From: a virus
Taxonomy: Duplodnaviria; Heunggongvirae; Uroviricota; Caudoviricetes
Length of the DNA: 5,329 nt
Strand: one strand, 5' to 3'
IMG/VR virus record: IMGVR_UViG_2913177423_000004
Part shown: piece by piece, positions 1 through 5,329 of the stretch
Position numbering within the stretch: the first letter of the stretch is position 1
Layout of the letters: every line of letters starts with the position of its first letter
Program-made: the position numbers and the translations under genes
Notes under the pieces: generated by a model
Told to the model about the DNA's origin: nothing
The model's database searches: none
What the model saw: only the letters and a program-made list of their open reading frames with translations

Positions 1-1
1 G

Positions 2-166
2 CCAGTTTTTGTTGACCACTACAACGTTGACCTGGCCGCCAGCGGCGTTGCCTACAAAGAGCGGATGAATATACCGGTAATTGCAGAACAGGTAGCCCGT
101 GAGCAACCGGAGAACTTGCACACCTATTTCATGGAACGGCTACGATACTGGCCGGCGTTGAATTAA
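2..166 (+). CDS. 3' end of an upstream phage gene (partial; start lies outside the window), product unknown
   Basis: Frame-2 reading frame is open from the window edge to TAA at 164..166 (54 sense codons, ...[13 protein letters not shown]). GC-rich third codon positions. Absent from the ORF track because it is truncated. Product not recognised. Confidence 0.4.
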
Positions 167-225
167 TCCACATGATGCGCAAGGGGCAATATCAGCATCC
201 TCAGGGTGATGGATTGTCACCCACA

Positions 226-272
226 GAACAATTTTATCTGCTGACTTTCCACCGTTAACGCGACACAACCTT
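226..272. repeat. Left arm of a long inverted repeat; perfect 32-bp core at 241..272
   Basis: 241..272 (ctgactttccaccgttaacgcgacacaacctt) is the exact reverse complement of 1226..1257. Flanking bases 226..240 also match the reverse complement of 1292..1305 with one T indel. Weaker similarity continues outward to about 205 on the left and 1325 on the right. Confidence 0.85.
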
Positions 273-438
273 AATATGCCACAAAGGTTTTTGTTAACGA
301 GCTGCATCTTTTTCTTTTCTGGGTGATGATTGTTTTATAATAAACAAATAACAACATTTATTCTTGTAAAAGTAATAATATCTCTTTGGTGATCGAATTT
401 ATTGATCGCATTTCAATTAAACAAATAAGGAGTTTTTT

Positions 439-1140
439 ATGCCCAAAATTACCGGTGTTCTAGTGAGCCACCATGTGTTCGATATAAAAAAAGACATGGC
501 TAATGGTTCATTCCCGAAAACATTATTTCCAGGCGCGACATTTCAGATGGTGGTTGACAATGATGTTGTCAATAATAATACGTTGGACTGGAGTGTTGTC
601 ACCAATGCGGGAGACAATTCGCTGACTGTAAATCAGGACGGCGTGGTGTCATTTTCAAATGATATTGATGAAAGTTGCATTGGTAAAACATTTGTTATTT
701 TTGCGAAGGATAAAGCCACAGGGAAAAATGTGTCATCTTATTTAATTAAACCTTATCGCTTCTTTAAACCTCGTACCGCAACGTCGGACAGATTTTACGA
801 TGCATTGTTTTGGATTGAGGATAAAAAAGGGACTGTCCCGGCACGACGCGATATCAATAATGTCCCTTTCGATGAACTGACGGGAGAAATGTTTCATGAT
901 GTAAAACGTGAAGTGAATTCCGGGCTTTTTCAGGAATGGGGATTTTTACTGTTTAGTGGGTGGACTAATCCTGTACGTGGTGATATTGGTAGTCTCGAAT
1001 CAGAAATTTTCACTTTAGAAAATGACAGTATATTTATATCGACAGTCAACTCCCTCCCATACTCCAGAGATCTCCATGATGATATGGACTCCCAGTCTGC
1101 ACAGGCTGTAGCGTTTTACGGGGAATCTGTTGTTTCCTGA
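439..1140 (+). CDS. Hypothetical protein, 233 aa, AT-rich orphan gene; possible beta-rich Ig-like N-terminal region; function unknown
   Basis: ATG at 439 is preceded by a strong Shine-Dalgarno (taaggag at 426..432, 6-nt spacer). Uninterrupted 233-codon frame ending TGA at 1138..1140. Composition is visibly more AT-rich than int or ybhC. No signal peptide and no catalytic motif that I can name. Residues ~30-100 (ATFQMVVDNDVV...LDWSVVTNAGDNSLTVNQDGVVSF...) have the alternating pattern of a bacterial Ig-like domain, but this is an impression, not a match. Confidence 0.8.
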   Translation: MPKITGVLVSHHVFDIKKDMANGSFPKTLFPGATFQMVVDNDVVNNNTLDWSVVTNAGDNSLTVNQDGVVSFSNDIDESCIGKTFVIFAKDKATGKNVSSYLIKPYRFFKPRTATSDRFYDALFWIEDKKGTVPARRDINNVPFDELTGEMFHDVKREVNSGLFQEWGFLLFSGWTNPVRGDIGSLESEIFTLENDSIFISTVNSLPYSRDLHDDMDSQSAQAVAFYGESVVS

Positions 1141-1162
1141 TGTTTTAATGAGTTTTTAATAG

Positions 1163-1193
1163 TCTCCGTCTTTTTAATTTAAAGAGACGGAGA
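1163..1193. terminator. Palindromic stem-loop 23 bp after the 233-aa ORF; possible terminator or protein/RNase site
   Basis: tctccgtcttttt (1163..1175) pairs with aaagagacggaga (1181..1193): 13 bp including one G-U pair, loop aattt. It is not followed by a clean T-tract on either strand, so it is not a canonical intrinsic terminator. Confidence 0.35.
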
Positions 1194-1225
1194 TTATCGG
1201 CTCTGCAACGTGAAGCTCAGGAACA

Positions 1226-1305
1226 AAGGTTGTGTCGCGTTAACGGTGGAAAGTCAGCAAAAGTTGTATTGCTGGCTTTTCATGCAGCCAGCAGATAAAT
1301 TGTTC
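1226..1305. repeat. Right arm of the long inverted repeat; perfect 32-bp core at 1226..1257, then a ~34-bp insertion, then the extended match
   Basis: 1226..1257 is the exact reverse complement of 241..272. 1258..1291 has no counterpart on the left and contains its own small hairpin (gctggc ... gccagc). 1292..1305 resumes the match to 226..240. Confidence 0.85.
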
Positions 1306-1476
1306 CGCGGGTGACAGCCATTACCGCGAAGGCATATTGCAAGGGGCGTTGCTTGTGGTCGATTCCTCACTCACTCCAGTTGATGGTTCGCTGCTTGTAT
1401 GTGCTTATCGCATAAAGAGATATCGGAAGCATCCGCGCCGCTATGATTGTCTTTCTCCTGATGCAGGAAAAGCAGA

Positions 1477-1791
1477 ATGGCTAAATCAGCAGCAGAGCGC
1501 AAAGCCGATCAGAGAGCCAAGCAAGCATCATCCGGTATGCGTAAGCTGGAGCTTGTACTTGATGCTCAGGAAATTGAAATGCTGGAGCGTAACTGTGCCA
1601 CGCGTCGCTTCAGGCGTGCGCCTTACGAGTTTGGTGAGTACATCGCGTTACTGAGCCGCCAGGATGATGCACTTGTGCGCTGGCGTATAAAATCGATCAG
1701 CATAAAACGTTGCGGTAAGTGCGGCGAGAGAGTTCCTGTTAATTCATGCCCGTGTAATGGTGACTCACAATGCTGGGTGACCAAAGGCTGA
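1477..1791 (+). CDS. Hypothetical small protein, 104 aa, charged helical N-terminal part plus C-terminal Cys cluster (putative zinc ribbon); possibly an Ea8.5-like protein
   Basis: ATG at 1477 with AGGA at 1465..1468 (8-nt spacer); stop TGA at 1789..1791. C-terminus RCGKCGERVPVNSCPCNGDSQC has a C-x2-C-x8-C-x-C-x5-C spacing typical of a zinc-binding knuckle. The overlapping ORF 1337..1654 in another frame looks non-protein-like. An alternative start at the internal Met (codon 21, nt 1537) cannot be excluded. The Ea8.5 comparison is from memory of its described homeodomain/zinc-finger fold, not from sequence alignment. Confidence 0.6.
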   Translation: MAKSAAERKADQRAKQASSGMRKLELVLDAQEIEMLERNCATRRFRRAPYEFGEYIALLSRQDDALVRWRIKSISIKRCGKCGERVPVNSCPCNGDSQCWVTKG

Positions 1792-1820
1792 TTCGAATTT
1801 AAGAACTGAAAGAACACCAA

Positions 1821-1841
1821 GCCGCCTGATGGCGGTTTTTT
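1821..1841 (+). terminator. Rho-independent terminator-like hairpin (GC stem + T6)
   Basis: gccgcc tgat ggcgg followed by tttttt (1836..1841), 30 bp downstream of the 104-aa ORF stop. The first in-frame ATG of the next ORF (1829) lies inside this stem-loop, so it is unlikely to be the real start. Confidence 0.6.
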
Positions 1842-1855
1842 ATTGGAGACAAGAA

Positions 1856-2200
1856 ATGTCAGATTTGGCTATGAAGATTTTGAAATGGCAAACGACTGGC
1901 GATGTCGGCATCAGTAGCGCAACTCTTGCCTCAATCGCATGTGGACTGAAAAAGAATATCTATGGTCATCACTTCGGTGCTCCACATGACGCAGCCGATT
2001 TCCGACGATGCGTTGCACTTGTTGAGCAGATTCCAGAAATCAGAGATTCATTCGACAAGGTTGCAAAGCGCGTTCCGGCATTCAAAGGCATCCTCAACGA
2101 ATGGGATTCTCTCGTTGCTCTGTTGAAGTCTGAAATGAAGATACACGGAAACAAAGCACCAGAAACTTACAGAAGAATTAGCGAGCTACGCAAGTACTAA
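1856..2200 (+). CDS. Hypothetical protein, 114 aa (MSDLAMKILKWQ...), function unknown
   Basis: ATG at 1856 preceded by GGAG at 1845..1848 (7-nt spacer); stop TAA at 2198..2200. The ORF track starts it at 1829 (123 aa), but that ATG is inside the upstream terminator hairpin. The gene is followed by two hairpins (2206..2224 and 2259..2279). Product not recognised. Confidence 0.7.
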   Translation: MSDLAMKILKWQTTGDVGISSATLASIACGLKKNIYGHHFGAPHDAADFRRCVALVEQIPEIRDSFDKVAKRVPAFKGILNEWDSLVALLKSEMKIHGNKAPETYRRISELRKY

Positions 2201-2258
2201 CCACAGCCTCACACTCGATGAGGCCTGTTCATTTCTCAAGATATCCAGACCTACCATC

Positions 2259-2279
2259 GCCGCATCAATGCGGCTTTTT
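2259..2279 (+). terminator. Rho-independent terminator-like hairpin (stem + T5) immediately upstream of the pI / xis region
   Basis: gccgca tcaa tgcggc followed by ttttt (2275..2279). A second hairpin (gcctca cactcga tgaggc, 2206..2224) sits directly after the stop codon of the 114-aa gene. Confidence 0.55.
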
Positions 2280-2280
2280 C

Positions 2281-2294
2281 TTGCGTGTAATTGC
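2281..2294 (+). promoter_or_regulatory. cII-binding box (TTGC-N6-TTGC) of the int promoter pI
   Basis: ttgc gtgtaa ttgc at 2281..2294, immediately upstream of and overlapping the xis translation initiation region. This matches the established arrangement of lambda pI, where the cII-activated promoter overlaps the start of xis so that the transcript encodes Int but not Xis. Confidence 0.65.
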
Positions 2295-2306
2295 GGAGAC
2301 TTTGCG

Positions 2307-2525
2307 ATGTACTTGACACTTCAGGAGTGGAACGCACGCCAGCGACGCCCAAGAAGCCTTGAAACAGTTCGTCGATGGGTACGCGAGTGCAGGATATTCC
2401 CTCCTCCGGTTAAAGATGGAAGAGAGTATCTGTTCCACGAATCAGCGGTAAAGGTTGACTTAAATCGACCAGTAACAGGTAGCCTTTTGAAGAGGATCAA
2501 AAATGGGAAGAAGGCGAAGTCATGA
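2307..2525 (+). CDS. xis: Excisionase Xis (lambda-type), 72 aa
   Basis: Protein MYLTLQEWNARQRRPRSLETVRRWVRECRIFPPPVKDGREYLFHESAVKVDLNRPVTGSLLKRIKNGKKAKS matches lambda Xis as I recall it. GGAG at 2295..2298 precedes the ATG at 2307. The ORF-track start at 2268 lies inside the upstream terminator hairpin and is rejected. The 3' end overlaps the int start by 23 bp, as in lambda. Confidence 0.95.
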   Translation: MYLTLQEWNARQRRPRSLETVRRWVRECRIFPPPVKDGREYLFHESAVKVDLNRPVTGSLLKRIKNGKKAKS

Positions 2526-3573
2526 GCGCCGGGATTTACCCCCTAATCTTTATATAAGAAACAATGGATATTACTGCTACAGGGACCCAAGGACGGGTAA
2601 AGAGTTTGGATTAGGCCGAGACAGGAGGATAGCAATCACTGAAGCTATACAGGCCAACATTGAGTTATTTTCAGGACACAAGCACAAGCCTCTGACAGCG
2701 AGAATCAACAGTGATAATTCTGTTACGTTACATTCATGGCTTGATCGCTACGAAAAAATCCTCGCCAGCAGAGGAATCAAGCAGAAGACACTCATAAATT
2801 ACATGAGCAAAATTAAAGCAATAAGGAGGGGTCTGCCTGATGCTCCACTTGAAGACATCACCACAAAAGAAATTGCGGCAATGCTCAATGGATACATAGA
2901 CGAGGGCAAGGCGGCGTCAGCCAAGTTAATCAGATCAACACTGAGCGATGCATTCCGAGAGGCAATAGCTGAAGGCCATATAACAACAAACCCGGTCGCT
3001 GCCACTCGCGCAGCAAAATCAGAGGTAAGGAGATCAAGACTTACGGCTGACGAATACCTGAAAATTTATCAAGCAGCAGAATCATCACCATGTTGGCTCA
3101 GACTTGCAATGGAACTGGCTGTTGTTACCGGGCAGCGAGTTGGTGATTTATGCGAAATGAAGTGGTCTGATATCGTAGATGGATATCTTTATGTCGAGCA
3201 AAGCAAAACAGGCGTAAAAATTGCCATCCCTACAACATTGCATGTTGATGCTCTCGGGATATCAATGAAGGAAACACTTGATAAATGCAAAGAGATTCTT
3301 GGCGGAGAAACCATAATTGCATCTACTCGTCGTGAACCGCTTTCATCCGGCACAGTATCAAGGTATTTTATGCGCGCACGAAAAGCATCAGGTCTTTCCT
3401 TCGAAGGGGATCCGCCAACCTTTCACGAGTTGCGCAGTTTGTCTGCAAGACTCTATGAGAAGCAGATAAGCGATAAATTTGCTCAACATCTTCTCGGGCA
3501 TAAGTCGGACACCATGGCATCACAGTATCGTGATGACAGAGGCAGGGAGTGGGACAAAATTGAAATCAAATAA
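2503..3573 (+). CDS. int: Tyrosine site-specific integrase Int (lambda-type), 356 aa
   Basis: Protein MGRRRSHERRDLPPNLYIRNNGYYCYRDPRTGKEFGLGRD...HLLGHKSDTMASQYRDDRGREWDKIEIK matches lambda Int in length and sequence as far as I can recall, including the C-terminal catalytic region (R...HxxR...Y). GAGG at 2492..2495 precedes the ATG at 2503. Confidence 0.97.
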   Translation: MGRRRSHERRDLPPNLYIRNNGYYCYRDPRTGKEFGLGRDRRIAITEAIQANIELFSGHKHKPLTARINSDNSVTLHSWLDRYEKILASRGIKQKTLINYMSKIKAIRRGLPDAPLEDITTKEIAAMLNGYIDEGKAASAKLIRSTLSDAFREAIAEGHITTNPVAATRAAKSEVRRSRLTADEYLKIYQAAESSPCWLRLAMELAVVTGQRVGDLCEMKWSDIVDGYLYVEQSKTGVKIAIPTTLHVDALGISMKETLDKCKEILGGETIIASTRREPLSSGTVSRYFMRARKASGLSFEGDPPTFHELRSLSARLYEKQISDKFAQHLLGHKSDTMASQYRDDRGREWDKIEIK

Positions 3574-3601
3574 TGATTTTATTTTGACTGATAGTGACCT
3601 G
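3571..3601 (-). promoter_or_regulatory. P' arm-type Int binding sites (P'1-P'3)
   Basis: Reverse complement reads caGGTCACTATcAGTCAAAATaAAATCATTA, three tandem approximately 10-bp matches to the arm-type consensus (C/A)AGTCACTAT, directly downstream of the int stop codon as in lambda attP. Confidence 0.8.
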
Positions 3602-3608
3602 TTCGTTG

Positions 3609-3621
3609 CAACAAATTGATA
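3609..3621 (-). promoter_or_regulatory. IHF binding site H' of the P' arm
   Basis: Reverse complement TATCAATTTGTTG fits the IHF consensus WATCAANNNNTTR and lies between the arm-type sites and the core, as in lambda attP. Confidence 0.7.
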
Positions 3622-3646
3622 AGCAATGCTTTTTTATAATGCCAAC

Positions 3647-3661
3647 TTAGTATAAAAAAGC
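3647..3661 (-). other. att common core (15 bp) of attL, the phage/host junction
   Basis: ttagtataaaaaagc is the reverse complement of the lambda core GCTTTTTTATACTAA. It is preceded by gccaac (reverse complement of the P' start GTTGGC) and followed by aggcttcaacg (reverse complement of the attB B-arm CGTTGAAGCCT). Confidence 0.9.
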
Positions 3662-3708
3662 AGGCTTCAACGGATTCATTTTTTCCATTTTAAAGCCCGG
3701 AGCAACCT

Positions 3709-4992
3709 GTGAACACATTTTCAGTTTCCCGTCTGGCGCTGGCACTGGCTTTTGGCGTGACGCTGACCGCCTGTAGCTCAACACCGCCCGATCAACGTCC
3801 TTCTGATCAAACCGCGCCTGGTACCTCTTCTCGCCCGATTCTGTCGGCAAAAGAAGCGCAGAATTTCGATGCTCAACACTATTTTGCATCCCTGACACCA
3901 GGTGCTGCAGCGTGGAATCCTTCCCCGATTACCCTGCCTGCGCAACCTGACTTTGTTGTCGGCCCGGCGGGTACCCAAGGTGTAACGCATACCACGATTC
4001 AGGCAGCGGTGGATGCGGCAATTATCAAGCGTACCAACAAGCGCCAGTATATTGCCGTGATGCCTGGTGAGTATGAAGGCACGGTCTATGTCCCTGCCGC
4101 TCCGGGTGGAATTACTCTGTACGGTACAGGTGAAAAACCGATTGATGTGAAGATTGGGCTTTCCCTTGATGGGAGCATGAGCCCTGCCGACTGGCGTCAC
4201 GACGTCAACCCGCGCGGCAAATATATGCCAGGTAAACCAGCGTGGTACATGTACGATAGCTGCCAGAGCAAACGCAGCGACAGTATTGGCGTGCTCTGTT
4301 CTGCGGTTTTCTGGTCACAAAACAATGGCCTGCAACTGCAAAACCTGACCATCGAAAACACGCTGGGCGATAGCGTAGATGCGGGTAACCATCCGGCGGT
4401 GGCACTGCGTACTGATGGCGACAAAGTGCAGATCAATAACGTCAACATTCTCGGTCGTCAGAACACCTTCTTTGTCACCAACAGTGGTGTGCAAAACCGT
4501 CTGGAAACCAATCGTCAACCGCGTACTCTGGTGACGAATAGCTATATTGAAGGGGATGTGGATATCGTTTCTGGTCGCGGCGCGGTGGTGTTCGATAATA
4601 CCGAATTCCGCGTGGTGAACTCCCGTACTCAGCAAGAAGCGTATGTGTTTGCACCGGCTACGCTGTCTAACATCTATTACGGTTTCCTCGCCGTAAACAG
4701 CCGTTTCAATGCTTCCGGTGATGGCGTGGCGCAACTGGGCCGCTCGCTGGATGTTGATGCCAATACCAACGGTCAGGTGGTGATCCGTGATAGCGCCATC
4801 AACGAAGGTTTTAACACGGCTAAACCGTGGGCCGATGCGGTGATTTCCAATCGTCCATTTGCGGGTAATACCGGCAGCGTTGACGATAGCGACGAAGTAC
4901 AGCGCAATCTGAATGACACTAACTACAACCGCATGTGGGAATACAATAACCGCGGCGTGGGTAGCAAAGTGGTTGCAGAAGCGAAGAAGTAA
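3709..4992 (+). CDS. ybhC: Outer-membrane lipoprotein YbhC (pectinesterase-family fold, putative acyl-CoA thioesterase), 427 aa
   Basis: GTG start at 3709 with GGAG at 3699..3702. N-terminus MNTFSVSRLALALAFGVTLTAC has a lipoprotein signal peptide and lipobox (LTAC). Length and sequence match E. coli YbhC as I recall it. It is the host gene adjacent to the lambda attachment site on the gal side. Confidence 0.93.
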   Translation: MNTFSVSRLALALAFGVTLTACSSTPPDQRPSDQTAPGTSSRPILSAKEAQNFDAQHYFASLTPGAAAWNPSPITLPAQPDFVVGPAGTQGVTHTTIQAAVDAAIIKRTNKRQYIAVMPGEYEGTVYVPAAPGGITLYGTGEKPIDVKIGLSLDGSMSPADWRHDVNPRGKYMPGKPAWYMYDSCQSKRSDSIGVLCSAVFWSQNNGLQLQNLTIENTLGDSVDAGNHPAVALRTDGDKVQINNVNILGRQNTFFVTNSGVQNRLETNRQPRTLVTNSYIEGDVDIVSGRGAVVFDNTEFRVVNSRTQQEAYVFAPATLSNIYYGFLAVNSRFNASGDGVAQLGRSLDVDANTNGQVVIRDSAINEGFNTAKPWADAVISNRPFAGNTGSVDDSDEVQRNLNDTNYNRMWEYNNRGVGSKVVAEAKK

Positions 4993-5008
4993 GAGCTATT
5001 AACTATTT

Positions 5009-5285
5009 GCCGGATGCGGTGTAAACGCCTTATCCGGCCTACGGTTCGATGCGATTTGTAGGTCGGATAAGATGCGCAAGCATCGCATCCGACAATAAGT
5101 GCCGAAATGCGGCGTAAACGCCTTATCCGGACTACGGTTCGATGCGATTTGTAGGTCGGATAAGATGCGCAAGCATCGCATCCGACAATAAATGCCGGAT
5201 GCGGCGTGACCGCCTTATCCGGCCTACGGTTCGATGCGATTTGTAGGTCGGATAAGATGCGCAAGCATCGCATCCGACAATAAGT
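5009..5285. repeat. Three tandem REP/BIME units (about 92 bp each), the E. coli repetitive extragenic palindrome cluster downstream of ybhC
   Basis: Units at 5009..5100, 5101..5193 and 5194..5285. Each contains gccggatgcggcgtaaacgccttatccggcctac (the canonical REP palindrome) followed by a second palindromic unit ...gtaggtcggataagatgcgcaagcatcgcatccgac.... A partial fourth copy starts at 5286. The minus-strand ORFs 4923..5273 and 4999..5181 are artefacts of these repeats. Confidence 0.9.
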
Positions 5286-5329
5286 GCCGGATGTGTAGTG
5301 GCATAGTAAATTTGGCCACCTGAATAGAG

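Follow-up and report, generated by a model that had tools for sequence, protein, structure and literature searches.

A probable patchwork of accessory modules, including a putatively IS-delivered invasin-tip moron, upstream of xis in a lambdoid prophage of Escherichia

Main

The exo–xis region of phage lambda (orf55, ea8.5, ea22 and orf61/63/60a) consists of genes that are non-essential and variable across lambdoid phages (PMC3824215, PMC7093339, PMC8614690). A second known arrangement that bears on the locus described here is that of P1, in which lxr lies between hot and humD. A third is the receptor-binding tip of invasin and intimin, in which the disulfide of the lectin-like tip domain is needed for receptor binding; more broadly, virulence factors that are encoded by prophages and freed by lysis are an established category.

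Here, we compared these systems with positions 166–2306 of a 5,329-nucleotide viral DNA (IMGVR_UViG_2913177423_000004; the window, meaning this whole stretch, from whose first letter all positions are counted). The prophage is located at the lambda att site in cryptic-clade Escherichia, and 166–2306 is a non-essential accessory part of its leftward early operon. An earlier, sequence-only reading had singled out the segment as three unrecognised genes with a possibly shared function. Our comparisons make it highly probable that it is a patchwork of separately inherited accessory modules, including an IS-delivered moron that encodes an invasin tip, rather than a three-gene system. The unusual piece is the 233-aa gene only, which is rare and lies between two IS stubs.

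Results

The three open reading frames (439–1140, 233 aa; 1477–1791, 104 aa; 1856–2200, 114 aa) all occupy the + strand, the same as xis and int, and are co-oriented with the leftward (pL) operon. Each has one ribosome-binding site, read off the sequence (AAGGAG 7 nt 5′ of ATG 439, AGGA for ATG 1477 and GGAG for ATG 1856), and hairpins lie between them (1159–1197, 1819–1838, 2206–2224 and 2259–2274), all of which agrees with the sequence-only reading. Its further claims that int and xis are lambda-like (97.8% identity over 2259–3661, stopping exactly at the att core), that the lambda genes measure 182 aa (ea22) and 93 aa (ea8.5), with a further small orf (55 aa), that the prophage is a mosaic of a lambda int/xis/att module and a non-lambda accessory set, and that the three genes are undescribed (products are 'hypothetical protein' in all sources) also held.

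Breakpoint alignment, which that reading had suggested, placed the end of identity at 2259 for lambda and at 1791 for phage 434; the only other nucleotide identity to lambda is a 55-nt island (1791–1845), of which 1791–1829 is a remnant of orf55, its final 39 nt. As in the lambda exo–xis region, the slot lies between the recombination genes (upstream of it in related prophages) and xis, and is co-oriented with pL. Unlike that region, it holds three genes for which no homology to orf55, ea8.5 or ea22 was found, and tblastn against lambda 27700–32100 returned no homologue of their proteins (best E = 0.15). At the xis end, 2206–2283 (+ strand) contains two hairpins, one at 2206–2224 and one at 2259–2274 with a T-run, which is terminator-like and coincides with the point where lambda identity restarts. 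By position, about 2262–2314 corresponds to a terminator and the beginning of the cII-dependent pI promoter in the 434 annotation, such that the promoter extends beyond 2283 and 2306 and reaches the first bases of xis (ATG 2307).

The flanks of the 233-aa gene resemble P1. On the left, 1–165 (+ strand) is the 3′ end of a hot/holE-like gene (DNA polymerase III theta; Pfam PF06440, E = 1.8 × 10−22) with 86% nucleotide identity to P1 hot over 23–144. Its last ~7 codons are IS-derived, with a junction at about 139–145; that the reading frame ending at 165 is such a theta homologue joined to IS-derived sequence had been overlooked in the sequence-only reading. On the right, 1307–1444 (+ strand) is a humD (umuD′-like, S24 peptidase) pseudogene fragment corresponding to P1 HumD residues 33–82 with a 4-aa deletion (tblastn with P1 HumD, 82% identity, E = 9 × 10−25). 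Without a start codon or C-terminal part, it is not a full-length S24 peptidase frame, and annotations of E. coli relatives label it an incomplete 'DNA repair protein / HumD family'. The hot and humD homologues thus placed around the insert keep the order and orientation of P1 hot–lxr–humD; the differences are that the locus has lost lxr, along with the LexA box and the start of humD, that humD is fragmentary and that hot is fused to IS-derived sequence.

Two IS6-family remnants bracket the 233-aa gene. The left remnant (142–270, + strand, tip 270 towards the cargo) retains the last ~40 transposase codons and the terminal inverted repeat, matches the C-terminus of transposase WP_162122884.1 (89% nucleotide and 78% amino acid identity, E = 8 × 10−19) and carries a 34-nt internal deletion in this lineage relative to related loci L010/L012. 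The right remnant is inverted (1228–~1325, − strand, tip 1228 towards the cargo), with its outer part deleted at the humD′ junction; its nucleotide identity is 79% with L022, at an IS6-type end, and 73% with L021, and a leftover 'LSPAEQF' can be read on the − strand at 1317–1297. The tips of both arms read GGTTGTGTCGCG..., and the two terminal repeats form a perfect 34-nt inverted repeat (239–272 and 1226–1259, 100% complementary) that is conserved in six prophages (L007–L012) and in L024. Neither bracket holds an intact transposase (~40 codons on the left, a degenerate stub on the right). The bases adjoining the IS tips show no 8-bp target duplication (271–278, TTAATATG, and 1220–1227, GGAACAAA, are unmatched in either orientation), a test of limited value because the outer IS6 ends are deleted. 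No locus with intact IS6 copies around the 233-aa cargo was found among those inspected, so that the composite-transposon stage is reconstructed, not observed. The sequence-only reading had noticed neither 142–272 as an IS6 end fragment nor, in the 'gap' at 1141–1476, the other such fragment and the humD pseudogene.

Could the inverted repeat instead have a function of its own, for example as an invertible switch or as a stem at which RNase III would process the pL transcript? The seven loci examined all agree at 100% over its inner 34 nt and diverge in its outer parts, and the arms could pair within a read-through transcript. However, the perfect match follows from the nature of an IS terminal repeat region, which would have been identical in both copies from the outset, and both arms are explained as IS6 transposase 3′ ends plus terminal repeats. 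The 233-aa gene also has a constant orientation in all loci seen, and an invertase gene nearby is absent. We therefore consider a functional repeat very improbable and treat it as IS debris.

Between the brackets lies a moron unit (327–1200, + strand) composed of an AT-rich upstream region, the gene and a hairpin, which unrelated genomic islands share as one block. Its nucleotide identity is 79% both to L018/L019 (over 327–1200) and to L004 (over 327–1146), and its GC content is 0.31–0.43, versus about 0.45–0.53 in the flanks. TATAA and TAATAT upstream of the gene are conserved in all family members, and a consensus scan of the + strand upstream of the gene returned no sigma-70 promoter. The unit is closed by a strong hairpin at 1159–1197 (+ strand, −26.3 kcal/mol, z = −6.6), a possible terminator without a U-tract, which is kept together with the gene in L018/L019. 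Given the lack of both a consensus promoter and a U-tract, autonomous transcription of the moron is only putative.

The 233-aa gene was found in none of 5,426 complete E. coli genomes and none of 50,697 phage records (including by tblastn), sets in which its flanking genes do occur. Its family comprises 14 clusters among 5.8 billion and is limited to Escherichia, chiefly E. marmotae and other cryptic clades; its carriers are prophages, plasmids and islands. No neighbouring gene is constant. The settings of homologues that lack the 104- and 114-aa partners are a nin region, a plasmid and chromosomal islands, and an identical protein occurs, always adjoining hot, in prophages that between them have five integrases and att sites.

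Such a gene might be a non-functional 3′ leftover of a broken, IS-carried invasin-like adhesin gene: it starts at the exact domain boundary of a larger family (the D4 boundary of invasin-type adhesins), IS debris lies on its flanks, and frameshifted or truncated relatives exist (L018 and L023). This explanation is improbable in light of the family as a whole, in which all 14 clusters, at 40–94% identity, retain the same start, the same length and a strong ribosome-binding site, and the upstream motifs are conserved. The retention of an identical protein across five att sites and a dN/dS of about 0.3 (five independent pairs) point the same way. From these comparisons, purifying selection acts on the 233-aa gene, which is a real gene.

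The encoded protein (439–1140, + strand) resembles a stand-alone invasin D4–D5, that is, an Ig-like domain followed by a C-type-lectin-like domain. Residues 23–101 match Pfam Invasin_D4 (PF21764; 35.4 bits against a cut-off of 27), and a profile comparison with invasin (1CWV) matched residues 304–395 of the latter. An AlphaFold2 (AF2) model (pLDDT 74) aligned by Foldseek to invasin 1CWV over all 233 columns (E = 1.8 × 10−12, TMq 0.66) and to intimin 1F00 over 240 columns (E = 1.6 × 10−7), with an L-x-x-E-W-G motif collinear with invasin and an identity to the invasin/intimin tip of about 20%. Because pLDDT falls below 50 at residues 141–174, confidence is lower for the lectin-like domain than for the Ig domain. 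At greater distance, the protein is related to the C-termini of inverse autotransporters with IAT_beta, LysM and Big_1 domains. A Pfam search of the 233-aa protein itself (pI 4.7) returned neither IAT_beta nor LysM, and PADLOC, PHROG and NCBIfam gave no matches.

On this homology, the protein could act outside the cell, as an adhesin-like binder of host receptors released by prophage-induced lysis or by signal-independent secretion. All relatives with known function bind animal cell receptors through the same module, and the C-terminal lectin-like loops are the most variable region of the family. Several features weigh against such a role: the protein is devoid of a signal peptide, of an anchor and of any hydrophobic segment (maximum 19-residue hydropathy, KD19, 0.67); its only cysteine, C80, lies inside the Ig domain, making the tip disulfide impossible; the position equivalent to the synergy aspartate of invasin D4 (D811) is not Asp in the HMM alignment; and secretion-system genes adjoin no family member at the loci inspected. 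The counterpart of the invasin D911 loop falls within the low-confidence, unalignable stretch. Overall, we regard an extracellular role as possible but doubtful.

The other two genes are common. The 104-aa gene (1477–1791, + strand) is a member of phrog_536 ('transcriptional regulator'; E = 2.6 × 10−45, residues 1–104 on profile positions 2–107 of 115), a Cys-rich family of 112-aa proteins with more than 447 clusters across Enterobacteriaceae, of which it lacks the last 8 conserved residues. Cysteines are invariant in the family alignment at C40 and in C79-x2-C82-x8-C91-x-C93-x5-C99. The basic N-terminal region may be a ribbon-helix-helix (RHH), with a weak match to the RHH protein YbfE that is below the cut-off (E = 0.0066, 16.8 bits versus 62), and the family probably represents a small DNA-binding regulator, as far as its sequences indicate. 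The gene is present in 636 of the 5,426 complete E. coli genomes, and the 104/112-aa gene occurs without ORF114 in phage Chlobot and many E. coli prophages.

The 114-aa gene (1856–2200, + strand; phrog_1229, E = 2 × 10−51) is ORF114 of phages 434 and HK022, at 96–97% nucleotide identity and in the same position by xis; it was catalogued long ago and is uncharacterised, a correspondence that the sequence-only reading had missed. A 123-aa version starting at ATG 1829 was rejected since that codon lies inside a terminator hairpin, and ATG 1856 agrees with the 434 annotation of ORF114. The hairpin in question (1819–1838, with a T-run; 1819–1845 overall, + strand) is the left member of a hairpin pair around ORF114 and lies within the 55-nt lambda-shared island. 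ORF114 is present in about 17% of complete E. coli genomes (937 of 5,426), and 434 and HK022 carry it without the 233- and 104-aa genes. The model is confident, small and all-helical, with no significant structural match; being common as well, ORF114 is a cheap target for xis-proximal functional work.

These distributions bear on whether the three genes work together as a single accessory system, such as a pL-transcribed operon for defence or lysogeny control. Co-orientation and a ribosome-binding site for each gene fit such a system, as does the finding that the trio is adjacent only in cryptic-clade Escherichia prophages, in five of the six loci shown, with differing integrases; co-function within that lineage is still conceivable on this account. 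Yet each gene is found widely without the other two, the sequence between them contains a pseudogene, IS stubs and terminator-like hairpins, one locus (L008) has the 233-aa gene with a 112-aa gene and DUF2513 in place of the 104-aa gene and ORF114, and none of the three proteins matched PADLOC defence models (E ≤ 0.1). The co-occurrence check proposed by the sequence-only reading returned mutually independent distributions, the very outcome that it had named as counting against joint action, which is therefore unsupported; we give a three-gene system almost no credence, and separately inherited modules best describe the segment.

Discussion

Together, these results suggest a history in which the left part of the segment was once a P1-type SOS module, hot–lxr–humD. 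Its lxr and the 5′ part of humD would have been swapped for a cargo segment between two inverted IS6-family copies, after which deletions would have removed the outer bulk of both copies, leaving 100–130 nt per inner end that now read as an inverted repeat around the 233-aa cargo. The cargo itself may be a self-contained AT-rich moron (conserved upstream region, strong ribosome-binding site, one gene and strong hairpin), encoding what would be an Ig-like plus C-type-lectin-like adhesive tip minus its signal peptide, LysM/β-barrel anchor and tip disulfide. Separately, the ORF114 cassette appears to be an insertion with a copy of a terminator hairpin on each side, directly upstream of pI–xis–int.

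For a cytoplasmic protein without a catalytic domain, we infer stoichiometric binding, in which a protein or glycan ligand would be contacted via the variable C-terminal lectin-like loops. By this reasoning, and as inference alone, the 233-aa protein is most likely a lysogenic-conversion or conflict factor inside the cell. A broader combined proposal, which we consider unlikely, is that the invasin-tip family is a new class of mobile-element cargo (a 'binder' or a lysis-released factor) and that ORF114 has a new small helical fold. As a binder, the family would be a cytoplasmic Ig plus lectin-like protein, recruited from a surface adhesin into phage–host or phage–phage conflict, where it would, for example, sequester a component of the host or of an incoming phage, or else partner an ADP-ribosyltransferase toxin, a pairing suggested by its location in L004. 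Alternatively, a lysis-released factor would engage animal cell receptors. Under the same proposal, ORF114 would take part in the int/xis decision, in view of its constant place by xis in the genomes that carry it.

For annotation, the analysis removes the false lead of a three-gene system and attributes an odd inverted repeat to IS6 debris. It also offers a concrete case in which an IS would deliver a moron into a lambdoid early accessory region and then erode, and it delineates a very small family, restricted to Escherichia, in which an invasin/intimin receptor-binding tip has apparently been turned into a free, signal-less protein. Should that protein prove to bind a ligand from host or phage, it would represent a novel type of lysogenic-conversion or conflict factor, and its gene would serve as a marker of prophage traffic among cryptic clades.

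Compared with IS6/IS26-family compound (pseudo-compound) transposons, the locus shares a cargo between two IS6 copies, the transposase C-terminus and the GGTT..TGTCGC terminal repeat, but differs in that the copies are reduced to ~100–130 nt, have lost the transposase, show no target duplication and are inverted with both right ends towards the cargo, which is not a resistance gene. It is like phage morons in its low, deviant GC content, its own upstream region and hairpin, its presence/absence polymorphism and its occurrence as a block in unrelated contexts, and differs in that two truncated, inverted IS6-family ends still mark the vehicle that delivered it. Finally, the predicted protein resembles invasin D4–D5 (1CWV) and intimin D2–D3 (1F00) in its modelled succession of Ig-like and C-type-lectin-like domains, structurally aligned over the full length, and departs from these tips in having no signal peptide, LysM, β-barrel, Big_1 stalk or tip disulfide and in being a free-standing protein, carried as phage/IS cargo within Escherichia only.

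Prophage setting and comparison with lambda

A lambdoid prophage occupies the lambda attachment site here, and the window covers its right end. The xis (2307-2525, + strand) and int (2503-3573, + strand) genes are 97.8% identical to those of lambda, and the lambda identity of this region stops exactly at the att core (3647-3661; GCTTTTTTATACTAA on the - strand). Identity to lambda, 434 and HK97 ends at 3661 and is followed by host DNA with the host gene ybhC (3709-4992), so the window contains the prophage–host junction. Four tandem REP/BIME-type units 3' of ybhC (4995-5317) are recognised by the Rfam naRNA4 model (RF02564), with scores of 77.2 and 64.3 bits for the two that exceed the gathering cut-off; these repeats are ordinary E. 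coli-type intergenic repeat DNA, and a search of 1-4994 found no Rfam RNA gene. The best whole-window match was Escherichia sp. E1V33 (98% over 1-5203).

All genes of interest lie on the + strand and so read the same way as the leftward early (pL) operon. The three ORFs described upstream of xis by a sequence-only reading are present (439-1140, 233 aa; 1477-1791, 104 aa; 1856-2200, 114 aa), each preceded by a Shine-Dalgarno sequence and interspersed with hairpins at 1159-1197, 1819-1838 and 2259-2274 (the last two with T-runs and terminator-like), with a further one at 2206-2224. The lambda gene sizes that it gave are correct (ea22, 182 aa; ea8.5, 93 aa), the small xis-adjacent ORF that it mentioned being one of 55 aa, and its proposal of a mosaic prophage was borne out by direct alignment: lambda identity comprises 2259-3661 plus a 55-nt island at 1791-1845 (the orf55 3' end and its hairpin), and this alignment found no lambda counterpart of the 233-, 104- or 114-aa protein. 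Phage 434 is collinear with the window over 1791-3661 (97.8%). The further suggestion that the three genes might act as a multi-gene unit was not upheld, the genes having separate distributions and the 233-aa gene no constant partner.

Two common phage genes

Two of the three genes are common phage ORFs, catalogued yet uncharacterised. The 114-aa gene is ORF114 of phages 434 and HK022, also carried by Stx1a and mEp phages (96-97% nucleotide identity); its protein family is phrog_1229, it occurs in 937 of the 5,426 complete E. coli genomes, and remoter relatives are found in Citrobacter and Cronobacter. On either side of the ORF114 cassette stands a terminator-type hairpin (1819-1845 and 2259-2283), the two being related. 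Lambda has a single hairpin copy at that point, so the cassette represents an insertion or deletion event at a terminator, gained or lost, it seems, by recombination inside the hairpin. An AlphaFold model built from 15 sequences is confident (pLDDT 92.8) and has seven helices; a sequence search of solved structures with the 104- and 114-aa proteins gave no meaningful match.

The 104-aa protein matches phrog_536 (E 2.6 × 10−45), which carries the label 'transcriptional regulator'. Its family spans more than 447 clusters from E. coli, Salmonella, Citrobacter, Edwardsiella, Raoultella and other genera, and its members are almost always 112 aa long; the window copy is short by 8 conserved residues, its end being a recombination junction with 434-type sequence at 1791. 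Cys40 is invariant in the family alignment, as is a C-x2-C-x8-C-x-C-x5-C cluster, and the basic N-terminal part has a sub-threshold match to the ribbon-helix-helix protein YbfE (E 0.0066). A small zinc-binding, DNA-binding protein would be a reasonable guess. In the 636 of 5,426 E. coli genomes with the 104-aa gene, what usually comes next is a DUF2513 gene with orf55, not ORF114. A prophage of another Escherichia genome at the same ybhC site (L008, 11039-12085) retains hot, both IS stubs and the 233-aa gene; further downstream, the position of the 104-aa gene and ORF114 is taken by a complete 112-aa gene, then DUF2513 and orf55 genes, and recombination at 1791 has therefore occurred within the lineage.

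Anatomy of the moron

The cargo (273-1225) containing the 233-aa gene is a moron, an extra gene unit among phage genes. On its left is the 3' terminus of a hot/holE-like (pol III theta) gene (1-165, + strand; Pfam E 1.8 × 10−22; 86% nucleotide identity to P1 hot over 23-144), and on its right a humD fragment (1307-1444, + strand) that aligns with residues 33-82 of P1-type HumD (UmuD'; 82% identity), lacks a start codon and carries a deletion of 4 residues; in E. coli relatives, this fragment is annotated as incomplete HumD or 'DNA repair protein'. The P1 gene order is hot, lxr (opposite strand), a LexA box and humD, and the window therefore retains both ends of a P1-type module, of which lxr and the humD start appear to have been replaced by other sequence.

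A perfect 34-nt inverted repeat (239-272/1226-1259), with weaker similarity farther out, brackets the 233-aa gene. We considered whether its arms were two diverged humD 5' fragments; similarity to humD is weak over 1226-1306, and real homology begins only at ~1307. This origin was rejected, as a plasmid search and tblastn showed the arms to be 3' ends of IS6 transposase genes: both match IS6-family elements, the left arm (142-243) aligns with the 3'-terminal 40 codons of an IS6-family transposase gene (89% nucleotide and 78% amino acid identity, E 8 × 10−19), and the right arm reaches ~1325, with 'LSPAEQF' still readable on the minus strand. The IS6-type terminal repeat GGTTGTGTCGCGTTAACGG ends both arms, with tips at 270 and 1228 facing the gene; the 233-aa gene is therefore enclosed by two inverted IS6-family copies, right ends inward, that have lost their outer parts by deletion. 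The hot/IS junction falls at ~139-145 and the IS/humD' junction at ~1305-1325, a stretch over which IS and humD sequences resemble each other. The left stub of the window lineage lacks 34 nt present in the copies of L010 and L012, two loci from other Escherichia genomes. No copy with intact IS6 elements was found, and a scan of genome contigs, one genome per species, for the IS/cargo junction gave two loci only, neither of which has an intact IS; a compound-transposon stage is for this reason an inferred one. A 55-aa ORF overlapping the left stub (140-307, - strand) is most likely a repeat artefact rather than a gene.

GC content across 201-1300 is 0.31-0.43 versus ~0.45-0.53 in the flanks. 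The block 327-1200 (upstream region, gene and hairpin) has 79% identity in unrelated Escherichia islands without IS stubs (L018 and L019, and L004 as far as 1146). A TATAA motif and a TAATAT motif, the latter at 376-381, are kept upstream of the gene in all family members, and the hairpin at 1159-1197 is stable (-26.3 kcal/mol, z = -6.6). Scanning the + strand 5' of the gene for consensus motifs gave no standard promoter, and the hairpin lacks a U-tract; autonomous expression is therefore no more than likely. LexA control was considered and set aside: a LexA box precedes humD in P1 and in the E. coli relatives, and none is visible in 273-438. A small hairpin 30-50 nt 5' of the start codon (389-409) contains two GATC (Dam) sites; a methylation switch was likewise dropped, since L004, L018 and remoter family members do not conserve these sites, and the hairpin is probably incidental.

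Distribution and linkage of the 233-aa gene

The 233-aa gene was found in none of the 5,426 complete E. coli genomes and none of 50,697 phage records. Proteins identical to the 233-, 104- and 114-aa products have database entries from Escherichia sp. E2593 and further unclassified Escherichia, and the 90%-identity cluster of the 233-aa protein also has members from E. marmotae and other Escherichia. An identical 233-aa protein occurs in at least six cryptic-clade Escherichia prophages with five different integrases and integration sites (ybhC, fliE, proA, next to an RND efflux operon and near a yniD-like gene), every one of which retains the order hot, IS stub, gene, IS stub, 104/112-aa gene. 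An E. whittamii locus (L023, 1-1761) preserves this moron in decayed form: a left IS6 stub plus 233-aa gene is cut off at window-equivalent position 808 and joined to a different integrase (~70% nucleotide identity to int).

Remoter relatives stand alone in an E. coli prophage nin region (opposite strand), a Rep3 plasmid and two chromosomal islands. In one island, L004, a homologue lies 60 nt upstream of a gene for a 424-aa Scabin-like ADP-ribosyltransferase homologue. At this locus (L004 8760-10034; Escherichia sp. E3659) the invasin-tip homologue is 70% identical to the 233-aa gene, and the 424-aa protein that follows has a central Scabin-like domain (Pfam E 7 × 10−13; PDB Scabin, ~E 1 × 10−4) and no signal peptide. 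Its sister island, L018, is without the ADP-ribosyltransferase gene, and its invasin-tip gene is frameshifted. A constant partner was therefore rejected: this neighbour occurs in L004 only, and the other contexts differ. Having no such partner, the 233-aa gene is a single-gene module.

An invasin tip without its adhesin

Pfam Invasin_D4 matches residues 23-101 of the 233-aa protein (35.4 bits versus a cut-off of 27). With a family profile, the match to Yersinia invasin (1CWV) begins at the very first D4 residue, and the L-x-x-E-W-G motif of the D5 lectin-like domain then follows collinearly. The AlphaFold model (pLDDT 74) is confident in the Ig domain and poor at residues 141-174, and its full-length structural alignment recovered invasin (E 1.8 × 10−12, TMq 0.66) and the intimin C-terminal fragment 1F00 (E 1.6 × 10−7). 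Among 1.84 billion representative proteins, a profile search gave just 50 matches at E ≤ 0.001; those outside the family were mostly C-terminal ends of 700-3,000-aa proteins, and the long relatives checked have IAT_beta, LysM, Big_1 and Invasin_D3 domains. These relatives are inverse-autotransporter C-termini, and the 233-aa protein is the adhesive tip of such an adhesin, cut free at the D4 boundary. The family forms 14 clusters among 5.8 billion and is confined to Escherichia. Five independent pairs gave a dN/dS of ~0.3, purifying selection that favours a functional gene over debris.

The protein lacks both a signal peptide and any hydrophobic segment; its pI is 4.7, and with one cysteine alone it cannot form the tip disulfide. 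It would be made in the cytoplasm, composed solely of two binding-type domains, and the C-terminal lectin-like loops are the most variable part of the family alignment; its likeliest mode of action would for these reasons be to bind a protein or glycan ligand stoichiometrically. A role in intracellular conflict or lysogenic conversion seems to us somewhat more likely than an invasin-like one outside the cell after lysis, to which we give a fairly low probability. Assignment to a defence system was dropped, as no PADLOC model matched the three proteins or the L004 neighbours. No publication dealing with ORF114 or with prophage-borne stand-alone invasin-tip proteins came up in our literature search. 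The third gene encodes a rare, IS-delivered, free-standing invasin-tip protein.

Follow-up and report, generated by a model that had tools for sequence, protein, structure and literature searches.

Organisation of the locus

The window, that is the whole stretch of 5,329 nt that was analysed, contains one AT-rich gene enclosed by two inverted copies of the same sequence, referred to as the left and the right arm, between the genes hot and humD of a lambdoid prophage. The following features were located, with the assignments discussed below:

2..166, plus strand: 3' part of hot (DNA polymerase III theta homologue; Pfam PF06440, E=1.8e-22), truncated and fused to IS sequence
142..270, plus strand: left arm, assigned as an IS6-family right-end remnant (IS positions 163 to 1), with its tip at 270 facing the cassette
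239..272, no strand: left core copy of the repeat, 32 nt of the assigned IS end including the terminal inverted repeat and 2 nt past the tip
271..1227, plus strand: inner segment S, AT-rich, between the IS tips; found in both orientations among related loci
427..432, plus strand: ribosome-binding site AAGGAG, 6 nt upstream of the ATG, read from the sequence
439..1140, plus strand: ORF233, 233 aa, a stand-alone homologue of the C-terminal tip of invasin/intimin
1159..1197, no strand: hairpin downstream of ORF233 with 19-nt arms and no T-tract
1226..1259, no strand: right core copy of the 34-nt perfect repeat
1228..1316, minus strand: right arm, assigned to the same IS6-family element (IS positions 1-90), with the transposase sense on the minus strand and its tip at 1228
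1255..1288, no strand: 34-nt block in the right arm only, assigned as original IS sequence with the transposase stop codon, with CAGCA direct repeats at its borders
1308..1440, plus strand: fragment of a humD pseudogene (UmuD' homologue), in which the IS stub takes the place of the 5' end
1477..3573, plus strand: downstream prophage block, all genes in one orientation
1477-1791, plus strand: orf104, prophage gene downstream
1856-2200, plus strand: orf114, prophage gene downstream
2307-2525, plus strand: xis, prophage gene downstream
2503-3573, plus strand: int, prophage gene downstream

From the gene order downstream, the cassette is placed in the leftward early operon, directly upstream of xis-int. 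An AT-rich 233-aa ORF with its own ribosome-binding site and enclosed by an inverted repeat had been noted in a preliminary description of this DNA, and the same arrangement was seen in the repeat search, the open reading frames and the base composition. The GC content was 0.31-0.42 over positions 201-1200 compared to 0.45-0.55 in the flanks. A repeat search of the window returned a perfect inverted repeat at 239-272 and 1226-1259 (34 nt, 100% complementary, arms 953 nt apart). By our own arithmetic, (5329^2/2)/4^34 = ~5e-14 perfect inverted repeats of 34 nt are expected by chance in 5,329 bases. The perfect core had been described before as 32 bp long (241..272 and 1226..1257) and is two bases longer. 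An imperfect continuation outward, previously drawn to about 205 and 1325, was also found, but true homology between the arms stops near 215 and 1316, with 17/19 and then 8/10 identities in a gapped alignment, and the sequence beyond on the right side is humD. The alignment requires a single 34-nt indel, the position of which (1255-1288, or equally 1260-1293) is ambiguous because CAGCA is repeated at both edges.

Both neighbouring genes are incomplete at the cassette. In blastn comparisons, the similarity to P1-type hot stopped at ~144, with matches in locus L001 and in P1 that span 23-144 only, and hot of L001 runs ~20 codons further. The humD match in L001 and P1 was limited to 1307/1312-1439, and L017 and L018 were aligned as well. 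The truncation of humD at its 3' end is common to other lambdoid prophages. Without the cassette, hot and humD are contiguous in L001 and P1 and no such hairpin is present, nor is it in L017, which has an intact humD 5' end with a LexA box. A search for arms without the insert had been suggested beforehand; these cassette-free hot-humD intervals have neither. The earlier idea of a gene that entered a pre-existing hairpin finds no support here, and the arms themselves are foreign IS sequence that came in with the insert or around it. A megablast search with 150-1400 gave no match in phage genomes and, among complete E. coli genomes, only three humD matches, located on plasmids. ORF233 was also compared with Lxr, which is encoded in the hot-humD gap of P1, and a relationship was rejected (BLASTP, E=0.53).

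Assignment of the arms to the IS6 family

In a distant-mode blastn search, 1226-1316 matched the 3' ends of IS6-family transposase genes in 109 plasmid records with 77-85% identity, and the arms were ~82-84% identical to intact IS copies on Serratia and Yersinia plasmids. One intact IS is located at L029:1501-2310 and encodes a transposase of the IS6 family (NF033587, E=3.5e-81). Its start GGTTGTGTCGCGTTAACGG falls exactly at 1228 and, reverse-complemented, at 270. At these tips, 19 nt are identical to the end of the intact element, whose other end bears a matching terminal repeat. By blastn, the left arm (246-142) was 82% identical to positions 59-163 and the right arm (1228-1316) 84% identical to positions 1-90 of this IS, and pairwise alignment of the left arm gave 114/136 identities. 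The left arm has kept the last 38 transposase codons (142-258), and its reading frame matched the C-terminus of the L029 transposase with 28/35 identities (BLASTP, E=1e-20). The right arm keeps ~20 transposase codons.

IS6-family elements are characterised by GG tips, terminal inverted repeats of 15-20 bp and a conserved TGT motif (PMC7986276). The ends of the arms agree with this description. On this sequence evidence, both arms derive from the right end of an IS6-family insertion sequence and are truncated. They are remnants and not functional ISs, as only C-terminal codons of the DDE transposase are left; an element of ~700-890 bp with both ends was found at none of the loci, each of which has only IS 1-163 and IS 1-90. 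The GG-tipped termini at 270 and 1228 point inward at the enclosed gene, while the IS interior runs outward and the outer IS ends have been lost. The inner flanks of the tips, TTAATATG and TTTGTTCC, are unrelated except for a common TT.

The left arm is devoid of ~34 nt of IS sequence between 243 and 244. As judged by comparison of the copies, the 34-nt block of the right arm is ancestral IS sequence, and it is the left arm that carries a deletion, because intact IS copies have the block, as do the long arms at L009, L011, L013, L015, L022 and L024. Hence, the ~34-bp insertion into the right arm that was reported in the preliminary description is reversed in direction.

ORF233 resembles the tip of invasin

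ORF233 matched the invasin D4 family with 35.4 bits (PF21764, E=1.6e-8, cut-off 27 bits) and invasin in PDB entry 1cwv (E=5e-8), which was also the top match in Foldseek (E=7e-8, rmsd 2.3 over 116 columns). The protein starts at the D4 boundary and, from its second residue, aligns with D4 of invasin (1cwv 303-395). As in D4-D5 of Yersinia invasin and EPEC intimin, the profile matches continue into the next domain, the extreme C-terminus of inverse autotransporters. Remote profile matches were likewise to C-terminal ends of inverse autotransporters and reached positions ~170-205, with a weak match (GLYQEWG / LWGEWG) to invasin D5. ORF233 thus has an Ig-like D4 domain, followed by a putative C-type-lectin-like domain (D5). 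In the AlphaFold model, which was built on an alignment of 14 sequences, only the N-terminal domain was modelled, and pLDDT was below 50 for residues 110-233. Unlike invasin and intimin, ORF233 has no signal peptide, LysM domain, inverse-autotransporter beta-barrel or Big_1 repeats, and PF21764 was its sole Pfam match, whereas its remote relatives bear IAT_beta, Big_1 and Invasin_D3.

The ORF233 family comprises 14 clusters, all from Escherichia, and ORF233 itself gave no match in PADLOC and PHROGs. In one locus, a family member adjoins a gene for a Scabin-like ADP-ribosyltransferase. The cargo may hold the more lasting interest as part of a small Escherichia family of free-standing invasin-tip domains that recurs in prophages and integrative islands. 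Inspection by eye revealed neither a LexA box in S nor a convincing sigma-70 promoter ahead of ORF233. The hairpin at 1159..1197 may be a weak or bidirectional terminator; it is kept in L006, and the terminator scan did not call it.

Orientation of the inner segment and variation of the arms

A 22-mer out of the repeat core served to retrieve related loci. In all 18 related contigs, the stub boundaries (IS 1-163 and IS 1-90) and the junctions with hot and humD were identical, from which it follows that the structure was formed once. At least five different integrases are represented among the prophages that carry the module. One orientation of S was observed in 16 of the 18 contigs. In L009, which has an intact ORF233, S lies on the minus strand between hot and humD flanks that are both on plus. 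In the metagenome contig L006, the hot flank is joined to the downstream end of S, which is probably reversed here as well. The presence of the insert in both orientations, which had been named as a check, was thus confirmed between genomes. From an outgroup-rooted tree we infer at least two flips. This figure rests on a small number of sites, on the partial copy L015 and on the metagenome contig L006, and recombination within S could mimic it.

The arms varied in several modules (CACAG/CACGG/CGCGG, T3/T4, 34-nt block present or absent), which were differently combined with the flanks and the ends of S, and the perfect repeat was 34, 49 or 58 nt long across the different arrangements. These combinations suggest several exchange points, with histories that are not uniquely reconstructable. 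Shuffling of arm variants between loci would be the pattern expected of homologous recombination or gene conversion. A segment that flips between the arms, as envisaged earlier, is therefore retained as a historical inversion (L009 and probably L006, at least two flips), while there was no sign of a programmed or regulatory switch.

Among the related loci and the plasmids searched, neither longer stubs nor an intact IS-S-IS ancestor were found. A tblastn search with ORF233 against plasmids gave no match and thus no intact IS-S-IS donor was identified. Scans of JGI metagenomes yielded no match, and a viral scan with an anchor in the inner segment yielded no further loci.

Proposed origin of the cassette

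In our judgement the cassette is quite probably a decayed insertion between hot and humD of the lambdoid prophage, once bounded by IS6-family elements, that is, a moron with a passive inversion polymorphism. Two inverted copies of one IS6-family element would have flanked ~957 bp of AT-rich foreign DNA with ORF233, with the right ends of both copies (IRR, beside the transposase stop codon) facing inward. The inverted copies may have arisen by intramolecular replicative transposition, which would have inverted the segment; inverted IS6 copies around a segment are known products of this reaction (PMC7986276, PMC4471558). In a later event, which took place once, the copies would have shrunk to 163 and 90 nt and become fused to hot and humD. 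The unit can no longer transpose because the stubs are without transposase and outer ends. The remaining inverted homology of 56-90 nt may occasionally be used by RecA, Red, RecT or Erf-type recombination, and Rad52/Erf-type, RecT and Bet/Exo recombinases are encoded by neighbouring prophage genes. Recombination between the arms would invert S, and gene conversion would keep the inner 34-58 nt identical. ORF233 would take its ribosome-binding site and upstream region along in either orientation and would be an ordinary prophage accessory gene (moron), its product a free-standing version of the tip with which invasin-type adhesins bind their receptors.

Two points of this model deserve mention. 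The trimming of both copies to short pieces of the same end is unexplained within it. Moreover, the abrupt step from a perfect inner repeat to 13-30% outer divergence could reflect selection on the inner repeat as an alternative to conversion alone.

The structure is a familiar kind of genomic scar and not a new device. It shares with IS6/IS26-bounded segments the inverted IS6 right ends with the same end inward and the foreign AT-rich cargo (PMC7986276; PMC4471558). It differs in that the IS copies are stubs of 163 and 90 nt without transposase, outer ends and detectable 8-bp target repeats, that the cargo is not a resistance gene, and that the replicon is the early-left region of a lambdoid prophage and not a plasmid. 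Like the morons bor and lom of lambda, ORF233 stands alone between conserved phage genes, is AT-rich, brings its own ribosome-binding site and is followed by a hairpin, and relatives that share the neighbouring genes do not have it. Unlike in morons, IS stubs still mark the route of entry, and both orientations of the gene exist among strains. As in homologous inversions between inverted IS copies or repeats, S is reversed with unchanged flanks and the arm variants are exchanged as a mosaic, but the homology is very short (56-90 nt, 34-58 of them perfect) and the inversion moves one gene only.

Under the IS-remnant model, an apparently exotic hairpin cassette is given an ordinary and checkable history, in which an IS6-family element delivered or rearranged a foreign prophage gene and then decayed. 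It would be a clean natural example of IS activity seeding morons in lambdoid phages, and inverted homologies of only 56-90 nt would be able to yield a recurrent inversion polymorphism.

Alternative explanations

A function of the arms at the RNA level appears unlikely. Read-through RNA from the leftward early promoter would contain an arm duplex of at least 34 bp, at which RNase III would free a monocistronic ORF233 RNA and reset the 5' end of orf104-xis-int. In the folding check proposed in the preliminary description, the arms pair with each other in the predicted minimum-free-energy and centroid folds of 170-1360, and cleavage of the duplex by RNase III is physically plausible because of the pairing in the former. 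The leftward operon reads along the plus strand, which carries hot, xis and int, and the repeat is kept in either orientation of S. However, two IS stubs give such a duplex automatically, so that no selection need be invoked. The predicted pairing is long-range and spans 953 nt, in contrast to the local, imperfect hairpins of ~20-30 bp at lambda sib and the N-leader. Furthermore, length and sequence of the arms vary freely (short, long, at least three block variants) and no structure-preserving constraint was seen.

Two related readings ascribe a regulatory role to the inversion itself. It is conceivable, at a low probability, that the IS stubs have been recruited into a recombinase-independent flip-flop, powered by Red, RecT, Erf or RecA, which would toggle ORF233 between sense and antisense within the leftward early operon, with the arm duplex gating RNase III processing of read-through RNA. 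The timing of ORF233 synthesis, and possibly the amount of surviving xis-int message, would then depend on orientation. Just as improbable is that the arms are sites of a site-specific recombinase (of the Hin/Gin/Cin/Pin or Fim type, or the IS6 transposase acting in trans), which would flip ORF233 to couple it to or uncouple it from leftward-operon transcription, so that an adhesin-tip-like protein would undergo phase variation. Such a switch would agree with the occurrence of both orientations in nature (at least two flips inferred), with the perfect identity of the innermost 34-58 nt of the arms next to diverged outer parts and with the end of the L006 contig at the outer edge of the perfect repeat, which resembles a mixed-orientation branch. 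The arrangement of inverted repeats around a segment of ~1 kb that is found in both orientations is also that of Hin/hix, Mu G/gix, P1 C/cix, e14 P/pin and fim, and the length of the 34-bp repeat resembles that of the Mu G segment.

Yet no invertase gene was found in the window, where only Int and Xis are encoded besides small phage ORFs, or in ~3 kb around L019-L027. By eye, the IS-derived arms contain no recombinase-type dyad similar to hix, gix or cix, only the 8-bp palindrome CGTTAACG, and no loxP-like or dif-like site was seen. The shuffled arm modules indicate varied exchange points, which fits homologous recombination better than a fixed crossover site, and 16 of the 18 contigs share one orientation. 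The whole gene moves with its translation signals, and not a promoter or alternative C-termini as in site-specific invertible segments; since ORF233 carries its ribosome-binding site and upstream region along, inversion does not part it from a nearby promoter. In part, the core is invariant by ascertainment, as the loci were retrieved with a 22-mer taken from it, and for this reason its invariance does not speak for selection. The passivity of the inversion, for its part, is an argument from absence of evidence, with the inspection for recombinases covering a few kb around each locus.

It is very improbable that the arms delimit, as its terminal inverted repeats, a non-autonomous, MITE-like cassette, which would be mobilised by an IS6 transposase in trans with ORF233 as passenger. 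The arms do contain genuine IS6 terminal inverted repeats, and the spread of the module over prophages with different integrases would suit mobility. But the IS tips at 270 and 1228 face inward, whereas a mobile cassette requires them at its outer boundaries, and no target-site duplication was detectable. The junctions with hot and humD, which lie inside IS sequence, are the same in every locus; the same flanks everywhere imply that the unit moves with its phage neighbourhood and not alone. In addition, the homologue in L003, to which the similarity of S is limited to 327-1146, has no arms. A pseudo-compound transposon of the IS6 family was not found either: compound transposons of this family carry direct IS copies (PMC7986276), and the two copies here are inverted and truncated instead of complete and direct. 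Finally, an inverted duplication of the 5' coding region of humD by a staggered-break inversion can practically be dismissed, for although humD directly follows the right arm and its 5' codons can be loosely aligned with the arm in register, humD homology begins only at ~1308, and 1228-1316 and 270-142 are 82-84% identical to the IS6-family element throughout, the 34-nt block included.

Prophage setting and inverted repeat

The window is identical to the complete 5,329-bp contig RHJQ01000047.1 (assembly GCA_004211995.1, unclassified Escherichia; L027) and contains the integrase end of a lambda-like prophage with the following features:

2307-2525, plus strand: xis
2503-3573, plus strand: int
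near 3621-3665, between int and ybhC: lambda attL-type prophage-host junction (B-O-P')
3709-4992: ybhC, host gene

As xis and int are located on the plus strand, this strand corresponds to the direction of the leftward early operon. The attL-type junction between int and ybhC, in which a repeat search found a 12-nt inverted repeat (TGCTTTTTTATA / TATAAAAAAGCA), places the prophage at the classical lambda attB site. Downstream of ybhC, at 5008-5290, three tandem units of ~93 nt with 92-97% identity and REP-like palindromes form a BIME-type array; a related REP fragment adjoins the integrase gene of L003, a locus from Escherichia sp. E3659. Upstream of xis are orf104 and orf114, both small conserved phage ORFs, and the cassette is situated farther upstream. 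Orf104 (1477-1791) falls into PHROG 536, a family annotated as transcriptional regulator, and is rich in cysteine at its C-terminus. Two clean hairpins with T-tracts resemble terminators, one after orf104 (1819-1838) and one directly before xis (2259-2274).

The long inverted repeat of the preliminary description is real. A repeat search gave a core of 34 nt at 239-272 and 1226-1259, 100% complementary and 953 nt apart, for which the chance expectation in 5.3 kb is ~5e-14 by our own arithmetic. Its imperfect outward continuation extends to 215/1316 with one 34-nt indel in a gapped alignment. The enclosed DNA is AT-rich as described (GC 31-42% versus 45-55% outside), and the 233-codon ORF at 439-1140 (ORF233) has its own RBS, AAGGAG, six bases 5' of the ATG.

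The arms are right ends of an IS6-family element

Used alone in blastn, the right arm (1215-1345) matched the 3' ends of IS6-family transposase genes in 109 plasmid records with 77-85% identity, from Yersinia, Serratia, Klebsiella and other hosts. The arms had been considered to be the 5' end of humD duplicated in inverted orientation, an explanation that was dropped when this search identified IS6 sequence. On a plasmid of Serratia liquefaciens, an intact IS copy (L029:1501-2310) starts with GGTTGTGTCGCGTTAACGG, which occurs exactly at window position 1228 and, reverse-complemented, at 270. Its product of 231 aa is an IS6-family transposase (NF033587, E=3.5e-81) with the C-terminal end ...LAGIELIHMIRKGQYQHPQSDGLSPAEQFYFLAA before the stop codon; the plus-strand reading frame of the left arm matches this C-terminus in 28/35 residues (E=1e-20). 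The family is characterised by GG at the tips and by terminal repeats that are short and conserved (PMC7986276). Alignment and blastn to the L029 element assigned the arms as follows:

142-270: left arm, IS positions 163 to 1
1228-1316: right arm, IS positions 1 to 90

Both arms are right ends, with the tips pointing at the inner segment (S, 271-1227) and the interior running outward until it is cut and fused to hot or humD. TT/AA, two extra paired bases past the tips, are probably due to chance. Overall, the cassette represents an IS6-bounded accessory gene (moron) in a decayed state, whose inversion polymorphism is passive and recurrent; it is a fresh example of an already known kind.

The 34 bp taken for an insertion in the right arm (block 1255-1288) are original IS sequence, since intact IS copies also contain them. 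Together with a four-T run, the block completes the transposase frame (...SPAEQFYLLAA, stop). It is also found in the hot-side arms of the cassette loci L009, L011, L013, L015, L022 and L024, and it was therefore the left arm that lost it, by deletion between two CAGCA repeats. Within the block, a hairpin with an 8-bp stem (TGCTGGCT / AGCCAGCA, 1255-1278) lies over the transposase stop codon. Its sequence varies by locus; the differences from L015 include one compensatory change (G-C to A-T) and one that is not compensatory.

Inversion of the inner segment

Flipping of S between the arms, one of the readings proposed before, occurred at least twice as natural history, but no evidence was found for a programmed or regulatory switch. 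S has the orientation of the window in 16 of 18 contigs. In L009 (IMG/VR UViG 2913128013_000003), the hot and humD flanks are on the plus strand and S is on the minus strand, with ORF233 intact. At only 34 nt, the perfect repeat of L009 would in our judgement not mislead standard short-read assembly. L006 is a metagenome contig of 1,159 bp in which an arm connects the downstream end of S with the reverse-complemented hot flank. On one side, this contig breaks off precisely at the outer limit of a 58-nt perfect repeat (L006:1-58), while its opposite side reaches 90 nt into the hot flank; an assembly-graph branch, to be expected of a sample with both orientations or with two strains, would produce such ends.

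The arms are modular. From the flank toward S, they consist of a flank-specific part, C[A/G]C[A/G]GAACAA, a run of three or four T, the optional 34-nt block (present in at least three sequence variants) and the core. Which modules are joined to either flank and to either end of S differs among loci.

Arm arrangements
Arrangement A: short/long arms, 11 loci, perfect repeat 34 nt
Arrangement B: long/long arms, perfect repeat 49 nt
L009: long/short arms, S reversed
L006: short/short arms, perfect repeat at least 58 nt

When variants in S were polarised against the 79%-identical homologue in L003, L006 clustered with L015, which has the direct orientation, and L009 with arrangements A and B. By parsimony, this grouping requires at least two flips, a number that is based on few sites and partial sequences. 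The pattern fits homologous recombination and gene conversion across an inverted homology of 56-90 nt. A few kb upstream, the cassette prophages have Rad52/Erf-type, RecT or Bet/Exo genes. The inspected DNA contained no invertase gene, and no recombinase-type site was seen by eye. On inversion, the translation signals and upstream region of ORF233 move along with the gene.

It had also been suggested that the arms form a duplex in the read-through transcript that is cleaved by RNase III. This is physically plausible, since the arms pair with each other in the predicted fold of a read-through transcript. Such a duplex comes automatically with two IS stubs, the pairing has to bridge 953 nt and the arms vary freely from locus to locus.

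Origin of the cassette

Insertion of a gene into a pre-existing hairpin is rejected, as the arms are IS6-family right ends. Transposition of IS6 elements is replicative. The compound transposons of the family have direct copies; a segment enclosed by inverted copies results from intramolecular transposition, by which the intervening DNA is inverted (PMC7986276, PMC4471558). Two inward right ends are what this route would yield, and the cassette presumably arose by it. Both IS copies would subsequently have been stripped to 163 and 90 nt. Either two deletions may have removed their outer parts, or a single double illegitimate crossover may have imported the stub-bounded segment as a whole, which would replace the 3' end of hot, the 5' end of humD and the intergenic region between them. 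No intermediate of stub formation was found among related loci and plasmids. At the right junction, 1317-1366 and IS positions 90-150 (L029:1590-1650) share patchy humD/IS similarity (ATATTGC, GCGT..TGTGG, TCGAT.CC), which may reflect microhomology used in illegitimate joining or chance. Because of it, the repeat had seemed to run on to ~1325, which the alignment does not bear out.

The flanking genes are:

ending at 166: hot, as in P1; homologue of DNA polymerase III theta (PF06440, E=1.8e-22)
~1308-1440: middle part of humD, UmuD' homologue of P1-type phages (sequence comparison)

Homology of hot ends at ~144 and the last ~20 codons are missing; humD lacks its first ~35 codons. P1 and P1-like plasmids have the gene order hot, (lxr, P1 only), humD, so the cassette fills the hot-humD interval. 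A C-terminal truncation of humD, fused upstream of orf104, is common to the window (1308-1476) and to two E. coli prophages without cassette (L017:2871-3116 and L018:3001-3111), which makes the humD pseudogene older than, or independent of, the IS event. In L017, the 5' end of humD is retained together with its LexA box.

Distribution

The 18 cassette contigs were collected by scans with one 22-mer of the core and by exact-protein look-ups; as the probe was derived from the core, invariance of the core across arms is uninformative. All 18 come from Escherichia other than mainstream E. coli, among them E. whittamii and Escherichia sp. E1V33, and further members of the protein cluster carry the name E. 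marmotae. Nothing similar to the cassette was detected in 50,697 phage records or JGI metagenome contigs, and 5,426 complete E. coli genomes contained neither cassette nor arms and only three humD matches, on plasmids. At least five different integrases and attachment sites are represented among the prophages that carry the hot-cassette-humD-orf104-orf114 module. Since the stub boundaries are identical in every copy, the structure has a single origin and spread afterwards together with the surrounding phage genes.

ORF233 and its family

ORF233 matches Pfam Invasin_D4 and residues 303-395 of the invasin crystal structure 1cwv (E=5e-8), which is also the sole strong Foldseek match of the confidently predicted N-terminal half of its AlphaFold model. 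It starts exactly at the D4 boundary, and its 233 aa contain no signal peptide, barrel or repeats. No match to any defence-system or PHROG family was obtained. Upstream of the gene, no convincing sigma-70 promoter was seen; the hairpin downstream of it, at 1159-1197, has no T-tract.

When 1.8 billion representative proteins were searched with a profile, 51 relatives were obtained. In the distant ones, which are 700-1,350 aa long and carry IAT_beta, Big_1 and Invasin_D3/D4 domains, the match lies at the very C-terminal end; these proteins are therefore inverse autotransporter adhesins. The close family comprises 14 clusters, all from Escherichia. Lone family genes adjoin a tyrosine integrase at two loci, L032 and L003; in the latter (L003:6001-8034), the homologue is 70% identical and followed after 61 nt by a gene for a 424-aa Scabin-like ADP-ribosyltransferase. 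From this gene arrangement, a functional pairing of the family with a toxin is possible. In the nin region of a different lambdoid prophage, from E. coli (L031:3745-6642), a 46%-identical homologue on the opposite strand adjoins a 508-aa large serine recombinase, which is a second, independent prophage insertion. Another member occupies a chromosomal site (L004, L005). Given these varied locations, the family behaves as a recurrently mobile accessory gene.

Follow-up and report, generated by a model that had tools for sequence, protein, structure and literature searches.

A leaderless, prophage-borne homologue of the invasin/intimin ligand-binding head in Escherichia and its possible partnership with an ADP-ribosyltransferase

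Profile comparisons show the 233-aa protein ORF233, encoded on a cassette in a lambdoid prophage, to be a homologue of the ligand-binding head of invasin and intimin, predicted to be soluble and made up of two domains, an Ig-like domain (D4) and a C-type-lectin-like domain (CTLD, D5). The Invasin_D4 family and the fold of the invasin/intimin head are known; an adhesin head as a stand-alone, leaderless and prophage-borne protein appears to be new. A search of the accessible literature gave no description of stand-alone invasin-head proteins, of their carriage by prophages or of their pairing with an ADP-ribosyltransferase (ART). With a probability of about one in three, the ORF233 family binds and neutralises a DNA-targeting ART, in which case the prophage gene would be an orphan protective copy.

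The window (the whole stretch of DNA that was analysed, 5,329 nucleotides) covers the int-proximal end of a lambdoid prophage that occupies the lambda attachment site. Its features are as follows:

1-163, plus strand: 3' end of a homologue of DNA polymerase III theta (holE / P1 hot-like), NCBIfam PRK10969, E=6e-21
178-272: left inverted-repeat arm, from repeat search and pairwise alignment
273-1225, plus strand: low-GC moron cassette of 953 bp between the repeat cores, GC 0.38, found in both orientations
327-438, plus strand: A/T-rich upstream region, presumed to be the cassette's own promoter, conserved with the ART-linked paralogues
439-1140, plus strand: ORF233, ATG start
439-756, plus strand (residues 1-106): Ig-like beta-sandwich, homologue of invasin domain 4, from Pfam, the 1CWV D4 profile match and pLDDT
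757-1140, plus strand (residues 107-233 and stop): predicted CTLD similar to invasin D5 / intimin D3, without the conserved disulfide
1159-1197: hairpin with 19-nt arms 3' of the ORF233 stop, a possible terminator without a clear T-run, from repeat search
1226-1345: right inverted-repeat arm, the 34-bp core followed by decayed humD 5' coding sequence
1260-1476, plus strand: pseudogene remnant of HumD (phage UmuD'-like), NCBIfam HumD E=2e-12 from 1337 onwards
1477-2200, plus strand: two small phage genes, 104 aa (phrog_536, 'transcriptional regulator') and 123/114 aa (phrog_1229)
2268-2525, plus strand: xis, from Pfam
2503-3573, plus strand: lambda-type int, from Pfam
3647-3661, minus strand: lambda att core GCTTTTTTATACTAA, from att core search
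3709-4992: ybhC, E. coli match, adjoining the prophage end

ORF233 is a real gene, as the sequence-only reading of this DNA had held from its Shine-Dalgarno (SD) sequence and long frame. The motif AAGGAG lies at 427-432, with the ATG 6 nt further on, and the open frame spans 239 codons, against 150 in the best of 2000 shuffles of the cassette. Homologues at 40-94% identity share its start and length, and dN/dS among the homologues is 0.1-0.45 (pairs with unsaturated dS); together these indicate a coding gene under selection. The start codon, the SD sequence and the length (218-233 aa) are kept even across clades of the family that are 40-46% identical. The low GC content noted in the same reading also holds, at 0.41 against 0.45 in int, 0.48 in xis and 0.535 in ybhC. 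The GC content is 0.52 in the neighbouring 104-aa gene and 0.27 in the region upstream of ORF233.

Residues 23-101 match Pfam PF21764 Invasin_D4 with 35.4 bits (E=1.6e-8; the curated gathering cutoff is 27 bits). This agrees with the Ig-like N-terminal region suspected from the sequence alone, and the label of an orphan without a family no longer applies, since the two protein searches together define a family of at least 15 clusters. The word-indexed search of 5.8 billion proteins returned only 14 clusters of the family, whose source name, where given, is always Escherichia, whose proteins are 218-233 aa long except in one truncated cluster, and 13 of which carry a precomputed Invasin_D4 assignment. 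An exhaustive HMM search with the family profile (1.8 billion representatives) gave 51 matches, namely a few extra members and 40-odd distant proteins. The long distant matches are inverse autotransporters with IAT_beta, Big_1, Invasin_D3 and Invasin_D4 domains (E 1e-4 to 1e-10 in the 1.8 billion-protein library). They match profile positions of approximately 3-178, followed by 35-55 residues to the C-terminus, and this placement near the adhesin C-termini indicates that the whole of ORF233 is collinear with the terminal two-domain head. In type Ve proteins such as P0031, P0034, P0042, P0048 and P0064 the C-terminal ~200 residues align with all of ORF233; these proteins have IAT_beta barrels, LysM domains, Big_1 stalks and the Cys pair, whereas the members of the ORF233 family are stand-alone and leaderless.

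A joint alignment (A2) of 15 sequences of the ORF233 family and 27 adhesin heads shows several elements common to both groups: a 'FPxTGFxGAxFQ' strand, a 'RWF' linker, a 'DA..W' helix and a 'LWxEWG...GW' loop. When compared with the PDB, the mixed A2 profile matched residues 302-475 (D4-D5) of Yersinia invasin 1CWV with E=5e-38 and the Tir-binding heads of intimin at about 1e-9. The profile built from the family only, run against PDB sequences, matched D4 of 1CWV with E=5e-8 and otherwise gave only a sub-threshold but in-register 'WGEWG' match. The C-terminal half of the family aligned with the adhesin D5 profile (hhalign) at a probability of 92% and E=5e-7, over 25 columns only. AlphaFold supplied with the 14-sequence family alignment modelled the Ig domain only, and the C-terminal domain did not fold; with an alignment that includes adhesin heads, the predicted two-domain fold superposes on invasin D4-D5 and the intimin head, so that the CTLD model depends on the presence of adhesin head sequences. 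The Ig-like domain is predicted at pLDDT 90-97. The C-terminal half, considered unassignable in the sequence-only reading, is thus collinear with and modelled onto invasin D5 and the intimin head; as a model that leans on adhesin sequences, it is the CTLD equivalent of D5. A structure search of BFVD gave generic Ig-domain matches only. Comparison of ORF233 with PHROGs, PADLOC and NCBIfam gave no match, and PADLOC-DB v2 at E<=1 gave none for ORF233, its two downstream neighbours or the Scabin-like ART described below.

The assignment to an adhesin fold does not make ORF233 an adhesin. An inverse-autotransporter adhesin was considered and rejected, as the protein has no signal peptide, beta-barrel, stalk or head disulfide. 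In Pfam only Invasin_D4 was matched, and IAT_beta (PF11924), LysM, Big_1 and Invasin_D3 were not. The N-terminus, MPKITGVLVSHHVFDIKKDM, shows no hydrophobic core (mean Kyte-Doolittle value of 0.17 for the first 20 residues), and the earlier statement that leader and transmembrane segments are lacking is borne out by Kyte-Doolittle hydropathy, on which both were judged, with a maximum of 0.67 for a 19-residue window. No adhesin sequence lies upstream of an ORF233-family gene in any locus examined. In A2, both Cys residues of the CTLD disulfide, one in the 'WC' helix and one in the C-terminal 'VC' strand, are present in most of the 27 adhesin heads. All 15 sequences of the ORF233 family have I or V in place of the first (W[IV]), and in all 15 the C-terminal strand lacks the second (AQAVA[FS]Y); ORF233 holds a single Cys, C80. 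Replacement of the pair throughout the family fits folding in the reducing cytoplasm, and ORF233 is presumably a soluble cytoplasmic binding module. A textbook extracellular receptor-binding head in the form of a leaderless, disulfide-free protein that is under purifying selection, is spread by prophages and has paralogues paired with a DNA-targeting ART suggests re-use inside the cell as a specific protein binder. An earlier expectation was that a confident profile match to a family unrelated to phage-host conflict would speak against a role in such conflict. A match of that kind, to an adhesin head, was formally obtained; however, ORF233 lacks every other part of an adhesin, so the match is informative on the fold but not on the role.

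The same differences stand out against the individual adhesins. In Yersinia pseudotuberculosis invasin, D4-D5 (1CWV) is the superdomain that binds beta1 integrins at the tip of a surface protein of ~986 aa, which has a signal peptide, a beta-barrel, an Ig stalk and a disulfide in D5, none of which is found in ORF233. The Tir-binding head of intimin (Eae of EPEC/EHEC; 1F00, 1F02, 2ZQK, 2ZWK, 3NCX) is more distant than invasin, at 11-14% identity. Intimin, a product of the LEE, is anchored at the surface and contains a disulfide, and no Tir-like partner is present beside ORF233.

The ORF233 family is small, is restricted to Escherichia and occurs mainly in cryptic lineages. Of 185,579 species representatives, just three carry it: Escherichia sp. 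E1V33 with 5 copies, E. whittamii with 3 (one or more of them truncated, and a further one interrupted by a premature stop) and E. ruysiae with 1. Escherichia sp. E1V33 holds both the prophage allele (100%) and an allele at 71%. No copy was detected when the alleles of the window and of locus L004 were compared with 5,426 complete E. coli genomes (megablast, blastn), and tblastn of ORF233 found no match among the INPHARED phages or the PLSDB plasmids. At least 16 contigs code for the identical ORF233 protein, as do seven IMG/VR prophage contigs. In six assemblies a block made up of theta, ORF233, the 104-aa gene and the 114-aa gene is shared at 98-99.7% DNA identity. The theta-ORF233 block ends the early-left (pL) operon N-ral-cIII-kil-recombination-ssb-abc, in prophages that have different integrases and occupy five sites (ybhC, yniD, fliE, proA, mdtA). 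The more distant members, at 40-46% identity, occur in other settings: next to a serine recombinase in the nin region of a prophage, on a plasmid-like Rep3/TraF contig and in a chromosomal islet between ybcH and emrE.

Within the prophage the cassette interrupts a humD gene. The theta gene at its left is ~89% identical in DNA to theta of P1-like plasmids over 23-149, is called as PF06440 in all sister prophages, and extends by its last few codons into the inverted, humD-like repeat arm. The outer part of the left arm (178-238) is a diverged inverted copy of the humD 5' end with a 33-nt deletion; in three other loci (L011, L013 and L017) the left arm is ~102 nt long and ~90% identical to the right arm. 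The perfect repeat core of 34 bp lies at 239-272 on the left and 1226-1259 on the right. Related E. coli prophages match the window from 1312 to 2300 at ~94% and have an intact or pseudo humD there, with no cassette; one of them (L007), homologous from 1312 onwards, carries an intact humD with a LexA box. The presence of humD without the cassette in these relatives marks the 953-bp cassette as an insertion into humD. The 104-aa and 123/114-aa genes travel with the cassette in a shared block of 2.25 kb. The arms were also considered as ends of an IS6-family element, which was rejected, since a 39-aa peptide gave no NCBIfam match (E<=10) and the arms align to the humD 5' end. When the repeat core was sought in metagenome contigs, none was found.

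DNA homology between the window and the non-prophage paralogues begins at 327-333 and ends at ~1150, within ~10 nt past the stop codon, and a five-way alignment places the hairpin at 1159-1197 where homology to the ART-linked loci ends. A consensus scan found no sigma-70 site on the plus strand of 327-438 and did not call the hairpin as a terminator; autonomous expression of the cassette is therefore something that we infer. That the cassette is a horizontally acquired accessory gene (a moron) is well supported. The horizontal origin proposed earlier from the low GC content is strengthened by the conserved upstream region of the gene and by its absence from homologous E. coli prophages with humD, and further by the 98-99.7% identity of the cassette across mosaic prophages that differ in their integrases and occupy five att sites.

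The cassette has the orientation of the window in about 13 other loci and is flipped between the same flanks in a 41-kb prophage contig (L031) and in a metagenome contig (L014). In L031 the long form of the arm stands where the window has the short one, and vice versa, which puts the crossover in the outer part of the arm and not in the 34-bp core; a crossover at that position points to homologous recombination between the ~100-nt repeats rather than to a site-specific switch. Neither the window nor the shared block contains an invertase gene. A programmed inversion switch of the Hin/Gin type was rejected on these two grounds, the position of the crossover and the lack of an invertase nearby. 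Either orientation leaves ORF233 and the region upstream of it intact, which argues that the cassette is self-sufficient.

A paralogue of 70% identity, ORF232, lies 60-70 nt upstream of an ART gene and in the same orientation at four loci (L003, L005, L025 and L026). The ART is a leaderless protein of 422-424 aa whose centre is Scabin-like and aligns to ScARP, Scabin, TreX and pierisin-1 through the catalytic [QE]xE strand. ScARP, Scabin, TreX and pierisin-1 are nucleic-acid-targeting ARTs. The order of the islet is integrase (minus strand), ORF232, ART and csp, at a fixed chromosomal place. The 329-aa integrase is divergent from ORF232 and ART; the arrangement could be integron-like, and no obvious attC-type GTTRRRY was seen by eye. 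At two further loci (L027 and L028) an insertion of the IS3 family has cut the ART short and left ORF232 intact. The ART family is small (5 clusters). Its most diverged member (43%, L024) has no ORF232-type gene upstream; an IS element lies there instead, which makes this locus uninformative on the linkage. No ART was found in the window or beside any prophage, plasmid-like or other chromosomal solo copy of the ORF233 family, and no recognised delivery domain (T6SS, CDI etc.) was found on the ART.

Variation within the family is concentrated in two loops of the CTLD, residues 139-152 and 179-220. Between ORF233 and the ART-linked alleles the Ig domain and the CTLD core are 78-83% identical and the CTLD loops 46-50%; against the distant clade the same loops fall to 0-25% identity, with indels. 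In intimin and invasin the receptor-binding surface is the tip of the lectin-like domain (1F02, 1CWV). By this analogy the variable CTLD loops are likely to be the binding face of the family.

A role in defence or counter-defence, for which the sequence-only reading had made ORF233 a candidate from its position, has as its one functional lead the pairing of the closest paralogues with a DNA-targeting ART, a pairing that would suit the neutralisation of a toxin. On the reading preferred here, ORF233 would be folded and active in the cytoplasm, where its fast-evolving CTLD loops would recognise and bind a protein partner. The ancestral task of the family would have been to bind and neutralise, or otherwise control, an ART of the Scabin/pierisin type, with ORF232 as its co-transcribed upstream partner, and the prophage copy may shield the DNA of the lysogen or of the infecting phage from such an ART, in the manner of an immunity protein or antitoxin. 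Since an ART that modifies DNA and has no leader requires an inhibitor inside the cell, and ORF232 is the sole neighbour conserved beside it, neutralisation is the best single guess; the survival of ORF232 where an IS3-family element has truncated the ART counts in the same direction. Against neutralisation, the link is essentially confined to one conserved islet, so that the adjacency amounts to a single evolutionary observation; the loops of the window and of the ART-linked alleles are only ~50% identical, so that the target may differ; and the solo copies have no accompanying ART. Almost equal in weight is the possibility that ORF233 is a cytoplasmic binder of a target unrelated to the ART, which sequesters a host or phage protein and serves, for example, in superinfection exclusion, anti-defence or the modulation of replication or repair. 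In that case the adjacency to the ART would reflect a single specialised application of a scaffold that is versatile in what it binds. Most members of the family are indeed solo and lie in unrelated mobile contexts (nin, Rep3/TraF, ybcH-emrE), the CTLD loops are hypervariable between clades, several paralogues occur per genome (5 in Escherichia sp. E1V33, 3 in E. whittamii), and ORF233 itself sits among accessory genes of the pL operon, where its neighbours are theta, HumD, Abc and Ssb. However, nothing positive points to a particular target, PADLOC and PHROG gave no match, and the reasoning is purely positional.

It is rather unlikely that ORF233 is a released extracellular factor that binds cells, freed by prophage lysis or by a holin-type route, and acts alone as a soluble ligand or competitor or, in the paralogous islet, directs the ART to its target as a B-like component. 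Such a role would agree with the only characterised relatives, which are heads with beta1 integrins and Tir as their receptors (1CWV, 1F02), with the prophage location, which offers lysis as an exit route, and with the size of the ART (424 aa), which has extra beta-rich N- and C-terminal regions; pierisin-type ARTs, moreover, use lectin-type binding domains. However, the loss of both head Cys residues in every member of the family suggests that it is adapted to the cytoplasm, a signal peptide is lacking, most copies are without a toxin that they could deliver, and a leaderless DNA-targeting ART would still need an intracellular inhibitor. Effector-chaperone pairs likewise have the small partner encoded ahead of the large toxin in a single operon, and the homology of the window to the ART locus ends at about the stop codon of ORF233; ORF232 could on these grounds be a chaperone or adaptor that the ART needs in order to fold, stay stable or be exported, with the solo prophage copy a leftover of little function. 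This is improbable, as the protein of the solo allele is 100% conserved across many prophages and under purifying selection, the solo copy keeps its own upstream region, and ORF232 is intact where the ART is destroyed. Very improbable is that ORF233 is a non-functional 3' fragment of a degraded inverse-autotransporter gene. It does correspond to the last ~200 residues of such adhesins, but its start, SD sequence and length are kept across clades of 40-46% identity, dN/dS lies well below 1, none of the loci has adhesin sequence upstream of the gene, both Cys residues are consistently replaced and the upstream region is conserved.

A broader and more doubtful extension of the neutralising role is that of an undescribed two-gene system, in which an immunity protein or antitoxin of the ORF233 family would be paired with the ART and from which prophages would have captured orphan copies on an invertible cassette; the prophage copies would then serve phage counter-defence or protect lysogens against competitors. 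Neutralisation of the ART, if true, would add to the ART inhibitors a new structural class whose origin is the receptor-binding head of an adhesin. A functional link to the ART would represent a new toxin-partner system together with a new type of phage-borne orphan partner; if the link is not functional, ORF233 is a well-delimited hypothetical moron of known fold.

The known immunity proteins and antitoxins of ARTs are ADP-ribosyl-hydrolases or macrodomains, or small unrelated inhibitors. ORF233 differs from these in its combination of an Ig-like domain and a CTLD, and in that no toxin gene is present in the window; we know of no immunity protein with this fold. TreX-TriX, Tre1-Tri1 and DarT-DarG are pairs built around nucleic-acid ARTs (cf. 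PMC11606950). The likeness to pairs of the TreX-TriX type is confined to the paralogous islet, where the leaderless ART is co-oriented with ORF232 at a distance of 60-70 nt. With phage morons the prophage cassette shares an extra gene of deviating GC content between backbone genes, an upstream region of its own, a 3' hairpin and a patchy presence. The lambda genes bor and lom are examples of morons that act in lysogenic conversion. Unlike their products, ORF233 is not a membrane or surface protein, and its cassette lies between inverted repeats of ~100 nt derived from humD and is flipped in some lineages.

The 953-bp cassette that carries the invasin-head ORF occurs in two orientations in public sequences; it is inverted in the 41-kb prophage contig L031 (6100-7300) and the metagenome contig L014, and not inverted in approximately 13 loci. 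The cassette and its borders in the window comprise the following features:

1-163, + strand: homologue of DNA polymerase III theta (holE/P1 hot-like), last gene of the prophage's early-left operon before the cassette
178-272 and 1226-1345: inverted-repeat arms of the cassette, with a perfect 34-bp core and diverged arms of ~100 nt
1260-1476, + strand: HumD (phage UmuD'-like) pseudogene, its 5' part decayed by deletions and the rest frameshifted
1477-2200, + strand: a 104-aa gene (phrog_536, 'transcriptional regulator') and a 123/114-aa gene (phrog_1229, function unknown)

The diverged arms originate from humD 5' sequence, and an intact humD counterpart with a LexA box is present in the E. coli prophage L007 (3400-3645). 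The C-terminal codons of the theta homologue come from the inverted humD-like arm, indicating that the end of this gene was remodelled through cassette insertion. In L031 the long and short arm forms are exchanged, which places the crossover in the outer arm. With the crossover in this position, cassette inversion looks like homologous recombination rather than a site-specific switch. The 104-aa and 123/114-aa genes are constant companions of the cassette within a 2.25-kb block, which is 98-99.7% identical between prophages whose integrases are unrelated.

Leaderless homologues of the invasin-head protein are also found in a conserved islet of cryptic Escherichia:

L003 6614-10034, also L005 and L025-L028: tyrosine recombinase, invasin-head paralogue, ADP-ribosyltransferase (ART) and csp

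The recombinase (329 aa) is divergently oriented and the paralogue measures 232 aa; the leaderless, Scabin/pierisin-like ART (422-424 aa) has uncharacterised N- and C-terminal regions and is truncated by an IS3-family element in L027 and L028. The layout with a divergent integrase could be integron-like. Single genomes carry several diverged paralogues, five in Escherichia sp. E1V33 (L015, L016, L018, L022 and L023) and three in E. whittamii (L017, L020 and L021), some of which are decaying. The L017 paralogue breaks off near residue 120, where a deletion has fused it to a 5'-truncated integrase adjoining torS; the L021 frame is cut short by a premature stop, and both L022 and L023 are fragmentary copies.

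The junction of prophage and chromosome is marked by one feature:

3647-3661, - strand: exact lambda att core GCTTTTTTATACTAA, between int and ybhC

Both E. coli and Escherichia sp. E1V33 match the host flank at ~97.5-98% identity. Downstream of ybhC (5008-5289) a palindromic REP/BIME-like element is present in three tandem ~93-nt copies, 92-97% identical; related copies are also located beside the L003 integrase (6542-6577).

Follow-up and report, generated by a model that had tools for sequence, protein, structure and literature searches.

Which protein is encoded by the small gene at 1477..1791, and does the copy present here still serve a function? The stretch of DNA analysed here, in its whole length of 5,329 nt called the window, covers the end of a lambdoid prophage that lies towards int; the prophage is integrated at the lambda attachment site beside ybhC. 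An earlier note had proposed for this gene a small protein with a basic, helical-looking region in front of a C-terminal cluster of cysteines, and had considered a relationship to lambda Ea8.5. Published work describes the fold of Ea8.5 as a homeodomain fused to a zinc finger.

The ORF under study runs on the plus strand from an ATG at 1477-1479 to a TGA at 1789-1791. In the ORF listing it encodes 104 aa with the C-terminal end RCGKCGERVPVNSCPCNGDSQCWVTKG, predicted to be a ribbon-helix-helix (RHH) protein with a Cys4 zinc knuckle. By sequence inspection, a Shine-Dalgarno-like AGGA (1465..1468, plus strand) is located 8 nt 5' of the ATG. Compared with the epsilon15 homologue the gene shows 86 nt differences, distributed 21/13/52 across codon positions 1/2/3, and a dN/dS of 0.16. 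The ratio is 0.09 between the homologues of TL-2011b and epsilon15 and ranges from 0.09 to 0.3 against distant family members. This third-position bias and these dN/dS values identify 1477..1791 as the coding frame. The ORF is a genuine accessory gene of lambdoid prophages, and the small protein with a cysteine-rich end exists at 1477-1791 as it had been described, including its C-terminus. An overlapping frame, 1337..1654, had been named as the possible translated one. Codon bias, dN/dS and the matches of that frame to a HumD remnant all decided for 1477..1791.

Only the first approximately 54 residues of frame 1337..1654 are UmuD/HumD-like (phrog_811, phrog_10470 and NCBIfam HumD, the latter with E 4.9e-12), and beyond these the frame passes out of frame through the gene that is conserved in the other one. 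The matching part belongs to a humD/umuD'-like pseudogene remnant (1310..1480, plus strand), which overlaps the start of our gene by a few bases. It has about 82% amino acid identity to P1 HumD and 78% nucleotide identity to humD, misses both ends (HumD model positions 1-42 and 100-129) and has a 12-nt deletion relative to the copy in phage Chlobot. The remnant accompanies the gene for the predicted RHH-zinc protein in all lambdoid copies seen; in E. coli prophages the fragment is labelled by PGAP as an incomplete 'DNA repair protein'.

On the basis of its sequence, the 104-aa protein is a member of PHROG 536, the family of epsilon15 gp49 and N15 gp46. It matches the phrog_536 profile with E 2.6e-45, residues 1-104 aligning to profile positions 2-107 of 115. 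A single-sequence phmmer search found 447 homologous clusters at 90% identity and a profile search 567, all of which carry the name 'hypothetical protein' and lack a Pfam domain; an exhaustive HMMER scan gave about 115 family clusters at 50% identity. By tblastn, homologues were detected in 58 phage genomes, among them epsilon15, phiV10, TL-2011b, SPN1S and ZF40, but also P2-like Yersinia phages, Aeromonas phages and Vibrio phages. The alignments to phiV10, TL-2011b and epsilon15 extend over 100% of the length, with 72% identity to epsilon15 gp49 and 88% to the phiV10 homologue. Overall, the family ranges over lambdoid, epsilon15-like, N15-like and P2-like temperate phages of Enterobacterales. 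The epsilon15 record describes gp49 as similar to N15 gp46, and the entry for PHROG 536, epsilon15 gp49 and N15 gp46 carries the annotation 'transcriptional regulator'. A search of the literature yielded no functional study of epsilon15 gp49, of other family members or of RHH-zinc phage proteins. The family is already catalogued and uncharacterised, and the 104-aa protein is ordinary in kind. The homology to epsilon15 gp49 and N15 gp46 is full-length and includes the basic helix, the predicted RHH core and the Cys4 motif. However, these two have the usual family length of 112 aa and end in a WHE(L/T)KL.. tail, the family consensus being G-W-H-E-(L/T)-K-L-x-x, whereas the window protein lacks this tail. 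The gene locations differ as well: ORF 1477..1791 lies in a lambdoid exo-xis region, the epsilon15 gp49 gene at the end of the early-right operon.

A structural model was calculated with AF2 from an alignment of 39 sequences (mean pLDDT 86.6). It consists of a helix at residues 5-18, an extended segment at 19-29 (GMRKLELVLD), a helix at 30-43, an 8-residue loop carrying a conserved PY, a long helix at 52-75 and a knuckle. The first helix, AERKADQRAKQASS, is encoded at 1489..1530 (plus strand) and was delimited by the AF2 secondary structure, alignment A2 and hhalign, in which it aligns with a basic segment in front of the RHH domain of E. coli YbfE. Residues R8 and R13 of this helix are nearly invariant in the family alignment, as are R43, Y50, E54, L59 and P87 outside the Cys motif. 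The basic helical region that had been noticed in front of the cysteines is therefore supported by the modelled helices and by R8 and R13; judged from alignment and model, it is probably DNA-binding. A predicted RHH core follows at residues 20-75 (1534..1701, plus strand). The AF2 monomer shows a strand-helix-helix topology in which the ribbon strand appears as an extended segment.

Independently of the model, comparison of profiles points to the same fold. When the family profile A2 was aligned to YbfE by hhalign, residues 8-70 of the window protein matched YbfE 37-94 with a probability of 93.5% and an E of 2.2e-7. The YbfE query was 100% identical to the annotated ybfE, and its residues 52-89 are Pfam RHH_1 (E 1.7e-10, 40.9 bits versus a cut-off of 20.5). 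NCBIfam also gave a weak YbfE match ('LexA regulated protein', E 0.0066) for the 104-aa protein itself. The Pfam RHH models did not match the 104-aa protein directly, and one or two of 39 family members matched RepB-RCR_reg, RHH_5 or RHH_1 weakly (E 0.01-0.07). From the AF2 model, the hhalign result and the NCBIfam and Pfam matches we take the protein to consist of a basic arm or helix, a putative RHH domain and a Cys4 zinc knuckle. The profile alignment indicates that the predicted RHH domain is distantly homologous to YbfE. Both YbfE and the PHROG 536 family have about 100 aa and a basic segment, behind which come G-[LIVM]-[KR]-[KR]-[LV]-E-L-x-L and two helices, and the strands of YbfE and the 104-aa protein have the pattern K/R-x-E-x-x in common. 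In contrast, YbfE (RHH_1, CopG family) has no C-terminal Cys4 knuckle and an inter-helix loop that is 5 residues shorter. To our knowledge, the function of YbfE itself has not been described. The links to YbfE and humD prompted a search for LexA boxes, and no site was found near ORF 1477..1791. Searches of the PDB sequences with the 104-aa protein and with the family profile gave nothing significant, and Foldseek against PDB and BFVD nothing useful; the single match in BFVD, labelled 'ubiquitin-binding zinc finger', belongs to this family itself and is a fragment of 46 aa.

The cysteines were examined in a family alignment of 42 members, the most distant of which have about 25% identity. In 41 of these the pattern CxxC-x6-10-C-x7-9-C is found, followed by W, F or Y. 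In the window protein the spacing is CxxC-x8-C-x7-C, and the predicted zinc-knuckle motif CGKCG-x7-C-x7-C is encoded at 1711..1773 (plus strand) by C79 (1711-1713), C82 (1720-1722), C91 (1747-1749) and C99 (1771-1773), with the aromatic W100 next to it. C79 and C82 are invariant among the 42 members and C99 nearly so. A further cysteine, C93 (1753-1755), the second of 'CPC', shows no conservation in this alignment. Therefore, the motif is Cys4 and not Cys5, and of the zinc ribbon or knuckle with four or five cysteines that had been suggested, the version with four and a knuckle-like spacing stands, whereas the fifth cysteine drops out as variable. In the AF2 models the CxxC is part of a knuckle with a beta-bridge at residues 78/85, and directly after C99 a helix starts. 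From alignment and models we infer a treble-clef or zinc-knuckle-like geometry, and the knuckle most likely holds one structural zinc ion.

Genomic location was compared among the carriers of this family. The identical 104-aa protein is encoded on 16 contigs of 'unclassified Escherichia' (cryptic clades). Four prophage backgrounds were displayed, which have a module of the theta-like gene, the Invasin_D4 ORF, the gene for the 104-aa protein and ORF114 in common, within the order cI-N-ral-cIII-kil-recombination genes-theta-Invasin_D4 ORF-104-aa gene-ORF114-(xis)-int. All four modules lie inside apparently intact early-left operons, which also contain ssb and abc2, and the prophages have different integrases and occupy different chromosomal sites. 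In E. coli prophages a 112-aa form is at the same exo-xis position, with TraR/DksA-like, Ea22 and 204-aa genes to one side of it and DUF2513-orf55-(ORF114)-xis-int to the other. In epsilon15-like phages the homologue closes the early operon, overlapped translationally, and a terminator and the terminase genes come directly after it, and in N15-like phages it is found among accessory genes downstream of Q. The downstream neighbour thus varies between DUF2513 (E. coli lambdoids), ORF114 (window), a 73-78-aa ORF (N15-like) and a terminator or terminase gene (epsilon15-like), and the upstream neighbours vary, too. Across six phage contexts no conserved partner gene, toxin or other, was detected. 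Since no neighbour is conserved, the gene moves as a single-gene module, which makes a role in a toxin-antitoxin or partition system unlikely.

In the record of phage Chlobot (PP925838.1) the corresponding region (4004-4482 of the locus L001 used here) is annotated as two products, a 'UmuD-like protein' of 105 aa and a 'transcriptional regulator' of 46 aa. The intact homologue of 112 aa, which according to the alignment with ORF 1477..1791 extends over 17149-17484 of the record, is not annotated as such.

Within the window, the region upstream of the gene is a mosaic of cargo and remnants. The window opens at 1-23 with the right end of an IS3-family (IS1397-like) element and closes at 5294-5329 with the left end of one, both matching the same IS copy in the Escherichia marmotae locus L012, where an IS3-family transposase is encoded. 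Probably the window is an entire contig with repeated IS copies at its borders. The IS copy at the downstream border lies in a REP/BIME cluster, with matches to Rfam naRNA4 at 5061-5132 and 5154-5224. Next to the first IS end follows the 3' part of a gene resembling the DNA polymerase III theta gene or P1 hot (about 14-166, plus strand; NCBIfam PRK10969, E 6.4e-21), which has 86% nucleotide identity to P1 hot and whose 5' end is cut off by the IS element. This gene fragment and the humD remnant together indicate a P1-like hot/humD module within the lambdoid pL operon. A cargo ORF of 233 aa (439-1140, plus strand; Pfam Invasin_D4, E 1.6e-8) has an AT-rich upstream region and is flanked by inverted repeats, with a perfect 34-nt repeat at 239-272 and 1226-1259 and imperfect extensions (205-272 and 1226-1325), the right arm of which extends into the humD-like remnant. 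They may have originated as an inverted duplication, an invertible segment or an insertion scar. Megablast against complete E. coli genomes and plasmids did not detect this module of cargo ORF and inverted repeats, and it is kept in several prophages of cryptic Escherichia. The palindrome at 1159-1197, with a stem of 19 bp, had been put forward as a possible target of the protein. It resembles a terminator hairpin belonging to the upstream cargo ORF, and none of the 22 other loci fetched contains it, not even those with a homologue; the proposal found no support.

Directly 3' of ORF 1477..1791, a 3' remnant of a lambda-orf55-like gene (1791..1845, plus strand) matches the end of orf55 in Chlobot, and a terminator scan detected an intrinsic terminator in it, with its stem at 1819-1838 and a T run behind. 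It is followed on the plus strand by a homologue of ORF114 of phages 434 and HK022 (1856..2200; PHROG 1229, phrog_1229 E 2.6e-51), for which megablast of the gene matched 434, HK022 and mEp phages and BLASTP gave no alignment to Ea8.5. The ORF114 gene is bracketed by two related terminator modules, at 1819-1845 (GCCGCCTGATGGCGG-T run) and 2259-2285 (GCCGCATCAATGCGGC-T run). In phage Chlobot the terminator occurs once and ORF114 is absent; therefore, ORF114 looks like a moron-type insertion between duplicated terminators. The excisionase gene xis (2307..2525, plus strand; Pfam Exc, E 1.4e-40, from residue 14 of ORF 2268..2525) and a lambda-type integrase gene (2503..3573, plus strand; ORF listing and matches to integrase-annotated E. 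coli genes) come next, and after the att junction host ybhC (3709-4992, matching annotated E. coli ybhC).

The end of our gene coincides with a junction at 1790..1791, a deletion or mosaic boundary. In the DNA alignment, codon 105 is TGA in the window but TGG in phage Chlobot and in E. coli prophages, and the last 8 residues (WHETKLMI) are gone. By blastn against the Chlobot locus, window 1346-1790 corresponds to 4001-4457 and window 1791-1845 to 5152-5206. The homology to Chlobot and the E. coli prophages thus stops at 1790/1791 and restarts about 0.7 kb further on, with the last orf55 codons and the terminator, from which we conclude that a deletion took the DUF2513 gene, most of orf55 and the 8 residues of the protein. 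The same junction is present in the E. marmotae locus L012 and in assemblies of cryptic-clade Escherichia. The window protein ends at G104 and misses the conserved tail G-W-H-E-L-x-L (about 8 residues), which in the full-length AF2 model completes a helix at 100-107 and also provides the terminal L-x-L. AF2 modelled the truncated form with the same confidence as the full-length one.

What might the protein do? We consider it reasonably probable that it is an early-expressed, dimeric RHH DNA-binding regulator with a structural Cys4 zinc site, directed at a phage or host target. The position in the exo-xis part of the pL operon suggests early transcription of ORF 1477..1791, and judged from this synteny it would be transcribed from pL after infection or induction. 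By analogy to other RHH proteins, the strand at residues 21-28 would dimerise into a two-stranded ribbon, which would read the major groove of DNA. The basic N-terminal helix could supply extra DNA contacts, and the zinc knuckle with the C-terminal helix may act as a rigid unit through which larger assemblies form or a partner is bound. In this way the protein would regulate, most likely repress, transcription of a phage or host target in a sequence-specific manner. All steps from zinc binding and dimerisation to contact with DNA and regulation are inferred from the RHH homology and the conserved Cys4, and the truncated 104-aa allele may be active or not. Several points weigh against this regulator: the 104-aa protein matches no Pfam RHH model directly, the ribbon is seen in the monomer model only as the extended segment, and neither a candidate operator nor a conserved partner gene was found. 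Further points are specific to the allele in the window. It is devoid of the conserved tail with part of helix 100-107 and the terminal L-x-L, it has S at position 60, which is hydrophobic in the family, and the IS end at 1-23 may separate its module from pL.

These latter points lead to the alternative that the allele in the window is decaying or inactive and has no present role, the family being functional elsewhere. Besides the junction, S60 and the interruption of the upstream theta-like gene by the IS end, the pseudogene directly upstream of the ORF fits such a view. Furthermore, sister copies have changes at near-invariant sites, Y50C in Chlobot and in the E. coli copies L006 and L014, and R43C in L012. 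Among the closest lambdoid copies 5-6 non-synonymous substitutions stand against 0-1 synonymous ones (dN/dS about 0.9-1.4, from very small counts). As these changes are mostly non-synonymous, the lambdoid lineage may be under relaxed constraint, although so few substitutions do not allow a firm dN/dS. However, the ORF is intact and has a good Shine-Dalgarno sequence, the model of the shortened form loses nothing in confidence, and the occurrence of the identical protein on 16 contigs, in four different and apparently intact prophage backgrounds, suggests maintenance and spread. Therefore, we regard decay as possible but unlikely.

A zinc-finger protein of the TraR/DksA or Ogr/Delta type, which binds RNA polymerase and reprograms host transcription like lambda Orf73, is very improbable. 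The family profile does give a weak, non-significant match to TraR in PDB sequences (E 0.41), covering the long helix and the Cys motif, and TraR homologues occur in the same exo-xis regions (compare PMC9239242). But a zf-dskA_traR match in Pfam is absent, the spacing CxxC-x8-C-x7-C is not the CxxC-x17-CxxC of DksA/TraR, and the evidence for an RHH fold contradicts this type.

An RHH-type antitoxin, or an RHH centromere-binding or partition protein, appears slightly less probable still: no adjacent gene is conserved, with different neighbours in every phage group examined, the PADLOC defence models gave no match, and there is no partition ATPase nearby. Least probable of all is an Ea8.5-like protein with a homologous or analogous homeodomain/zinc-finger fold, for which the exo-xis location two genes upstream of xis, the small size and the cysteine-rich C-terminus speak, but which is largely refuted by BLASTP (E = 24 against Ea8.5 from NC_001416), hhalign with the family profile (probability 0.2%) and Pfam, where the 104-aa protein matched no family at E <= 1, PF20735 Lambda_ea8_5 included, to which Ea8.5 itself matches with 1.1e-48.

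Membership in the Ea8.5 family was thus rejected by BLASTP, hhalign, Pfam and the fold search. What remains of the suggested relationship is the location. The gene is indeed in the exo-xis region, the second one upstream of xis, but position alone does not define a family. Lambda Ea8.5 (PF20735; structures 2M7A and 2M7B) resembles the 104-aa protein in being a small, Cys-containing accessory protein of the exo-xis region that is expressed early, presumably so in our case. There is no similarity in sequence, profile or fold, the 104-aa protein being predicted as RHH and not homeodomain-like.

Classical RHH regulators with C-terminal accessory domains include Arc, CopG, AmrZ, NikR, MatP and the RHH antitoxins. 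Their C-terminal domains are ligand-binding, coiled-coil or toxin-binding, whereas the 104-aa protein, for which DNA binding is predicted, has a Cys4 knuckle of about 25 residues at this place. Replacing the Ea8.5 identity by RHH plus zinc knuckle gives a testable hypothesis, that of a dimeric DNA-binding regulator, for a recurrent small ORF. It also allows annotations to be corrected, such as the split 'UmuD-like protein' and 'transcriptional regulator' in phage Chlobot. The gain is small, as the fold class is common and the copy in the window is truncated. A broader reading, which we put forward tentatively and hold to be rather doubtful, is that PHROG 536 represents a distinct class of phage regulators, combining RHH and Cys4 knuckle in a portable single-gene module that ends early accessory operons. 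Such a class would be comparable to the recently described Aca14 regulators, anti-CRISPR-associated RHH repressors of phages with a helical extension, which are located at the end of accessory or anti-defence operons (PMC13551039). The likeness, a phage RHH protein (predicted here) in an accessory operon, is an analogy only, and beside PHROG 536 genes neither an acr gene nor a conserved operator was identified. If true, members of this family would control host genes or anti-defence and accessory genes, or would bias the choice between lysis and lysogeny like other genes of the exo-xis region.

What the first reader, a model, noticed from the sequence alone, without database searches (positions are those of the whole stretch)
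1821..2280. 114-aa gene looks like a moron inserted into a terminator T-tract just upstream of pI and xis
The gene (1856..2200) is bracketed by two similar hairpin + T-tract elements: gccgcc-tgat-ggcgg-T6 at 1821..1841 and gccgca-tcaa-tgcggc-T5 at 2259..2279. It has its own SD directly after the first T-tract. From memory, the lambda sequence upstream of the pI cII box reads as a single such hairpin (…AAAAAACCGCCATCAGGCGGCTTGG… on the opposite strand) abutting the TTGC-N6-TTGC box. If that recollection is right, roughly 1842..2277 is an insertion relative to lambda that brought its own terminator. I cannot verify the lambda sequence here, so the comparison is provisional; the two-terminator bracket is directly visible.
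Basis: partly seen in the sequence, partly recalled or inferred. Interest (0 to 1): 0.55.

Follow-up and report, generated by a model that had tools for sequence, protein, structure and literature searches.

The report
Known accessory gene slot before xis
The 114-residue gene between two terminator hairpins just upstream of the excision and integration genes is the long-annotated "ORF114" of phages 434 and HK022, one of several interchangeable cargo genes at a known mosaic junction of lambda-like phages, so the finding is real but ordinary.

Summary
Hairpin 1 plus T6 lies at 1821-1841, the gene at 1856-2200, hairpin 2 plus T5 at 2259-2279, and the cII box of pI at 2281-2294. Lambda reads hairpin 1, T6, then the cII box, so the window carries 438 extra bases (1842-2279).

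This is already known. GenBank M60848 (phage 434) annotates ORF55, ORF114, terminator t'I, xis and int in that order, and HK022 has the same arrangement. The segment occurs in about 1,000 of 5,426 complete E. coli genomes.

The "moron with its own terminator" reading is only partly supported:
- I found no promoter-like site.
- GC content does not differ from the neighbours.
- The 438 bases are a composite of ORF114, a fossil of the first ~20 codons of a P22-type xis (2202-2255), and hairpin 2. Each part occurs without the others in other phages.
- P22 (eaC) and IME10 carry different genes between the same flanks.
- Whether the difference from lambda arose by insertion or deletion cannot be resolved.

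ORF114 is a real gene: dN/dS is 0-0.28 and the predicted structure has pLDDT 96. It belongs to a large phage family with no known function and no solved-structure relative.

The parts
1791..1841 (+). Left boundary element. It consists of a non-coding remnant of the last 39 bases of lambda orf55 (with an internal TAA here) plus hairpin 1 (1821-1835) and T6 (1836-1841). The TGA in the hairpin loop is the orf55 stop codon in lambda and 434.
   Evidence: It is 96-97% identical to lambda, 434, P22, IME10, VT2-Sakai, mEp213 and E. coli 042. After the T-run the sequence continues in five different ways. The P22 record annotates it as terminator t'I. RNA fold: -13.4 kcal/mol, z = -3.7.
1844..1847 (+). 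Shine-Dalgarno sequence GGAG of ORF114, 8 bases before the ATG.
   Evidence: Read from the sequence. The same Shine-Dalgarno sequence and the first bases ATGTCAG also precede P22 eaC.
1856..2200 (+). ORF114, a 114-residue all-alpha protein of family phrog_1229 with unknown function.
   Evidence: It differs from the 434 ORF114 protein at 6 of 114 residues (95% identity). phrog_1229 match E = 2e-51. dN/dS 0.00-0.28. AlphaFold2 pLDDT 96.3, seven helices. 1,856 representative clusters at E <= 0.001.
2202..2255 (+). Right boundary element: a fossil of the 5' end of a P22-type xis gene. It encodes HSLTLDEACSFLKISRPT and contains the hairpin GCCTCA-N7-TGAGGC (2206-2224). It is in frame with the lambda-type xis downstream.
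   Evidence: 18 of 24 residues are identical to P22 Xis residues 4-27, pairwise E = 2e-11. It is conserved in 434, HK97, PhiR70_1, P22, IME10, HK542 and mEp213, with three different continuations after CCTACC.
2259..2279 (+). Hairpin 2 plus T5, an intrinsic-terminator-like element immediately upstream of pI. The 434 record calls it t'I.
   Evidence: Annotated as a terminator in M60848.1, OL657226.1 and AF069529.1. RNA fold: -10.5 kcal/mol, z = -2.6. It is present in HK97, PhiR70_1 and IME10 without ORF114.
2281..2294 (+). cII box TTGCGTGTAATTGC of promoter pI.
   Evidence: One of two TTGYN6TTGY matches in the window; the other is inside ybhC on the minus strand. It is identical to lambda and is annotated as the cII site in the 434 record.
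2307..2525 (+). xis, the lambda-type excisionase (72 residues).
   Evidence: Translation; 96-98% nucleotide identity to the lambda, 434 and HK97 xis region.
2503..3573 (+). int, the lambda-type integrase (356 residues).
   Evidence: ORF list and annotated homologues.
3647..3661 (-). attL core (reverse complement of GCTTTTTTATACTAA). The bacterial arm and ybhC follow.
   Evidence: Read from the sequence. The 'O core of attP' feature of the 434 record lies at the corresponding position after int. ybhC lies next to int in E. coli prophages.
1477..1791 (+). Upstream 104-residue gene (phrog_536). Its 3' end is cut by the junction at 1790/1791, and it takes its stop codon from that junction.
   Evidence: phrog_536 match E = 2.6e-45. 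Homology to Chlobot and EP91B ends at 1790, where the relative in EP91B is 112 residues long.

Best explanation
The region is the far end of the leftward early (pL, exo-to-xis) operon of a lambda-integrase-type prophage sitting at attB next to ybhC. Between the conserved orf55-end terminator (hairpin 1) and the pI-xis-int module lies a slot that different lambdoid and P22-like phages fill with different cargo. Lambda has nothing there. The window, 434, HK022, mEp213 and many E. coli prophages have ORF114. P22 has eaC. IME10 has a small unrelated ORF.

Shown here:
- The window differs from lambda by a 438-base segment.
- That segment is a composite of ORF114, a fossil of a P22-type xis start, and hairpin 2.
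- The conserved flanks (about 50-65 bases on the left, about 54 on the right) and the T-runs that follow the hairpins are the points where the mosaic pieces join.

Inferred:
- The flanks act as short homology for recombination, which swaps cargo genes and integration modules. This would explain why junction type does not track xis similarity.
- ORF114 has no promoter of its own. It would be made only after infection or induction, from pL transcripts that N protein carries through hairpin 1, using its own Shine-Dalgarno sequence.
- Hairpins 1 and 2 stop unmodified RNA polymerase before pI-xis-int.
- The protein is a compact seven-helix early protein. Most probably it binds a host or phage partner, as proposed for other exo-xis proteins. 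Its target is unknown.
For: - Lambda, window and 434 alignment: the indel is exact and lies in the T-run.
- M60848.1 annotates ORF55, ORF114, t'I, xis and int. OL657226.1 and HK97 annotate hairpin 2 as a terminator.
- The left element is shared by seven phages and prophages, with five different continuations after the T-run. P22 eaC starts with the same Shine-Dalgarno sequence and ATGTCAG.
- The right element is shared by eight, with three continuations. It equals the P22 Xis N-terminus.
- IME10 has a third cargo gene between hairpin 1 and the right element plus hairpin 2.
- HK97, HK542 and others keep the last 49 bases of ORF114 as a remnant, next to two different integration modules.
- Prevalence: the segment is in 1,058 of 5,426 E. 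coli genomes. The lambda-type junction query is at least 80% covered in 1,713 genomes, a count that includes joined two-piece (insert-carrying) hits. In an evenly spaced sample, 35 of 39 full-length hits have no insert.
- The window's xis region is closer to Chlobot and EP91B, which have the hairpin 1 junction (97.7%), than to 434, which has the hairpin 2 junction (96.2%).
- ORF114 is a real gene: dN/dS 0-0.28, pLDDT 96.3, 1,856 clusters. Distant relatives sit in phage early regions near helicase, primase and repressor genes.
- No promoter-like site lies near 1700-1860.
Against: - There is no transcript or protein evidence for this window. Dependence on pL and N is inferred from the gene's position and from established lambda biology.
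- The consensus promoter scan is crude and cannot exclude a weak or non-sigma-70 promoter.
- Termination at hairpins 1 and 2 was not measured here. The annotations in the database records may themselves be predictions.
- Coincidence of junctions with terminators could reflect only selection, because junctions in non-coding DNA are harmless, and not a recombination mechanism.
- The protein's function is entirely unknown.
Confidence: 0.8

Rival explanations
1. A self-contained moron (the gene plus its own terminator, hairpin 2) was inserted once into the T-tract of the single terminator of a lambda-like ancestor.
For: Lambda shows the uninterrupted arrangement and both indel ends lie in T-runs. 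The gene has its own Shine-Dalgarno sequence. The empty junction is about nine times commoner among orf55-to-xis arrangements in E. coli.
Against: - No promoter-like site was found and GC content does not deviate.
- Hairpin 2 and ORF114 occur independently of each other.
- The extra segment contains a fossil of a P22-type xis, so it is not one unit.
- P22 eaC and the IME10 ORF occupy the same slot between the same flanks.
Confidence: 0.15
2. The filled slot is ancestral. The lambda arrangement arose by deletion of ORF114, the xis fossil and hairpin 2, through slippage or short-homology recombination between the two similar hairpin and T-run elements (16 of 21 bases identical).
For: - Such a deletion reproduces the lambda sequence exactly.
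- Hairpin 2 joined to pI occurs in three different upstream contexts (434, HK97, PhiR70_1). Hairpin 1 joined to pI was always seen behind orf55.
- The right element plus hairpin 2 exists without pI in IME10.
- ORF114 remnants in HK97 and HK542 show the gene is old at this position.
Against: - The empty junction is widespread and diverse.
- Reassortment by flanking homology erases the direction of the event.
- The similarity of the two hairpins may be convergent. A third similar hairpin, GCCGC-TATAT-GGCGG, precedes the Stx2a_WGPS6 excisionase gene.
Confidence: 0.35
3. ORF114 is not a functional gene but a chance ORF between two terminators.
For: There is no Pfam, NCBIfam or PADLOC match and no known function.
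Against: dN/dS is 0.00-0.28 across five alleles. The phrog_1229 match has E = 2e-51. There are 1,856 homologous clusters with 8 invariant and 4 nearly invariant alignment positions. The AlphaFold2 model has pLDDT 96.3. A good Shine-Dalgarno sequence is present.
Confidence: 0.02

Closest known systems
ORF114 of phage 434 (GenBank M60848.1, protein AAA67902.1; CPT_434_33 in OL657226.1) and HK022p30 of phage HK022
   Same: Same gene (95% identity to the 434 protein, 108 of 114 residues). Same position between hairpin 1 and the right element, hairpin 2, pI, xis and int. Same Shine-Dalgarno sequence. The same hairpin 2 is annotated as t'I.
   Different: In 434 and HK022 the upstream gene is an intact orf55. 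In the window only the last 39 bases of orf55 remain, behind a truncated 104-residue gene of a different family. That junction (1790/1791) was not found in any complete E. coli genome searched.
Lambda orf55 (lambdap35), terminator hairpin and pI arrangement
   Same: Identical left element, identical cII box and pI, and homologous xis and int at 96%.
   Different: Lambda has no ORF114, no xis fossil and no hairpin 2. The T-run of hairpin 1 abuts the cII box directly.
P22 eaC, with t'I and xis
   Same: Same left element, same Shine-Dalgarno sequence and first seven coding bases, and the same sequence directly after the cargo gene.
   Different: The cargo is eaC (636 bases), unrelated to ORF114. 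The right element is the live start of P22 xis, not a fossil. The P22 record assigns hairpin 1 to the opposite strand, as the 3' end of an antisense aI RNA.
Morons in the sense of Juhala et al. 2000 (for example HK97 gene 15), as defined in PMC3594210
   Same: Extra DNA between genes that are adjacent in a related phage, followed by a terminator.
   Different: No promoter of its own was detected, GC content does not deviate, and the terminator is not specific to the gene. Expression from the repressed prophage is therefore not expected.
Accessory proteins of the lambda and Stx-phage exo-xis region (orf60a, orf63, orf61, orf73, ea22, ea8.5, orf55; PMC8614690)
   Same: Small, dispensable early gene at the distal end of the pL operon. 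Function is unknown or host-modulating.
   Different: ORF114 is not among the proteins modelled in that paper, and its predicted fold matches no solved structure.

Membership tests
Moron (Juhala et al. 2000; definition quoted in PMC3594210) | Extra DNA between two genes or elements that are adjacent in a related phage | tested here: met
   In lambda, orf55 plus hairpin 1 abuts pI. The window has 438 extra bases.
Moron (Juhala et al. 2000; definition quoted in PMC3594210) | A promoter of its own that gives expression from the repressed prophage | tested here: not met
   No sigma-70-like site lies in 1700-1860, and only 14 bases separate the T-run from the ATG. This is a consensus scan only; no RNA data are available.
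Moron (Juhala et al. 2000; definition quoted in PMC3594210) | A terminator of its own that travels with the gene | tested here: not met
   Hairpin 2 follows the gene here. However, ORF114 occurs without hairpin 2 in mEp213 and Stx2a_WGPS6, and hairpin 2 occurs without ORF114 in HK97, PhiR70_1 and IME10.
Moron (Juhala et al. 2000; definition quoted in PMC3594210) | GC content different from the surrounding genes | tested here: not met
   ORF114 0.455, xis 0.484, int 0.451, upstream gene 0.517.
Intrinsic (rho-independent) terminator, hairpins 1 and 2 | G+C-rich stem-loop followed directly by a T-run on the transcribed strand | tested here: met
   Both are the top-ranked sites in the scan. Fold energies are -13.4 and -10.5 kcal/mol with z = -3.7 and -2.6.
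Intrinsic (rho-independent) terminator, hairpins 1 and 2 | Measured termination of transcription, and read-through when N protein modifies the polymerase | not testable with these tools
   Only database annotations are available (t'I in M60848.1 and P22; putative terminator in HK97). The paper cited in the 434 record (PubMed id 6305007) is not held.
ORF114 / phrog_1229 protein family | Full-length sequence match to the family profile and to the founding members | tested here: met
   phrog_1229 E = 2e-51 over residues 1-113. 108 of 114 residues are identical to 434 ORF114 and 111 of 114 to the mEp213 and E. coli 042 alleles.
Lambda pI promoter (cII-activated) | TTGC-N6-TTGC box flanking the -35 region, just upstream of the xis start codon | tested here: met
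   TTGCGTGTAATTGC at 2281-2294, identical to lambda and 434. Activation by cII was not tested.
P22-type excisionase (the right boundary element as a live gene) | A start codon and a complete Xis reading frame | tested here: not met
   Only residues 4-21 of P22 Xis are present. There is no start codon, and the frame runs on into hairpin 2 and pI. It is a fossil.

The most novel reading that the evidence does not exclude
ORF114 founds a large, unnamed phage protein family. It has about 1,856 clusters at 50% identity, reaches phages of Actinobacteria, and is absent from Pfam. The seven-helix fold is confidently predicted but has no solved-structure neighbour, and the family has an invariant G-x-S-S ... 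P-x-D-x-x-D-x-x-R-C ... W signature. The family could carry out a so far undescribed early function, such as inhibiting a host defence or a host replication or repair factor. If so, the hairpin-flanked slot before xis would be a place where lambdoid phages exchange such counter-measures.
Probability: 0.25. Interest if true: 0.5.

Novelty: already known. Interest (0 to 1): 0.15.

Why it matters
As a discovery it matters little. The gene, the hairpins and the difference from lambda have been in GenBank since the 434 and HK022 int-xis regions were sequenced.

It remains a clean textbook example of lambdoid mosaicism. A terminator and a fossil gene start serve as the seams where cargo genes and integration modules are swapped.

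One point is worth experimental attention. ORF114 is carried by roughly a fifth of E. coli genomes, including O157:H7, O26, O103 and O111 strains and Stx1a phages, and its function is still unknown.

Tried and rejected
Searches that gave no functional lead for ORF114:
- Pfam, NCBIfam and PADLOC scans returned nothing.
- A Pfam scan of all 48 aligned family members gave only noise.
- Pfam scans of ten longer relatives, to look for partner domains, gave nothing.
- A profile search of PDB sequences gave E of at least 0.23.
- Foldseek against BFVD found only uncharacterised phage proteins.
- The afdb50 library was not available.

Other checks that led nowhere:
- Rfam found nothing in 1700-2400. 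Only REP-type naRNA4 hits appeared after ybhC. I therefore found no support for the idea that the conserved left element is a known small RNA.
- There is no LexA box near the upstream genes.
- There is no second cII box that would indicate a P22-like antisense promoter.

Literature:
- Accession numbers for ORF114 appear in no searchable paper.
- The P22 genome paper and the terminator paper cited in the 434 record are not held.

Considered and rejected:
- That ORF114 is a chance ORF (see the rival explanations).
- The 123-residue start at 1829, inside the hairpin 1 loop. The family N-terminus and the Shine-Dalgarno sequence fit the 1856 start.
- Any significance in the xis fossil being in frame with xis. 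An open stretch of 35 codons is expected by chance about 19% of the time.

Full report
**Context.** The window is the attL end of a lambda-integrase-type prophage. It contains int (2503-3573), xis (2307-2525) and the attL core (3647-3661). These are followed by the host gene ybhC (3709-4992) and a REP array. All phage genes in view read on the + strand, so the window is the reverse of the standard lambda map.

**Observation.**
- Hairpin 1 is GCCGCC-TGAT-GGCGG (1821-1835) followed by T6 (1836-1841).
- GGAG lies at 1844-1847, and the ORF runs from ATG 1856 to TAA 2198-2200.
- Hairpin 2 is GCCGCA-TCAA-TGCGGC (2259-2274) followed by T5 (2275-2279).
- The cII box TTGCGTGTAATTGC lies at 2281-2294. 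It is one of only two matches to that pattern in the window; the other is inside ybhC on the minus strand.

The two hairpins rank first and second in the terminator scan. They fold better than shuffled controls, with z = -3.7 and -2.6.

**Comparison with lambda.** Lambda reads ...CACCAAGCCGCCTGATGGCGGTTTTTTCTTGCGTGTAATTGCGG, which is hairpin 1, T6 and then the cII box. The TGA in the hairpin 1 loop is the stop codon of lambda orf55 (lambdap35). The window therefore carries 438 extra bases, 1842-2279. The placement can slide within the T-run.

**Already known.** The GenBank record M60848.1 for phage 434 annotates ORF55, ORF114, terminator t'I (on hairpin 2), xis and int in exactly this order. 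The complete 434 genome record and the HK97 record also mark hairpin 2 as a terminator. The mEp213 record calls the gene a homologue of HK022p30.

The segment is common.
- It matches in 1,058 of 5,426 complete E. coli genomes, and at least 80% of it is covered in 913.
- The lambda-type orf55, hairpin 1, pI query is at least 80% covered in 1,713 genomes; this count includes hits that carry the insert, because the search joins their two pieces. In an evenly spaced sample, 35 of 39 full-length hits are uninterrupted and 4 carry an insert.

**Anatomy of the extra segment.** Pairwise BLAST and alignments against thirteen phage and prophage loci show that the 438 bases are a composite.

*The left element (1791-1841).* It consists of the orf55 3' end, hairpin 1 and T6. 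It is shared by lambda, 434, P22, IME10, VT2-Sakai, mEp213 and E. coli 042. After the T-run the sequences continue in five ways:
- the ORF114 leader;
- the P22 eaC leader, which shares the Shine-Dalgarno sequence and ATGTCAG;
- lambda pI;
- an unrelated IME10 ORF;
- the sequence leading into the VT2-Sakai xis gene.

*ORF114 itself.* It occurs next to the lambda-type int module (434, HK022, Stx1a phages), the SfX-type module (mEp213) and an AlpA-type module (Stx2a_WGPS6).

*The right element (2202-2255).* It is shared by 434, HK97, PhiR70_1, P22, IME10, HK542 and mEp213. It translates to HSLTLDEACSFLKISRPT, which is the N-terminus of P22 Xis. In P22 it is the live start of xis. In the window it has no start codon and runs on into hairpin 2, so it is a fossil left by an earlier exchange of integration modules. 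After CCTACC there are three continuations: hairpin 2, an SfX-type xis leader, and the rest of P22 xis.

*Hairpin 2.* It occurs without ORF114 in HK97, PhiR70_1 and IME10. It is absent after ORF114 in mEp213 and Stx2a_WGPS6. It is therefore not a terminator that the gene brought along.

HK97, mEp235, HK542 and others retain only the last 49 bases of ORF114 (from 2152), next to two different integration modules. This shows that the gene is old at this position and that the right element is a seam where modules recombine.

**Moron test.** I used the definition quoted in PMC3594210. The locus is extra DNA, but it fails the other criteria.
- There is no promoter-like site, and only 14 bases lie between the T-run and the ATG.
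- GC content does not deviate (0.455 against 0.451-0.517 for the neighbours).
- There is no gene-specific terminator.

The low-GC 233-residue ORF at 439-1140, flanked by inverted repeats, is a much better moron candidate in this window.

**Direction of the event.** A deletion between the two similar hairpin and T-run elements (16 of 21 bases identical) would produce the lambda sequence exactly. An insertion would produce the window.

Hairpin 2 joined to pI is seen in three upstream contexts, whereas hairpin 1 joined to pI is seen only behind orf55. This slightly favours deletion in the lambda line.

However, junction type does not follow xis relatedness. The window is 97.7% identical to Chlobot and EP91B, which have the hairpin 1 junction, and 96.2% identical to 434, which has the hairpin 2 junction. 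The two states have therefore been reassorted by recombination in the flanks, and the direction cannot be settled here.

**Is ORF114 a gene, and what does it do?** It is under purifying selection, with dN/dS of 0.00-0.28 over five alleles. It matches phrog_1229 at E = 2e-51. It has 1,856 representative homologue clusters at E <= 0.001. The family has invariant positions at G18, S20, P43, D45, D48, R51, C52 and W83, and nearly invariant W11 and S21.

Distant relatives lie in phage early regions near helicase, primase, repressor and integrase genes. No library assigns a function. The review of exo-xis proteins (PMC8614690) treats orf55 as the last lambda gene before xis and does not cover ORF114.

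**Most likely mechanism.**
- Shown: the anatomy, the conservation, the composite nature of the segment and its prevalence.
- Inferred from position and from established lambda biology: ORF114 is a dispensable delayed-early gene. It is transcribed from pL only when N-modified polymerase reads through hairpin 1, and it is translated from its own Shine-Dalgarno sequence. Hairpins 1 and 2 stop unmodified polymerase ahead of pI, xis and int.
- Also inferred: the conserved flanks provide the short homology by which cargo genes and integration modules are exchanged.
- Open: the protein probably binds a host or phage partner. Its target is unknown.

**Verdict.** The claim that the segment is extra DNA relative to lambda is confirmed. 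The reading of it as a moron that brought its own terminator is not supported. The feature is already known, and interest is low.

Noticed in passing
window 215-1316 (ORF 439-1140): A 233-residue ORF with a Pfam Invasin_D4 domain (E = 1.6e-8) lies in low-GC DNA (0.31-0.41). It has its own hairpin at 1159-1197. It is bracketed by perfect 34-base inverted repeats (239-272 and 1226-1259) that extend imperfectly to 215-246 and 1286-1316. Window 1-1345 has no megablast match in 5,426 complete E. coli genomes, and this ORF has no match in the phage collection. It looks more like a moron or an invertible or duplicated insert than ORF114 does.
   Followed up: partly
window 2-166: The C-terminal part of a homologue of the DNA polymerase III theta subunit (PF06440, E = 1.8e-22). 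It is 86-89% identical in DNA to the hot gene of phages P1 and RCS47. This is an unusual passenger for a lambda-like prophage.
   Followed up: partly
window 2202-2306: A fossil of a P22-type xis N-terminus (HSLTLDEACSFLKISRPT) stays in frame through hairpin 2 and pI into the lambda-type xis. In phage PhiR70_1 the same stretch has an ATG and is annotated as a 110-residue 'excisionase' fusion. The open frame here could be chance (about 19%).
   Followed up: yes
window 1791-1841 and the homologous stretches in L003, L016, L017, L019: A non-coding unit of about 50-65 bases (the orf55 3' remnant, hairpin 1 and the T-run) is conserved at 96-100% in phages that lack orf55 (P22, VT2-Sakai, IME10, E. 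coli 042). In P22, VT2-Sakai and many Stx phages its left edge falls within a few bases of the same point. The P22 record assigns the hairpin to the opposite strand, as the 3' end of an antisense aI RNA. I did not resolve whether the conservation reflects a function beyond termination. Rfam has no family for it.
   Followed up: partly
window 1260-1791: A UmuD-like fragment (...GDSH...LLVVDSSLTPVDGSLLVCAY...) lies upstream of a 104-residue gene of family phrog_536. That gene is cut short at the junction 1790/1791. Relatives in phage Chlobot and E. coli EP91B have a longer version (112 residues in EP91B), followed by a DUF2513 gene and orf55. The 1790/1791 joint was not found in any complete E. 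coli genome.
   Followed up: partly
window 3660-5000 (ybhC): ybhC is at most 97.1% identical to its counterpart in any of 5,417 complete E. coli genomes. The host is therefore probably a divergent Escherichia lineage and not a typical E. coli.
   Followed up: partly
window 4995-5317: Three tandem REP/BIME units of 92-93 bases lie after ybhC. They match Rfam naRNA4 (RF02564) above the gathering score on the minus strand.
   Followed up: no
L006 about 2455-2480 (Stx2a_WGPS6): A third hairpin of the same style (GCCGC-TATAT-GGCGG followed by TTTCTTTTT) sits directly upstream of the AlpA-type excisionase. Unrelated integration modules therefore each begin with a similar terminator.
   Followed up: no
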